64,000 bases of DNA from Alistipes sp. (GTDB lineage: Bacteria; Bacteroidota; Bacteroidia; Bacteroidales; Rikenellaceae), in contig JAFTWZ010000039.1 of assembly GCA_017465055.1 (NCBI GenBank), positions 9,851 through 73,850 on the forward strand. The letters are read 5' to 3'. Positions 1-64,000 of the stretch are shown in pieces (the stretch's first letter is position 1; each line of letters opens with the position of its first letter). Below the pieces are notes generated by a model. The model worked only from the letters and a program-made list of their open reading frames with translations, was not told where the DNA came from and did no database searches. The translations under genes and the position numbers were made by a program.

Positions 1-1740
1 ACAAACCCCGATGCCTCGCACGATGCAGGTGGTACGGGTGGCATCATCAACATCATCTCGAAGCGCAATCGTGCCGAGGGATTTAGCAGTATGGTAGCCG
101 CAAACTATGGTTTCAACCACTTTGCAAATGGCAATATCGCCCTCTCGTATAATCGTCCAAAGACATCGTGGCGATTCAGCTACAATATTAAGTACGAGGA
201 CGATGTGGTAAATTCTACGTTCAACCGCAAGGTGCATAGCACAGGGTATGAGGTGTTCCAGCAGATGCAATCCACGCGCTACACCTTCAATAACAATATC
301 TCGCTCGGAGCAGATTTTCGCATCGACCCTCGCAATCGCTTGTCGGTAGATGCCAAACTGATTATCCCTCGCCTAAATATCAAGCAAGACCTTCATAATA
401 CCTTTGTCGATTATTCAGAGGAGCGATATAACGATGTTACGTGGAATCGTGTGAACATCGAGGGCTCGGTTGCCTACACTTATATTATCAAACCAGAGGT
501 TTCGGACTTAACGATTCGTGCTTCGGTGTCGAAGATTTGGGGCGAGCGACCATCTCACTACTTTGTGGGTGGTGTCGAGAATAACCGCTCGGTATCTGGT
601 GGAAGCCCATTCATACCATCTCTACAAGCTGACTACAAACATAAATTCGGTGTTGGCACACTCTCGGCGGGAGCAAAGTTAACCTATCGTCAGAACGATG
701 TATATCACGAATTTTATGAATTTGCGGATGGCGAGTGGATATATTCTGAAGCGATGAGTAAAGATATGCTGCACACCGAGTTGACTCCTGCGGCATACGC
801 AATGTTCTCATCTCGCATCGGCAATAAATTTAGCTATAAGGTGGGTTTGCGTGGTGAGTTCTCGACCGTAACACTCAATAGCAAGCACGAGGCAATCAAT
901 GAGCGTGAGAATGACTTTTTCGTTGCACCGAGCCTTTCGGCGACATATAAAATAGCCAAGAATCAAGATCTGTCGTTGGCTCTCTCTCGCCGCATTGGCC
1001 GCCCTACATATCCGCAGCTCATTCCATATATGAGTATGGTCGATGCTACAACCTACGAGCAGGGAAATATGCATCTCGACCCCGAGAAGGCAACAAAGGT
1101 TGATTTGAGCTATAGTCTACATTCAGAGGTAATAAATCTTTTTGTGAATGGCTACCTGAACTATACCACCGACTATATCTCGCAAGTGACCAAGATGGAG
1201 GACGAGCGACTGATAACAACCTACGCCAATGCCGACAAAGACCTTAAAACGGGAGTTGACCTCTCGTTGAAAGTAACACCAGCGAAGTGGTTTAACTTCT
1301 CGGTGGGTGCGAATACCTACTATGTAACTACCGAGGGCGTGTTCGAGGGTGCTCATATCGATAATCGTGGCTGGACAAACAATAGCAACCTCTTGCTTAA
1401 CTTCGCTCCTTGGAAGGGCGGAGATATTCAAGTGCAATACTTTGTGACAACACCGCAATACTATCCGCAGTTGACAACCTCGCTCACGCACCAGATGAAT
1501 ATAGGCATCAAGCAACGCCTCTTGAAGGGTGCTATGACCGTATCGGTACTCTTGACCGATGTCTTCAACACTGCCAAGTGGGAGGTGTGGTCGCATAACA
1601 ACCTCTTCGACCTCAAAAACAATAGCAAGAATAAGAGCCGTATGTTGTGGTTTGGAGTGTCGTACAACTTCAACTCCTTCAAGCAGCGAGGCGGTCAGAA
1701 GAGCGAGAATGACCGCAGCCTGATTAGATTGGGAATGTAA
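1..1740 (+). CDS. TonB-dependent receptor / outer-membrane beta-barrel family protein (5' truncated by window edge)
   Basis: Frame is open from base 1 (TNPDASHDAGGTGGIINIIS, typical plug-domain end). Amphipathic beta-strands, RRIGRP..QL.P and GN..L.PE motifs, C-terminal GVSYNF. Confidence 0.85.
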   Translation, partial: TNPDASHDAGGTGGIINIISKRNRAEGFSSMVAANYGFNHFANGNIALSYNRPKTSWRFSYNIKYEDDVVNSTFNRKVHSTGYEVFQQMQSTRYTFNNNISLGADFRIDPRNRLSVDAKLIIPRLNIKQDLHNTFVDYSEERYNDVTWNRVNIEGSVAYTYIIKPEVSDLTIRASVSKIWGERPSHYFVGGVENNRSVSGGSPFIPSLQADYKHKFGVGTLSAGAKLTYRQNDVYHEFYEFADGEWIYSEAMSKDMLHTELTPAAYAMFSSRIGNKFSYKVGLRGEFSTVTLNSKHEAINERENDFFVAPSLSATYKIAKNQDLSLALSRRIGRPTYPQLIPYMSMVDATTYEQGNMHLDPEKATKVDLSYSLHSEVINLFVNGYLNYTTDYISQVTKMEDERLITTYANADKDLKTGVDLSLKVTPAKWFNFSVGANTYYVTTEGVFEGAHIDNRGWTNNSNLLLNFAPWKGGDIQVQYFVTTPQYYPQLTTSLTHQMNIGIKQRLLKGAMTVSVLLTDVFNTAKWEVWSHNNLFDLKNNSKNKSRMLWFGVSYNFNSFKQRGGQKSENDRSLIRLGM

Positions 1741-1881
1741 AAGAATAAAGAGAATGGAGCCGATCTCGTTGGAGGTCAGCTCCTGCCTGCATTGCTTATC
1801 CGCGTTGTAGGTAGCCAAGACCTGGGTTAGATTTGTCGTTTAGGCGCGGGTTGGATTCTTTATGAGCTCGTCCAACTCACA

Positions 1882-2090
1882 CACCTCTTCGGCACGATGG
1901 AGTGGTCCTCACAACGGCACTCGGCGAGCCCGAGCGCATCATCGGCTACAACACCTGCCAGGTGGCGAAATACGATAATTACGAACTCGGCAGCTTCTCC
2001 GAACAGGCGAAGCTCGCTTGGCGCGATGCCCATTGGCAGAAGGATTTGCAACGAGCCTACGATGCTGGTCGCAAGATGGCGAAGGAGTAA
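1882..2090 (+). pseudogene. 3' remnant of a flavodoxin/NADPH-dependent FMN reductase family gene
   Basis: HLFGTMEW (frame of 1897) joins VLTTALGEPERIIGYNTCQV...KDLQRAYDAGRKMA (frame of 1902) by a 1-nt frameshift. No 5' half is present. Confidence 0.6.
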
Positions 2091-2107
2091 GAGGTTGTAA
2101 TTTGGAG

Positions 2108-2146
2108 ATAGAGAGAAAAAGTTTCGGCTTTTTCTCTCTATTTTTT
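2108..2146 (+). terminator. Intrinsic terminator
   Basis: Perfect 14-bp stem ATAGAGAGAAAAAG/CTTTTTCTCTCTAT followed by a T run. Confidence 0.8.
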
Positions 2147-2156
2147 AGATTATGCG

Positions 2157-2164
2157 TAACTTTG
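2157..2164 (+). promoter_or_regulatory. Bacteroidota -7 promoter box
   Basis: TAACTTTG 22 nt before the ATG at 2187. Confidence 0.6.
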
Positions 2165-2186
2165 TAAGGAACAAAGACCGAGAACT

Positions 2187-2903
2187 ATGACTCCACAACA
2201 ATTTATCGAGAAGTTTCGCGAGGCGTTTGGCGAGGCTGCGCCAATGCCTATCGCCTTTTGGTATGGCGATACGGCGGTAAATGCCGATAGTCGAGTGCCA
2301 CGATGTATGATTGGCGCTATCCGCAAGGTCTGCGAGGGCAATGCGCTGACGCTCACATCCGAGACGGTGCAGTGCGGAGGTGGTGGTCTATACACCGCCT
2401 TTAGGCCTATGCCCGAGCGCGTGCCACTATTTGTATCGGAGACCGAGCACTACAAACAGCGACCCGAGCAGGTGCGTGCCTATGTCGAGAGCCTCGAGAT
2501 AGAGATTACCGAGCTGCCATACCTTAACTTTGTGCGCGTCGACAAGCTCGATAGCTGGGAGGGTGTCGAAGCCGTTGTATTCTTTGCCACGCCCGATGTA
2601 TTGTCGGGGCTCTGCACCTGGGCCTTCTTCGACAACGATGCCGAGGATGCTGTGGTGACCAAGTTTGCCTCGGGCTGCGCGGCGGTAGTGTCGTTTGCCA
2701 CGGTGGAGAACCGCAAGGGTGGTCGCCGATGCTTTCTCGGTATGTTCGACCCCTCGGCACGCCCCCTTGTGCCGAAAGATGAGCTATCGTTTGCCGTGCC
2801 TATGAGCCGCTTTAAGGAGATGCTTCGCACTATGCCCCACTCGGCACTCTTCGAGCACGCCTTCTCGGTGGTACGACGAAGAATTGATGGTCTGATAAAG
2901 TAG
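2187..2903 (+). CDS. DUF169 domain protein
   Basis: P.AFWY, RC.I, CGGG..Y.GF-like, TPD.LSGL and F.SGC, D.SAR motifs. Confidence 0.75.
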   Translation: MTPQQFIEKFREAFGEAAPMPIAFWYGDTAVNADSRVPRCMIGAIRKVCEGNALTLTSETVQCGGGGLYTAFRPMPERVPLFVSETEHYKQRPEQVRAYVESLEIEITELPYLNFVRVDKLDSWEGVEAVVFFATPDVLSGLCTWAFFDNDAEDAVVTKFASGCAAVVSFATVENRKGGRRCFLGMFDPSARPLVPKDELSFAVPMSRFKEMLRTMPHSALFEHAFSVVRRRIDGLIK

Positions 2904-2910
2904 TATGGTT

Positions 2911-3231
2911 ATGTCCAGCAGTGCCGATTTTGTAGAATATATCGTAGACCAGTGCGCCGATGCTGGCGATATCACCACGCGAAAGATGATGGGCGACTAC
3001 TGCATCTACTGCAATGGCCGTCTCTTCGGCCTTATCTGCGACAACGCTCTGTATATCAAGCCTACGGAAGCGACACGGGCGCTACTGCGCGAGGTGATTA
3101 TGCGCCCACCATACGATGGGGCAAAGGAGCACCTACTTATTACGGATGTAGATGACCGAGACTACTTAGCGAAGATAGTGAGTGCAACAATCGCCAATCT
3201 TCCCGTCTCAAAACCTAAAAAACAAAAGTAA
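2911..3231 (+). CDS. TfoX/Sxy N-terminal domain protein
   Basis: RKMMGDYCIYCNG.LFGLICDN.LYIKPT and PPYDGAK motifs. Confidence 0.85.
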   Translation: MSSSADFVEYIVDQCADAGDITTRKMMGDYCIYCNGRLFGLICDNALYIKPTEATRALLREVIMRPPYDGAKEHLLITDVDDRDYLAKIVSATIANLPVSKPKKQK

Positions 3232-3236
3232 AAGCT

Positions 3237-4004
3237 ATGAAGATAACAACCATATATTTTAGTGCCACCTACACCACCAAGCGTGTGGTCGAGGCCGTGG
3301 CCAAATATCTTGCCAACGATGTCACGACATACGATATAACCAACGACTCGGCAACCGACATAGTCGAGATTCCTGCCGATGGAGTTTTGGTCGTAGGCGT
3401 GCCCGTATATGCTGGTCGCGTGCCCTCTATGGCAGTCGAGCGTCTCCGCCGCTTTAGGGGCAACAACACTCCTGCGGTTGTCGTGGCCGTATATGGCAAT
3501 CGCCACTACGACGATGCCGTCTTGGAGTTACACGATATTGTGTCGGAGTGTGGCTTCCGCACCGTTGCGGCAGGAGCGTTTGTTGCCCAGCACTCCATAT
3601 TCCCGAAGGTCGGCACGGCACGCCCCGATTCCGAGGATATGGCCGATATAGAGCGTTTTGCTTCGACCACTGCTGAATTGTTGGCAAATGGTTTTGGCGA
3701 TATCACGCTCCCAGGCAACCGCCCCTATAAGGAGCCAGGCGCAATACCCATCTGGCCTACGGCATCGCGACGCTGCACCTCGTGTGGCGCCTGCTCACGC
3801 CTCTGCCCTACGGGAGCTATCGACCCAGCCGCACCGCAGGGCGTAGACAAGAGTAGGTGCATAAAATGTGGCCGCTGCGTCGCCATCTGCCCGACTAAGG
3901 CACGCCGTTTCTACGGCATCAAGTACTCCCTTGCCGCAGCACGCTTCAACACCGCCTTCGCCCCACGCCGAGAGAACGAAGTGTGGTTTGCACGGATGAA
4001 ATAG
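3237..4004 (+). CDS. EFR1-type flavodoxin + 2x[4Fe-4S] ferredoxin protein
   Basis: YFSATYTT, PVYAGRVP, VYGNR.YDDA; CTSCGACSRLCP and CIKCGRCVAICP. Confidence 0.88.
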   Translation: MKITTIYFSATYTTKRVVEAVAKYLANDVTTYDITNDSATDIVEIPADGVLVVGVPVYAGRVPSMAVERLRRFRGNNTPAVVVAVYGNRHYDDAVLELHDIVSECGFRTVAAGAFVAQHSIFPKVGTARPDSEDMADIERFASTTAELLANGFGDITLPGNRPYKEPGAIPIWPTASRRCTSCGACSRLCPTGAIDPAAPQGVDKSRCIKCGRCVAICPTKARRFYGIKYSLAAARFNTAFAPRRENEVWFARMK

Positions 4005-4032
4005 TTACTAACAATCAAGCATATATACGATT

Positions 4033-4710
4033 ATGAGACCATATATCATTTGCCATATGATAGCCTCGGTTGATGGCCGCATCGACTGCGATATGACCGA
4101 GCAGATTGAGGGTGGCAACGAGTATTACGAGGCGCTCGAAGCGCTCGAGTGCCCATCGATGCTTATGGGGCGCGTGACGATGCAGATGCACTACGCCCTC
4201 GCCGAGCCATTCGTAGCACTAAATCCCGAGCCGATAGGTCGCGAGGCCTTCCACGTAGCACGCAACTCTGAGGCCTACTGTGTAGGCATCGATACTCGCG
4301 GCAAGCTACAATGGGGCGATACGGAGTTCGACGGCCAGGCGTTGCTTATTATCACCGACGAGCAGTGCCCCAAAGCCTACCACGACCGCCTTACTGAGCA
4401 GGGCATATCGTGGATAGCCGTGGGCAAGGAGGGCATAAATTTTGCACGCGCTATGGAGCTACTTACCGAGAAGTTTAGCGTTGAGCGTCTGGCAGTTACT
4501 GGCGGCGGACATATCAACGGAGCATTCTTAGAGGCCTCGCTTCTCGACGAGATAAGCTTTATGGTTGCCCCAGGCATTGATGGCCGCTCGGGTATGGCAG
4601 CAGTATTCGATGGCATAGAGGACAAGAGCCGACGAGCCACCCAGCTACACCTCGAGAGCGTCAAACAGATAGGAGAAACTGTATGGATGAGGTATAGACC
4701 TAAGAATTAG
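4033..4710 (+). CDS. RibD C-terminal / dihydrofolate reductase family protein
   Basis: MRPYIICHM.ASVDGRID, GGG.INGAFL, LLDEIS..VAP.IDG. Confidence 0.85.
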   Translation: MRPYIICHMIASVDGRIDCDMTEQIEGGNEYYEALEALECPSMLMGRVTMQMHYALAEPFVALNPEPIGREAFHVARNSEAYCVGIDTRGKLQWGDTEFDGQALLIITDEQCPKAYHDRLTEQGISWIAVGKEGINFARAMELLTEKFSVERLAVTGGGHINGAFLEASLLDEISFMVAPGIDGRSGMAAVFDGIEDKSRRATQLHLESVKQIGETVWMRYRPKN

Positions 4711-4716
4711 ATAGTT

Positions 4717-5274
4717 ATGAGAAAGAGTTTTGGATCAAAAAGCTGGCTATATCCTATGCCAGTGCTTATTGTAGCGGCCTATGATGCCGAGGGTAGGCCC
4801 AATGCGATGAACGCTGCGTGGGGCGGAGTATTTACAGACGACCATATCGGCATATGTATATCCGAGGGGCATAAGACCACGAAAAATATCCTCGCAACGA
4901 GAGCCTTCACAGTGAGTATGGCCACAGTCGAGCAGCTCGCAGCGTGCGACTATGTGGGCATAGTGTCGGGCAATAAAGAGGCTGACAAGGTTGCAAAAGC
5001 GGGCTTTACAACGTCACGCTCCGAGGTCGTTAACGCCCCTATTATCAACGAATTGCCTATGACCTTGGAGTGCGAGATGGTGTCGTACGACACAGAGAGC
5101 AACCACCTCGTAGGCCGTATTGTTAACGTCAGTGCCGACGAGCGCATCCTCACCGATGGCAAAATAGACTACCGCAAGCTACGCCCTATAACCTACGACC
5201 CCATCAACCATCACTACATCGAGCTGGGCGACGTCGTAGGCAACGCCTTCGCGGATGGTAAGAGACTAAAATAA
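4717..5274 (+). CDS. Flavin reductase family protein
   Basis: LYPMPVLIV, NAMNAAWGG, DYVGIVSG, API..ELP..LEC. Confidence 0.88.
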   Translation: MRKSFGSKSWLYPMPVLIVAAYDAEGRPNAMNAAWGGVFTDDHIGICISEGHKTTKNILATRAFTVSMATVEQLAACDYVGIVSGNKEADKVAKAGFTTSRSEVVNAPIINELPMTLECEMVSYDTESNHLVGRIVNVSADERILTDGKIDYRKLRPITYDPINHHYIELGDVVGNAFADGKRLK

Positions 5275-5288
5275 AATATATTACAGAT

Positions 5289-5912
5289 ATGAAAGTTCTA
5301 CTAATAAATGGCAGTCCTCGCAAAGAGGGAAACACCGCCACAGCCTTAGCCGAGGTAGCGAAGCAGCTGGCCAACGAGGGTATTGACAGCGAAACGATGT
5401 GGATAGGCAATGGCCCAATCCGAGGGTGCGTAGCGTGTAATCAGTGTGCACAACAGGGGCTTGGTCGTTGCATCTTCGATGACGACGTGTGCAACCGCAT
5501 ATCGGAGAAGTTTGCCCAGGTAGATGCACTTATTGTAGGCTCTCCAGTTTACTACGGGCAGCCTAATGGAGCACTACTCTCAGTCATCCAGAGGGCCTTC
5601 TACTCCAACGGTGCAAATATCTCGGGTAAGCCTGCTGCGGCCATTGCGGTCTGTCGCCGAGGTGGTGCTACGGCGGCCTTCGAGGCACTCAATATGCCCT
5701 TTCAGATGATGAATATGCCAGTGGTCACATCGCAGTACTGGAATATCGTATATGGTCGTGTTGCAGGCGAAGCGGCCCTCGATAGCGAGGGAATGCAGAC
5801 TATGCGTACCTTAGCTCGCAATATGGCGTGGCTACTGAAGTGCACCAACGCAACTCCAGCTCCTGGCCGCCCGACCGACGAAGAGTGGGCTGCGATGCAC
5901 TTCGTAAGATAG
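5289..5912 (+). CDS. Flavodoxin family / iron-sulfur flavoprotein (NADPH-dependent FMN reductase fold)
   Basis: INGSPR..GNT, CVACNQC...C, GSPVYY, RRGG, SQYWN. Confidence 0.88.
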   Translation: MKVLLINGSPRKEGNTATALAEVAKQLANEGIDSETMWIGNGPIRGCVACNQCAQQGLGRCIFDDDVCNRISEKFAQVDALIVGSPVYYGQPNGALLSVIQRAFYSNGANISGKPAAAIAVCRRGGATAAFEALNMPFQMMNMPVVTSQYWNIVYGRVAGEAALDSEGMQTMRTLARNMAWLLKCTNATPAPGRPTDEEWAAMHFVR

Positions 5913-5956
5913 TGGAGTATATCACGCGGCCAATTACTCTTATAATCTGTAGGGCA

Positions 5957-6754
5957 CTACCGCTTTGTCGAGGCTCTGAGGCCCTCGATGACGCTGTGGG
6001 TGAAACCTGCAGCCTCCATAGCGTTTAGGCCCTTGATTGTAAGGCCTCCAGGTGTGGTCACACGGTCGATCTCGACCTCGGGGTGCGCACCACCTGCCTC
6101 GAGGATATCGGCAGCGCCGCGCAGCGTCTGCATCACTATCCGCTTGGCGTCATCGGCCCTAAAGCCAAGCTCGACGCCGCCCTCCATCGCCGCACGTATG
6201 TAGCGCAGGGCATAGGCTATGCCACACGATGCAAGCGACGTGCCCGCTGGTATCAGACCCTCGTCGACAAGCATCGCCACGCCAAGCTCGTTGAAGATAT
6301 CTACAACGTGGGCGTCCATCGCTTCGGTCGAGCGTGCCGAGGCGATAAAGGTCATACTGCTCATCGTAGCGATGGCCGTATTAGGTATTATAAGATATGT
6401 CGCTGGCAGCACACCATCGCCCTTATCGAGCCACTCGGAGAGTTGTGCGATTCCCAAACCTCCGACCATCGAGGCTACGGCCTGACGCTTGTAGTCGATA
6501 TGGGGTTTTATCTCCTCGAGCACCTCGACCACCTTCCAGGGTTTTACGGCCAGCACCACGAGGTCGGCAGCCTCTGCCGCCTCGCGATTATCGGTTGTTA
6601 TGTTTATCTCGGGGTATTCGCGCTTCAACACCTCGAGCTTTGCGGGCGAGGAGTTTGAGACATAGATATCCGATGTAGCCACAATGGCCCCCTGTGCTAC
6701 GCCTCGCGCCAGCGCACCACCCATATTACCTGCGCCTATTACTGCTATCTTCAT
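5957..6754 (-). CDS. proC: Pyrroline-5-carboxylate reductase
   Basis: IGAGNMG, LAVKP, IPNTA, VTTPGGLTI.GL. Start moved to MKIAVIG (6754), with a -7 box TATCTTTG at 6790-6797 on the minus strand. Confidence 0.95.
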   Translation of the reverse strand: MKIAVIGAGNMGGALARGVAQGAIVATSDIYVSNSSPAKLEVLKREYPEINITTDNREAAEAADLVVLAVKPWKVVEVLEEIKPHIDYKRQAVASMVGGLGIAQLSEWLDKGDGVLPATYLIIPNTAIATMSSMTFIASARSTEAMDAHVVDIFNELGVAMLVDEGLIPAGTSLASCGIAYALRYIRAAMEGGVELGFRADDAKRIVMQTLRGAADILEAGGAHPEVEIDRVTTPGGLTIKGLNAMEAAGFTHSVIEGLRASTKR

Positions 6755-6839
6755 ACTCTTTCGCTGTTTTCGTTGACATAATAGTCTACAAAGATAGCAT
6801 TTTTCAGCGAATAATCGCACCTTCAATGGCTCAAAACAG

Positions 6840-7373
6840 CTACTTAAAAACTGCCCCCGACATCGCCACACCGCCGAAGCCAAGCGATGCCAAATAGGGG
6901 ATTCGCTCGCAGGTAACGCCCCCCAAGGCGACTACCCTACCGTCGATAATACCCTCTCGGGCAGCGCGACATAGCTCACTATGGCTAAAGGCCGACGTGT
7001 AGCCCTCCTTCGAGATACTGTCGAATATGGGGCTAAGGAAGAGATAGTCGCACGACTCCTTGTAGCGTACCACCTCGTCGAGCGTGTGACACGAGCGTGT
7101 GCGCGAGCCGTGGTAGTCGTCTGGGAGCAGCGTAACGTTGCGGTTTAGATGCACGCCTCTGAGCGCAAACTCTTCGTAGAGCACGGCGTAGTCGTGAATG
7201 ACTATCCTGCTTCGCTCCTCCGACGTCAACTCGCCGAGAAGGAGTCGACAATACTCCTCGCCAGCCTCGGGCTTGCGCAGATGCACAATGTCGAAGTCAT
7301 CGGCGAGGAGGCGACTAATAATTGCCGCCTCCCCAACGATAGCCTCAGGACGTGTAATAGCAATCCTAAGCAT
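6840..7373 (-). CDS. Thiamine-phosphate synthase-like protein (short ThiE/TenI paralogue)
   Basis: HLRKP, GVHL, SCH...EV, LSPIFDSISK.GY, ALGGV. Last gene of the thi operon. Confidence 0.8.
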   Translation of the reverse strand: MLRIAITRPEAIVGEAAIISRLLADDFDIVHLRKPEAGEEYCRLLLGELTSEERSRIVIHDYAVLYEEFALRGVHLNRNVTLLPDDYHGSRTRSCHTLDEVVRYKESCDYLFLSPIFDSISKEGYTSAFSHSELCRAAREGIIDGRVVALGGVTCERIPYLASLGFGGVAMSGAVFK

Positions 7374-7378
7374 AGCAC

Positions 7379-8152
7379 TTAGCGTGTAAGCCTCTCGATA
7401 ATCAGGTCGGCAACCCTCCTACCCGACAAGAGCATACCACCAAAGATAGGGCCCATACGTGGCGTACCACTAACGGCCGAGGCGGCCATACCACAGACGT
7501 AGAGGCCTGGGTATATCTCCTTCGTGCCATTTACGACCTCCGCTTCGCCCGCTACCACATCGAGCGAACGCTCGCCAATGACTGCTCCAGTGTCGGTAGC
7601 AAGGCGAATGCCATTCTTGCGAGCTACAGTGCGACACATCTCGCTGTCGTGACCCGTGCCATCGATGACGCACTTAGCCATAATATTTAGTGGGTCGACG
7701 TGCAAGCCCTCGCGTAGCACCGGAGTCCAGTTTACCACAACGCCACTTACAACGTCGTTTTTAAATATCACATCCTCAACAGAGTAGCAGTTAAATACCG
7801 TAGCTCCTGCGTGCACCGCCTTATAGAGCAGTGCCGAGGTGCTCTCGACCGAATCCATAACATATAACCCCTCGTCGTAAGGCTCGTAGTTGATATCAAA
7901 CTCCTTGATAATATGCAGTGCCTCCTCCTGCACTACAATCTGGTTGAACATCATAGCGCCGCCCCACATACCGCCTCCGGGCGATAGCTTCCTATCGAAG
8001 AGCGCAACTCGCAAACCCGCCTTAGCGAGGTAGTAGGCCGCCACAATACCCGAAGGGCCTCCGCCAACGATGGCCACATCCAGATCCAGATTCTTCTCCA
8101 GTTTGTCGAAATAGGTAGAGATAATACCTCGAGATACTCGTTTTTCAATCAT
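7379..8152 (-). CDS. thi4: Thi4-family thiazole synthase (His-type, sulfide-dependent)
   Basis: DVAIVGGGPSG, GGGMWGG.M.F, GLHVDPL, DGTGHD, PRMGPIFGGMLLSG. Confidence 0.93.
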   Translation of the reverse strand: MIEKRVSRGIISTYFDKLEKNLDLDVAIVGGGPSGIVAAYYLAKAGLRVALFDRKLSPGGGMWGGAMMFNQIVVQEEALHIIKEFDINYEPYDEGLYVMDSVESTSALLYKAVHAGATVFNCYSVEDVIFKNDVVSGVVVNWTPVLREGLHVDPLNIMAKCVIDGTGHDSEMCRTVARKNGIRLATDTGAVIGERSLDVVAGEAEVVNGTKEIYPGLYVCGMAASAVSGTPRMGPIFGGMLLSGRRVADLIIERLTR

Positions 8153-8186
8153 AATACGTCAAATATTAATAAAGGTTGTTAAACAT

Positions 8187-9809
<1,623 letters not shown>

Positions 9810-9883
9810 TTATCTGCACAATACTCTGCAAATCAGAGCTGAGAGGCTACCGCAACAAGAGCTATCGGCAACCATAGACTCAT

Positions 9884-10537
9884 TTACTTATTTATGGTGT
9901 AGGCCTCGACTAATTCGGCTATCTTCCGCATCTCCGAGACAGGGTTTTCGGCTCGTAATACACTGCCGCTTAGCGCTATGCCATCAACGCCTACGTCCAG
10001 GAGCAACGGGATATCACGCTCTTCGATACCACCTATGGCCACAAGGGGCATCATAATATTTTGAGCGCGCATCTGCGCTATAATCGCACGATAGCCCTCG
10101 ATGCCAAGCATTGGAGCAAGTCGCTCCTTAGTCTGCGTAAAGCGGTATGGCCCACAGCCGAAGTAGTCGGGCACGACACCACGCATATGCGCCTCGATAT
10201 CGGCCATAGTGTTGACCGTAGCGCCAATGATATACCCCTCGCCGAGGAGCGCGCGAGCCTCGGCAACCGACATATCCTCTTTGCCCAGATGCACACCATC
10301 TGCACCAATGCGCTTTACCAGCATCACATCGTCATCGATGATAAACGTGGCGCCATAGTCCCGACACATATCCCTTACGACTATGGCCGTCTGCTCCATA
10401 AGGCTCGTCTCCACCCCCTTCATACGTAGCTGTACCCAGCGACAGCCACCCTCCAAAGCCATACGCGCAGAATCGAGATAGGTGTAGCGATCGGTGTAGT
10501 GGGTGATAAACTGCAATCTATAACTTAGGCTCTTCAT
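9884..10537 (-). CDS. thiE: Thiamine-phosphate synthase
   Basis: WVQLRMK, FIIDD, ADGVHLG..D, GP.RFT.TK, VAIGGI. Confidence 0.93.
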   Translation of the reverse strand: MKSLSYRLQFITHYTDRYTYLDSARMALEGGCRWVQLRMKGVETSLMEQTAIVVRDMCRDYGATFIIDDDVMLVKRIGADGVHLGKEDMSVAEARALLGEGYIIGATVNTMADIEAHMRGVVPDYFGCGPYRFTQTKERLAPMLGIEGYRAIIAQMRAQNIMMPLVAIGGIEERDIPLLLDVGVDGIALSGSVLRAENPVSEMRKIAELVEAYTINK

Positions 10538-11411
10538 ACGTCTGCATCGTTAGTGGATTAAACAGGTGATTCACAGGGCCGAAGCCACGGCCTATCGCTA
10601 TATCGGCGCCAGCAGCAATCGCAGCGCCTATATACTCCTTCGCCGCGCCTACAGCCTCCTCGAGACTAAGGCCACGAGCTACGTATGCAGCAATGGCCGA
10701 CGAGAGTGTGCACCCCGTGCCGTGAATATTGCGCGTAGAGATGGTTCGATGCGAGAAATAGCTCTCCAAGATACCCTCTGCAGTGTTGCGATATAGGATA
10801 TCGGTCTTCGCATCGCCCTGCTCGTGACCACCTTTAAGCAGCACGGCTCGAGCACCGAGGTCTATAAGATAGTGGGCCGCAGCGCGCTTCTGCTCGGCAG
10901 TGGATAGCGGCATAGAGGTAAGAGCCTCCATCTCGGGGATATTGGGCGTTACGAGACAAGACATAGGCAACAATCGCCGCTTAAGCACCTTCTGCGCCTC
11001 GACCGAGAGCAGCCTATGTCCGCTACTTGAGACCATAACAGGGTCGAGGACTATGGGGATAGAGTATCGCGCAAGAGTGTCGGCAACAGCAGTAGCAACC
11101 TCTACATTCGCGAGCATACCAATCTTTACCACTCGTGGAGCGATATCCTCCATAACGGCGATGATTTGGCTCTGCACCATCTCGGCAGGTAGGGGCATCT
11201 GCGAATAGACACCCTCGGTATTTTGTGCCGTGATGGCCGTGATGGCCGTAGCGCCATAGACACCAAGAGCAGAGAAGGTCTTCAGGTCGGCCTGCACCCC
11301 TGCACCTCCCGAGGAGTCCGAGCCTGCAATAGATAGCGCCACACAGTAGCGCCTTTGCGATTTACAACGGGGATAGTCGCACCCCTCGACGTCGTTTACT
11401 TTTAGTTCCAT
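10518..11411 (-). CDS. thiD: HMP/HMP-P kinase
   Basis: SIAGSDSSGGAGVQADLKT, KIGML, DPVMVSSSG, TPNIPE, KGGH, HGTGCTLSSA. Start codon approximate. Confidence 0.95.
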   Translation of the reverse strand: MELKVNDVEGCDYPRCKSQRRYCVALSIAGSDSSGGAGVQADLKTFSALGVYGATAITAITAQNTEGVYSQMPLPAEMVQSQIIAVMEDIAPRVVKIGMLANVEVATAVADTLARYSIPIVLDPVMVSSSGHRLLSVEAQKVLKRRLLPMSCLVTPNIPEMEALTSMPLSTAEQKRAAAHYLIDLGARAVLLKGGHEQGDAKTDILYRNTAEGILESYFSHRTISTRNIHGTGCTLSSAIAAYVARGLSLEEAVGAAKEYIGAAIAAGADIAIGRGFGPVNHLFNPLTMQTYEEPKL

Positions 11412-11450
11412 ACTCTCTTCGGTTAAAAGTTCGACAACGGGGTGCCCGAA

Positions 11451-11489
11451 AACAAGAAAACGCATACCCTGCAATATGGGGTATGCGTT
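11451..11489 (-). terminator. Riboswitch expression-platform terminator
   Basis: 11-bp stem AACGCATACCC/GGGTATGCGTT followed on the minus strand by TTCTTGTTTT. Confidence 0.8.
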
Positions 11490-11500
11490 ATGATATTATC

Positions 11501-11574
11501 CACAATTCCTACGGCAGTACTAACTGCATCAGGTTCGAGGGTATAATCTCAGCCAATCAAGGCACCCCTTTGTC
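11501..11574 (-). ncRNA. TPP riboswitch aptamer
   Basis: Minus strand GACAAAGGGGTGCC..GGCTGAGATTATACCC..GAACCTGATGCAGTTAGTACTGCCGTAGGAATTGT matches the THI-box consensus, upstream of thiD. Confidence 0.96.
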
Positions 11575-11579
11575 TTATG

Positions 11580-11611
11580 CAAAGATAGGTTAAATTTTCC
11601 GAAACGCCAAA
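11580..11611 (-). promoter_or_regulatory. thi operon promoter (-33/-7)
   Basis: TTTG-N20-TATCTTTG immediately 5' of the aptamer. Confidence 0.8.
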
Positions 11612-11671
11612 TATATTCTCGCAAAACTATCCATAATGGTATGTAATGTCGTTATAATGAGGATTTGTTTC

Positions 11672-12034
11672 GGCTCAGTCTGAAATTCTGGTGGAGTAAT
11701 AAATGATATCAATACGTCATCGCGAAGAATTGCATCTACGAGCGGTAGTGATACCCACGTGGGTCTATGCAATTCTGTGGCGATCTTCATTTGTTTATAC
11801 TTCCGCACTGATACGTAAGAGTTGTAATCACAATTCGCACGGCACACACGACTATCAATCACACTCCGCACGGCCCTAGAAACAGCGGAAGACCCCCACG
11901 TCGGAGCATAGTTGCGTTATCACTCTCCGCACACTCATACTTGCTCCTCCTCGGGGTGACGATATTTATATTTCGTTTAGCTACTATTTTTGCACGATTT
12001 TTTTTCAATCCCCACCGGAATTTACGACTGAGCC
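11672..12034. mobile_element. MITE copy 1 (363 bp, non-autonomous, ISL3-like ends)
   Basis: TIRs GGCTCAGTCTGAAATTCTGGTGG / CCACCGGAATTTACGACTGAGCC. Flanks TTTGTTTC / TTTGTTTT (7/8 TSD). About 91% identical by hand alignment to the reverse complement of 26281-26642. Confidence 0.9.
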
Positions 12035-12163
12035 TTTGTTTTTCTCGGTTTTGCAGAGATTCTCTAACTTTGGCAACAATATTATGCCCCTTTTACAATA
12101 ATCTTCGACACTCCACACCGCCTCGAGGGGTGAAAGTTGCAGACTTTATATTATCTTTGCCGT

Positions 12164-12715
12164 ATGAAAGAGACAAATGTTGTAGTGCGCCAGGCAAGGC
12201 GCGAAGATGCAGAGCTTATAGCCACGGCGGTATGTATGGCCGTAGGCTACGACACGTCACACCCCATATACTCCGTATTTCTCACCCTCGCCGCGCGCGA
12301 GGTGTCGCAGTATAGCTATCGCAACGCACTTATAGGCGAGATAGGCGGCAGAGCTGCAGGCGCTATCGTCAGCTACGATGGTGCTCGGCTTGCTGAGCTA
12401 AGAGAGCCTATATATCCACTCCTCGAGGAGCACCTCGGCAGCATCCCCGAAATCGAGGATGAGACCGACGACAGCGAGTACTACTTAGACTCAGTAGGTG
12501 TGCTTAGCCAGTTTCGCGGTCGCGGCGTAGGTGCGGCACTACTCTCTGCCGCAACAGACAAGGCCTTTGGCGAAGGCTATGAGCGTGTGGGCCTTATTGT
12601 CGACTACAACAATCCGGCGGCGGAGCGTCTATACGCCTCGCTGGGCTTCGAGCGCGTAGGCACACGCCTATTTCTCGGGCACAAGATGTGGCACTTGCAA
12701 CGTACCAAACAATAA
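12164..12715 (+). CDS. GNAT family N-acetyltransferase
   Basis: YYLDSVGV..QFRGRGVG..LL, N..A.RLY.SLGF. Confidence 0.9.
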   Translation: MKETNVVVRQARREDAELIATAVCMAVGYDTSHPIYSVFLTLAAREVSQYSYRNALIGEIGGRAAGAIVSYDGARLAELREPIYPLLEEHLGSIPEIEDETDDSEYYLDSVGVLSQFRGRGVGAALLSAATDKAFGEGYERVGLIVDYNNPAAERLYASLGFERVGTRLFLGHKMWHLQRTKQ

Positions 12716-12721
12716 AAACAT

Positions 12722-13024
12722 ATGAAACGTATAAAGATTACCGTAATGCGCATAACGGAGTACCACGACCTTATGGCCCAGTACGAAAATCCCATAGAGC
12801 ACGCCTGCAATATGCGCCTCGGCCAGAGCTTCATTGTCGAGGAGTGTACCAAGCCCGAGGGGATGTGCGACAGCGCGTGGGAGACGCTCCTCCCCTTTGT
12901 CAGTGAGCTGGCTGGTGGCGGCGGTAACTTCTTCGATGGCTGGATGCGCAATCCTCACTCTGCGATGCTATCGTGCAACGACGGCTTCCGACCGGTAAGT
13001 TTCTACGTGGAGGTTATCGAGTAG
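12722..13024 (+). CDS. TIGR04076 family protein
   Basis: KITV.R, KPEG.C..AW, SCNDGFRPVSF. Confidence 0.8.
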   Translation: MKRIKITVMRITEYHDLMAQYENPIEHACNMRLGQSFIVEECTKPEGMCDSAWETLLPFVSELAGGGGNFFDGWMRNPHSAMLSCNDGFRPVSFYVEVIE

Positions 13025-13031
13025 TTTGGTT

Positions 13032-13346
13032 ATGAATGACAACGATTTACGCCGCAAAATCATAGAGCACAAGGCTCTTAGCTCGTTTCAAAGGCGCGTA
13101 TATCTTGCTCTTATCGATATTCCGCGCGGTGAGACCATCACCTATGGCGAGCTGGCACGGCGCATAGGGTGTCGCAGTGCTCAGGCAGTTGGTCAGGCGC
13201 TTAAGCGTAACCCCTTCGCACCTGAGGTTCCTTGCCACCGTGTAGTATCGGCAGATGGCTCGCTTGGTGGCTACAACGGCCAGCGCGAGGGCGCGGAGTT
13301 GGAGCGCAAGCGCTGTCTTCTGGAGGCCGAGAAGAGCAGCAAATAG
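13032..13346 (+). CDS. Methylated-DNA-protein cysteine methyltransferase (MGMT C-terminal domain only)
   Basis: FQ.RVY.AL..IP.G...TYGELA, AVGQAL..NP, PCHRVV, LGGY. Confidence 0.9.
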   Translation: MNDNDLRRKIIEHKALSSFQRRVYLALIDIPRGETITYGELARRIGCRSAQAVGQALKRNPFAPEVPCHRVVSADGSLGGYNGQREGAELERKRCLLEAEKSSK

Positions 13347-13551
13347 TACTATAGAGCTATCCCACTCTCCCACGGTTTGAAATAAGTATTTCTACCTATT
13401 TTATAATTGGCAGTAGCCATATTTGTCGAGAATAGGGGGCATAATCAAAAAAAAAGTGTACTTTTGCGAGGATATAGTGCGCGCGTGGTAACTCTCACAG
13501 TGCGTTACTGGGCAAACAGAAGAGTGAAAAATTAACCAAAATTTAGCAATA

Positions 13552-14820
13552 ATGGTAGATATTTTTGATCGTTTATCGAAGAATGCCGGAGGCCCTATTG
13601 GTCAGTATATGTCGGCAGTTCACGGCTATTTCGCATTCCCTAAGCTCGAGGGCGAGTTAGGACCACATATGATGTTCCGCGGTAAGCCAGTGCTCAATTG
13701 GAGCTTGAACAACTATCTCGGTCTTGCCAACCACCCCGAGGTGCGCGAGGCTGACGCTCAGGGCGGCAAGGACTTTGGTATGGCATACCCTATGGGTGCT
13801 CGTATGATGTCTGGTCAGACTAAGTACCACGAGCAGCTCGAGCGCGAGCTTGCTGAGTTCGTAGGCAAGGAGGATGCCTTCCTGCTCAACTACGGCTACC
13901 AGGGTATGATCTCTATCATCGACTGTCTGCTCACACCACGCGACGTTGTCGTCTACGACAAGGAGTGCCACGCCTGCATCATCGATGGTCTGCGTATGCA
14001 CCCAGGTAAGCGTTTCGTATATGCCCACAACGACGAGGAGTCGTTGCGTCTGCAGCTTAAGCACGCTACAGAGCTTGCTGAGGAGCAGAAGGGTGGCGTA
14101 TTGGTAATCACCGAGGGTGTATTCGGTATGAAGGGCGACCTCGGCTTCCTCGACGTTATCGTTAAGTGCAAGAAGGACTTCAGCTTCCGTCTTCTCGTAG
14201 ACGATGCTCACGGCTTCGGTACTATGGGTAAGGGCGGTCGCGGTACTGGTGACCACTTCGGCGTGCAGGACGAGATTGACGTCTTGTTCAACACCTTCGC
14301 TAAGTCTATGGCGGGCATCGGCGCATTCGTATCGGGTCCACGCTGGCTAATCAACCTCTTCCGCTACAATATGCGTTCGCAGCTCTACGCTAAGTCGTTG
14401 CCTATGCCTATGGTTATCGGCGCATTGAAGCGTCTTGACCTTATCCGCAAGCACCCTGAGTATCAGGAGAAGCTCTGGGAGATTACTCGCGCATTGCAGA
14501 AGGGTCTCACGGATAATGGCTTTAACATTGGCGTAACACAGTCGCCCGTAACACCTATCTATATGAAGGGTGGCAACGAGGAGGGTACCAACCTCATCGT
14601 CGACCTTCGCGAGAACTACGGTCTGTTCTGCTCTATCGTTATCTACCCAGTGATTCCTAAGGGCGAGATTATCCTTCGCGTTATCCCTACCGCAGCACAC
14701 ACTATGGAGGATGTGGAGTACACAATCAACACCTTCAAGGCCGTACGTGCTAAGTTCGAGGCTGGCGAGTATATCAAACCTATCCCACAGATGGCCGATC
14801 CCGACTTCAAGGTACGATAG
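13552..14820 (+). CDS. sulA: PLP alpha-oxoamine synthase, probable cysteate acyl-ACP transferase (sulfonolipid synthesis)
   Basis: SLNNYLGL, HACIIDG, EGVFGM.GD, VDDAHGFG, TFAKSM. N-terminal GYFAFPKLEG and SQLYAKSLP recall the Alistipes/Flavobacteria cysteate-using clade rather than Bacteroides SPT. Family is certain, substrate is inferred. Confidence 0.72.
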   Translation: MVDIFDRLSKNAGGPIGQYMSAVHGYFAFPKLEGELGPHMMFRGKPVLNWSLNNYLGLANHPEVREADAQGGKDFGMAYPMGARMMSGQTKYHEQLERELAEFVGKEDAFLLNYGYQGMISIIDCLLTPRDVVVYDKECHACIIDGLRMHPGKRFVYAHNDEESLRLQLKHATELAEEQKGGVLVITEGVFGMKGDLGFLDVIVKCKKDFSFRLLVDDAHGFGTMGKGGRGTGDHFGVQDEIDVLFNTFAKSMAGIGAFVSGPRWLINLFRYNMRSQLYAKSLPMPMVIGALKRLDLIRKHPEYQEKLWEITRALQKGLTDNGFNIGVTQSPVTPIYMKGGNEEGTNLIVDLRENYGLFCSIVIYPVIPKGEIILRVIPTAAHTMEDVEYTINTFKAVRAKFEAGEYIKPIPQMADPDFKVR

Positions 14821-14845
14821 TCGCGTAGCCATTTGATAAAACTTT

Positions 14846-14880
14846 AGACCCTGAGCATAACGCTATGCTCGGGGTCTTTT
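14846..14880 (+). terminator. Intrinsic terminator
   Basis: AGACCCTGAGCATA/TATGCTCGGGGTCT stem plus T tract. Confidence 0.85.
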
Positions 14881-14979
14881 ATATTTCTCATAGTTCTGGC
14901 GCGGTATTTGTCATCTGTGACGTCGAAAAGCGGAGGTTCTTGTGGCCTCTAAGTGTAAAACAAATTAACGTATTGGATT

Positions 14980-16173
14980 ATGAGAAAACTTCTACTCTGT
15001 ATGGTTTTAGTGGCTGCGGCAAGCGTGGCTACAGCCCAGCGCGATGGCGATAGCCTGCACTGGCAGGGCTTCGAGACCAACCGCTTCTGGGATAACTGGG
15101 AGATATCCGCAGGTGGCGGTAACACCTTCCTTCAGGTTTCGCAAAAGTGGGGTTCTGACCCTGGTAAGTTTATCGACCGCAACGGCTGGAATGCCAACAT
15201 AGGCTTCACCAAGTGGATAGTTCCAGTGGTGGGTATGCGTCTGCAGCTCGACGCTGGAGAGTTCCGCAACTACTCATTCGACCAGCCTCGCTACGGTAGC
15301 GGAGCGTTTAGGACTCCCTATATGTTCGTCCACGGCGACATCTTGGTGAATATGTCGAACTGGATAGGTGGCTACAAGCCAGATAGGTTCTACACCGCCA
15401 TCACCTACGCCGGTTTTGGATATACGGCAATGTCGTGGACCAAGAAGTCGGCCGGGTCGTACAATGGCGAGTACGCCTTCTCGTCGGGTATGATTAACAA
15501 GTTCCGCCTAAGCCCACAATGGGACTTAGAGCTTGACCTGCGCTCGTGGCTCTTCGCCGAGAAGTCGCTACCTAAGCAGATACAGAGTGGCGGCCGCTAC
15601 ACCTTTGCCACCTCGATATCTATCGGCGTAGCCTATCGCTTCAAGCAGCGCGGCTGGAGTCCAGCATACTCGCAGCTCGACGTCGACGGCTACATCGCCG
15701 CTATCGTGGGCCTCGAGGAGCGCCTTATCGCGGGCAATGAGCAACTAAGCACAGCAAACAAAGAGATAGCCACGCTACGTGGCGAGAACGAGAGCCTCGC
15801 TGCCGACCTCGAGAGGGTCAAAAAGAGCAAGGCATCTCAGGAGGTAATCGCCGTAGTGCCCGAGTGCGTCGCCTTCTTCGCCATTGGCGAGGCTACGATT
15901 ACGGACTATGGCCGCGCCACGCTCGAGACCTATGTCGAGCAGGTGAGAGATACAAAGGGGGCTATCACCGTCGTAGGCTATGCCGACAAGGAGACGGGTA
16001 GCAAGCAGCGCAACGAGCAGCTCTCTAAGGAGCGTGCTGAGAGTGTTGCAGCGTGGCTAATGTCGGCAGGCATCGACAAGGGACGCATCACGACTAAGTG
16101 GGTTGGCGACACCGAGGCGGCCTTCACCTCGCCCGACACGCCGATAGTTAATAGATGTGTAATTGTCAAGTAG
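14980..16173 (+). CDS. OmpA family protein
   Basis: Signal peptide, TNRFWDNW barrel start, coiled coil, VGYADKETGS..RN..LS..RA and NRCV. Confidence 0.92.
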   Translation: MRKLLLCMVLVAAASVATAQRDGDSLHWQGFETNRFWDNWEISAGGGNTFLQVSQKWGSDPGKFIDRNGWNANIGFTKWIVPVVGMRLQLDAGEFRNYSFDQPRYGSGAFRTPYMFVHGDILVNMSNWIGGYKPDRFYTAITYAGFGYTAMSWTKKSAGSYNGEYAFSSGMINKFRLSPQWDLELDLRSWLFAEKSLPKQIQSGGRYTFATSISIGVAYRFKQRGWSPAYSQLDVDGYIAAIVGLEERLIAGNEQLSTANKEIATLRGENESLAADLERVKKSKASQEVIAVVPECVAFFAIGEATITDYGRATLETYVEQVRDTKGAITVVGYADKETGSKQRNEQLSKERAESVAAWLMSAGIDKGRITTKWVGDTEAAFTSPDTPIVNRCVIVK

Positions 16174-16207
16174 TTGCCACAAGAACGGCGACCGAGATAT
16201 AAGAGTA

Positions 16208-16260
16208 ATGCTGACGAAAGGAGCGTTGTAAGACTCGCTCTTTTCGTCAGCATATTTTAT
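16208..16260. terminator. Terminator between convergent ompA-like and pstB
   Basis: ATGCTGACGAAAGGAGCG/CGCTCTTTTCGTCAGCAT stem. Confidence 0.8.
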
Positions 16261-16340
16261 GCGTCAATCCGCGACTATGTTTCGCAGGTTTTGAGCAGAT
16301 AACTTGTGGGATAGACTACCTCTATGCTACCGACACGCCA

Positions 16341-17108
16341 TTATCCCATCTTACCTGTAAGGTAGGCTTTGGTACGTTCGTCCGCAGGGTTTGTAAACAT
16401 CGTAGCGGTGTCGCCATACTCAACCAACTCGCCGAGGTACATAAACATCGACTTTGACGATATGCGCATTGCCTGTCCCATATTATGGGTAACGATAAGG
16501 ATTGTCACCTCCTTCTGAAGCTCCTGCATCAGCTCCTCGATATGTGCCGTAGCTATCGGGTCGAGGGCCGAGGTAGGCTCGTCCATCAGCAATATATCGG
16601 GTTTTAGAGCCAACGCACGGGCGATACACAGACGCTGCTGCTGACCACCCGAGAGGAACGTACCCTTCTTATTTAGCACATCCTTAACCTCGTCCCATAG
16701 TGCTACGCTCCTTAGGCAGCGTTCAACCGTCTCATCCTTCTCGGTCTTCGACAGGCGGATGCCATTTAGCGCATAGCCCGAAAGTACATTATCGTAGATG
16801 CTCATCGTGGGAAATGGCGCAGGACGCTGAAAGACCATACCCACACGACGGCGCACGTCGATAGGCTCCATCGAGAGGATGTTTTCGCCATTGAGCAGTA
16901 TCTGGCCATCGACACGGATATTGGGATAGAGGTTGTGCATCAGATTGACAGCACGCAACAACGTAGATTTGCCGCAGCCCGAAGGCCCCATTATGGCTGT
17001 TATTGTGTTTCGTTCGATGGCCGCCGATACATACTTTACCGCCATCGTCTGCTTGGTGTACGACACGCAAGTCTTATTAAACTCAAGTATAGGTGTTACT
17101 GATTCCAT
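16341..17108 (-). CDS. pstB: Phosphate ABC transporter ATPase
   Basis: GPSGCGKST, GMVFQRP.PFP.MSIYDNV, LSGGQQQRLCIARAL, DEPTSALDP. Confidence 0.96.
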   Translation of the reverse strand: MESVTPILEFNKTCVSYTKQTMAVKYVSAAIERNTITAIMGPSGCGKSTLLRAVNLMHNLYPNIRVDGQILLNGENILSMEPIDVRRRVGMVFQRPAPFPTMSIYDNVLSGYALNGIRLSKTEKDETVERCLRSVALWDEVKDVLNKKGTFLSGGQQQRLCIARALALKPDILLMDEPTSALDPIATAHIEELMQELQKEVTILIVTHNMGQAMRISSKSMFMYLGELVEYGDTATMFTNPADERTKAYLTGKMG

Positions 17109-17962
17109 CTCTTTGCAAGATATTTAGCTACAAGGTTCAAAGTGAGAACAAATAATAATAAGAAGAGTGATGCACCCCAAATCAGCTCCTGAAGGTTGGG
17201 GTCGTTGAAGAACTCCCATATAAGCAGAGGTACTGCCGATATAGGTTTGTCAATGGCAAAACGTATAAATGAGCAGCCGAGTGCGGTAAACATCAGTGGT
17301 GCGGTCTCGCCAATCACGCGCGAGATGGCCAGTAGAACACCCGTAAAGATACCTCCGAAGGCGGCAGGGAGCTGCACTTTAAGCATCACGCGAGCGCGGT
17401 TGCCACCGAGTGCCAAACCAGCCTCCTTGAGCGACGCAGGAAGAATCTTCAACGTCTCCTCCGTAGAACGTATGATAAGCGGAAGCATCATAATAAAGAG
17501 TGCCACGCTACCAGCAATCGCCGAGTAGCCCTTCATCGGCACAACTACCCAGATATATACCACTATACCGATAATCACCGATGGAGTTCCTTGCAACAGG
17601 TCGGTAAGATAGCTCACCGTCTGTGCGAATCTGTTTTTGGGATTTTCGGCCAGGTATGCACCGCAAAGGATGCCTATGGGCACAGCAAATATTACCGCCA
17701 TACCGAGCATTATCATAGTGCCGATAATACCATTTGCTATACCACCAGGGATGGGCTCGCCCGCCTCGATTGCCTGCATCGCCTTGTAGGCTGTTGGCGT
17801 AGGCTCGGTAAAGAATGACCACGAGAGTTGGTCGTAGCCACGCAGAAACACCTCGCCCAAGATGGCAAACAGAGGAACTGCCGTGAGGGCAGCTAAGAGG
17901 CACACAGCCCACCGTAACGCCCTATCCTTTGCTAAGCGATTTCTAATTTTCAACTTATCCAT
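17096..17962 (-). CDS. pstA: Phosphate ABC permease
   Basis: GGIANGI.GT, TPSVIIG, EAGLALG, R..GETAPL.FT. Confidence 0.94.
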   Translation of the reverse strand: MDKLKIRNRLAKDRALRWAVCLLAALTAVPLFAILGEVFLRGYDQLSWSFFTEPTPTAYKAMQAIEAGEPIPGGIANGIIGTMIMLGMAVIFAVPIGILCGAYLAENPKNRFAQTVSYLTDLLQGTPSVIIGIVVYIWVVVPMKGYSAIAGSVALFIMMLPLIIRSTEETLKILPASLKEAGLALGGNRARVMLKVQLPAAFGGIFTGVLLAISRVIGETAPLMFTALGCSFIRFAIDKPISAVPLLIWEFFNDPNLQELIWGASLFLLLFVLTLNLVAKYLAKRWNQ

Positions 17963-17964
17963 AG

Positions 17965-18822
17965 TTATGCTATTCTTGCGCGTTTAATCATCATTTTTCC
18001 TATCAAGTTGATAAATGCCGTAATGAGGAATAGTATCAGACCGATGGCTATTAGTGAAGAGAGGCGTAGATCATCCGCCTCGCCAAACTGATTGGCTATG
18101 ATTGATGCCATAGAGTTGCCCGTAGAGGTAATCGAGTCGGGGATGTTATTCGTATTGCCGATAAGCATCGTTACGGTCATCGTCTCGCCCAAAGCACGGC
18201 CAATGGCCAATATATACGACGAGAAGATACCCGAGCCTGCTACGGGGAATACCACTCGGCGAATAACCTCGGCACGCGTGGCACCAAGACTATATGCTCC
18301 CTCCTTTAGGTCGTTGGGCACCATCTTTATAAACTCGGCACTGAGCGAGGCGGCATAAGGTACAATCATAATCGCCAGCACCAACGAGGCGGTGAGTACG
18401 CCAGAGCCTTGTGGCGAGATATTGAGCGCCATAATTAGTGGGCGCAGGGTGTAGAAGCCCCACAGACCGTAGATAATCGATGGGATGCCCGCCAGCAGAT
18501 CGGTTACGGTGCTCAATATGGTAGCAATGCGTGTCCCTTTGAAGTACTCGCCAACGAATAGCGCAACGGGAAGCGAGAAGGGGATACAGAAGATAAGCGC
18601 AAGGAGCGTAGTCATCAGCGTACCTGTGATAAATGGCAAAGCGCCATACTGCTCTGCCCCCTCGGTATAGCTCCACTCCGACGAGGTCAGAAACTTAAAG
18701 AATCCAAAGTGCTCGAAAGCCTCGTATGCGTCAGTGACGAGGGCGTAAATCACGCCCCCGCACACTACGGGCATTACCAATGCTGCGACAAGCAATAGGA
18801 TTTTATATAACTTATCGTTCAT
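17965..18822 (-). CDS. pstC: Phosphate ABC permease
   Basis: YGALPFITGT, LLAGIPSIIYGLWG, GRALGETM.V.M.IGN, IANQFGEA. Confidence 0.95.
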   Translation of the reverse strand: MNDKLYKILLLVAALVMPVVCGGVIYALVTDAYEAFEHFGFFKFLTSSEWSYTEGAEQYGALPFITGTLMTTLLALIFCIPFSLPVALFVGEYFKGTRIATILSTVTDLLAGIPSIIYGLWGFYTLRPLIMALNISPQGSGVLTASLVLAIMIVPYAASLSAEFIKMVPNDLKEGAYSLGATRAEVIRRVVFPVAGSGIFSSYILAIGRALGETMTVTMLIGNTNNIPDSITSTGNSMASIIANQFGEADDLRLSSLIAIGLILFLITAFINLIGKMMIKRARIA

Positions 18823-18830
18823 AGCGTCTA

Positions 18831-19892
18831 TTAAATCAGTATCGACACACCGTCGTAAGTTACAGTCTTCAGATTCGTCAGGCTCAACTCCTTAGCCTTT
18901 GAAGGCAGTGGAGCATAGTGCACATCTAATGTAATGTGCTGCGCCTCATCCGAGAGAATATACTTCAACAAATCGAGCGTCGCCTCTGCCTGCTCCTTTG
19001 TGCGGTCGGAGTAGTTCTGCTCCTTGTAGATAATCATCCAAGTGAATGTCGAGATTGGATATGCACCTACGGCATTGGCATTGGTAATCGAGCAACGCGT
19101 GTCAACGGGCATCTCGCCTGATGCCGCAGCAGAGATTGTTGCCGATGTTGGGAGGACAAACTCGCCTCTTGGGTTTTGGATGCGGGCATAGGGTATCTTC
19201 TGAGCAAAGGCATACTCCGAGCCTACGTAGCCAATTGTATTCTTTGTCTGCTTAACGATGCTTGCCACGCCAGGGTTACCCTTTGCGGCCTGTCCCGATG
19301 GGAAGTTTACAGACTTGCCCGCACCAAATTTCTCCCTCCACATTGGGCTTACCTTTGTCAAGTAGTCGGTAAATACGAAGGTTGTACCCGAGCCGTCGGA
19401 ACGATATACAGGGATGATGGCCTCCGCAGGGAGCTCTACCTCGGGGTTGAGCGCTGCCAAACGCTCATCGTTCCACATCTTGATCTGGCCAGCAAAGATA
19501 TCTGCGATAACCTCGCCCGATAGCTTTAGCTCCTTGATGCCATCGAGGTTGTAAGCAACAACCACCGCACCCATACAGGTGGGGATATGTACTACGGGAT
19601 CCATCTCGGCCATCTCCTTATCCGAAAGGAAGGCGTCGCTACCCGCAAAATCGACAATCTTGTCGCGGAGGTTTCTCACACCACCGCCCGAGCCGATACC
19701 TCCGTAGGCCACCTGGTCGCCATTTACCTCGGCAAACTGCTCGAAAATCACATTGTAGAACGGAAGTGGGAATGTTGCACCAGCACCCGAAAGTTCCTGA
19801 GGGCCACGACCTTCATTGTTTGTGTTGCCACCACACGACACCATAGCAAGAGCTACGACCAGTGACATCGCTGACTTAAAAATCTTTTTCAT
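18831..19892 (-). CDS. pstS: Phosphate-binding lipoprotein
   Basis: Lipobox MVSC, GAGATFP.P.Y, GSGGG, DFAGSD, RSDGSGTT. Confidence 0.96.
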   Translation of the reverse strand: MKKIFKSAMSLVVALAMVSCGGNTNNEGRGPQELSGAGATFPLPFYNVIFEQFAEVNGDQVAYGGIGSGGGVRNLRDKIVDFAGSDAFLSDKEMAEMDPVVHIPTCMGAVVVAYNLDGIKELKLSGEVIADIFAGQIKMWNDERLAALNPEVELPAEAIIPVYRSDGSGTTFVFTDYLTKVSPMWREKFGAGKSVNFPSGQAAKGNPGVASIVKQTKNTIGYVGSEYAFAQKIPYARIQNPRGEFVLPTSATISAAASGEMPVDTRCSITNANAVGAYPISTFTWMIIYKEQNYSDRTKEQAEATLDLLKYILSDEAQHITLDVHYAPLPSKAKELSLTNLKTVTYDGVSILI

Positions 19893-19928
19893 ATATCTCT
19901 CTGTTTTAATAAATTTAACCTATTGTTA

Positions 19929-20909
19929 TTAGAATCCAAAGTAGCAATTTACGTATGCCGAGTAACCACTCTTTGCACCATCGGCCTTTGGCATACTCAT
20001 TCTGAAGTTAGGAGCTATCTTTACATACTTACCCAGCTTGAACTGAGCACCGATAATTGCAGCACGCTCATCTTTGGCTATGTTCCAATCGTTGTTTGAG
20101 TAGAGATCATCGAAACGAGCGTATATGTCGGCGAACTTTGCGACCTTAACCGAGCCGAATATTGAGTAACCCGACTGCTCCTTACCCTCGGCAAAAGAGG
20201 CATTTAGCATATGGTTATACTCTGCACCAATCGTAAACTTCGAGTGCTTGTAGCCCGCAAAAGCTGCCATATTTACGGTGTTTGCCTTGCCCTCTACGCC
20301 GCTCTCGTTCAAACCACCATATAGGCGAATCTGGAAGCCCTTGACTGGAGTTAACGTTACGCCCAAGCCATAACTAAGACCATCATTTATCTGAATCTTC
20401 TTATAACCCTCGCCATTTACGATAATTGCATCGGCTGAAATCCAGTCAGCAAACTTGTAGGCAACCGAGATACCCAAATCGGCACTGCTACCAAACTTAT
20501 ATTGGTCTTGGAACGACTTCATAATGTAGCGGTAGCCCCAGAACTTCTCCTGAAAGTTGAACTGCGTAGTTGAGATAAGACCACCATTAAGTGTGAGGTT
20601 ACCCCTCTTCCACGACACCATAGCATTCTTGATGTAGGCGATACGGTGGTAGTCATCAACGCTTGATGATTTGCCGATATCGATCACTGCCTTTGCCGAT
20701 AGTCCGTTACCAAAGTTGTATTCGTAGCCCAAATAGCTGCGGTCGAGCTCAAATCCCATATCGGTGTTCTGCTCGCCAAATCCAGCGTGGAAATTTCCAA
20801 ACACCTGTACAATAGCCTTGCCCTTAGGCTCCTCTGTTTTCGTATCCTGCGCCTGTGCAGTGATACCGATGCAGGTTAAAAGACCTGCCAAGATTACCAT
20901 TTTCTTCAT
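19929..20909 (-). CDS. Outer-membrane porin (probably phosphate-selective)
   Basis: Signal peptide, FELDRSYLGY, Lys/Arg-rich beta-strands, terminal F. First gene of the pst operon. Confidence 0.7.
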   Translation of the reverse strand: MKKMVILAGLLTCIGITAQAQDTKTEEPKGKAIVQVFGNFHAGFGEQNTDMGFELDRSYLGYEYNFGNGLSAKAVIDIGKSSSVDDYHRIAYIKNAMVSWKRGNLTLNGGLISTTQFNFQEKFWGYRYIMKSFQDQYKFGSSADLGISVAYKFADWISADAIIVNGEGYKKIQINDGLSYGLGVTLTPVKGFQIRLYGGLNESGVEGKANTVNMAAFAGYKHSKFTIGAEYNHMLNASFAEGKEQSGYSIFGSVKVAKFADIYARFDDLYSNNDWNIAKDERAAIIGAQFKLGKYVKIAPNFRMSMPKADGAKSGYSAYVNCYFGF

Positions 20910-20960
20910 TGTTAAATAGTGTTATTAAGTAAATTGTCTCTCTTCTGTTTTTTCACACTG

Positions 20961-21098
20961 CAAAAGTATCGGCAATAGATTTCATAAATGTTTCAAAAAA
21001 ATTAGGCTTTCGTGAAATGCTGGCAGTGAGCAAAATATTACATTTTTATTAAATCTCGCCTCGGCCACTTTTCCAATAGCCAAAACGCTGTAACTTTG
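20961..21098. promoter_or_regulatory. Divergent porin-pst / phoB promoters with Pho-box-like 11-bp-spaced repeats
   Basis: -7 boxes TACTTTTG (minus, 20961-20968) and TAACTTTG (plus, 21091-21098). Repeat pairs GATTTCAT/TGTTTCAA (20978/20989) and TATTACAT/TATTAAAT (21036/21047). Confidence 0.55.
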
Positions 21099-21122
21099 CG
21101 CCTAAAAGATTTAATAAGGTAT

Positions 21123-21824
21123 ATGGCAACAAATCGTATATTGATTGTAGATGACGAGGAGACGCTATGCGAGGTGCTAAAGCTCAATCTTGAGAATGAG
21201 GGCTATGATGTCGATACGGCATTTAGTGCAGAGCAGGCCTTAGGCTACAATCTAAAGGAGTATTCGCTCATTCTGCTCGATATTATGATGGGCGAGATAA
21301 GCGGTATAAAGATGGCCAAGATGCTGAAGGCAGATGTCGAGACAGCCGACATCCCCATCATCTTTTGCACGGCTCGCGATACGGAGGACGATATGGTTAT
21401 GGGACTCAACCTCGGTGCCGATGACTACATTATGAAGCCCTACACCGTGCGCAATGTCATCGCCCGCGTTAAGAGCGTTCTCCGCCGAGTAGCCAACTAC
21501 AAAAACAGCAACACTGCTCCTTCGGAGAAGCCAAACAGATTAGTGGTTGATGGCCTATGCCTCGATTTGGAGTTCAAGCGCTGCACGGTCGATGGCGAGG
21601 AGGTAAAGCTCGCTCGTAAAGAGTTTGAGCTTCTCGCCTATTTGATTCAGCACCGCGGGAAGATATGTTCAAGAGAGCAAATATTAAATAGAGTGTGGAG
21701 CGACGAGGTGGTAGTATTGGACCGCACTATCGATGTAAATATCACTCGCCTGCGTTCGAAGATTGGGCCGTACGGCTCGTACATTGTCACCCGTTCAGGC
21801 TTTGGCTATGGCTTCCGAGACTAA
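21123..21824 (+). CDS. phoB: OmpR/PhoB family response regulator
   Basis: ILIVDDE, LLDIMM, TA, GADDY..KP, KEFELL, RTIDVNI.RLR.KI. Divergent from pst. Confidence 0.85.
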   Translation: MATNRILIVDDEETLCEVLKLNLENEGYDVDTAFSAEQALGYNLKEYSLILLDIMMGEISGIKMAKMLKADVETADIPIIFCTARDTEDDMVMGLNLGADDYIMKPYTVRNVIARVKSVLRRVANYKNSNTAPSEKPNRLVVDGLCLDLEFKRCTVDGEEVKLARKEFELLAYLIQHRGKICSREQILNRVWSDEVVVLDRTIDVNITRLRSKIGPYGSYIVTRSGFGYGFRD

Positions 21825-23103
21825 CATATCGTTTCACAAGCGGCTATTTCTGATGTTGCTCGCCTTTTCGTGGGCCACTGTGCTATGTTTCATTGGATAC
21901 CAATATATAAGAGAGAAGGAGTATAAGTCGGAGTTCTTGAATGCACAGCTGCAGCAGTATAATCGCAATCTACTCACAACGGTTGAAGAGGGCGAGCCTT
22001 ATGAGGAGTATATTGCTACACACGATATGCCATTCGATGAGTTGCGCATATCTATTATCGCTCTTACGGGCGCCGTTATCTACGACAATACCATACCACT
22101 CGACTCGCTCGATAACCACCGTAGTCGCCCAGAGGTAGCTACCGCTTTGGCAAATGGCCAGGGATATAACATCAGCCGACAATCGACAAGCGATGGACGC
22201 CAATATTTCTACTCGGCAACCTGTGGCAAGCGAGTCGTTGTCCGCACAGCTATACCATATTCAAGCACCCTGCAGGACCTCCTTGAAGCAGATTGGAGCT
22301 TCCTTATTGTGATGATATCTATTACGCTTGTGATGAGTGTGGTGGCCTATTTTACCACGCGCCGACTCGGCAAGGATATCGAGCGAGTAAATCGCTACGA
22401 GGCAGAGCAGGCTAAAAACCGCCTCAAGCGACAACTGACCAATAACATCAACCACGAGCTTAAAACACCCGTAGCATCTATTCAGGTATGCCTCGAGACA
22501 CTGCTATCGGGGATTTCGCTCAGCGAGGAGAAACGACAGGAGCTTATCGAGCGCTGCTATATGCACAATGAGCGCCTCAGGCGACTGCTTAACGACGTGT
22601 CGCTTATTACCCGAATGGAGGATGGCAGCGCACTTATTAACCGCGAAAAGGTTGTAATCAACGAGATAATCGATGAGGTTGCCGAGGAGTTGGAGGTAAT
22701 GCCCGAAGAGGAGCGCTTGATGCTGCATTTAGATTTTAACGACGAGGTTATCGTCGATGGCAACACCTCGCTTATTGGCTCTATATTTCGCAACCTCACC
22801 GAGAATGCCATTGCCTACTCCGAGGGTAGAAATATCTATATATCGCTACTCGAAAACAACGATACGGTGTGCCGCATACGTTTTGAGGATGACGGCAAGG
22901 GTGTGGAGCAGAAACACCTGCCACACCTATTCGAGCGATTCTACCGCGTGGATAAAGGTCGTTCGCGCCAAAAGGGTGGCACAGGTCTTGGACTGGCCAT
23001 AGTAAAACACGCCATTCAGTTCCACGGCGGCACTATAGCAGTCACGAATCGAGCCAATGGCGGCCTAAGATTTGATTTCACACTAAGGAAACAGAGTACT
23101 TGA
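21808..23103 (+). CDS. phoR: Sensor histidine kinase
   Basis: Two TM segments, NH..RPEV..A Cache-like periplasmic part, HELKTP, NLTENA, FERFYRVDK.RSR..GGTGLGLAIVKH. Confidence 0.85.
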   Translation: MASETNISFHKRLFLMLLAFSWATVLCFIGYQYIREKEYKSEFLNAQLQQYNRNLLTTVEEGEPYEEYIATHDMPFDELRISIIALTGAVIYDNTIPLDSLDNHRSRPEVATALANGQGYNISRQSTSDGRQYFYSATCGKRVVVRTAIPYSSTLQDLLEADWSFLIVMISITLVMSVVAYFTTRRLGKDIERVNRYEAEQAKNRLKRQLTNNINHELKTPVASIQVCLETLLSGISLSEEKRQELIERCYMHNERLRRLLNDVSLITRMEDGSALINREKVVINEIIDEVAEELEVMPEEERLMLHLDFNDEVIVDGNTSLIGSIFRNLTENAIAYSEGRNIYISLLENNDTVCRIRFEDDGKGVEQKHLPHLFERFYRVDKGRSRQKGGTGLGLAIVKHAIQFHGGTIAVTNRANGGLRFDFTLRKQST

Positions 23104-23197
23104 CCGTGTAGCAACAACGCCTTTCCGAGTTAGCACAGCTGTCGTTGAAATCTGATACCGAGACAACGATTTTCACGACGCTCCAGCCACTCAGCCT

Positions 23198-23863
23198 TTA
23201 GAACGTAGCTCCCACCTCGATGTAGAAGGCATTATTTCCGGCCTTAAACATAGTTACGCCAGCGGCATTTATCCACTCGAGATTCTGGGCAGCCATACCG
23301 AGGCCGAAGTTGAAGTTAGCGATGTTCATACCTGCGCCAAACTTCATAAGCAGACCTCCACGTAGTTTGCCATACCCCTCCTTCGAGAAGTTCGAGGTAG
23401 CCACAACGTGACCTCCCAAACTTACGGATATATATGGCTTGACGATTACGCGCGTAGGTATATATCCTCGCACATTGGCGTATATAGGTATGCTCACCGA
23501 GCCCCACGTATCGGGCGAGCCACCGTGAGCTATGTCGGTGGCGATGCTTACAAGGTTACACTCGCCATAGGCATACTGCACGCCAGTGCCGACACCTGCA
23601 AAGAGGAAGTCGCCGAGGCGCACACCACCAATGACATCGAGGTAAGGGCGCGATAGGTTTGTCTTCAGCTTGCCGAAGTTCTTAGTAGCGAGTTTGCCGC
23701 CCGTTATAAATCCTGCATTTACTTCAAACTGTGCCTTAACGGTCGTTGCTACGCGGTTTCGTCCATAAAGTTCGTCGTCGTAGCTCCCTGCAGGCGATGA
23801 CGCTATTGCTGGTATGGCCATCATAAGGGCCAACATAAGGATAATTGCTCTCTTCATACTCAT
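23198..23863 (-). CDS. Hypothetical outer-membrane beta-barrel protein
   Basis: Signal peptide, FAGVGTG, IPIYANVR, KPYIS, terminal GATF. Confidence 0.7.
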   Translation of the reverse strand: MSMKRAIILMLALMMAIPAIASSPAGSYDDELYGRNRVATTVKAQFEVNAGFITGGKLATKNFGKLKTNLSRPYLDVIGGVRLGDFLFAGVGTGVQYAYGECNLVSIATDIAHGGSPDTWGSVSIPIYANVRGYIPTRVIVKPYISVSLGGHVVATSNFSKEGYGKLRGGLLMKFGAGMNIANFNFGLGMAAQNLEWINAAGVTMFKAGNNAFYIEVGATF

Positions 23864-23985
23864 ACTTTTCGTCGTAGGGCAGCAGGCCACTACGCTAATT
23901 TGCCGTAAAGATAAGAAAAATTCTGTTAACGAGCAACTATCACGACTGAGCCACATTCACGCTCCGCACCCTAATGGGCTATGCA

Positions 23986-24250
23986 TAAAATGCAAGCTAC
24001 GCAAATCTCTTCAACTCACGTGGGGAAGAGGTTGCGTAGCTTCGCGGACACACTCAAATATTACATTAACCAATATATCGTCGTACTACCTCGGCACACA
24101 CTGTGTAGAGGTGTAGTAGCTTCTCTTGCGGCAAGCACCCATACCCTCGTGGGGAGTGCCTGTTGCGACATACAAAAAGAACATAAAACACTGATGACAA
24201 AAAGCCGTCATTCGATCCGACAATCCAGTCGCTAATCCTATGTTTTCCTG
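23986..24250 (-). ncRNA. Candidate structured small RNA (~265 nt)
   Basis: Consensus promoter (24254-24285), three internal hairpins, and a long terminal stem 23994-24012/24025-24042 followed by GCATTTT. The only same-strand ORF I noticed is 41 aa. Confidence 0.5.
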
Positions 24251-24253
24251 CTG

Positions 24254-24285
24254 CAAAGATAGAGCCTCACCCGTGAGTAGCCAAA
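24254..24285 (-). promoter_or_regulatory. Bacteroidota -33/-7 promoter
   Basis: TTTG-N20-TATCTTTG on the minus strand. Confidence 0.75.
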
Positions 24286-24319
24286 TTTTGTGGTCAGAAA
24301 GATTTCCCAGGGCGTTTTA

Positions 24320-24452
24320 TAACACCCTGAAAATCAACGAGTTGAAAAAATAATTTTTCGAGATTTTTCCCGAGCCTGATAATCAGCAAGTTACGAGAAT
24401 GGGAATCGAAGAAATGTGATAATCGAGCTAACAGACTGAGAATCAGGCGTTA
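24320..24452. repeat. Three palindromic CTGA-N3-TCAG boxes
   Basis: TAACACCCTGAAAATCAACGAGTTG (24320), CTGATAATCAGCAAGTTA (24376), TAACAGACTGAGAATCAGGCGTTA (24429). Confidence 0.6.
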
Positions 24453-26147
24453 ACGGTCGCTAATAGCCGAAATAAGCTGCTCGGCATCCTTTGCATCAGA
24501 CTCCTTGATTTTTGTCTTGATACGATACTTCAGCTTCGACAATGCTGTAGGATTGCTGTCGATAAATACGCATATGGCGCGCGAAGAAAAACCAGCAAAG
24601 CTATATAGCGCTACCTTCAGTTCGCGCTCGTTGAGCTTCGGACACTGCTCACGTAGCTTCGACATTAGCCCACCACGGCAGCTATTGACAAGGCTCTCGA
24701 GCTCGGCAAGGCGTACCTCGTCGCTCTTGATTGCCTCGATAGTCTGTCGAACCTGTTCGAACACCTTGGCGGCGTGACGCGTAGTGTCGCTATGCTCGTA
24801 GTACGTTTCGCAGAGCGTATTCAGATCCTTAAGGCGGTCGTTGTAGAGTTTGTCTACGGCATCGGTGAGTGGCTCCTCGGTGTTTTGGCGTGTAAGCTGA
24901 AGCTCGTGGATAGTCTCCATATAGCGTTGTATGTCGCGCTTTTGCTGCTTGCGGCGGTGTATCATAATAGCCACAAGAATCGACAATACCATTATGATGA
25001 TACCGTAGATGGCAATCATACGGTGTCGCATACTGCGCATCTGCTGCTCGTCACGCTCCATAGTCACTTTGAGCAGGTCGAGTTGGTAGTTCATCACAGG
25101 TTGCTCGGCAGAGGCCAGTAGCGCGTTACGCAGGCGCTCGTTCATAGCCATAAGCCAGTGGGCCATACCCTCGGTATCGCCCTCGTTGCGACAGATAATG
25201 TAGTTGGCGCGCTCCACAGCACCAGCATCGTAGCTCGGGTCCGAGGAGGCAAGCGCGGCATAGTGTTTGGCACTGGCCGTATCGCCTGCATTCGACGTAG
25301 CCATAGCCTTCATAGCGTAGTAGTGCGATACGAACCATAGCACGCAGTCGTAGCGGTCGAAGAGCTCAACGGTCTCGGTGAATTTCTCCTTGTCGCCTAA
25401 CTGAAAGTATATCTCGCACATCTCGTGTAATATGGCGCATAGGAAATCCTTATTACCAACCTCGATGGCATAGTCGCGTGCCTCGATAAATAGCTCCTCG
25501 GCCAGACTGGTCTGTCGCATCTTCATCGCGGCCTGACCCATATTATACAGTGTGTAGTGGGTGTGGTATGGCAGGTTTTCGCGCTCGAAGCATCGCAGTG
25601 CCTCGACATAGGCATTGTAGCTATTGCGATAGAGGTAGCTGGCTCGGTAGATGTCGCCCTCGGTGCGGTACACCACACCCTCAAGGCGGTTATCCTTATG
25701 CTTCTCCAGCGACTTATGGGCCTGGCTGAAGGCGAGTATCGCCTCGGGATTAGCACCTGCGAGCTGTAGCGTCATACCGTGCTGAAAGAAGGCTCGGGCA
25801 CGCTCGTTGTGCTGGTTACTCTTGTCGTAGTAGGCCACTGCTATGCGCGTGAGCGAGTCGGAGGAGATGAGCTGACGATTGTAGTAGCACACCTCGCTGT
25901 ATAGGAGCGCATAGCGTGCCATAAGCTCGCTGCTACGTATCTGACTGCGATCTATTGCCGTGACTACTTCGAGGGCCTTGTCGGGGCTCTCCTCGGCGAG
26001 GCTCTCTACCTGGTCTAAGGCCTTTACAATCTCTCGGTCATTACCGCACGATACGACCACGAGGGCCATCGACACGATGACCGTGCCGCAAAGCACGACC
26101 TGCTGGCAAAGTGAGTGGAGTGCCCGGCGTCCCATATGTCGTAGCAT
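24450..26147 (-). CDS. Membrane-anchored TPR-repeat transcriptional regulator with C-terminal HTH
   Basis: Hydrophobic N-terminus ending VVSCG, PDKAL...ARYALL...SDSL..IAV.YY TPR array, TM near residue 380, C-terminal P.L.ERE...GFS.RAIC..ID......KYRIK.KI. -7 box TACATTTG at 26161-26168. Confidence 0.8.
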   Translation of the reverse strand: MLRHMGRRALHSLCQQVVLCGTVIVSMALVVVSCGNDREIVKALDQVESLAEESPDKALEVVTAIDRSQIRSSELMARYALLYSEVCYYNRQLISSDSLTRIAVAYYDKSNQHNERARAFFQHGMTLQLAGANPEAILAFSQAHKSLEKHKDNRLEGVVYRTEGDIYRASYLYRNSYNAYVEALRCFERENLPYHTHYTLYNMGQAAMKMRQTSLAEELFIEARDYAIEVGNKDFLCAILHEMCEIYFQLGDKEKFTETVELFDRYDCVLWFVSHYYAMKAMATSNAGDTASAKHYAALASSDPSYDAGAVERANYIICRNEGDTEGMAHWLMAMNERLRNALLASAEQPVMNYQLDLLKVTMERDEQQMRSMRHRMIAIYGIIIMVLSILVAIMIHRRKQQKRDIQRYMETIHELQLTRQNTEEPLTDAVDKLYNDRLKDLNTLCETYYEHSDTTRHAAKVFEQVRQTIEAIKSDEVRLAELESLVNSCRGGLMSKLREQCPKLNERELKVALYSFAGFSSRAICVFIDSNPTALSKLKYRIKTKIKESDAKDAEQLISAISDR

Positions 26148-26280
26148 CTGTTTCACGATACAAATGTAGTAAAAAAAAGCCAATAACCGCTCTTTTTGTG
26201 TAAAAACGGAGGGGGTAAGGGTAGGCGCGACTACGACACTAAAGGGTAGCTCGCGCCTAAGGTAGCTAAAAGAGTTTAAG

Positions 26281-26642
26281 GGATCAGTCGTAAATTCCGG
26301 TGGGTACTGAAAAAAATCATACAAAAATAGTAGCTAAACGGAATATAAATATCGTCACCCCGAGGAGGAGCAAGTATGAGTTTGTGGAGTGTGATAACGC
26401 CACTATGCTCCGACGTGGGGGTCTTCCGCTGTTTATAGGGCCGTGCGGAGTGTGATTGATAGTCGTGCGTGCCGCGCGGAGCGCTATTGCAACGCTTACG
26501 TATCAGTGCGGAAGTATAAACAACGGAAGATCGCCACAGAATTGCATAGACCCAAGTAGGTATCACTACCGCTCGTAGATGCAATTCTTCGCGATGACGT
26601 ATTAATATTGTTTATTACTCCACCGGAATTTACGACTGAGCC
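26281..26642. mobile_element. MITE copy 2 (362 bp, inverted relative to copy 1)
   Basis: TIRs GGATCAGTCGTAAATTCCGGTGG / CCACCGGAATTTACGACTGAGCC (22/23). Perfect 8-bp TSD AGTTTAAG at 26273-26280 and 26643-26650. Confidence 0.93.
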
Positions 26643-26736
26643 AGTTTAAGGAGTATAGTGACAACGCCACAGCCACACACACCTACTGGTCTCTCTGAAA
26701 ACTCTCTGAAACCCCTTCAAGCGCCATTGCACTCGC

Positions 26737-28707
26737 TTAGTACTCTGCGAGGACTATACCCGTAATGGGTGATACGACAATCTTGCCACTCGAAACGTCG
26801 ATGTGACCTATGCCCTGCTCAACGACGTACTCGCCATCGCATATCCACTTATAGGTAGTTGCAGGAATCTCGAACTCTACAGCCTCGCGCGAGCCGTTCA
26901 TCAGCACCACGATACTCTTAGCCGTATCTATACCCCCGAGGTTGTGGAGGCAAAAGCCTATGGCCGCCTCGTTGTCGTTCTCGATGAAGCTCAGGTGCTC
27001 ACGTACGGCCTCAGCATCGCCCAGCGAGAAGGCGGCGTGGGCCTTACGCATAGCGATAAGTCCCTTGTGGAACTCAACAAGCTCCGAGTACTGGCTCTTG
27101 AGCGCCCAATCTATGGCGTTGTACTTGTCGGGAAGGTTATAGGTATTCTTCTCTCCGAGCTTCGAGCGATACATCTCCTCGCCACAGAAGATAAAGGGTG
27201 TGCCCTGCGACACAAATACGCCCATCTGAGCCAAGCGCACCATCTGCAGGCGCTCGCTCTCCGAGGCATCGGGAGAGAGGTGCTCGAGGCGATCGCGTAG
27301 ATTGTGGTCGTCGTGGCAGGTGACGTAGCTTATGTGCTGACGTGGCGACTGACACCACGCCGCCTCGCTGTGCTCTACCTCGGGATGTTCAACGCCACCA
27401 GCGATACCAAACTTAAGTGCCTCCTTGTTGCCCGCCACGCCGTGGACAAAGCCTCCTGCCGAGAGGTCGAGCGTGCCACGTAGCGCGTTGCGTATGTCGT
27501 CCGAGAATGCTCCGATGCCAGGCATACGGTATGTGTAGCGCTTGAATGCCAATTTCTCCTCGTCGTAGAGAGGTGCCTCTGCTGCCCAACCCTCGCCATA
27601 GAGCAGCACGTCGGGGTTGAGAGCCTCGAGGCGAGTGCGTATGAGGTTCATAGTCTCAATGTCGTGTATGGCCATAAGGTCGAAACGGAAACCGTCGATG
27701 TGGTACTCCTTGACCCAATACTCAAGCGACTCGACCATATACTTGCGCATCATAGGCTTCTCGCTGGCAGTCTCGTTGCCACAGCCCGAGCCATTGGCCA
27801 GTGTGCCATCCTCGCGCATACGGTAGAAATAGCCTGGCACCGTAAGCTCGAAGCCACAGTTCTCCACCGACGTGGTGTGGTTGTAGACCACGTCGAGCAC
27901 CACGGCAAGGCCGGCGTCGTGCAGAGCCTTGACTAAGGTCTTAAACTCACGGATGCGCGTCTCGGGCGTTGCGGGGTCTGTCGAGTATGTTCCCTCGGGG
28001 GTGTTGTAGTTCTTAGGCTCGTAGCCCCAGTTGTACTGGTCTGTAGGTTGCGACTCATCTATCGAGCCAAAATCTGCTGTGGGCAGAAGGTGTACGTGAG
28101 TGACGCCGAGCTCTACGAGGTGGTCGATACCTGTTGCCAGGCCCTCGAGCGAGCGTGTGCCGCGCTCGGCCAGACCTAAGTACTTGCCCGGATGGTGGCT
28201 TCCTGCTGAGGCGTGTGCCGTCATATCGCGGTAGTGGAGCTCATAGATTACGGTATTGCGAGGCTCTACATCTAAGACGCTATCTTCGCTCCACCCCTCG
28301 GGGTCGGTATCGCGCATATCGATGATTGCTCCGCGGTTGCCATTCACATCGAGCGCGCGTGCGAAGATGCCAGCCGTCTCGCGCAGCTCCTTACCCTCGA
28401 TAGTCACCTGGAAGGTGTAGTAGAGGCCCTTGTTGTCGCCCTCGATGGTCGTGCGCCAGAATCCCTGCTCGGCGCGCACCATCTCCTGTTCGCAGACTAT
28501 GTCGTTTTGGTCGTATAGGCGCACTACCACGCGCTCGGCGTCGGGCGACCATAGCTCAAACGAGGTAGCCGCAGGCGTGTATGCCATCTCGCAAAAGGGT
28601 GCTGTGGGGATGTTATCGCCCTCATCGGCCCTCTCAGTGGCACAGGCGATTGAGGCTACGGCAGCCACAATGGCGGCGCAGCACGTTGCAAGTTTACTAA
28701 GTCTCAT
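26737..28707 (-). CDS. pulA: Type I pullulanase (GH13)
   Basis: YNWGYEP, DVVYNHT, NGSGCGNE, DGFRFDLM, YGEGW, YVTCHDD. Lipoprotein-like signal. Confidence 0.93.
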   Translation of the reverse strand: MRLSKLATCCAAIVAAVASIACATERADEGDNIPTAPFCEMAYTPAATSFELWSPDAERVVVRLYDQNDIVCEQEMVRAEQGFWRTTIEGDNKGLYYTFQVTIEGKELRETAGIFARALDVNGNRGAIIDMRDTDPEGWSEDSVLDVEPRNTVIYELHYRDMTAHASAGSHHPGKYLGLAERGTRSLEGLATGIDHLVELGVTHVHLLPTADFGSIDESQPTDQYNWGYEPKNYNTPEGTYSTDPATPETRIREFKTLVKALHDAGLAVVLDVVYNHTTSVENCGFELTVPGYFYRMREDGTLANGSGCGNETASEKPMMRKYMVESLEYWVKEYHIDGFRFDLMAIHDIETMNLIRTRLEALNPDVLLYGEGWAAEAPLYDEEKLAFKRYTYRMPGIGAFSDDIRNALRGTLDLSAGGFVHGVAGNKEALKFGIAGGVEHPEVEHSEAAWCQSPRQHISYVTCHDDHNLRDRLEHLSPDASESERLQMVRLAQMGVFVSQGTPFIFCGEEMYRSKLGEKNTYNLPDKYNAIDWALKSQYSELVEFHKGLIAMRKAHAAFSLGDAEAVREHLSFIENDNEAAIGFCLHNLGGIDTAKSIVVLMNGSREAVEFEIPATTYKWICDGEYVVEQGIGHIDVSSGKIVVSPITGIVLAEY

Positions 28708-28887
28708 AATTGTATTGTGTTTGGTTATTAGCGTTGTTGCTATATCATACGCAAAATTAGCGCTTTTTTCCGTAACTTGCAACTTTGCGCCACCCGCGTC
28801 AGGGCTATTACTGCGCTACCACCCTCCGTGCCTATAAGGTTGGGGTATCATCACCGAGAAGCGAGAGAGTGGACTACAGAGACAGCA

Positions 28888-28919
28888 AGGGCTACCCACC
28901 ATATGCGATGAGTAGCCCT
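28888..28919 (-). terminator. Probable terminator after skp
   Basis: AGGGCTAC/GTAGCCCT stem downstream of the stop at 28949. Weak U tract. Confidence 0.5.
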
Positions 28920-28948
28920 CGAAGCTATACTTATATTAATAATAGTGC

Positions 28949-29485
28949 CTACTGAGCATCAACAACACCGAGCTCCTTCTTGACATCGGCTGTGATATCT
29001 GTCAGAGCTGCTGGGTCGAAGTAAGCCAATCCTGCCGAGCCTGGCTGATCGCCTGCTGTGCTGAACACTGCGACGTAACCGCCAGCCGAAGCAACCTTCT
29101 TAACAGCCTCGTTAGCCTTGTCGTAGATAGGCGTCATAACCTCAGCCTCCTTCTTCTGCATATCCTGCTGCGCTATCTGCTGGAAGTCCTGGAAGCGCTG
29201 CTGAAGCTCGGTAAGCTCGCGCTCCTTGAGCTGGCGAACAGAGTCGTTATAGGTAGAGACGTTCTTCTCGTAGTCGGCATAGAGTGTATTGAACTCCACC
29301 TGAATCTGCTCGAGCTGGTCCTGGAGGTCCTTACCATAGGTCTCGAGGTTGGTCTGCGCCTCCTTAAACTCGGGCATATTAGTAACTACGGCGGCCAAGT
29401 CAACGCGGCCAAACTTCTGTGCAAATGCCGATGATGCAGAGAGTACAAGCACCATAGCAAGGGTCAGTTTCAATAAATTCTTCAT
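28949..29485 (-). CDS. skp: OmpH/Skp chaperone
   Basis: AQKFG.VD, MPE, Q-rich coiled coil, DIT..V...LG. Confidence 0.9.
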   Translation of the reverse strand: MKNLLKLTLAMVLVLSASSAFAQKFGRVDLAAVVTNMPEFKEAQTNLETYGKDLQDQLEQIQVEFNTLYADYEKNVSTYNDSVRQLKERELTELQQRFQDFQQIAQQDMQKKEAEVMTPIYDKANEAVKKVASAGGYVAVFSTAGDQPGSAGLAYFDPAALTDITADVKKELGVVDAQ

Positions 29486-29541
29486 CTGAAAATCTTATAA
29501 ATTATTCTAATTAGTCTTATTATCTACGTCAGCATCGAGCA

Positions 29542-30048
29542 CTACTTCAGGCTCTCGATTATGCGGTCCGTGAAGTTCACCTTCTCCGAATAGTAAAGCA
29601 CTGTAGGATTGGCCGAGATGTCGATGATAAGGTCGTAGCCATACTGCTTAGCGAAGCTCTCCAACGCATCGAATACTCTCTTCTGGATAGGCTGAATAAG
29701 CTCCATACGCCTCTTCATAAGCTCTCCGTCGGTACCAAACAACGACTCCTGATACTTCACAGCCTCGGCCTCCTGGTCGAGAATCTGCTGCTCACGCTGC
29801 TGACGCTGCGCCTCCGAGAGTGCCGCACGCTGCTGCATATAGTTGTTGTAGAGGTTCTCAACGTCCGAGAACTTAGCATCTACCTTTTTCTGATAGTCGG
29901 CCGAGAGGGTCTCAATCTGCTCTAAGGCGTTGTTATAGTCAGCGATAGACTTAAATACCTTCTCGCTATCAACGACCATATAGTTCTGCGCCGATGCCAC
30001 ACCTGCGGTGAACACCATAGCCAAGATCGCAAAAATTACTCTTTTCAT
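29542..30048 (-). CDS. OmpH/Skp chaperone paralogue
   Basis: VDSE.VF, FG..GEL..RR.ELI.PIQ, YDLIID. Follows bamA. Confidence 0.9.
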   Translation of the reverse strand: MKRVIFAILAMVFTAGVASAQNYMVVDSEKVFKSIADYNNALEQIETLSADYQKKVDAKFSDVENLYNNYMQQRAALSEAQRQQREQQILDQEAEAVKYQESLFGTDGELMKRRMELIQPIQKRVFDALESFAKQYGYDLIIDISANPTVLYYSEKVNFTDRIIESLK

Positions 30049-30113
30049 AGCTGTCATATGTTTGTTCGTTATACAAATATACAAAATTATTTCAAATATA
30101 CTGCCAATAGCCT

Positions 30114-32672
30114 TTAGAATTGCTGACCCATAACGAAATGGAACTGCGAGCCGCTCGGCTTTGTTGAGCCGTAAGGGGCATCGAAGCCGTAACCCCAGTC
30201 GATGCCGAGCATACCGACAACGGGGAGGAAGAGGCGCACGCCGACACCTGCCGAACGCTTAATCTTAAATGGCGAGAACTCCTTCCACGAGTTAAAGCCG
30301 TTACCACCCTCGAGGAATCCGAGCACGTAGATCGACGAGTTAGGCTTAAGTATCACGGGGTAACGAAGCTCGACAGTGTACTTGTTGTATGCCACAGAGT
30401 AGTAGTCCGAGGGATCGAGAGCACCATCCTCGTAACCGCGCAGAGCGATGATGTCGACACCATAGATGTTATATCCTGTCATACCGTCGCCACCTATCTC
30501 GAAACGCTCAAACGGCGAAACCTTATTCTTGTTGTAGTGGCCCAGGTAACCCATCTCGGCACCGAGCATAAGCACTAAGTTCTGGTTCGGGGTGAGAGGG
30601 AAGTACCAGCGACCCTTGAGTAACCACTTATGGAACTCAATCCAGCGATAGCGATCCTGATCGGATAGCTGCTTCGAGGCGTAGTTCTTGCCATCCCACA
30701 ACGAGAATGGTGGCGTAGCCTGCACCGAGAGCGAGAAGTCTGAGCCCGAGCGCGAGAAGAATGGTGCATCGACAGACGAGCGCTGCAGGACTAACTTCAG
30801 CGACAGCGTGTTAGCGTTACCATCGCTTAGGATGAACGAATCCCAGCCACGTAGGCCATAACGCTGGTAACCAAGCTCGCCATAGAACGTAAAGTATGGA
30901 TCGGGCCACTGCAGACGCTTACCGAGACCGAGGAAGAGACCCATCGAGCGGTAGTACATCGTGGCGTTCTGCCATACGTAGTATGCGTTGTTCTGCTCCG
31001 AGATATAACCCGAGAGCGTAAACGAGTTTGGTCGTCGGCCTCCTAACCAGGGGTCTGTAAAGCTCAGCGACAGAGCCTTGTAGTATGTACCGTTTGTCTG
31101 TCCCGATATCGATAGTTTCTGGTTCTGTCCCGAGGGGTATGGCCTCCACGCACCGCGCTTGAAGAAGTTGCGCATCGAGAGGTTATTGAGTGTTACGCCT
31201 ATGCTACCGACAAACGTACCTGAGCCCCAACCACCAGCGATATTAAACTGATCCGACGCCTTCTCCTGCAGTGGCCAGTTGATGTTTACAAGCTCGTCCG
31301 ATACGGGCTGAATGTCGGGGATTATAGCCTGCTCGTCGAAGTGGCCCATACCCATAAGCGTACGCATAGTCTGCATCAGCAGCGCTCGGTTGTAGAGGTC
31401 GCCAGGGCGCACATATAGCTCGCGGCGAATAACCTCATCGTCGACACGTATATTACCCGAGATACCAACGTCGTTAATGGTAAACGGCTTACCCTCGAAG
31501 ATACGAATCTCAAGGTCGAGAGAATCGGGGCCCACGACAATCTCCGCAGGCTCGATCTGCGACATCAGGTAGCCATTATTGTTGTATAGCGACGAGATAG
31601 ACATCTCCTCGGGGTTCATCTCCTTGCCGATACCGAGGCGCTTATGCATCGACTTCTTGTCGTAGACATCGCCCGGTTGCACCCCGAACATTGTCGAGAG
31701 CTGCTCGGTAGAGTATACCGAGTTACCCACCCAGTTGATATTGCGGATATAGTACTTGTTGCCCTCCGACACGGTGATATCTACGCCTAAGGTCTCGTCG
31801 TCGATAAAGTACACCGAGTCACGCAGGATGGTGGCGTTGCGATAGCCTCGGGCGTTGTAGAAATCCAAGAGCAACTCCTTATCTGCCTCGTAGTCCTCCT
31901 TAATGAGCTTGCGATTCTGGAAGAAGAGGATGCTCTTCTGGTGCGTCTTCTTAAAGGTGCGACGCAGACGCTTATCGTCGAAGGCTTCGTTACCCTCGAA
32001 GTTGATTGCCCCTACCCTCACCTTAGGGCCTCGGTCGATGTCGAAGGTGACGTTTACGCACTGCTCATACGTAGTATCGTTTGTTATGCGAACATCTACC
32101 TCGCAGGTGCGGAAGCCCTTCTCGGCGTAGTGCTCCTTGAGTAGCTTGACATTCTTGTCGATGACATAGTCCGACAATTCGGTGTTACGGCGCAACTTGA
32201 GCACCTCCTCCATCAATTCCTTCTTCTTCGACTTCGACACACCCTCGATATCCCATCGTAGTATTCGTGCGCGCTCCTTGAGGAAGACCTCCAAGTCGAG
32301 CGAGTCGCCCTCGATGGTCGCACCTATCTGTATGTCCGAGAAGTATCGTGGTGCCCAGAGACGCTGCATAGCGTTTGAAATAAACTTGCTGGGCAGGTAT
32401 ATCGAGTCGCCCTCCTCCAAGCCTGCCGAGGCCTTGAGGATGCTATGGTTTAGGTACTTAACACCGTGCAGGTTAATCTTGCGGATGTAGTATAACTTAC
32501 CATCGCCCTCCGTAAGCACCGGAGCCGTAAGGTCGAAGTCTACGGTATCTGCAATCTCGTTATTTGCGGCATCGCCTATGGTATAACGCGACGATGCTAC
32601 TTGCGCCCGTAAGTCGGTGGCAGCAAATAGCAACATAGTTATAGCAATAAAGAGTATCTTCGTATATTTCAT
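30114..32672 (-). CDS. bamA: Outer-membrane protein assembly factor
   Basis: POTRA repeats (Y..KGF, VIRREL), SFTDPW, LRGYED, RSAGVGVR...P.VG.LG.DWGYGFD, terminal F. Confidence 0.96.
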   Translation of the reverse strand: MKYTKILFIAITMLLFAATDLRAQVASSRYTIGDAANNEIADTVDFDLTAPVLTEGDGKLYYIRKINLHGVKYLNHSILKASAGLEEGDSIYLPSKFISNAMQRLWAPRYFSDIQIGATIEGDSLDLEVFLKERARILRWDIEGVSKSKKKELMEEVLKLRRNTELSDYVIDKNVKLLKEHYAEKGFRTCEVDVRITNDTTYEQCVNVTFDIDRGPKVRVGAINFEGNEAFDDKRLRRTFKKTHQKSILFFQNRKLIKEDYEADKELLLDFYNARGYRNATILRDSVYFIDDETLGVDITVSEGNKYYIRNINWVGNSVYSTEQLSTMFGVQPGDVYDKKSMHKRLGIGKEMNPEEMSISSLYNNNGYLMSQIEPAEIVVGPDSLDLEIRIFEGKPFTINDVGISGNIRVDDEVIRRELYVRPGDLYNRALLMQTMRTLMGMGHFDEQAIIPDIQPVSDELVNINWPLQEKASDQFNIAGGWGSGTFVGSIGVTLNNLSMRNFFKRGAWRPYPSGQNQKLSISGQTNGTYYKALSLSFTDPWLGGRRPNSFTLSGYISEQNNAYYVWQNATMYYRSMGLFLGLGKRLQWPDPYFTFYGELGYQRYGLRGWDSFILSDGNANTLSLKLVLQRSSVDAPFFSRSGSDFSLSVQATPPFSLWDGKNYASKQLSDQDRYRWIEFHKWLLKGRWYFPLTPNQNLVLMLGAEMGYLGHYNKNKVSPFERFEIGGDGMTGYNIYGVDIIALRGYEDGALDPSDYYSVAYNKYTVELRYPVILKPNSSIYVLGFLEGGNGFNSWKEFSPFKIKRSAGVGVRLFLPVVGMLGIDWGYGFDAPYGSTKPSGSQFHFVMGQQF

Positions 32673-32677
32673 CTCTC

Positions 32678-33400
32678 TTAACATTCATCGTTGACTAATC
32701 CGTAGCGACGCTCGCGACCTGCGTATGCCTCCAACGCCTTGTCGAATGCCTCCTCGTCGAAGTCGGGCCACAGCACCTCGGGGAAGTACATCTCGGCATA
32801 GGAGGCCTGCCAAAGCAGGAAATTGCTTAGGCGACACTCGCCACTGGTACGGATTATTAGGTCGGGGTCGGGCATCTCGGAGGTCATAAGCGCCGATGCG
32901 AACAGCTGCTCATCTATATCCTCGGCCTGCATACGCCCCTCGGCCACCTGCTGTGCCAGGCTCTGCGCGGCGAGGAGTATCTCGCGGCGCGACGAGTAGT
33001 TAAAGGCCAACACTAATGTCAGCCTATCGCCTGAGGCTGTAGTTGCCTCGATGCGCTCGATCATCTCGAGCACCGACGCGGAGAATCGCGTGCGCTCGCC
33101 GAGGATCTTGACCCTCACACCCTGCTCAGCCAGCGCAGCTCCCTCGCCCACAACCGTGCGACAGAAGAGCTCCATAATGGCCTCAACCTCGGCAGCAGGA
33201 CGTCCCCAGTTCTCAGTCGAGAAGGCATAGAGCGTCAACCACTTCACGCCATTGCGCACAGCGGCACGCACCGCGCTACGCACCGACTCAACGCCTGCGA
33301 GGTGACCCTCGTAACGCTCCTTGCCGCGCTGCTTAGCCCAGCGACCATTGCCATCCATTATTATGGCTACGTGTGTTGGTATAGCTCTATTCTCTGTCAT
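32678..33400 (-). CDS. uppS: Undecaprenyl/polyprenyl diphosphate synthase
   Basis: HVAIIMDGNGRWA, YAFSTENW.RP, PDLIIRTSGE.RLSNFLLWQ, RERRYG. Confidence 0.96.
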   Translation of the reverse strand: MTENRAIPTHVAIIMDGNGRWAKQRGKERYEGHLAGVESVRSAVRAAVRNGVKWLTLYAFSTENWGRPAAEVEAIMELFCRTVVGEGAALAEQGVRVKILGERTRFSASVLEMIERIEATTASGDRLTLVLAFNYSSRREILLAAQSLAQQVAEGRMQAEDIDEQLFASALMTSEMPDPDLIIRTSGECRLSNFLLWQASYAEMYFPEVLWPDFDEEAFDKALEAYAGRERRYGLVNDEC

Positions 33401-33565
33401 AACGCCTCTACTTCGGGGTGTAAAATCTTGCAAATGTAAGCATTTAAATCTACAAAACACAATAGTGTGGCCACAATTTTTCTCACGTGCGTGGCGCACG
33501 CAAGGCTAAATCGCTAACAACCAGCAATATATCTCAACGCATACTGAACGCCTCTACCACAACGC

Positions 33566-34435
33566 TTAGCGGTTATCTACGCCCCACATCATCTTCTCTC
33601 TTAACGTGTCGTAGAAGGTATTATTATGTGGCGTAGCCAAAATCAGCGGCTCTTCGGCACGCTCGATTCTTATCGTAGCACCATCTTTGATGCGATACGT
33701 ACGGTTATCGGCCGAGAGGAGCACGTCGCTGCCACGCGACACGAGGCGCAGCGTGATGGTTATGTTGTTGGGTACGACCACAGGGCGCATAGTAAGGTTG
33801 TGAGGCGCCAGTGGTGAGAGTATCAAGCAGTTGCACATAGGGTCTACGACTGGACCTCCAGCACTTAGCGAGTAGGCCGTCGAGCCTGTTGGCGTCGACA
33901 CAACGAGGCCGTCACCGTGGTATGTCGCAATGCAGTTATCATCGACATAGGTCTCGACCGATATCATCGTAGCGCCACCGCGATGCACCGCCACCTCGTT
34001 AAGCGCCAAGGGGCTCTCCCGGCAATCTACATCGCCCGATATGCGCAACATATCGCGGCGCTGGTAGCTGATATTACCTCGTGCAATGCGCTCCAGCAGC
34101 TCGGCTATACCGTTGCCATTATCTGCTGTGAGGTATCCTAAGCGGCCACAGTTGATGCCCACCACAGGGACACTGCTCGAGGGCAGCAGCTGCACCGCCT
34201 CGAGGAGCGTGCCATCGCCGCCATAGGCCACCATCACGTCGTTATCGCTTGCCGAGGGGCGCTCACGATACACTCTTTCGGGGCGGACACGTACGTGAGT
34301 AAGTTGCTCTACGACCGCAGCAAAATCCTCGTTTATAGAGTAGTCTACGCCCAATTTTTCGATAGTCTGGAACATCTCGACTATCTGTTCTGTGCGATGG
34401 TTTACCTGCTTACGCGAAAAAAGTATTATGTTCAT
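33566..34435 (-). CDS. nadK: NAD kinase
   Basis: GGDGTLL, GINCGRLGYL, LNE, DGL.VSTPTGSTAYSLSAGGP. Confidence 0.95.
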   Translation of the reverse strand: MNIILFSRKQVNHRTEQIVEMFQTIEKLGVDYSINEDFAAVVEQLTHVRVRPERVYRERPSASDNDVMVAYGGDGTLLEAVQLLPSSSVPVVGINCGRLGYLTADNGNGIAELLERIARGNISYQRRDMLRISGDVDCRESPLALNEVAVHRGGATMISVETYVDDNCIATYHGDGLVVSTPTGSTAYSLSAGGPVVDPMCNCLILSPLAPHNLTMRPVVVPNNITITLRLVSRGSDVLLSADNRTYRIKDGATIRIERAEEPLILATPHNNTFYDTLREKMMWGVDNR

Positions 34436-34564
34436 TGCTTCAGAATGAAAAAAAATCGTAACTTTGCTTTCGCAAATATATGTAAAATTCTCGATATTAT
34501 AGGTCGATTCAACAAAAATAGAGCTTATTGATTTATAGTATTTTCGAGGAAAGAGATGAAAATT

Positions 34565-35296
34565 ATGACAAAACTAAGTGTAAACATCAATAAGATTGCC
34601 GTGGTGCGCAACTCGCGCGGTGGCAACATTCCAAACCTACTCAAGGCAGCACTCGACATCGAGCGCTTCGGTGCCGATGGTATCACCGTACACCCCCGCC
34701 CCGATGCTCGACACATACGCTACTCCGACGTACGCGAACTCAAGGCCAATATCGCCACCGAGCTCAACGTTGAGGGTAACCCCATCGAGAGCTTCTGCCA
34801 GCTGGTCGAGGAGGTGCGCCCTGCACAGGTGACCTTAGTGCCCGATGCCGAGGATGCCATCACCTCGTCGGCAGGCTGGGACACCATCAAACACCGCGAC
34901 TTCTTGCGCTCTATGGCCGACCGTTTTCACAAGGCGGGCATACGCGTATCTATCTTCGTTGACCCCGTTGTCGAGCAGGTTGCGGCGGCTAAGGAGTGTG
35001 GCGCCGACCGCGTAGAGCTATATACCGAGGCCTACGCTGCAGGCTACGCCGCTAACCGCGAGGAGGCCATAGCCCCCTACGTCGCTGCTGCCGAGGAGGC
35101 TCGCCGCGTGGGTCTGGGTCTCAACGCTGGCCACGACCTCAACACCGAGAACCTACAATACTTCATCGAGCGCATACCCTGGGTCGACGAGGTATCTATA
35201 GGCCACGCCCTTATCAGCGACGCCCTCTACTGGGGTTTAGAGAACACCGTGGAGATATACCAGCGATGCATCCGTCGCGCCAAGAATAGAGAATAA
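34565..35296 (+). CDS. pdxJ: Pyridoxine 5'-phosphate synthase
   Basis: LSVNINK.A..RNSR, GITVHPRPD.RHI, VELYT, NAGHDL, EVSIGHALI. Confidence 0.96.
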   Translation: MTKLSVNINKIAVVRNSRGGNIPNLLKAALDIERFGADGITVHPRPDARHIRYSDVRELKANIATELNVEGNPIESFCQLVEEVRPAQVTLVPDAEDAITSSAGWDTIKHRDFLRSMADRFHKAGIRVSIFVDPVVEQVAAAKECGADRVELYTEAYAAGYAANREEAIAPYVAAAEEARRVGLGLNAGHDLNTENLQYFIERIPWVDEVSIGHALISDALYWGLENTVEIYQRCIRRAKNRE

Positions 35297-35309
35297 GACT
35301 TAATAGCCG

Positions 35310-36722
35310 ATGCCACTTAAGAATCCGATTTTCAAACATATAACGAGCGTCGTCGACAGTATGGGCCTCGAGGCCTATGTTGTCGGTGGCTACGTTCGTG
35401 ACTACTACTTGCATCGCCCCTCGTCGGACATCGACGTGGTGGTGGTAGGTAGCGGCGTGGCCGTAGCCGAAGAGCTGGCCAAGCGCTTAGGCGCTAAGGT
35501 CACCATATACAAGACCTATGGCACGGCGATGCTCCGTTGGCACGATACCGAGGTAGAGTTCGTTGGCGCACGCCGCGAGAGCTACTCGCCGCAGTCGCGC
35601 AATCCACTTGTCGAGCCAGGCACATTGGAGGATGACCAGCGCCGCAGAGACTTCACAATCAACGCTATGGCGTGGTCGGTTAATGGCCACAACTTCGGCC
35701 AGTTAGTCGATCCCTTTGGAGGTATGTACGACCTCGAGGATTGCATCATACGCACCCCCTGCGAGCCCGATAAAACCTTCTCGGACGACCCTCTGAGAAT
35801 GATGCGTGCCGTGCGATTTGCCTCGCAGCTCGGCTTCGATATCGACGACGAGACCTTCGACGGCATATGTCGCCAGGCCGACCGCATAAAGATAATCACC
35901 AAGGAGCGTATCAACGTCGAGCTCAACAAGATTATGGCCTCTCCAGCGCCATCTATTGGCCTTACGCTTATGCGCACCTCGGGACTACTCAAGCACGTAC
36001 TCCCCGAGCTTGACCGTATGGCAGGCATCGAGCGTCGCGGCAAGCACGCCCATAAGGATAACTTCGAGCACACTATGAAGGTGCTCGACAACCTCGCCAA
36101 GCGCTCCGACGACTTGTGGCTTCGCTGGGCAGCCCTGCTCCACGACATTGGTAAGCCCTCGACCAAGGAGTATGACCCTCGCAACGGGTGGACCTTCCAC
36201 CAGCACGAGGCCGTTGGCTCGAAGTTAGTGCCGCAGATTTTCCGACGCCTGAAGTTGCCACTAAACGAGCCTATGCGCTTCGTTCAGAAGATGGTATTTC
36301 TACATATGCGCCCCATTGTTCTCTCCGAGGATTTGGTTACCGACTCTGCCGTACGCCGCCTACTCTTCGAGGCTGGCGACGATGTCGACAAGCTGATGAC
36401 CCTCTGCGAGGCCGACATCACCTCGGGCAACGACAACAAGGTGCGACTCTTTCTCCGCAACTTCGAGCTTGTGAGGGAGAAGATGCGCGACCTCGAGGAG
36501 CGCGACCGCATACGCAACTTCCAACCCCCGATTACGGGCGACCTGATTATGAAGACCTACAACCTTAGGCCTTCGAGCGTCATAGGCGAGATTAAGGAGA
36601 TTATTAAAAATGCCATACTCGATGGCGTAATCCCCAACGACTACGACGCCGCCTATAAGCTTATGGAAGAGGAGGCTGCAAAGCGAGGCATCACACGCCC
36701 CGAGAGCGCGGATAATCAGTAA
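35310..36722 (+). CDS. cca: CCA tRNA nucleotidyltransferase with HD domain
   Basis: VGGYVRD, DIDVVV, D..RRDFTINA, DDPLRMMRA.RF, LLHDIGKP. Confidence 0.9.
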   Translation: MPLKNPIFKHITSVVDSMGLEAYVVGGYVRDYYLHRPSSDIDVVVVGSGVAVAEELAKRLGAKVTIYKTYGTAMLRWHDTEVEFVGARRESYSPQSRNPLVEPGTLEDDQRRRDFTINAMAWSVNGHNFGQLVDPFGGMYDLEDCIIRTPCEPDKTFSDDPLRMMRAVRFASQLGFDIDDETFDGICRQADRIKIITKERINVELNKIMASPAPSIGLTLMRTSGLLKHVLPELDRMAGIERRGKHAHKDNFEHTMKVLDNLAKRSDDLWLRWAALLHDIGKPSTKEYDPRNGWTFHQHEAVGSKLVPQIFRRLKLPLNEPMRFVQKMVFLHMRPIVLSEDLVTDSAVRRLLFEAGDDVDKLMTLCEADITSGNDNKVRLFLRNFELVREKMRDLEERDRIRNFQPPITGDLIMKTYNLRPSSVIGEIKEIIKNAILDGVIPNDYDAAYKLMEEEAAKRGITRPESADNQ

Positions 36723-36737
36723 AATAACCGAGTAGCG

Positions 36738-37832
36738 ATGATGTGGGGAGGCATAGCCCTATTGGCACTTTATACGGGAGGTAACGTCTATCTCTTTGTG
36801 CGTCTGTGGCAATCTATCGCGCCGCTACCCGTGTGGCTACGCGTGGTCATTGCTGTGCTCTTTTGGTTTGCCGCCGCGGCTATGTTTCTGAGCTTCGAGA
36901 TACGCAATAGCGGACTACCAGAGAGCTTCATACGCTCAATCTTCTGGGTGGGCACTACGTGGCTGGTATTTCTGCTCTATATGGTCTTAGCTACGGCCAC
37001 GATGGACCTCGTGCGGCTATTTATCCCCACGCTCCACAACGGATTTTGGTATGCGCTCTTAGCCACCACCATAGTACTCATCTACGGCAATATAAACTAC
37101 CGTCATCCGCGCGTTGAGCACGTCACTATCGATAGCGAGAAGTTGCCTGCGGGCGACAGCTACCGCATCGTATTGGCCAGCGACATACACCTCGGCTACG
37201 GGACTACACGTAGCGACCTGAGCCGCTATGTCGATATGATAAACCGCGAGCAAGGCGATGTAGTGCTTATCGCAGGCGACCTTATCGATAACTCCGTGCG
37301 CCCCGTCGCCACGGAGGATATGTGCCGCGAGTTTGAACGCATCGAGGCCACCGATGGCATCTACTTAGCCCCAGGCAACCACGAGTATATCAGCAATATA
37401 GACTCCATTGCGCAGTACCTACGCACAACGCCCGTACGTCTTGTTCGCGATAGCGTTGTGCGCCTCGGCAACAACATTACGCTTATCGCTCGCGACGACC
37501 GCAGCAACCGCCACCGCCGAAGCCTCAAGGAGCTAAGTAGCGAGGCTGGAGAGCAACCTCTAATAGTAGTTCTCGACCACCAGCCATACGACATAGCCGC
37601 CAGCGACAGCTTAGGCCTCGACCTCCATCTCTCGGGTCATACTCACCGAGGCCAGGTGTGGCCACTGAGCTGGCTCACCGACGCGCTCTACGACCAGAGC
37701 CACGGCTACCGCCAGTGGAGTCACACCCACGCTGTGGTATCAAGCGGTCTCTCGCTCTGGGGGCCTCCCTTCCGCATAGGTACACGCAGCGACCTATACG
37801 TCATAGATATACGCGGCAACAGCGCCGAATAA
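36738..37832 (+). CDS. Membrane-anchored metallophosphoesterase
   Basis: Four N-terminal TMs; SDIH, GDLID, GNHE, DHQP, SGHTH.GQ. Confidence 0.9.
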   Translation: MMWGGIALLALYTGGNVYLFVRLWQSIAPLPVWLRVVIAVLFWFAAAAMFLSFEIRNSGLPESFIRSIFWVGTTWLVFLLYMVLATATMDLVRLFIPTLHNGFWYALLATTIVLIYGNINYRHPRVEHVTIDSEKLPAGDSYRIVLASDIHLGYGTTRSDLSRYVDMINREQGDVVLIAGDLIDNSVRPVATEDMCREFERIEATDGIYLAPGNHEYISNIDSIAQYLRTTPVRLVRDSVVRLGNNITLIARDDRSNRHRRSLKELSSEAGEQPLIVVLDHQPYDIAASDSLGLDLHLSGHTHRGQVWPLSWLTDALYDQSHGYRQWSHTHAVVSSGLSLWGPPFRIGTRSDLYVIDIRGNSAE

Positions 37833-37953
37833 CCTCACTAATGCTCAGTCACATAGACGTGATATTTAGCCACGTTTATGACTTTTATACGCAAAAGATG
37901 TTGATATTTCAAAAAATATCACTATCTTTATCGCTGATTATTCGCGATTGTAT

Positions 37954-38799
37954 ATGAGCATAGGACGTGTCGGACATATGGGAGCAGTAGCCGTGGCTGC
38001 GGTGGCGGTTGTCACCCTCATCTTCGAGGCGTGGATAGGGCCGTTTCCCGTCGAGCTATTTCGCTTTCCGCTAAACGTTCTCACTATGGCGCTATGGCTC
38101 TTAGCGCTCGGCTACCTATACCGCAATCGCACTACATCTACGACAGCACAACTACTCCTAAGTCGCGAGGCTACATATCTGAGTCTCTTTATTTTAGCCA
38201 CCACAGGCATCGCCTTAGGCTTAGAGCTTAGGCCATCGACCGACGCCTGGCCCGTAGTCATCGGTCTGCTCTTCGTGCTGAGCCACACCGTACTGGTAGT
38301 CTTGCGCGGCTGGCGCAACAGCAACGGCATACGCTGGCGCTTTACCATCACACACCTCGGACTACTCTTGGCCTTAGGCGCAGGATTTTGGGGTGCTCCC
38401 GACCGCGAGCAGCTACGCGTGGCCGCCACGTCGGAGCCTACCAACGAGGCATTCACTATGTCGGGCGTATTGAAAACTCTACCCTACGACATCGCGCTTG
38501 CCGATTCGCGAATCGAACTCTCGGCAACGGGCTCGCCTATGCTCTACGAGGCGACGATAAGGGTCGAAGGGCAGAATCACACGCTGCGCGTAAACCACCC
38601 CTACGACCGCACCATTGTGGAGAAGATATACCTCATAAGTTTCGGCACGACAACCACAGGCGAGCGATACGCCATTATCGAGATTGTCCGCGAGCCCTGG
38701 CAGTGGATTACGGCCTCGGGCATCGTGATGCTTATCGCAGGTGCGGTGCTGCTCTTTGCGCGCGGCCCACGTCGAAAATACAACGATGATAATCAATAA
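37954..38799 (+). CDS. Cytochrome c biogenesis protein ResB/CcsB-like
   Basis: TMs with conserved H (THLG), LP..I.L, VNHP, EPW..I. Precedes ccsA. Confidence 0.75.
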   Translation: MSIGRVGHMGAVAVAAVAVVTLIFEAWIGPFPVELFRFPLNVLTMALWLLALGYLYRNRTTSTTAQLLLSREATYLSLFILATTGIALGLELRPSTDAWPVVIGLLFVLSHTVLVVLRGWRNSNGIRWRFTITHLGLLLALGAGFWGAPDREQLRVAATSEPTNEAFTMSGVLKTLPYDIALADSRIELSATGSPMLYEATIRVEGQNHTLRVNHPYDRTIVEKIYLISFGTTTTGERYAIIEIVREPWQWITASGIVMLIAGAVLLFARGPRRKYNDDNQ

Positions 38800-38823
38800 A
38801 TTAAGCAATAGAACGCAGAGCAT

Positions 38824-39615
38824 ATGATGGCAGGATGGAACATATTTCCTATGATGGCAGCCGTGGTGGTACTACTCTCGGCCTCGGGAGCTGTCGTGGC
38901 GTTGCGATGCAAGGAGCGTAGCGGCGTAGCGATACTACTCTCGGCTCTCGGCATAGCTACTATGGCGACCTTTATCGCGCTGCTATGGCTAAGCCTTGAG
39001 CGTCCACCTCTGCGCACTATGGGCGAGACGCGATTGTGGTACTCCTTCTTCCTGCTTATCGCAGGTCTTATAACCTATGCTCGCTGGCGCTACACGTGGA
39101 TTATGAGCTTCTCGACACTGCTGGCCACCGTATTCATCATCATCAACATCGCGCGGCCCGAGATTCACGACCAGACGCTTATGCCGGCGCTACAGAGCGT
39201 ATGGTTCGTGCCCCACGTCGCGATATATATGTTCTCCTACGCGCTACTCGGGTGTGCCACACTCTTAGCCGTCGTAGCCCTTGTGCGACCAGCGTTGCAG
39301 CTCGACCACGCCATCGAGCGACTTCTTTACGGCGGTCTGGCATTCCTCACTATCGGTATGCTCACAGGGGCACTATGGGCAAAGGATGCGTGGGGTGCAT
39401 ACTGGAGCTGGGATGCTAAGGAGGCGTGGGCCGTAGCCACGTGGAGCTTATACCTACTTGCGCTACACGCCTCACCAAGCATAATGGCATATCGTCGCAA
39501 GGTGCTCTACTACGGCGTTATAATCGCAGGTTTTCTGGCGCTACAGATGTGCTGGTATGGCGTTAACTACCTACCCTCGGCAGCCGAGAGCGCACATACG
39601 TACAATAGAGAGTAA
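38824..39615 (+). CDS. ccsA: Cytochrome c biogenesis protein (System II)
   Basis: RPPLRTMGET, PALQS.WF.PHV, GALWAK.AWG.YWSWD.KE.W (WWD motif), terminal H.Y. Confidence 0.93.
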   Translation: MMAGWNIFPMMAAVVVLLSASGAVVALRCKERSGVAILLSALGIATMATFIALLWLSLERPPLRTMGETRLWYSFFLLIAGLITYARWRYTWIMSFSTLLATVFIIINIARPEIHDQTLMPALQSVWFVPHVAIYMFSYALLGCATLLAVVALVRPALQLDHAIERLLYGGLAFLTIGMLTGALWAKDAWGAYWSWDAKEAWAVATWSLYLLALHASPSIMAYRRKVLYYGVIIAGFLALQMCWYGVNYLPSAAESAHTYNRE

Positions 39616-39656
39616 CAATATAGAATAGAGTAAATACTAACCAAAAAAAGAGAGCT

Positions 39657-41129
39657 ATGAAAAAAGTAAAGACTTGTAGGATTCTACTAACGGCACTATT
39701 GCTGCTCGTTGTTGTAGGCATCGTGGTCTATCGTTTGATGCTTAGCACACCCAGCGAGGAGCTTAGCCCCAAAGCTCGCGTAGCTGCTATCCTCGAGGAG
39801 GGAGGCTGCCTAAGTTGCCACACGGCAAATGCCGAGTTGCCCTTCTACGCCGATTTCCCACTTGCTGGCGACCTTATTAAGGCCGACATCGAGGAGGGAT
39901 ATCGCGCCTTCGACATCGCACCTCTTATGGAGGCGCTCAGTGGCGAGACACTACCTAACCCCGTAGACGTTGCTAAGGTTGAGCGCGTGGCGTTAGACAA
40001 GAGTATGCCCGAGGCTAAGTACTACCTTATGCACTGGGGTAGCCAGATGACCGACGCTAAGGCCGACATCATCGCCGCTTGGGCTCGCGACTACCGCACC
40101 GACTACTACAACGATGGACTCACGGGCGAGCGCGCTGGCGAGCCTATCCGCCCTATCGTACCAGCTACGGATATCGACGAGCATAAGGCACTCCTCGGCT
40201 TCAAACTATACCACGACACACGTCTCTCGGTCGACAACACCATCTCGTGTGCCTCGTGTCACGGTCTGGAGACTGGCGGTGTCGACAATCACCAGTACTC
40301 TGACGGCGTCGAGGGCCGTATGGGTGGCGTAAATGCCCCTACGGTCTACAATGCTGTCTACAACTTTGTGCAGTTCTGGGATGGCCGCGCAAGGACGCTT
40401 GCCGAGCAGGCTGCAGGACCTCCACTCAACCCTGTGGAGATGGCCTCTACGTCGTTTGACGAGATTATAGGCAAGCTCTCGGCCGACGAGCTCTACGTTG
40501 CAACCTTCGCATCGCTCTACCCCGAGGAGGGTATCACCGAGGCGAGCATCACCAACGCTATCGAGGAGTTCGAGCGCACGCTCACTACGCCTAACTCGCA
40601 GTTCGACAAGTGGCTTCGTGGCGACGACACAGCCCTCACGGCTCAGGAGCTTCGCGGCTACGAGCTCTTCAAGGCTAATAGCTGTGCTACGTGCCACGTG
40701 GGCGCAAACCTCGGTGGCGAGACCTACGAGCTTATGGGTCTCCGCCGTCACTACTTCGAGGAGCGCGGCTTAGAGCTTACCGAGGAGGATAACGGCCGCT
40801 TCAAGCAGACTCAGGATGAGCGCGACCGCCACCGCTTCAAGGTTCCTGGCTTGCGTAATATCGAGCTTACGTGGCCCTACTACCACGATGGCACGCGTCT
40901 GACTATGGACGAGGCTGTTCGCGATATGGCACTCTACCAGTGCGACACGGAGCTTAGCGATGCCGAGGTTACGGACATCGTAGCCTTCCTACGCACGCTC
41001 ACTGGCGAGTACCAGGGCAAGAAGCTCAGCAACGTCAACGAGTATGGCGTAGTCTTCCACCACGACGATGATGACCACCACCATCATCACCACGACCACG
41101 ATGGTGAGCACCACCACGACCACGAGTAA
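39657..41129 (+). CDS. ccp: Tri-heme cytochrome c peroxidase with His-rich tail
   Basis: CLSCH, CASCH, CATCH; NAPTVYN, QFWDGRA, NPVEM, FKVP.LRN, PY.HDG. Confidence 0.93.
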   Translation: MKKVKTCRILLTALLLLVVVGIVVYRLMLSTPSEELSPKARVAAILEEGGCLSCHTANAELPFYADFPLAGDLIKADIEEGYRAFDIAPLMEALSGETLPNPVDVAKVERVALDKSMPEAKYYLMHWGSQMTDAKADIIAAWARDYRTDYYNDGLTGERAGEPIRPIVPATDIDEHKALLGFKLYHDTRLSVDNTISCASCHGLETGGVDNHQYSDGVEGRMGGVNAPTVYNAVYNFVQFWDGRARTLAEQAAGPPLNPVEMASTSFDEIIGKLSADELYVATFASLYPEEGITEASITNAIEEFERTLTTPNSQFDKWLRGDDTALTAQELRGYELFKANSCATCHVGANLGGETYELMGLRRHYFEERGLELTEEDNGRFKQTQDERDRHRFKVPGLRNIELTWPYYHDGTRLTMDEAVRDMALYQCDTELSDAEVTDIVAFLRTLTGEYQGKKLSNVNEYGVVFHHDDDDHHHHHHDHDGEHHHDHE

Positions 41130-41148
41130 CCCTCGGATATACTAATAG

Positions 41149-41189
41149 AGAATCCGTTGCAGCGCGAAACTGCAACGGATTCTTTATTT
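41149..41189 (+). terminator. Intrinsic terminator
   Basis: 14-bp stem AGAATCCGTTGCAG/CTGCAACGGATTCT plus T-rich tail. Confidence 0.85.
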
Positions 41190-41204
41190 GCGAGTAAAGT
41201 CTGT

Positions 41205-41368
41205 GGGGGGGGGTGAGTTTCTATGGGTTAAGGTGGGTTTAAATGGGTTTAAATGGGTTTAAATGAGTTACTATAACTGTGAGGTTTACTCGCTAACCTT
41301 CATACATAGTAACCTATATTAACTCATAATAACTCATATTAACCCATAGTAACCTATATCAACCTATT
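41205..41368. repeat. Inverted arrays of degenerate 10-bp repeats
   Basis: About 6 x ATG(G/A)GTTWWN at 41213-41274, then about 6 reverse-complement units (AAC(C/T)CATA / AACCTATA) at 41306-41368. G9 run at 41205-41213. Confidence 0.75.
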
Positions 41369-41389
41369 GCAATCCGTTTACCCAGCCAC

Positions 41390-41923
41390 CTAACTCTTCG
41401 AGCCCAAGACACCCTTGAGGCTCTTGGCCCACGTGCCCTGTGCGCGCATAACCTGCTCGACGATATCGCGGACAGCACCGCGACCACCCTCATACTCCGA
41501 GACATAGCGAGAAGCCTCAACGACCTCCATAGCTGCATCCGAGGGGCAAACAGGGATGCCCACACAGCGCATACACTCCAAGTCGGGGATATCGTCGCCC
41601 ATATATATAACCTCCTCGGCATCGAGTCCGTTACTCTCGATAAACTCCTTCAAGGCGGCCACCTTATCCATACAATCGAGATACATAGCCGTAACGCCTA
41701 ACATCCGTAGACGGTGCTCGAGCATACGTCCCCTGCCGCCCGAGATTATACATATCTTGATGCCCTCGCGCAAGGCTGAGGCCATAGCGTAGCCATCCTT
41801 AGCGTAGTAGCGACGGATAAAGTCGCCATCGGGCGTAGGTATAATGCCGCCATCGGTCATAACGCCGTCGACATCCAAAACTATAGCCTTAACACGTGCT
41901 ATATCTTCTTTGAAGTTTCCCAT
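41390..41923 (-). CDS. kdsC: KDO 8-phosphate phosphatase (HAD)
   Basis: DVDGVMTDG, KDGY, ISGG, GDDIPDL, GGRGAVR. Confidence 0.92.
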   Translation of the reverse strand: MGNFKEDIARVKAIVLDVDGVMTDGGIIPTPDGDFIRRYYAKDGYAMASALREGIKICIISGGRGRMLEHRLRMLGVTAMYLDCMDKVAALKEFIESNGLDAEEVIYMGDDIPDLECMRCVGIPVCPSDAAMEVVEASRYVSEYEGGRGAVRDIVEQVMRAQGTWAKSLKGVLGSKS

Positions 41924-43596
41924 ATACTCTCTGTTATATATTTATATATTCTCTGTTTTAGTTCATCATCCGCAAGCATAGCCTCGTGTGCTGCGGTGAC
42001 AACACAATCACCACGCACGGCAGGGCCTGTCTGCACGCTCTCTGGATCGTCGACAGCTATGGCCTTGGCTGCCGTCTCGGCGATGAGAGGCTTCAAAATG
42101 TCGAACGAGAGACCCTCGCGCTCGACGATATCTGCTCCCAAGCCATACAAATGGTTGGGGAAGTTGTTGACAAAGACACCTGCGAGGTGTATCACTCTGC
42201 GGCGGCGCGAATCGGCATACTCCACGCGCGTAGATATCCTGCGAGCAAGCGACATAAGCCTCTCGCGCGTAGCCTCGCAATCGGCCTCCACGAAGATAGG
42301 CACCTCGTCGAGCGAGACGATACGCCCCGAGCTAAAGCTCTGCAGCGGATAGAAGATACCCCGTCCTCCGCGATGCGACTTCAGGGCATCGAGAGGTATG
42401 CTACCTGCCGTATGCACCACGATGGCCGTATCGGAGAGCTTAAGCGACTCGGCTACAGAGGTCACCGCGCGGTCACTCACAGCGATGATATATATATCGG
42501 CCTCGGCGATATGCTCAGGGTCGGCAACCCAGCTACAGCCACCCAACTTAGCAACGGCCATACCGCGCTCCCTATTGCGCGAGCAGAGCTGCAGAAGCCG
42601 AACGCCCGAGATGCGCCCCATAGACCTGGCAAAGGCCTCGGCAACATTTCCCGAGCCGATGATGACAACCCGAACGCTATCGCTATCTGCCTCGCTACCC
42701 CTGATGCGCCACCTATCGATGCGCTCGTAGCGGTGGCGGTGTTGCATTACGGCACATAGCTCGCAACCCACAAGGATGATATTCCACGATACCTGTAGCC
42801 ACACGATAAAGAGTGGCACGGCCGCCAAGCTACCATAGATGACGTTGTAAGAGGTCATCATCTGCTGGAAATAGACGTAGCCCCACATCCATAGCGACAG
42901 TCCCAAGCCCGAGAAGAGACCAGCATATAGGGCGTTGCTCCACCTGACGCGCGTATATGGCAAGTACTTATATACAAGCATCATAGCCATAGCGACGAGC
43001 ACCAGCGACAGCACATTGCCTGCCACGCCACTAAGTCCCTCACCCAGGCCTGCCATAGCGAGCAGGTCGTAGGCAAACGACATAGCCGCAAGGAGCATCG
43101 TAGGCACAAAGAGCGCAACGATAATATATGCCGTATAGCGATGCAGAAAGCCGCGCGACTCGGAGATATCCCACACCCTATTGAACGAGGCCTCGGCAGT
43201 GCGGAAGAGCGTAAATATCGCAAACATAAGTGTCGCGATACCTACAACGGCCAGAAAACCCGGGGCAACATTCGCAGCGGCACTGCGAGCCACCTCGAGG
43301 AGGTTATCCAAGACGATATACCACTCCTTAGGGGCTGCATCGTAGAGTAGCGTAACACCCTTCTCGATGATGCCCAGCTGGCCCAAGACTATAAGCACCA
43401 ACGCCAAGATGGGCACTAATGCAAAGAGCGTGTAGAGCGTCAGCGCAGCACTATCGACCATAGTGCGGTGTGCGTTGACACCTCGCAGAGTGTAGTATAG
43501 CAACCTATAACCGCGCCGCAGAGGACTTATCTCGGCAGCGTCGACACGCAGAAGTGTGTGGTGTATAAGATGCTCTATACGACGAAATATCTTCAT
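41899..43596 (-). CDS. Fusion: YihY/BrkB membrane domain + Rossmann/DUF2520 domain
   Basis: SAALT.YTLFALVP, FNRVW, YN.IYGS.AA.PLF..WLQ.SW, then IIGSGNVA, AVSD, HTAGS, YPLQSFS, NNF.NHL, QTGPA.RGD in one frame. Confidence 0.85.
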   Translation of the reverse strand: MKIFRRIEHLIHHTLLRVDAAEISPLRRGYRLLYYTLRGVNAHRTMVDSAALTLYTLFALVPILALVLIVLGQLGIIEKGVTLLYDAAPKEWYIVLDNLLEVARSAAANVAPGFLAVVGIATLMFAIFTLFRTAEASFNRVWDISESRGFLHRYTAYIIVALFVPTMLLAAMSFAYDLLAMAGLGEGLSGVAGNVLSLVLVAMAMMLVYKYLPYTRVRWSNALYAGLFSGLGLSLWMWGYVYFQQMMTSYNVIYGSLAAVPLFIVWLQVSWNIILVGCELCAVMQHRHRYERIDRWRIRGSEADSDSVRVVIIGSGNVAEAFARSMGRISGVRLLQLCSRNRERGMAVAKLGGCSWVADPEHIAEADIYIIAVSDRAVTSVAESLKLSDTAIVVHTAGSIPLDALKSHRGGRGIFYPLQSFSSGRIVSLDEVPIFVEADCEATRERLMSLARRISTRVEYADSRRRRVIHLAGVFVNNFPNHLYGLGADIVEREGLSFDILKPLIAETAAKAIAVDDPESVQTGPAVRGDCVVTAAHEAMLADDELKQRIYKYITESIWETSKKI

Positions 43597-43656
43597 AATA
43601 TATTTCACTTGCAAACAGTTATTGAGGTAAGCGTTTATTGCAAAAGGTGATTGTTG

Positions 43657-44814
43657 CTACACTTCGAGCGTTACAACCCAGTTTTCGCGCTCTATGGTCG
43701 TGATGGCTATGCACCTATCTGCTCCAGCGCGTGCACCTATGGCCCTGCGCACAGCATCTACCGAGAGTGGCGTGTCGCGCTTAAGGATGTCGACACCCTG
43801 CCCCTTAAGTTCGCGTTTAAGCTCCTTGGGGCGGTAGCGCTCGACCTTTGCAATGGGCAGCACCCTCGCAGGGATATCCTTCGGAGGAGCATCCGTAGCA
43901 AAGCCGTAGCCGTTGTTACTCCACAGCGAGGCATACTCGCCAAGAGCGGCGACCACAAGGCGCGACTTCTGAAGCGCCACGTCGGGGACGATGAGGTAGC
44001 GCCACCCCTCGGGCGTAAACCTCCGCACCTCGGGCTCTCGATTCATCGCCTCGGGATTAAAGAGCCACTCGCCCACGCCCACGATAGCAACGCGCACAGC
44101 GCCCTGCTCACTACCTGTATATACGTTCAACTCTTTACACTCGCCAGCCAGCGACACAACCTCGACCTCGGCATCGGGGAAGAGCCTCAGCGCCTCGTCG
44201 ACGTCGAAGAGTGGCGAGAGTTTCAAGGCCACGCGCTCAGCAATAGCCTCCAAGCGCGGCATCATAGCCATAACATTTGGCGAGCAATCCTCCATACGCA
44301 CCAACTTACGCCCCTCGGCCGAGCGGCGGTCGGGGTCGAGAAATACCCAGTCGAAGTGCTCCGTCGTAGTGGCAACATACTCCTCAGCCGAGGTAGATAC
44401 CACCTCAACGTTATCGATACCGAGGAGCGCGAGGTTGTAGCGCACAACCTCGGCCAGCACCTCGTCACGCTCAACAGCCACAACACGACGAAAACGTCGC
44501 GAGGCAGCGATAGCATCGACACCGAGGCCACAGCATAGGTCTACGAGGCTATCGCCACCGAGCTGTTTACGCTCGGCACTTTCGTAGCTCGACGACTGCT
44601 CGAAGGCACGCGGAGGGATGATGCAGCGCGCAGCATAGAGGTGCGGGAGCTTGTGGCGTGCACGCTGCAGGTACTTGACCTGCGTGGCGACAAGCTGAGC
44701 ACAAGGCACACGCCTATCTAAAGCCACGGCATTGGGGTCTCGCTCGATATTTGCGTCGATAGCTCGGCGTACATCCTCGCTCTGAAGCAACTCTACCTCC
44801 TCCTTAGTCATCAC
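43657..44814 (-). CDS. Class I SAM methyltransferase with THUMP-like domain
   Basis: EQSSS..A..K, DLC.GLGVD, DP.RR, DCSP, KLSP..D, ECKEL. Confidence 0.85.
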   Translation of the reverse strand: MMTKEEVELLQSEDVRRAIDANIERDPNAVALDRRVPCAQLVATQVKYLQRARHKLPHLYAARCIIPPRAFEQSSSYESAERKQLGGDSLVDLCCGLGVDAIAASRRFRRVVAVERDEVLAEVVRYNLALLGIDNVEVVSTSAEEYVATTTEHFDWVFLDPDRRSAEGRKLVRMEDCSPNVMAMMPRLEAIAERVALKLSPLFDVDEALRLFPDAEVEVVSLAGECKELNVYTGSEQGAVRVAIVGVGEWLFNPEAMNREPEVRRFTPEGWRYLIVPDVALQKSRLVVAALGEYASLWSNNGYGFATDAPPKDIPARVLPIAKVERYRPKELKRELKGQGVDILKRDTPLSVDAVRRAIGARAGADRCIAITTIERENWVVTLEV

Positions 44815-44838
44815 TCTTCGCTTTATGTCGATACGTCT

Positions 44839-45558
44839 CTATGCCAACGGGCGAATACGCACCTCGGTAACGCCCTCGAGCATCTTGGCCAACGCCTCGA
44901 CGTCGGTAGGCTCGTCTACCTGACCATAGTGATAGGGGTAGTATATCTTAGGTTGCAGGGCCTTGACTGCCGCCACTGCCTGCTCTGGAGTCATAGTATA
45001 TGGTTGATTGACACACACAAATGCGATGTCTATATCCTTGAGTGCCGCCTGCTCCGTTGTAGGCTCTGTATCGCCAGAGATGTATATGCGCACCGCATCG
45101 CCCAACGTAACCACATAGCCACAATCTTCGCGCTCCTTAGGGTGGAACTGAAGCTGATGCTCCGAGGTGTTATATGCCGCCACCGCCTCGACACGTATGT
45201 CGGCATAAGGCTCGGCAACAGCCCCAGGGAGCATAGTGTAGCAGTCGCCCGCGAAGCCCTCGGCAGAGCTCTTATCTAAGAGGATGTGTGTCTCGGGCTG
45301 CTGCAGGTGCTCGATAGCCGCCATATCGAAGTGGTCGTAGTGTGAGTGTGTCACCAAGATGACGTCGGCCTTAGGGAGCTTGTCGTACTCGGCATTACCC
45401 ATAACAGGGTCGACATATATCCTGCGGCCCTCGTACTCGATAGCTATCGAGGCGTGGGCGTAGAAGCTGAGTTTGAGGCTCTTGCCGTTGATATTTAGCT
45501 CGTCGGTGGGGTAGACAGGCGCGTCGCCGCCACCAAAAATTCTATTAAATAGTGACAT
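44839..45558 (-). CDS. MBL-fold metallo-hydrolase
   Basis: HAS, VDP, THSHYDH, AYN...FHP, SGDTE, PYTM, YPYHY. Confidence 0.9.
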   Translation of the reverse strand: MSLFNRIFGGGDAPVYPTDELNINGKSLKLSFYAHASIAIEYEGRRIYVDPVMGNAEYDKLPKADVILVTHSHYDHFDMAAIEHLQQPETHILLDKSSAEGFAGDCYTMLPGAVAEPYADIRVEAVAAYNTSEHQLQFHPKEREDCGYVVTLGDAVRIYISGDTEPTTEQAALKDIDIAFVCVNQPYTMTPEQAVAAVKALQPKIYYPYHYGQVDEPTDVEALAKMLEGVTEVRIRPLA

Positions 45559-45569
45559 CGTCTGAAAAA

Positions 45570-46553
45570 TTATATATTGTTTATAAACTCTGTTATCGTC
45601 GTTACAAGGCCCTCGGTGAGCGGAAGCTGCGAGTTGGTATATACGCTCACCAGCTGCTCCATACGCTCTGTACTCTCGGCATCCTTAAGCACGTGGCTCA
45701 TATTCTCGAAGTTACGGTGCTGACCATTACGCGCTACGGCAGCGAGCGCCGCGCCATCCTCGACCGATATCTGTATATCGCGACCTCCAGTAATTATAAG
45801 CGTAGGCTGCTCACAGCGCGCCATCGCCTCGCGAGGGTCGTACTGCATAGAGTTGTGCAAGAAGGGTTGGACAACGGGGTGAAAGAGCGATAGTAGCTCT
45901 CGAGGGATATCCTCCTCGGCAACGCTCTTACCCGCCTTGATATCGCGCAATATACGCTCCGACTGCACCATAAGGCCCATATACGAGGGCATCAGCTGTG
46001 CCGAGAGCTGTCGAAGCAGAACCTTATCCATCGGGAAGCCTGACGCACATAGCAGCACCAGGGCATCGACCTCGGCAAGACCGCGCGAGGCAACCTCCAA
46101 AGCTATAGCGCCACCCTCGCTGTGCCCAGCGATGATAACGCGCCTGTAGCCACTCTCACGCAACCAGCATACACACTGCGCGGCATCGTCGACATAGTCG
46201 TCGAAAATAAGGTTAGGCACATCGTCCGCAGCGATAGGGCTCCCTGCAATACCGCGCTTGTCGTAGCGCAGCACCGCCACACCCTCGTTAACCAGGGCAT
46301 CGGAGAGCATCTTATAGCTGTAGGTGACAACGTTTAGCGACGAGTTACCATTCCTATCTGTCGGTCCCGAGCCTGCGACGATGACTACGGCAGTATCGCT
46401 CGGCTCGGCAGGCTCTGCAAGCGTGGCCGAGAGCTTACCCCAGCTACACTCGATGATAACCTCACGCTCGGCGCAGTAGCCCGACACGGCAATCATAAGC
46501 ATCGCACAGAAAAGCGGCGCACCGCGTAGTATAACTGCTCTAAAATTCCACAT
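45570..46553 (-). CDS. Secreted alpha/beta hydrolase
   Basis: AGSGPTDRNGN, LRYDKRG, GHSEGG, D.Q, M.HVLK. Confidence 0.88.
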   Translation of the reverse strand: MWNFRAVILRGAPLFCAMLMIAVSGYCAEREVIIECSWGKLSATLAEPAEPSDTAVVIVAGSGPTDRNGNSSLNVVTYSYKMLSDALVNEGVAVLRYDKRGIAGSPIAADDVPNLIFDDYVDDAAQCVCWLRESGYRRVIIAGHSEGGAIALEVASRGLAEVDALVLLCASGFPMDKVLLRQLSAQLMPSYMGLMVQSERILRDIKAGKSVAEEDIPRELLSLFHPVVQPFLHNSMQYDPREAMARCEQPTLIITGGRDIQISVEDGAALAAVARNGQHRNFENMSHVLKDAESTERMEQLVSVYTNSQLPLTEGLVTTITEFINNI

Positions 46554-46602
46554 AATAGACTTACCCTTTATATATTATTAAAGCCATAGTTAAAAGCTAT
46601 AG

Positions 46603-47538
46603 CTACGTCAAATCGACATCCGCAAAGGCATCCTCAACCACGCCACGCAGGTGCTTACGGTCCAGATGCGTATACACCTCGGTGGTAGATATGCTCTCGT
46701 GCCCCAGCAGCTCCTGCACCTGGCGGATGTTAGCACCAGCCTCGATAAGATGCGTGGCATAGGAGTGACGCAACGTATGGGGGCTTATCTGCTTCTCGAT
46801 ACCTGCCAAGTTGGCCGCCTGCTTGATGATATTAAAGACCATCACACGCGTAAGTGGCGTACCTCGATTATTTAGGAAGAGCGTCCTCTCTGACGGCACC
46901 TTAGGACGGCGCAACTCCATATATAGCTGAATCTTATCGCGCGCCACCGCACCAATAGGCACTATACGCTGCTTGTCGCCCTTACCCACAATACGGATAT
47001 AACCCTCGCCGAAGAAGAGGTCGCTGATACTGAGCGACACAAGCTCCGTGACACGCAGACCCGTGGAGTACAACACCTCGACAATAGCGCTATCGCGACA
47101 CCCCTTAACAGTGGTCATATCGAAGGTAGCTATGAGGGCATCAATCTCCTCGACGCTCAGCACGTCGGGCAACAGACGCTCGGCCTTAGGAGCGCCGACA
47201 CTCTCGGTGGGCAGCTGCTCGATCTTTTCGGTCAGGAGCAGGAAGTTGTAGAAGCTCTTGATGCCGCTAAGCCTACGTGCCTGCGAGGCGCGACTAAGGC
47301 TGGGGCGCTGCGCCATCTCGGAGGTGCCTCGCTCGAAAAGCCACGCCATAAAGCGCTCGATCATAACGGCATTAACGGCCTCGTAGCTAACTCCATAGTT
47401 GCGAAGTATATAGTGCATAAACTCCTCGAAGTCGCGCATATATGCCGCAACGGTATTCTCCGAAAGGCGCTTCTCGGTCTTTATATAGCGACTATACTCA
47501 CTCTTTATTCGCTCCCACTTTTTGGTACTATCCACCAT
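46603..47538 (-). CDS. xerD: Chromosomal tyrosine recombinase XerD
   Basis: LSENTV.AY.RD, STGLRV.EL, GKG.K.R.VP, HTLRHSYATHL, LLGH, TTEVY. Housekeeping context. Confidence 0.88.
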   Translation of the reverse strand: MVDSTKKWERIKSEYSRYIKTEKRLSENTVAAYMRDFEEFMHYILRNYGVSYEAVNAVMIERFMAWLFERGTSEMAQRPSLSRASQARRLSGIKSFYNFLLLTEKIEQLPTESVGAPKAERLLPDVLSVEEIDALIATFDMTTVKGCRDSAIVEVLYSTGLRVTELVSLSISDLFFGEGYIRIVGKGDKQRIVPIGAVARDKIQLYMELRRPKVPSERTLFLNNRGTPLTRVMVFNIIKQAANLAGIEKQISPHTLRHSYATHLIEAGANIRQVQELLGHESISTTEVYTHLDRKHLRGVVEDAFADVDLT

Positions 47539-47653
47539 ATTTTTCCACAAATCGTCTCGCCAGTGATGCAATATCACTCCTTTTTATTACTTTTGTGGTA
47601 AAGATACGAAAATTATTTTACATAATAACGAACACCGATAAAAAATATAGAGC

Positions 47654-48496
47654 GTGAACCACTATATCGAGATAACCATCGCCTGCGCCGACAGCGATAT
47701 GGCAGAGGTGGCAATGGCCTACCTCGCCGACTACCCCTTCGATAGTTTCGACACCGAGGAGCGTGACGAGACGACACTTCTTAAAGGCTATATCCTTGAG
47801 TCCGAGTGGCTAACGTACCAGAATGAGGCGCGCAGTATCGCCGCAAAGTATGGCCATATCGTCGAGGAGCGAGTTATCGAGTCGCAGAACTGGAACGCCA
47901 CGTGGGAGAGCGAGAGTTTCGAGCCTGTATATGTCGACGACACGATGCTTATACGCGCGCCCCACCACCCCACTCCGCCCGAGGGCGTTATCGACATCGT
48001 CGTAGCACCACAGATGTCCTTCGGCTCGGGACACCACCAGACTACGCGTATGATGTGCCGCCTGGTGGCGAAATATCGCTCTACGGGGCGAGTCCTCGAC
48101 GTAGGATGTGGTACGGGGGTGCTCTCGATAGCGGCCATTAAGTGCGGAGCTAAGCACGTCGATGCGGTGGATATAGACCCGTGGTCTACGGAGAGCGCCA
48201 CCGAGGCAGCACGACTCAACGGCATTGAGGCTCAGACAAATATACTCCTCGGCACGGTAGAGTGCGTGGCAGGAGGCAGCTACGACCTTATCCTTGCCAA
48301 CATCAACCGCAACATCATCTTAGCCGATATGGATAGCTACGTGGCGATGCTCAGCGATGGCGGCAGGCTGCTTCTCAGCGGCTTCCTTGTGGCCGATATC
48401 GAGGCTATAACCTCGGCGGCTACAAAACACGGACTAAGACTCGCAGAGACCTCGGAGGACGATGGCTGGGTGGCGATGGCCTTTATAAAGAGTTAG
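47654..48496 (+). CDS. prmA: Ribosomal protein L11 methyltransferase
   Basis: NWN..WE, MSFGSGHH.TT, VLDVGCGTGVL, LANINRN, LSGF. Confidence 0.93.
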   Translation: MNHYIEITIACADSDMAEVAMAYLADYPFDSFDTEERDETTLLKGYILESEWLTYQNEARSIAAKYGHIVEERVIESQNWNATWESESFEPVYVDDTMLIRAPHHPTPPEGVIDIVVAPQMSFGSGHHQTTRMMCRLVAKYRSTGRVLDVGCGTGVLSIAAIKCGAKHVDAVDIDPWSTESATEAARLNGIEAQTNILLGTVECVAGGSYDLILANINRNIILADMDSYVAMLSDGGRLLLSGFLVADIEAITSAATKHGLRLAETSEDDGWVAMAFIKS

Positions 48497-48529
48497 AGTA
48501 TAGGTGATTATAAATAAGACGATATAGGT

Positions 48530-49135
48530 ATGACGATTCTTCCTTCGGTATATTACGGCACTGTGGAGTACTGGGCCGAGCTTGTGCAGGGTGGTAGCGA
48601 CGTGGTCATAGACCTCGGCGAGAACTACGTGAAGCGCTCGGAGCGCAACCGCACCAAGATAATGACCTCGGGGGGCGTTATGCAGCTCTCGGTGCAGCTT
48701 GTCCAGGCCAACCGCCCACGTCAACCTATGCGCACTATGAAGATAGACTACTCGAAGCGCTGGCAGCACCAACACCTCGTGGCCATTGAGTCGGCCTACC
48801 GCTCGTCGCCCTACTACGACTACTATGGCGAGCGCTTTGCGAAGCTCTACGACCGCCACTGGGAGCGACTCGTAGATCTGAATATGGCTACGCTCGAGGA
48901 GCTGTGCTCGATATTGCGTATCGCCGTGCCACGCACCTCGGAGGAGTATATCGTCGCTACGGCCGATGATCGCGACCTACGCCCCAAGACGCGACAGTCG
49001 CACTTTGTCGCCGAGCCCTACGTTCAGGTCTTTAGCGACCGCCAGCCCTTTGCCCCGAACCTCTCGATTTTCGACTTAGTTATGTGCGAGGGTCCCAACG
49101 CCCTAAGCCTCCTTCGCCGCACCAAGCTCCGTTAG
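48530..49135 (+). CDS. WbqC family protein
   Basis: E.YVK...RNR, W...H...I.SAY.SSP.Y, Y.QVF...F.PNLSI.DL...EGP. Confidence 0.88.
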   Translation: MTILPSVYYGTVEYWAELVQGGSDVVIDLGENYVKRSERNRTKIMTSGGVMQLSVQLVQANRPRQPMRTMKIDYSKRWQHQHLVAIESAYRSSPYYDYYGERFAKLYDRHWERLVDLNMATLEELCSILRIAVPRTSEEYIVATADDRDLRPKTRQSHFVAEPYVQVFSDRQPFAPNLSIFDLVMCEGPNALSLLRRTKLR

Positions 49136-49162
49136 TTTGCATCATTCGGCAAGACGCCGAGA

Positions 49163-51172
49163 CTACCTCTTTAGGCGTAGCTCGACGATGTCGCGGCTGT
49201 GGCCGAGAGAGTCGCGCGCCTCGAGGCGAGTGCGGCCGCGCAAGATGACCGAGTCGGCGCGGTAGTGACCCACGGCAATGCGGCGCACAACGGCCGTATC
49301 GCCGTTGACATAGAGCTGCGGAGTGCCATCCGAGCAGTAGATATCGACCTGCTGCAGCGTATCCTGACGAGCGCCCCAACGGCGGTTGGCAATATGTAGC
49401 GTCCTCGCCTCGCGATTCCACTTAGCACGATACAAGTAGTAGGCATCCTTACACCTCTTATGGTCGTGGCAAACGAGGCCCGAGTTATTCAGGCCGTAAG
49501 TTCTACGCGGAGAGCTATAGTCGAACATATTATCGAGCCACACGCCCCAGAAACGGCCCACAGAGTCGATAATAGCCGAGTAGACCTCGTGCATCATCGT
49601 CTGGCGGCGCTCGGGGATATACTTATCACCGCGCGTAGCACGCTCCAGCCTATCGGCCGTATGCTCCATAATGCCCTCCTCGCCATAGCAGACACCACTG
49701 CGCAGCGTGCGCCACTGCTCGCCAGCGAGCTGACGACACCACACCGCAACATCCTCCACACGACCCTTATAGAGGCCGACATCCTGTCGCAGCACGATAA
49801 GGTCGGTAACGAGGTTTATCCTGCCATCGCTATTGCTACACCCCACCGTAGGGCGCGAGCTATCAATCTCGTGAGCCAATGCATTAAGCTCCTCAACATA
49901 CGAAACAATGTCGTCGCCACGCTGCCACACAAGGCTAAACAGACCCCACATAACTATCGAGGGGTGGTTATAGTTCTGATAGATAATCTCTCGAAGCTGC
50001 TCAAAGCCATTATCGCGAAAGGCCTTCGTAGGGTAGTAACATATATCCGAGAAGGCTATCGGGGAGCGAGTAAAGGGCATATCGACCCACGCCAAAAGGC
50101 CCTCGCTATCGCACAAATCGTAGAGCTGAGACATATGAGGGCCACTGAGCGAGCGCAGAGCATTAGCACCCATATCGCAGGCCACAGCGACATCCTCGCG
50201 GAGCATAGCCTCGCTGATGGCCAGACCGTAGCCATAGCGGTCGTGCGGCATATTCACACCCCGAACATCGCACGATTTGCCATTGATACATAGTCTATTA
50301 TCATCATCTACGGAGATATCTCTAAAGCCCGTAACCACCTCTACCCTATCTATCGAACGGCCAGCCTCTAACGTCATCTCGATACGATACAACGAGGGCG
50401 CGTCGGGCGACCACAACTGCGGATGTGTAATCTCGTATGGGATATCAACAGGGCGCTCGGGCGATAGCTTCGAGAGGCGCACGGTGCGGTAGTCGACCTC
50501 GTAGCCATCGGGGCCTACGATGCGCATAGTGAGCGTGGCGTGGTCGACATTCGACGTCGAGAGGTAGCTGCGCACAACGCCTATAGCGTGGTCACTATCG
50601 ACACTCTCCTGGATGACATAGACGCCATCGGACGAGTAGTGTAGCGGCGAAATTATGCTCTTAGGTGTCGAGATAAGCTCGACACCGCGGTAGATGCCAG
50701 CCATAAGATCCATATCCGATGATACGGGGAGCAGGTCGCTACGCTCGCCGCCCGAGACGATGACACGCACGTAGTTCTTAGCACCAAACCTTACGTGCGG
50801 CGTAATCTCCACGGTAAAGGCCGTAAAGCCACCCCTATGCGACCCAGCGTAACGGCCATTTACAAAGACCTCGGCGGTGCGCTGCACGCCACCAAAGCGC
50901 AGAAAGAGGCGTCTACTCTCCCACTCCGCAGGGACGTCTATCTCGCGGATGTAGTTTGCCGAACTCTCGACAAGACCCATTCCACCAAGCATCGGCGACC
51001 AGCAGTGTGGCAACGTCACGTAATCGGCATCGGCACCATCGAGCGCCGAAGCCCAGTAAAAGCGCCAGTTATCCTCTATATTGTACCTGTCGCGCGTAGG
51101 CTCTGCTGCCACAACGGTATTAATCATGGCGACAACAAGCGCGGCAAACGTTATAAGTTTTCTACACAGCAT
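49163..51172 (-). CDS. GH2 family glycoside-hydrolase homologue (catalytic residues absent)
   Basis: LPH.W, FLRF.GV, H.GGFTAF, GIYR.V, LWSP..P.LY, GFR, GVN..HD, NHPSI.MW, KDAYY.Y. Confidence 0.85.
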   Translation of the reverse strand: MLCRKLITFAALVVAMINTVVAAEPTRDRYNIEDNWRFYWASALDGADADYVTLPHCWSPMLGGMGLVESSANYIREIDVPAEWESRRLFLRFGGVQRTAEVFVNGRYAGSHRGGFTAFTVEITPHVRFGAKNYVRVIVSGGERSDLLPVSSDMDLMAGIYRGVELISTPKSIISPLHYSSDGVYVIQESVDSDHAIGVVRSYLSTSNVDHATLTMRIVGPDGYEVDYRTVRLSKLSPERPVDIPYEITHPQLWSPDAPSLYRIEMTLEAGRSIDRVEVVTGFRDISVDDDNRLCINGKSCDVRGVNMPHDRYGYGLAISEAMLREDVAVACDMGANALRSLSGPHMSQLYDLCDSEGLLAWVDMPFTRSPIAFSDICYYPTKAFRDNGFEQLREIIYQNYNHPSIVMWGLFSLVWQRGDDIVSYVEELNALAHEIDSSRPTVGCSNSDGRINLVTDLIVLRQDVGLYKGRVEDVAVWCRQLAGEQWRTLRSGVCYGEEGIMEHTADRLERATRGDKYIPERRQTMMHEVYSAIIDSVGRFWGVWLDNMFDYSSPRRTYGLNNSGLVCHDHKRCKDAYYLYRAKWNREARTLHIANRRWGARQDTLQQVDIYCSDGTPQLYVNGDTAVVRRIAVGHYRADSVILRGRTRLEARDSLGHSRDIVELRLKR

Positions 51173-51385
51173 AGCTCTATATCGAATAATTTTACCCGAC
51201 AAATATACGAATAAAGAAAAAAAGTTCGTATCTTCGTGCGAAATATTGATAGATTTAGACAGTAAAAACATACTATAATAGTAACAGCCAGCAGCGATAG
51301 CAGGTCGGCATTTATGTTGCACCAATATTGCTAAGACGCCGCTGCAAGCTGTTGAAACGAGTGAACTAACCTAATATTTTACACT

Positions 51386-52027
51386 ATGATTATCGACATC
51401 GTACTTATCGCACTGGCTCTCATTGCACTTATCGTCGGATGGCGTAAGGGTTTTATCGTTCAGCTACTCCAGCTCATCGGACTATACATAGCTGTGCTCA
51501 TAGCTCCCGACTTTGCGGACGAGGTGGGCAAGATTTTTACCGATGACCCAGGCTTAGCATATCTTGCGGGCTTCGGAGTAATTATCATCGGCGCGTGGAT
51601 AGTGATATGGGTCATAGCACCACTATTCCGCAAGATACTCTTCTTCGACACGCTGCGTGCACTCGACTCACTGCTCGGTATGGCCTTAGCTCTGGCCACC
51701 ACCGTGATAATCACCTCGGTGCTCTGCTCACTCCTTGTGACGGCCAATATCGGCGATATGCGCCCCGAGAAGGTTCTCGAGCTTGGCGCCGATGGCCTAT
51801 CACCCGATATGATCGAGGAGTATGCCGAGATGCTTGAGAATAAGGACGCGAGGGTGAGAGAGTACTTCGAGCCTAAATATGTAGCCTACGAGACTCTCGA
51901 TGAGTCGAAGCTATTCGGACCTTTAGCCGAGTTTGGCGAGGCTATATGTCCAGGCCTCGAGGAGGTCGAAGAGGAGGTTATGGAGATGGCCCTAAGCATT
52001 AAATCATCGTATGAGTCACTCTACTAA
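51386..52027 (+). CDS. CvpA family membrane protein
   Basis: DIV......G.RKGFI, LDSLLG..L. Four TMs. Confidence 0.85.
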   Translation: MIIDIVLIALALIALIVGWRKGFIVQLLQLIGLYIAVLIAPDFADEVGKIFTDDPGLAYLAGFGVIIIGAWIVIWVIAPLFRKILFFDTLRALDSLLGMALALATTVIITSVLCSLLVTANIGDMRPEKVLELGADGLSPDMIEEYAEMLENKDARVREYFEPKYVAYETLDESKLFGPLAEFGEAICPGLEEVEEEVMEMALSIKSSYESLY

Positions 52028-52955
52028 CGACACCGCAACAAGAATAGAGGGCATAGTCGTAAGCTCAACAGGCAGTTGGTATGAGGTCACTACAGAACGT
52101 GGCACGCTCAGCTGCCGTATACGTGGGCGACTACGCCTCAAGGGCATACGCTCGACAAACCCCGTTGTCGTGGGCGACCGCGTTGTCGTAGAGCCCGATG
52201 GCGACAGCAGCGCCATAGTAGAGATACTCCCACGCCATAACTACGTCATACGCCGCGCCTCGAACCTATCGAAAGAGTCGCACATCATAGCCGCCAACGT
52301 CGACCGCGCACTGCTTATCGTCACACTGCACTCGCCCTCGACGCCTCGCGAGTTTGTCGACCGTTTCTTGGTCACCTGCGAGGCTTACAAAGTCCCCGTA
52401 ACCATAGTCATAGGCAAGGCCGACACCCTCGAAGGGGAGTATGCGGCGGAGGCTGCTGAGTTCGAGGCTATATACCGCGATGCTGGCTACGACATTATAC
52501 GTCTAAGCTCGACAACGGGCCAGGGCGTAGAGACGATACGCACAATGCTTAAGGGGCACACCACGCTTGTGGCTGGCAATTCGGGCGTCGGCAAGTCGAC
52601 ACTCGTGAGCGCCATAGACCCCTCGCTCGATATACGCACTGGCGAGATATCCGAGAGCCACCACAAGGGTAAGCACACCACAACCTTCTCGACAATGTAC
52701 CCCATAGAGCAGGGATACATCATCGATACACCGGGCATCAAGGGCTTCGGCCTTATCGACATCGAGTCGCGTGAGCTGTGCCGCTACTTCCCCGAGATGA
52801 TGCGCTTAGCGCCCAACTGCCGCTTCTACAACTGCACACACACCCACGAGCCTGGCTGCGCCGTTGTCGAGGCCGTAGAGGAGGGCACGGTGGCGATGTC
52901 GAGATACGAAAGTTACCTCAAAATATTAGACGAAGATGACAAATATCGCAAGTAG
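52011..52955 (+). CDS. rsgA: Ribosome small subunit-dependent GTPase A
   Basis: VVGD.V, ANVD, GNSGVGKST, GKHTTT, IDTPG, C.F.NC.H..EPGC. Confidence 0.96.
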   Translation: MSHSTNDTATRIEGIVVSSTGSWYEVTTERGTLSCRIRGRLRLKGIRSTNPVVVGDRVVVEPDGDSSAIVEILPRHNYVIRRASNLSKESHIIAANVDRALLIVTLHSPSTPREFVDRFLVTCEAYKVPVTIVIGKADTLEGEYAAEAAEFEAIYRDAGYDIIRLSSTTGQGVETIRTMLKGHTTLVAGNSGVGKSTLVSAIDPSLDIRTGEISESHHKGKHTTTFSTMYPIEQGYIIDTPGIKGFGLIDIESRELCRYFPEMMRLAPNCRFYNCTHTHEPGCAVVEAVEEGTVAMSRYESYLKILDEDDKYRK

Positions 52956-53658
52956 GCTGCGCACCGAGGAGCATAGTCGCGAGTGGCTCGAAGAGCGCCT
53001 CGAGTATATGTCGCAGTTCCTTACCGAGGAGCGTAAGGCGGTGTTGCAACGCACCGTAGCCTCGCGCACACACTATATGCGCATCCTCACCGAGAATATG
53101 TTCCATCCACAGAATGCCAGCGCCATAATGCGCCACTGCGAGGCCTTCGGCATACAGCAGATACACACCGTCGAGGATAGGTGTAAGTTCGACCCGAGCG
53201 TCAACATCGTGCGCGGCACGCAGAAATGGGTAGATGTCGAGCACCACGAGACCACGCGCGAGGCGCTTGCAGCACTCAAGAGCGAGGGTTATCGCATCGT
53301 GGCCACCACACCCCACCGTTGTAGCGCCACACCCGAGACTTTCGACGTCACAAAGGGTAAATTTGCACTGGTCTTTGGCACCGAGCACGCTGGCATATCC
53401 GACGAGGTTATCGAGGCGGCCGACGACTTCCTTATGATACCTATGTGTGGTATGGTCGAGAGCCTCAACGTCTCGGCCTCGGCAGCAATATTGATATATA
53501 TGCTCTCGGAGCGTATTCGCCAGAGTGTCGACGGCTGGCAACTAAGCGACGACGAGCAGCTAAAGCTCCTGACGCGCTGGACTATGTCGTCGGTGCGCGA
53601 CTTCGAGGGTATACTCCGCAAGGCCGAGCAGAGCGGCAAGCTAACGGTTAAATATTAA
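52936..53658 (+). CDS. trmH: TrmH/SpoU family tRNA 2'-O-methyltransferase
   Basis: NASAI.R.CEAFG, FGTE..G.S, IPM.G.VESLNVS. Confidence 0.85.
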   Translation: MTNIASRLRTEEHSREWLEERLEYMSQFLTEERKAVLQRTVASRTHYMRILTENMFHPQNASAIMRHCEAFGIQQIHTVEDRCKFDPSVNIVRGTQKWVDVEHHETTREALAALKSEGYRIVATTPHRCSATPETFDVTKGKFALVFGTEHAGISDEVIEAADDFLMIPMCGMVESLNVSASAAILIYMLSERIRQSVDGWQLSDDEQLKLLTRWTMSSVRDFEGILRKAEQSGKLTVKY

Positions 53659-53679
53659 CACTTTGACATATAACGCATT

Positions 53680-54873
53680 ATGATACTACGCAAGCAATTT
53701 TTGGAGCACGTAGGACAGACCTCGCCGTCGCCGATGCTTATAGAGGTGGCACGCGCCGAGGGCTCGTTCTTCTACACCCCCGAGGGTAAGCGTTACTTCG
53801 ACCTTGTGGCAGGTGTCTCGGTAAGCAACATAGGGCACGCCAATAGCGAGGTAGTCAAGGCCGTACAGCAACAAGCCGCCGACTATATGCACGTTATGGT
53901 CTATGGCGAGATGGTTGAGCGTCCACAGGTGGAGTATGCTCGCCGCATCAGTGAGCTGCTCCCTGGCAATTTGGACTGCGTATACTTCGTAAACTCGGGC
54001 GCCGAGGCTGTCGAGGTAGCCTTGAAACTCGCCAAGCGCTATACGGGGCGCACGGAGCTTATCTCTATGCGTCGCGCCTATCACGGCTCTACGCACGGCG
54101 CAATGTCGATGATGGGAGCTCCCGAGGGCGAGGAGTGGAAGGCCGAATTTAGGCCCTTGCTTCCCGATGTTAAGTCTATAAGGTTCAACTCGTTTGACGA
54201 TTTACAACATATCACCGAACGTACGGCAGGCGTGCTGTGCGAGGTGGTGCAGGGCGAGGCTGGCGTAAGGCTTCCCGACACGGAGTGGCTACGCGCGCTG
54301 CGTGCTCGATGCACCGAGGTGGGCGCACTGCTTATATTTGATGAAATACAGACGGGTATGGGACGCACGGGAGCGATGTTCGCCTCGACGAAGTATGGCG
54401 TTACGGCAGATGTGGTCTGCTTGGCAAAGGCTTTTGGTGGCGGAATGCCCCTCGGAGGCGTAGCGGCAAATAGACAAGTTTTAAACTCTTTTACCAACAA
54501 CCCCTGCCTCGGACACATCACTACGTTTGGCGGTCATCCAGTATGTTGTGCCGCAGGCCTTGCTGCGCTCAACTATTTGGTCAACAACAATATCGTCGAA
54601 AGCGTAGAGCGCAAGGGTGCAATGTTCGAGGAGCGACTAAAGAGACATCCTCGCATCTTAGAGATTCGTCGTTCGGGACTTTTAATGGCACTCGAACTTG
54701 GCCAGTCGGAATACCTCTACAAGTTGATGGATATCTTCAAAGAGGAGGGCATTATGAGCGACTGGTTCTTGTACTGCGACACGGCCTTCCGCATCTCTCC
54801 GCCACTAACCATTTCGGAATCGGAAATCGAGGAGTGCTGCACGATAATCGAGCGCTCGTTAGATAGGTTGTAG
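53680..54873 (+). CDS. Class III PLP aminotransferase (ArgD-like)
   Basis: NSGAEA, YHG.T, DEIQTG.GRTG, AKA.GGG.P, TTFGG.P. Confidence 0.88.
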   Translation: MILRKQFLEHVGQTSPSPMLIEVARAEGSFFYTPEGKRYFDLVAGVSVSNIGHANSEVVKAVQQQAADYMHVMVYGEMVERPQVEYARRISELLPGNLDCVYFVNSGAEAVEVALKLAKRYTGRTELISMRRAYHGSTHGAMSMMGAPEGEEWKAEFRPLLPDVKSIRFNSFDDLQHITERTAGVLCEVVQGEAGVRLPDTEWLRALRARCTEVGALLIFDEIQTGMGRTGAMFASTKYGVTADVVCLAKAFGGGMPLGGVAANRQVLNSFTNNPCLGHITTFGGHPVCCAAGLAALNYLVNNNIVESVERKGAMFEERLKRHPRILEIRRSGLLMALELGQSEYLYKLMDIFKEEGIMSDWFLYCDTAFRISPPLTISESEIEECCTIIERSLDRL

Positions 54874-54896
54874 CGAGAATCTCGGACAAAAGTTAT

Positions 54897-54945
54897 TAAA
54901 TAGGCAAAATATTAGTGCGAATGCAGCTAATATTTTGCCTATTTA
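54897..54945. terminator. Long AT-rich hairpin / terminator
   Basis: 19-bp inverted repeat TAAATAGGCAAAATATTAG/CTAATATTTTGCCTATTTA. Confidence 0.7.
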
Positions 54946-55050
54946 GTATATTTATACTAACTTTGTCGCGTTGCGCGTCTATGTAAAAGGTGAAAATACC
55001 TTCGTAAAAGGTGCATAAGCGACCCTAATTGACCCGCGCAACAGAGGAGT

Positions 55051-56535
55051 ATGTTAGAGAAGTTAGCAAAGCAGACAGCGATATATGGCATAAGCACAAT
55101 AGTGGTCAGGTTTCTAAACTACCTGCTCACACCGTACTACACCCGAATATTCGATCAGGGGGAGTATGGCATCGTCACCGACATATACGCGCTGATACCC
55201 TTTGCACTGGTACTCCTCTCGATGGGTATGGAGTCGAGCTACTTCCGCTTCACAACGCGCGCCGAGGAGCAGGGTGGCGACGTCGCCGAGGGCAAGCGCC
55301 GAGTATTTGCCTCGACGTGGGGCATAACTTCGCTAAACGCTGTAATATTCTTCATCGTAGTACTCCTCCTCAACGCCCCCATATCGCGCGCAATGGGCGA
55401 GGCATATATCCTACACCCCGAGTATGTTACCATCGTGGCGGCCATAGTTATGGTCGACGTCTTCACGATAATACCCTTCTCGAGACTTCGTGAGCAGGGC
55501 CGAGCAATGCACTTTGTGCTGCTCAAGGCGCTGAGCGTACTGCTAAACGTCAGCTTGGCAATAGGCTTCGGCGTAGCAGGGCTCTACGCCACAGAGTTTG
55601 GCGTAGGCTGGGTGCTTATAGCCAACCTCATAGCCAGCGTGGTAACGCTCGTAGCACTTCTCCCCTCGACTAACCGTATAGTGCCACGCATAGACTGGTC
55701 GCTGATGCGCAAGATATTCGTCTACTCGCTACCGCTACTCATTAGTGGCATTGCGGGCACGGCAAACGAGTTTATCGATCGCCAGATGATTAAGTACCTC
55801 GCACCTGGCGACTCGGCCGAAGCGATGGCCCAGCTCGGCGTATATGGCGCGATAGTTAAGATTGCGGTGGTGATGACCCTCTTTACACAGATGTACCGCT
55901 TGGCGGCCGAGCCATTCTTCCTCTCGGGATTTAAGAAGGAGGAGTTCAAAGAGGCTAATGCCGCATCGATGAAGTACTTCGTGATGGCCTCGATGGTGAT
56001 ATTCCTCGGCATAGTGCTCTTCCGCGACCTCTTCGCCCTTATCGTAGGTCGCGACTTCCGCGAGGGAATAGACATCCTGCCCATAGTTCTCGCCTCGAAC
56101 GTCTTGGCAGGCATATGGTTCAACCTATCGTTCTGGTACAAGAGAGAGGAGAAGACCAAGTATGCCGCCTACATAACCTTCTTAGGTTTGGCCATAACCA
56201 TAGCACTGAGCTTCGTATTAGTGCCCACGATGGGCTACCGAGGTGCAGCGTGGGTAAGGCTTATCGCCGAGGCCGCGATGGTGGTGTGGAGCTACGTGCT
56301 CTGCCGCAGGCACTACCCCATACCCTACGACCTAAGGCGCATAGGCGAGTATTTTGCTGTAACGGTGGCGATATACGCAGCCTCGGAGTATGGTCTACAA
56401 CCATTAGGCGAGAGCATACACCTTGTGGGTAACATTGTGCTGTTTACTGCGGCTATATGCTTTGCAATATGGCGCGAGAAGATAGATATTAAGGCTCTTA
56501 TGAGGGCCGTAACGGGTAAGCTATTACGACGATGA
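55051..56535 (+). CDS. Polysaccharide biosynthesis flippase (MOP/Wzx-like)
   Basis: LAK.TAIYG.S, YLL.P.YT, GME..YFRF, R.AAEPFF. Many TM segments. Confidence 0.85.
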   Translation: MLEKLAKQTAIYGISTIVVRFLNYLLTPYYTRIFDQGEYGIVTDIYALIPFALVLLSMGMESSYFRFTTRAEEQGGDVAEGKRRVFASTWGITSLNAVIFFIVVLLLNAPISRAMGEAYILHPEYVTIVAAIVMVDVFTIIPFSRLREQGRAMHFVLLKALSVLLNVSLAIGFGVAGLYATEFGVGWVLIANLIASVVTLVALLPSTNRIVPRIDWSLMRKIFVYSLPLLISGIAGTANEFIDRQMIKYLAPGDSAEAMAQLGVYGAIVKIAVVMTLFTQMYRLAAEPFFLSGFKKEEFKEANAASMKYFVMASMVIFLGIVLFRDLFALIVGRDFREGIDILPIVLASNVLAGIWFNLSFWYKREEKTKYAAYITFLGLAITIALSFVLVPTMGYRGAAWVRLIAEAAMVVWSYVLCRRHYPIPYDLRRIGEYFAVTVAIYAASEYGLQPLGESIHLVGNIVLFTAAICFAIWREKIDIKALMRAVTGKLLRR

Positions 56536-57674
56536 GATTTGCAGATATCATAGGCCACGATGAACTCAAGGCGCGACTTCGTACGCAGATAGATGCTGGG
56601 CGTGTCAGCCACGCGCAGCTCTTCACGGGCCAGGCAGGCTACGGCACGCTACCCTTAGCCCTGGCCTACGTGCAGTATCTATTCTGCCCAAACCATACCG
56701 CGGGCGACTCGTGTGGCGTCTGCCCCTCGTGCCAACAGATCGAGGCGCTGGCCCACCCCGACCTACATATGGTCTACCCGGTGAACAAGCAGAATAAGAA
56801 GTCGGGCGAGGTGATTATAAGCGATATGTTCATCGACCGCTGGCGTGAGCTGTGGCACGAGAGGCGTGGCATCTTCTCGGCAGAGGAGTGGTACGAGCGC
56901 CTCGACTTGGGCAAGACGATGAAGGGGCTTATCTCGGCGAAGGAGTCCGAGGAGATAATTCGCAAGCTGCAGTTTAAGAGCTACTCATCGGAGTATAAGG
57001 CGATGATTATATGGCTTCCAGAGGCTATGAATGCCGATGCAGCCAACAAGATTCTCAAGATACTCGAGGAGCCCTGGGATAAGACGCTCTTTATCTTAGT
57101 CTCGGAGCACCCCGAGCAGCTGCTCTCGACCATCACGTCGCGCACACAGAAGGTATCTGTTGGACGCATAGATGTGGCGACGCTCGAGCGCGTAGCCTCG
57201 GCCGAGGGTAAGCAGGGCAGCGAGGCCCGCAACATAGCGCGCCTTGCCGATGGCTCGATTTTGGAGCTTCGCGAGCTTATGCGCGGCCAGACCGACGAGA
57301 TGCGCGCCACGTGTTTCGAATTGTTCGTACGCCTTATGCGTCTAAGCTATGGCGATAAGCACCTCGAGCTGTTCGAGTGGGCCGACGATATGTGTGCGCT
57401 TACGCGCGAGGGGCAGCGACAGTTCTTCCTCCACTCGGTGCGTCTGCTTCGCGAGAGCTATATGCTCCACGCAGGCCTCGGCTCGATAAGCTACCTATGG
57501 GGCGAGGAGGAGGCCTTTTGTCGTAAGTTCTCGCCATTTATCGGCAACCATAACATCGAGAAGCTCATCGACGAGATAGAGCTTGCGATGATGCAGATAC
57601 AGCAGAATGGCGCGCCACGCATAGTATTTACTCACTTCGCACTCGCCGTATCGAAGATGATTAGGCGGTTGTAG
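56532..57674 (+). CDS. holB: DNA polymerase III subunit delta'
   Basis: HAQLF.G..GYG, C....CGVCPSC, HPDLH, AANK.LK.LEEP, TI.SR.Q. Confidence 0.9.
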   Translation: MRFADIIGHDELKARLRTQIDAGRVSHAQLFTGQAGYGTLPLALAYVQYLFCPNHTAGDSCGVCPSCQQIEALAHPDLHMVYPVNKQNKKSGEVIISDMFIDRWRELWHERRGIFSAEEWYERLDLGKTMKGLISAKESEEIIRKLQFKSYSSEYKAMIIWLPEAMNADAANKILKILEEPWDKTLFILVSEHPEQLLSTITSRTQKVSVGRIDVATLERVASAEGKQGSEARNIARLADGSILELRELMRGQTDEMRATCFELFVRLMRLSYGDKHLELFEWADDMCALTREGQRQFFLHSVRLLRESYMLHAGLGSISYLWGEEEAFCRKFSPFIGNHNIEKLIDEIELAMMQIQQNGAPRIVFTHFALAVSKMIRRL

Positions 57675-58214
57675 ATGAACGTTGATAGGGATATGGGAGA
57701 TAACGTAGATAAGAGCGTTAAGGTGGTATTGCTCTTCGGCTCGAACGATGCCGAGGCTGGCGATATAGTGCGCCGCGCCGTAGCGATTGTCGACCTTGCA
57801 GTAGGCCCGGTCGTCAATCTCTCGAAGGAGTATGCCAGCGAGCCCTACGGTTTTACCTCGGAGCGAGGTTTTGTAAACTGCGCCGCAGAGGTTGTGACCG
57901 CGCTCGATGCCTATGAGGTGCTGCGCCGTATAAACCTTATAGAGGCTCTGCTTGGGCGAGACAGAGCCGTAGAGGCTGAGGCCAAGAGCGCAAGTGGCGA
58001 GGCATATGCCTCAAGACCGATAGACATAGATATAATTTTCTATGGCACAGAGACGTTCTCTGACGAGAGGCTTACCATACCCTACCACTTCCTCGCCGAG
58101 CGCGGCTATGCGCTAAGACCTGTGGTAGACGTAGCGGCACACTTCAAACACCCGGCCTTAGAGCTAACGCCTAAGGAGATGTTAGAGATATTGGATAACG
58201 GCACAAAACTGTGA
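57675..58214 (+). CDS. folK: HPPK (6-hydroxymethyl-dihydropterin pyrophosphokinase)
   Basis: GSN, SEPYG, F.N, IE..LGR, R.IDIDI, LTIP...ER...L.P. Confidence 0.85.
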   Translation: MNVDRDMGDNVDKSVKVVLLFGSNDAEAGDIVRRAVAIVDLAVGPVVNLSKEYASEPYGFTSERGFVNCAAEVVTALDAYEVLRRINLIEALLGRDRAVEAEAKSASGEAYASRPIDIDIIFYGTETFSDERLTIPYHFLAERGYALRPVVDVAAHFKHPALELTPKEMLEILDNGTKL

Positions 58215-58216
58215 TT

Positions 58217-58807
58217 ATGAGATATATAACAAGAATATTTGTAGCTATCGTAGCTCTCGTGATAGTCGCTGGCTGCTTCAAGGAGGAGAGGCAGGGCACG
58301 CGTCTACTTGTCGAGCTATGGTCAAAGAATGTCGAGAGCGAAGAGGCCACAAAGACCGTATCGGAGATTGAGGGCTACGCCTTCTACATTAAAAAGGGCT
58401 CGAAGTGGAGCGTAGAGACGTGGGAGGATGCGCTCGATAGGCGCATAACCAACACGGAGAATCCCAGCGAGCAGCTCACCACGCCCGACGTCATAGCCGA
58501 CTACGACACCCAGAGCGAGTATCAGTTATCGTACGAGCTATGGGATGCGGAGCAGACATTTCTTGTTGTCGTAGATAAGACCAACCGCGTATATGCCACA
58601 CGCAGCTACGAGACGCCAATGAACCTGCCAGTGACATACACTCAGCTACACCTCTATGCGTATAAGAAGAGTGGCCCGGCAAATGGTTGGGATATGGTAA
58701 ACCCCTTCCCCGATGATGCGCGCGAGCCCCTGGTGCCAACAGGCGAGACGGAGGAGGGCGGCGACGACACAGATGGAACAGAGGAGGGTGCTAACGACAA
58801 TATGTAG
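58217..58807 (+). CDS. Hypothetical lipoprotein with acidic tail
   Basis: Lipobox VAGC, host-like codon usage, operonic position. Confidence 0.75.
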   Translation: MRYITRIFVAIVALVIVAGCFKEERQGTRLLVELWSKNVESEEATKTVSEIEGYAFYIKKGSKWSVETWEDALDRRITNTENPSEQLTTPDVIADYDTQSEYQLSYELWDAEQTFLVVVDKTNRVYATRSYETPMNLPVTYTQLHLYAYKKSGPANGWDMVNPFPDDAREPLVPTGETEEGGDDTDGTEEGANDNM

Positions 58808-58850
58808 CACAATTTTGGAGAAGTGATTTAGACGCGATTATAGATTAGAT

Positions 58851-60983
58851 ATGAGCAACAAGCATAACGGAGGCTCTATGGCCAAGAGCATAACACGCCT
58901 ACTGTCGGCAGCAATAGTAATGCTGTTCGGCGCTGCACTGCTGACCAAGTGCGCCTCGACAATGACACCAACAGGAGGCCCAAAGGATACCCTACCCCCG
59001 GTGATTGTCTATATGAATCCCGACAACTTTACCACCAACATCGACACGCTGCGCCCACCGAAGATATATGTCGAGTTTAACGAGTATGTCCAGATTAAGG
59101 ATCAGCAAAAGGAGTTATATACCTCGCCAGCGATGAAGAAGAAGCCCTCGGTGGTACGTCGCGGCAGAGGCATAGTGGTGACCATAAAGGACACGCTGCG
59201 CCCGAACACCACCTACGCCATAAACTTCGGCTCGTCGATTCAGGACAACAACGAGTCCAACCCGTTGCACTCTATGCGCTACGTCTTCTCGACGGGCGAC
59301 ACCGTGGACTCGATGTATATGTCGGGATATACGGCCGACTCGTATAAGGCCGACTCGGTGAGCAAGTCATTCATATACTTCTTCATTGCCGACTCGGTTG
59401 AGCGCCCCACGGAGTGGGATTCGACGATGTTTAAGTACAAGCCACAGGTTATAGCACGCGCCGAGAAGAATGGTATATTCATAGCTCAGAACCTCAAGCC
59501 TGTAGACTATCGCATCTACGCCTTTGAGGATACCAACGGCAATATGGAGTATGAGCCCTCGGTAGATCAGATAGGCTTTCTCGATACGACGTACAACCCA
59601 TCGAAGATGCCTGGGTTCAGAATTTGGTTCGATTCTTTGCGTCACTACCCTTCGGCCGAGCCACAGCTATACTTTAGAATGTTTATGGACCGTCGCTTTG
59701 CGCGCCAGACACTAAGTGGGCAGGAACGACTAAACCGCCACAAGGCGATGATATACTTCGGCGCACCAAACCCCGAGATCACCTCTATACGCTTCGACTC
59801 AATCCCCGAAGACAGGGTCATATACGACCCTAAGAGCGTAGGACGTGATACGGTAGCGATATGGTTCGACGTCGAGCCAGAGATGTTGCCCGACACCATC
59901 AAGGGCGAGATTACATACTTCAAGCACGACTCGATAAATAACCTCGTAGAGTCTACCGACAAGCTGCGATTAGCGTGGGTGAAGGTGGAGACCAAGGAGG
60001 AGCGCGAGGAGCGCGAAAAACTCGAGAAGGAGCGCGCTAAGGCCGAAAAGATGGGCGAGGAGTGGGTAGAGCCAGAGAAACCTAACCCCTTCAAAATAAA
60101 TATCCAGAACTCGGGCGACTACCACAAGTACAAGCGCCTGGAGTTCGACTTCGACTATCCGCTCACTAAGTTCGACACCGCGCAGATAACGCTGCAGATG
60201 ACCACCGAGCAGCAGAGCGAGCCGCGAGATGTGAAGTTTAGCATAGTGCAAGATACGCTCAATAGGCAGAAGTACGAACTTAAGGTGGCGTGGGAGCCAA
60301 AGGCTAAGTACGAGCTCTTAATCCCAGCAGGCGTCTTCGAGAACGTAGCTCGCGAGAAGAACGACACCATAAAGTGCTCGTACACAGGTGCCGACCCCGA
60401 TAAGTTCGCCATCGTGAACGTCAACGTGCGTAGCACACACCCACACGCCAAGTACATCCTGCAGCTGACCAACGCGCAGGGCAAGGTACAGAGGGAGATT
60501 CTCAATGTCACGCCCGGCAAGTACACCTTCGAGTATGTCACAGCAGGCGATGTTATGCTCCGCGTGGTCGAGGATATGAACGGCAATGGCAAGTGGGACA
60601 CGGGCGATATGGTACTTATGCGCCAGCCCGAGCGCACCGAGATATATAAGAACGAGGATGGCCTCGAGACGTTGACGACGAAGGAGAATTGGGAGTTTGA
60701 CCTCGACGTAGATATGGATGTACTCTTTGCACCAATAACAATGGAGTCGGTTGTTAAGATGCTCGATGACCGCGAGGATGAGCGTCTGAAGAAGCTTGCC
60801 GAGGAGATGACCAAGAAGCGTAAAGAGGAGGCTAACAAGAAGAATAACCAGGGCTCGGGTATGGGCTTTGGTGGTATGGGTGGCCTCGGTGGTATGGGTG
60901 GCGGTCTCGGCGGCGGCCTGCAGAGTGGTACTATGGGCGGCTCAATGGGCGGTTCAATGGGCAGTGGAAACTTAAGACGTTAA
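58851..60983 (+). CDS. Ig-like (Big_5) domain lipoprotein
   Basis: CA....P.GGPKDT.PP, FNEYV, L.PNTTY.I.FG.SI.DNNE.N, FSTG..VDS, D.NGNGKWDTG....RQPE. Confidence 0.85.
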   Translation: MSNKHNGGSMAKSITRLLSAAIVMLFGAALLTKCASTMTPTGGPKDTLPPVIVYMNPDNFTTNIDTLRPPKIYVEFNEYVQIKDQQKELYTSPAMKKKPSVVRRGRGIVVTIKDTLRPNTTYAINFGSSIQDNNESNPLHSMRYVFSTGDTVDSMYMSGYTADSYKADSVSKSFIYFFIADSVERPTEWDSTMFKYKPQVIARAEKNGIFIAQNLKPVDYRIYAFEDTNGNMEYEPSVDQIGFLDTTYNPSKMPGFRIWFDSLRHYPSAEPQLYFRMFMDRRFARQTLSGQERLNRHKAMIYFGAPNPEITSIRFDSIPEDRVIYDPKSVGRDTVAIWFDVEPEMLPDTIKGEITYFKHDSINNLVESTDKLRLAWVKVETKEEREEREKLEKERAKAEKMGEEWVEPEKPNPFKINIQNSGDYHKYKRLEFDFDYPLTKFDTAQITLQMTTEQQSEPRDVKFSIVQDTLNRQKYELKVAWEPKAKYELLIPAGVFENVAREKNDTIKCSYTGADPDKFAIVNVNVRSTHPHAKYILQLTNAQGKVQREILNVTPGKYTFEYVTAGDVMLRVVEDMNGNGKWDTGDMVLMRQPERTEIYKNEDGLETLTTKENWEFDLDVDMDVLFAPITMESVVKMLDDREDERLKKLAEEMTKKRKEEANKKNNQGSGMGFGGMGGLGGMGGGLGGGLQSGTMGGSMGGSMGSGNLRR

Positions 60984-60988
60984 CAGCA

Positions 60989-61882
60989 ATGAGAGTAGAC
61001 AAGATACGTATATTTGCAACATTGACGATGCTGGCCTTTGCGCTTATGTGCTCAGGGCGAGCTACGGCACAGCACACGCTGACCTTGACAGGCGGTACAG
61101 GAGCATCGTATGCTCGCTTCTACCCCGCCGAGGAGACAAAGTGGATGTGGGGCTGCGAGAACTTCGGCATCGCGTGGCGCTACTACAGCGAGAAGCCCCG
61201 CTTTGTAGGTGCTGTGGGTGTCGACCTCGAGTATCTCGAGCGCGGCTTTAAGATGGGCTGGACCTACACATCGGAGTGGATAGGTGACGGCGACGAGAAG
61301 AAGGAGATACGACACTACCAATTCTACAGCCGCAAGGTCAACACCGTAATGCTACCCCTGGTGTGGCAACCACACTTCTACTTGGTAAAAAACCGACTGC
61401 GCGTATTCATCGAGGCAGCACTTGTCTTCTCGTACAACATATCGTCGAGCTACGAGTATGAGGATAACAAACGCCCAGGAGGCAACTACGAGTGGAAGGT
61501 GCCGCGCGACAACCGCTTCGGCTATGGTCTTTCGGGAGGCGCAGGCTTCGCACTACTCTTCGGCCAGGTAGAGGTGGGATTCAAGGCTAAGTACAACTTC
61601 GGATATTCGGACATACTGAAGAACCGTAATAAGTACTACTCGAACTCTACGGATGGCTACGAAAACCCATTCTATTACTCGCCACTGCGCTCACCGATAG
61701 ATAATCTGAGTTTCTCACTCACCGTAGGCTGGCGATTCAACAAGCGCGGCTTCAACGAGTGGTTCGTGGTACGCCCAAAGAAGGAGAAGGCCCTCGATAA
61801 CTTCAACTTCTCGGAGCAAATCGGTCAGTCGGGCTCTGCAAACAGCTCGGGAGGCCGTAGCTCAGGAGGTAGGTCACGCTAA
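60989..61882 (+). CDS. Outer-membrane beta-barrel protein (PorT-like)
   Basis: Signal peptide, RYYSEK, Y..RG, NRFGYGL.GG.G, Y.FGYSDI, P.RS. Confidence 0.7.
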   Translation: MRVDKIRIFATLTMLAFALMCSGRATAQHTLTLTGGTGASYARFYPAEETKWMWGCENFGIAWRYYSEKPRFVGAVGVDLEYLERGFKMGWTYTSEWIGDGDEKKEIRHYQFYSRKVNTVMLPLVWQPHFYLVKNRLRVFIEAALVFSYNISSSYEYEDNKRPGGNYEWKVPRDNRFGYGLSGGAGFALLFGQVEVGFKAKYNFGYSDILKNRNKYYSNSTDGYENPFYYSPLRSPIDNLSFSLTVGWRFNKRGFNEWFVVRPKKEKALDNFNFSEQIGQSGSANSSGGRSSGGRSR

Positions 61883-61980
61883 TAGATAGACTCACTGATT
61901 GACTGATAAATAGATTGATTGATACGCCCACACATAACGACGTTGACACAGAAACCAAATAAACTAAAACGATACAACAT

Positions 61981-62319
61981 ATGGATTCAACAAGACAGCA
62001 GAAGATAGCACGACAGATTCAGCGCGACATAGCCGAGATACTCCAAAAGGAGCTTGCCGACACGCTGCGCGGCACACTCGTGACCGTCACCACGGTGCGC
62101 GTGTCGCCCGACTTAGCATATGCCAAGCTCTATATCAGCATCTTCCCCTTCGAGCGCAGCACAGCAATACTCGAGACCATCAAGGAGAAGAGCTGGTACG
62201 TACGTAAGCTCCTCGGTGCACGCATACGCAACCAGCTGAAGATTGTTCCCGAGCTGGAGTGGTTTATCGATGACTCGCTGGAGTATATCGAGAACATCGA
62301 CAACCTACTCAAGGAGTAA
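61981..62319 (+). CDS. rbfA: Ribosome-binding factor A
   Basis: RQ.KIAR.IQ, VTVT.VRVSPDL..AK.Y.S, VPEL..FIDDSLEY. Confidence 0.96.
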   Translation: MDSTRQQKIARQIQRDIAEILQKELADTLRGTLVTVTTVRVSPDLAYAKLYISIFPFERSTAILETIKEKSWYVRKLLGARIRNQLKIVPELEWFIDDSLEYIENIDNLLKE

Positions 62320-62340
62320 CAGCGCGCCAAACGTATAGCT

Positions 62341-63543
62341 ATGCTCTGGGCACTCTTTGCACGTCGATATATGTTTTCGCCGAAGTCACGCTCGGTGATT
62401 AACACCATTGCCTGCATCAGCCTCATCGCCGTGGCAGTGCCTACGGCCGCGATGATAGTGTTGCTGGCGATGTTCGACGGACTGAGCGCCTCGGTCGCCA
62501 AGCTCAATGCCGCCGTAGATGCTGATATCGAGGTGGTAGCCGCGCGAGGACAGACGTTCGAGTATAGCGCAGAGCAAGTGCAAGAGATTGCTTCGCTCGA
62601 GGGCATCAGTGCCGTAGCGCCATATATCGAGCAGAGCGTTATGGCCTCGTCGGCTGGGCGACGCACGACGATAGTGCTGCGCGGCGTAGATCGCAAATAC
62701 TACGACGTCGTATCGCTCGATGACTACCTGCAGGCCGGAAGGCTCGAGTCGATATACTCGGGAGATATAGTTCTCGGTGTGGGGCTATGCTCCGAATTGG
62801 CAGCCTTTGGTATAGGCACTGAGATAGAGCTCTATGCCCTGAACCGCAGACAGATATCTACCTTGCTACCGATGAGCGGCATATCGCGTATGACCACACA
62901 CTTAGGCGGCGCGGTAAGCGCCAACAACGACATCAGCTCGTCGTTAGCCTTAGGCGAGATTGGGCGCGTGCAACGACTACTAAACTATACGGACAGAGTA
63001 TCGGCTTTGGCAATAAGAGCCTCTGAGGGTGCCGACATCGAGGCGTTGGAGAGTCGGTTAGAGACGGTGTTAGGCGATGAATTTGAGGTAGTAACGCGCG
63101 ATGAAAAGAATGCTTCGATTAACGCCATACTGCGTATGGAGCGCTTTGCAATACTGCTCATCGGATGCCTGATAGTGCTGATAGCCACCTTCTCGATAGT
63201 AGGCTCGGTGCTGATGCTCATCACCGAGAAGCGTCGCGACATAGCCACGCTGCGGGCCTTAGGTGCTAAGCGAGGGATGATAGTGGGAATATTCACTGGC
63301 GAGGGCGCACTGCTAACGCTCTTGGGCGTAGTGCTCGGCGTAGTGCTCGGCACAATAGTAGCCTTAGTACAACAACACTTCGGCTTGGTCAAGATTCCAG
63401 GCGACCAGCTCTTAGGTAGCTATCCCGTAGAGCTAAGCCTCGGCGACGTAGCCATAGTCGCCATAGTGGTGATTGCCACAGGGTGCTTGGTATCGTGGCT
63501 GACGGTGAAGGCCAAACTTAGAGACTCGTTAACTACACAGTAA
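62341..63543 (+). CDS. LolC/E-type (FtsX-like) ABC permease
   Basis: ARRY.FS.KS, LI..IA.F.I.GS..MLI.EK.RDI.TLR.LGA, IF..EG, YPV. Confidence 0.88.
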   Translation: MLWALFARRYMFSPKSRSVINTIACISLIAVAVPTAAMIVLLAMFDGLSASVAKLNAAVDADIEVVAARGQTFEYSAEQVQEIASLEGISAVAPYIEQSVMASSAGRRTTIVLRGVDRKYYDVVSLDDYLQAGRLESIYSGDIVLGVGLCSELAAFGIGTEIELYALNRRQISTLLPMSGISRMTTHLGGAVSANNDISSSLALGEIGRVQRLLNYTDRVSALAIRASEGADIEALESRLETVLGDEFEVVTRDEKNASINAILRMERFAILLIGCLIVLIATFSIVGSVLMLITEKRRDIATLRALGAKRGMIVGIFTGEGALLTLLGVVLGVVLGTIVALVQQHFGLVKIPGDQLLGSYPVELSLGDVAIVAIVVIATGCLVSWLTVKAKLRDSLTTQ

Positions 63544-63579
63544 CGCTACGGATAACCGTACATTTAGGAAATTATAGAT

Positions 63580-64000
63580 ATGAAGAGTACGTTTTTTAGA
63601 TATATAGCCTCAGCGGCAGTGTTTACCGCCACGCTGCTCGGCATAACCTCCTGCTCGGGGCCCAGGGTCATACCAGACAAGGACCTTGTAAACATCTTCC
63701 ACGACGCCTACATAGCCAACGCATACATCAGCGAGAATGTGAAGAACGACGACTCGCTCTATATATACGAACCGATCTTCGAGCGCTACGGATATACGAT
63801 GGAGGACTTGCAACATACGATTATGACCTTCACCGAGCGTAAGAGCGCTATGCTCAGCGATCTGATGTACGAGGTAAACAAACGCATAAGCGACGAAGCC
63901 AAAGAGGAGGCTCGCAAGATGGTGGTACTCGACACCATAGATAACATCGCCAAGCGCGCATACACACGTACGATGTATAGCGATACGCTCATACGCGCGA
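63580..64000 (+). CDS. DUF4296-like lipoprotein (3' truncated)
   Basis: MKSTFF...ITSC lipobox, IP.K.L..I.HD...A.A, IF.RYG.T. Open to the window end. Confidence 0.75.
   Translation, partial: MKSTFFRYIASAAVFTATLLGITSCSGPRVIPDKDLVNIFHDAYIANAYISENVKNDDSLYIYEPIFERYGYTMEDLQHTIMTFTERKSAMLSDLMYEVNKRISDEAKEEARKMVVLDTIDNIAKRAYTRTMYSDTLIRA

Follow-up and report, generated by a model that had tools for sequence, protein, structure and literature searches.

A MITE with ISL3-family ends and a pair of 74-nt CGTC-tagged hairpins in Alistipes sp., and its relation to the hairpins of an ssn-like locus

A stretch of 64,000 nucleotides from Alistipes sp. (hereafter the window) contains two inverted copies of a repeat of about 363 bp. 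An earlier note on this DNA had described the repeat as an inverted dimer of REP-like hairpins nested in a DDE-type MITE, and had proposed that it was either two nested mobility systems or a mobile structured RNA. The locus raises the question of how tagged hairpins of the REP kind came to lie between the ends of an insertion sequence, what spread them through the genome and why their stems vary so little. The answer that we favor, with a probability of about 0.8, is that the repeat is an ISL3-derived non-autonomous MITE carrying a long CGTC REP/SRM hairpin pair that was derived from the array of the ssn locus. The evidence for this answer consists of the anatomy of the element, its ISL3 parentage, its target duplications, the homology of its hairpins to the ssn-adjacent ones and the covariation of their stems. 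The window is located on contig C34 of an assembly of 2.13 Mb and 49 contigs that is 84% complete (G000 in the coordinates below).

The element and its ISL3-type ends

The layout of the element is left inverted repeat, unit A, spacer, reverse complement of unit B and right arm with the right inverted repeat (Table 1). The boundaries of copy 1 were corrected to 11672-12034, with inverted repeats of 25 bp and target duplications of 8 bp. The element has no coding capacity. Its interior holds two 74-nt CGTCA...TCTTC hairpins in opposite orientation, separated by a spacer of variable length. In both copies in the window, units A and B were present as they had been described, each 74 nt long, with a common scaffold (CGTCA-4 nt-GARG...GTG-4 nt-TCTTC) and with swapped basal stems, which are TCGC/GCGA in unit A and CCCC/GGGG in unit B. 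The sequence of unit A is CGTCA-TCGC-G-AAGAATTGCAT...ATGCAATTCT-GTG-GCGA-TCTTC and that of unit B is CGTCA-CCCC-GAGGAGGAGCA...TGCTCCGAC-GTG-GGGG-TCTTC. The inward homology between A and B (TCTTCCKYTGTTTATA), which had also been noticed, runs about 15 nt past each hairpin, so that the whole unit is about 89 nt. Among 19 sequences of each unit, the CGTCA tag did not vary in unit A and hardly varied in unit B, and the tail was TCTWC. With the CGTCA tag, the stem directly after it and the short tail, the units are CGTC-tagged REP-like hairpins, as the earlier note had them. The TGATAC in the loop of unit A (window 11749-11754; columns 35-40 of alignment A1) was invariant in 19 sequences from 10 genomes, though the surrounding loop varies, and CTGATAC (window 11811-11817) recurs about 35 nt downstream in the spacer of most species. 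These may be candidate protein-binding motifs.

Table 1. Features of the two MITE copies, in window coordinates
Feature	Position	Strand	Remark
Left target-site duplication, copy 1, TTTGTTTC	11664..11671	.	7/8 match to 12035-12042
Left terminal inverted repeat GGCTCAGTCTGAAATTCTGGTGGAG	11672..11696	+	95.7% identity over 23 nt to the ISL3-family IS end of G239
Unit A, 74-nt CGTCA-tagged hairpin	11715..11788	+	unit B homology reaches ~11803
Spacer, variable number of ~31-nt subrepeats (CACTCCGCACGG...CTATCAAT), conserved CTGATAC motif	11789..11887	.	
Unit B, 74-nt CGTCA-tagged hairpin	11888..11961	-	
Right subterminal segment, relic of ISL3 transposase ORF 3' end (...ATIFA stop)	11965..12009	+	
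Right terminal inverted repeat (reverse complement GGCTCAGTCGTAAATTCCGGTGGGG)	12010..12034	-	exact match to ISL3 TIR pattern
Right target-site duplication, copy 1, TTTGTTTT	12035..12042	.	read from sequence
MITE copy 2, inverted	26281..26642	-	333-nt inverted repeat, 92% complementary to copy 1
Unit A of copy 2	26526..26599	-	
Unit B of copy 2	26353..26426	+	
Target-site duplication, copy 2, CTTAAACT (minus-strand reading)	26273..26280 and 26643..26650	.	perfect 8-bp direct repeat

The end pattern GGCTCANTNNNAAATTCCGGTGGGG was found in 19 of the 251 genomes sampled from the genus. In the sister genomes G210, G239 and G173, inverted TIR pairs 1.42 kb apart enclosed a 314-aa ORF and a small upstream ORF. 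The 314-aa ORF matched PF01610 (DDE_Tnp_ISL3) with an E value of 1.2e-51, and the full IS of G210 was bounded by the perfect 8-bp duplication TATATTTG. Nucleotides 1-23 and 294-363 of the MITE aligned to the ends of the G239 IS. The identity between the right 70 nt of the MITE (294-363) and the end of this IS was 90%, and the aligned region included the last transposase codons (...ATIFA stop). The remaining positions 24-293, which form the hairpin cargo, did not match anywhere in the G239 IS. Alignment of the interior to ordinary transposase-gene ends, named in the earlier note as an outcome that would refute its interpretation, was seen for the right 70 nt only; the hairpin cargo does not align. 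An outward promoter (TAnnTTTG) considered in the right arm was dropped, as the sequence there corresponds to the 3' terminus of the transposase ORF.

Perfect 8-bp duplications also flanked copy 2 of the window, one copy each on C42 (ATTAGTTG) and C7 (GTTTATCT), the copy at C6:9441 (CAAACACC) and one copy of G198 (CTTTTACG), which confirmed insertion of the DDE type. The frame is, as proposed, a DDE-type MITE, and its ends belong to the ISL3 family. When the window's own 84%-complete assembly was searched with the G239 transposase, no ISL3 transposase was matched, a result that applies to this assembly and not to the organism, and no full IS was found between TIR pairs of the same assembly. A lone TIR at C31:105611-105635, considered as the end of a full IS, belonged to a MITE with different cargo. 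IS copies often fail to assemble. Given the missing transposase match, the 84% completeness and this behavior of IS copies, the element is no more than a candidate for current mobility. A comparison with empty sites did not yield any pre-insertion site: the flanks of copy 1 were on different contigs in every relative that had them, and none of the relatives was close enough for copy 2 to be compared. Thus, the claim of mobility rests on the target duplications.

The element matched 51 regions of the assembly, corresponding to about 50 copies or loci, and redundant contigs accounted for only one pair among the 51 regions. The two members of this pair, G000:C43:11831-12145 and G000:C47:14997-15300, are one locus (MITE array and flank) that was assembled twice; the assembly is slightly redundant and the contamination of the bin was reported as 4.5%. 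The spacer lengths of 47 A/B pairs clustered at 68, 99, 130 and 161 nt, equal to one to four copies of the subrepeat of about 31 nt. The cargo of unit A, spacer and reverse complement of unit B (A-spacer-B') was also found two or three times in tandem, with a linker of about 52 nt that is a decayed short CGTC hairpin. The outer ends were of at least three variants, GGCTCAGTCTGAAATTCTGGTGGAG, GGATCAGGCGATAATTCTGGTGGAG and GGGATCAATCAGTAATTCTTGTGGAG, which are homologous to each other. Given that the two-unit array at C35:19011-19690 is flanked by an 8-bp duplication matching at 7 of 8 positions, the arrays transpose as one piece.

The MITE copies were intergenic. On a crude ORF map, 13 of 29 were between convergent genes, compared with 12% of all intergenic regions. 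In the window, copy 1 is between divergent genes, and the promoter region beside it is that of a TPP riboswitch (RF00059, 64.5 bits, E = 6e-12). The riboswitch, at window 11489-11579 on the minus strand, is immediately left of copy 1 and precedes a 318-aa ORF (10518-11474, minus strand). Located some 90 nt upstream of the riboswitch, copy 1 may be within this promoter region or close to it. The neighboring stretch 10900-11417 was 100% identical to G180:C30:1-518, the end of a contig of another species, while other shared regions were 74-77% identical, suggesting either recent transfer or cross-contamination of bins.

Many MITE copies were flanked by a second repeat family, which consists of short blocks (CCCTTTAGC / CTAAAGGG) and of tandem 8-9-nt units (GGTTAGAGA, ACAGAGAC); one of its sites is at about 26190-26272 of the window. 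At G000:C31:105340-105635 (L042:2841-3136), this family fills the interior of an element with the same ISL3-type ends. Thus, ISL3-type ends carry more than one kind of cargo. At G000:C36:10125-10581 and G000:C31:127237-127592, a complete type-1 MITE starts inside the unit A loop of a truncated type-2 element. Both type-1 elements start at the identical position (...GCATCTAATWGC|GGCTCAG...), which could mean either that the two loci share one composite or that insertion into the hairpin loop is preferred.

Constancy and covariation of the hairpin stems

Folded as single-stranded DNA, unit A had an energy of -16.3 kcal/mol (z = -4.05), which was not reached by any of 200 shuffles, and unit B had an energy of -13.8 kcal/mol (z = -2.64). 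Among 48 copies of unit A and 43 copies of unit B, the rate of differences per site was 0.2-0.5% in the arms (48 nt) and 7-8% in the central 26 nt, so that the avoidance of the main stems by differences, first noticed between the two copies of the window, holds over all these copies. Shared variants were found at 1 of 96 arm positions and at 21 of 52 centre positions (about 45 copies). Private mutations, which occur in a single copy, were only 1.5-5 times rarer in the arms than in the centre, and for unit B the frequencies were 0.23 per site in the arms and 0.35 in the centre, a difference that was not significant. As the contrast comes mostly from shared variants, the constraint is seen along the lineages leading to the copies and not in each inserted copy.

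For comparison across species, units A and B were collected with sequence-only profiles, which made the sampling independent of pairing. The main stem of unit A was 96.7% paired genus-wide and contained three compensatory pairs (UA/CG, AU/GC and GC/AU), and that of unit B was 96% paired with five. The covariation score was reached by 0 of 500 shuffles, and registers slid along the stem were all less than 48% paired. The main stems are hence kept by compensatory change, with eight covarying pairs across the two units. Cells in which only one side had changed (G-U type) numbered 3 in unit A and 0 in unit B, compared with 15 and 20 in which both sides had changed. The near-absence of G-U pairs points to hairpins or palindromes of DNA rather than RNA.

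Other parts of the proposed structure did not hold. The sub-hairpins of the three-way junction ascribed to unit A were well formed in few copies, including copy 1, and were only 55% and 69% paired across the genus. An Rfam scan of window 11000-12800 (E <= 1) returned only the neighboring TPP riboswitch and no family on the element. With no Rfam match, almost no G-U pairs and an unconserved junction, the idea of a mobile structured RNA loses its footing. A kink-turn reading of the GA/GTG bulge was also rejected, because by inspection the bulge is on the wrong strand.

Hairpins beside an ssn-like GIY-YIG gene

CGTC-tagged REPs occur in Bacteroidetes among other hosts and apparently have no dedicated transposase (Di Nocera, De Gregorio and Rocco, BMC Genomics 2013; PMC3733652). 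SsnA, a GIY-YIG protein of 94 aa, binds the NTS/SRM hairpin when the DNA is single-stranded and cleaves immediately upstream of the hairpin. Duplex DNA, RNA and the opposite strand are not substrates of SsnA, and the size of SRMs was described as 20-50 nt (Chenal et al., Nat Commun 2025; PMC11893778). The published SRM pattern, HGTCWYN(0-2)YYVSBRHN(0-5)WNVSBRGN(0-2)RNCYNB, had 0 matches in the element, and it had 3 matches genome-wide compared with 9 in the control. A simple scan of the whole genome for tagged hairpins whose stem is unbroken over 8 bp did not reveal any enrichment (252 versus 220 in the control), and it misses units A and B because of the bulge after 5 bp. The only short-form pair that it picked up in this genome was a classical one at G000:C48:1068-1158, in which a 38-nt hairpin (CGTCATTCCGAGGGAGCACAGCGACCGCGGGAATCTC) and a 37-nt hairpin (CGTCATTGCGAGAGCCTTTAGGCTCGTGGCAATCTT) face each other tail to tail.

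The only intact small GIY-YIG gene of the genome, at G000:C9:40708-40986, encodes a protein of 93 aa that matched PF01541 over residues 4-75 (E = 5.9e-16) and no other family or domain. Its nearest solved structures were those of small UPF0213 proteins, and the NCBIfam search did not return any meaningful family for it. A diverged A/B array begins 38 nt after the stop codon of this gene. In this array, a B type (CGTCA-TTCC...GGAA-TCTTC) is followed by a spacer and by the reverse complement of an A type (CGTCA-TTGC...GCAA-TCTTC), the whole order is then repeated, and the array terminates in a short SRM of 33 nt, CGTCA-TTGC-GATAG...GCG-GCAA-CC. Different from the basal stems of the MITE (TCGC/GCGA and CCCC/GGGG), those of the ssn-adjacent units are TTGC/GCAA and TTCC/GGAA. 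In this genome, units A and B were found outside ISL3-type ends at this locus only. Two other GIY-YIG matches were set aside. The match at C22:118705-118928 (L040:1492-1740) is a broken gene with TGA and TAA in frame and no hairpins beside it; this decayed gene has a typA/bipA-like GTPase gene on one side and an rpiB-like gene on the other. The third match is within an open frame of 716 aa and is not a small single-domain protein like that of C9.

Homologs of the 93-aa protein, with identities of 32-70%, were found in 31 of 121 sampled genomes of the genus. Their distribution was patchy and their neighborhoods differed, and nearly all of them were flanked by CGTCA/TGTCA-tagged hairpins of 29-76 nt, typically in tail-to-tail pairs of two types. 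For instance, one pair consists of CGTCA-TCCC-GAGGAGCGTAGCGACGTG-GGGA-TCTACC and the complement of CGTCA-TTGC-GAGG...CGTG-GCAA-TCTAC. Given that the basal parts of the 74-nt units match these short ssn-flanking hairpins, the 74-nt units correspond to hairpins of about 33 nt with about 40 nt added in the loop. The link of CGTC REPs with GIY-YIG proteins, made in the earlier note, is borne out by the diverged array of the same units behind the only intact small GIY-YIG gene and by the similarly flanked homologs of the genus.

Beyond the genus, homologs at about 50% identity were spread over more than 20 phyla, Sphingomonadaceae and Rickettsiaceae among the groups represented, and they had the association with hairpins that was reported for Ssn. 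A tagged hairpin was at most 350 nt away in 56 of 74 homolog loci, compared with 28 in the reversed-sequence control, and tagged hairpins were on both sides in 29 of 74, compared with 3 in the control. The corresponding figures of the Ssn paper are 71% and 42% (PMC11893778). We infer that the 93-aa protein belongs to cd10448, the Ssn nuclease family.

In G180, G198, G006 and G084, the A-spacer-B' pair was found inside ISL3-type ends, with stems compensated in a way particular to each species; in G099 and G147, it was found beside ssn and without ISL3-type ends. The gene order of G099 is that of this genome, with an M16-type peptidase gene, the GIY-YIG gene, a long B/A pair (stem TCCC/GGGA) and an O-methyltransferase gene, which suggests that the ssn-adjacent pair is the older state. 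No ssn homolog was found in G006, G084, G180 and G198, which are 80-96% complete. Thus, co-occurrence gives no support for dependence of the element on Ssn, and a strict dependence is spoken against.

Origin of the element and comparison with known systems

In the explanation that we propose, the MITE is derived from an ISL3-family IS, of which it has retained both 25-bp TIRs and the last 45 nt or so of the transposase gene. An ISL3 transposase acting in trans would move it and create the 8-bp target duplications. The cargo between the ISL3 ends is a foreign tail-to-tail heterodimer of 74-nt CGTC-tagged REP hairpins, which probably originated from the array behind the small ssn-like GIY-YIG gene of the genus. 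The hairpins themselves would be ordinary SRMs of about 33 nt (CGTCA-4 bp-GAGG...GACGTG-4 bp-TCTAC) with a loop extended by about 40 nt. Carried in the MITE, the pair would have spread to about 50 loci, in some cases as tandem arrays of two or three units transposing as one piece. By analogy with SsnA of Neisseria, the Ssn-like nuclease is predicted to bind the hairpins in single-stranded form and to cut just 5' of the CGTCA tag, and the need for recognition by the nuclease may keep the arms constant in propagating lineages. Points against the explanation are the basal stems of the MITE units, which differ from those beside the resident ssn gene, the length of 74 nt, the sister genomes in which no ssn homolog was found, the negative transposase search and the concentration of the arm-centre contrast in shared variants.

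The pair might also have been trapped by chance between IS ends, with no role of its own. The interior of a MITE is often arbitrary DNA, and in the C31 element described above different cargo lies between the same ends. The constant arms would then be the outcome of a recent burst from few sources together with hairpin-templated self-correction of palindromes, and both the private mutations of unit B, whose frequency in the arms is close to that in the centre, and the retention of the element in four sister genomes with no detectable ssn fit with this. However, both hairpin types persist in several species, with eight covarying pairs and almost no half-changed ones, the shared variants avoid the arms, and the transposition ends are far more variable than the arms of the cargo. 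We consider an idle cargo somewhat unlikely. The opposite extension, in which the pair is not passive and ISL3-type ends and Ssn-type hairpins form a recurring partnership, is rather doubtful. It would take one of two forms: the MITE would seed target sites of the nuclease around the chromosome, or the hairpins would fold the ends together in single-stranded DNA and so aid transposition. If true, such a partnership would explain why the arms stay constant as the transposition ends drift and why the pair has survived with compensatory changes in several species. It would also provide a general means of spread for CGTC REPs, which have long been described as having no transposase.

A function in RNA, as a two-way terminator or an mRNA-stabilising element of the kind proposed for REPs, BIMEs and many MITEs, would fit with the U-rich tail after each hairpin (UCUUCCUUUGUUUAUA), as the tails face inward and transcription from either side meets a hairpin and a T-rich run. 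A consensus scan flagged terminator-like sites in unit B, and the share of copies between convergent genes exceeds that of intergenic regions in general. The latter is, however, expected for any tolerated insertion, and copy 1 is between divergent genes, upstream of the TPP riboswitch promoter region. Moreover, the stems are long, bulged and AT-rich, unlike those of intrinsic terminators, and their covariation almost without G-U pairs and the lack of an Rfam family also argue against such a function, which is distinctly improbable. The remaining idea is that a RAYT or another single-strand (HUH/Y1) transposase moves the repeat as a REPIN-like element, with the inverted ends being incidental. 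It draws on the inverted doublet of tagged palindromes and on the BIME-like alternating arrays, but no Y1_Tnp (PF01797) match was found in the genome, a search that was positive in 6 of 14 control genomes, and the tag is CGTC and not GTAG. Target duplications are a signature of DDE transposition, and HUH transposition does not produce them. The duplications here are exact, of 8 bp and at the outer inverted repeats, whose ends are homologous to those of an ISL3 IS, and the ssn locus is the one place in the genome where units A and B were found free of such ends. The REPIN-like label in the RAYT sense has to be abandoned, and movement by such an enzyme is highly improbable.

The ISL3-derived MITE with hairpins from the ssn locus bears on questions beyond this genome. 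The 2025 work on Ssn did not settle by what means the hairpins multiply or what their role outside Neisseria is (PMC11893778). The element offers a concrete route of spread, in which a hairpin pair would be captured from the ssn locus between ISL3 ends and then carried to about 50 sites by ordinary DDE transposition. Ssn-type hairpins can reach 74 nt and are then invisible to the published search pattern, with which surveys would rate this gut Bacteroidales genome as free of SRMs. For annotation, such elements account for many contig breaks and intergenic repeats in such MAGs. New here are the 74-nt hairpin form, the traceable origin in the ssn locus and the modular arrays. The system as such is not the undescribed one for which the earlier note took it as a candidate, given that CGTC REPs (PMC3733652), Ssn and its SRMs (PMC11893778) and a MITE holding a REP (PMC5896051) have been published.

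Among known systems, the Ssn NTS/SRM hairpins, which are CGTC REPs, share with the units the unpaired CGTCA head, the stem directly after it and the TC tail. Similar to the units, they come as dimers in which the two hairpins differ, are scattered through intergenic regions in many copies and adjoin a single-domain GIY-YIG gene of about 94 aa, and the basal part CGTCA-4 bp-GAGG...GACGTG-4 bp-TC is that of the 33-nt hairpins beside ssn homologs of sister species. Different from them, the hairpins of this study are 74 nt and not 20-50 nt long, are missed by the published pattern and have been spread by ISL3 ends instead of as free REPs; several genomes carry the element with no detectable ssn, and activity of the nuclease is predicted. 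Similar to other ISL3-derived MITEs, the element is noncoding, is present in about 50 copies and has 8-bp duplications, a relic of the transposase 3' end and TIRs of about 25 bp like those of the 1.42-kb IS of sister species. However, its interior is not a simple deletion derivative, as about 270 nt are foreign hairpin DNA, it is modular, with one to four subrepeats and one to three cargo units, and a search of this 84%-complete assembly for the partner transposase gave no match.

The BIMEs of E. coli, the NIMEs of Neisseria and the pneumococcal BOX elements are mosaic hairpin arrays. In them, as in the arrays of this study, two hairpin types alternate in orientation, there are two types of linker and the number of modules is variable. 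However, they have no IS-derived inverted repeats with target duplications, and BIMEs, which were also mentioned in the Ssn paper (PMC11893778), pair with RAYT enzymes, of which none was found here. An outer inverted-repeat frame that holds a tagged REP or REP dimer and is spread as a unit is known from QMITE2 of Coxiella burnetii, a MITE containing a GTAG REP that serves as the target of IS1111 (PMC5896051), and from Halothiobacillus neapolitanus, in which CGTC-1 dimers are found inside 41-bp palindromes (PMC3733652). The REP of QMITE2 belongs to the GTAG class, whereas the cargo here is of the CGTC class. In H. neapolitanus, the transposase of the frame and the link to a nuclease were not worked out, whereas here the frame leads to ISL3 and the cargo to the ssn locus.
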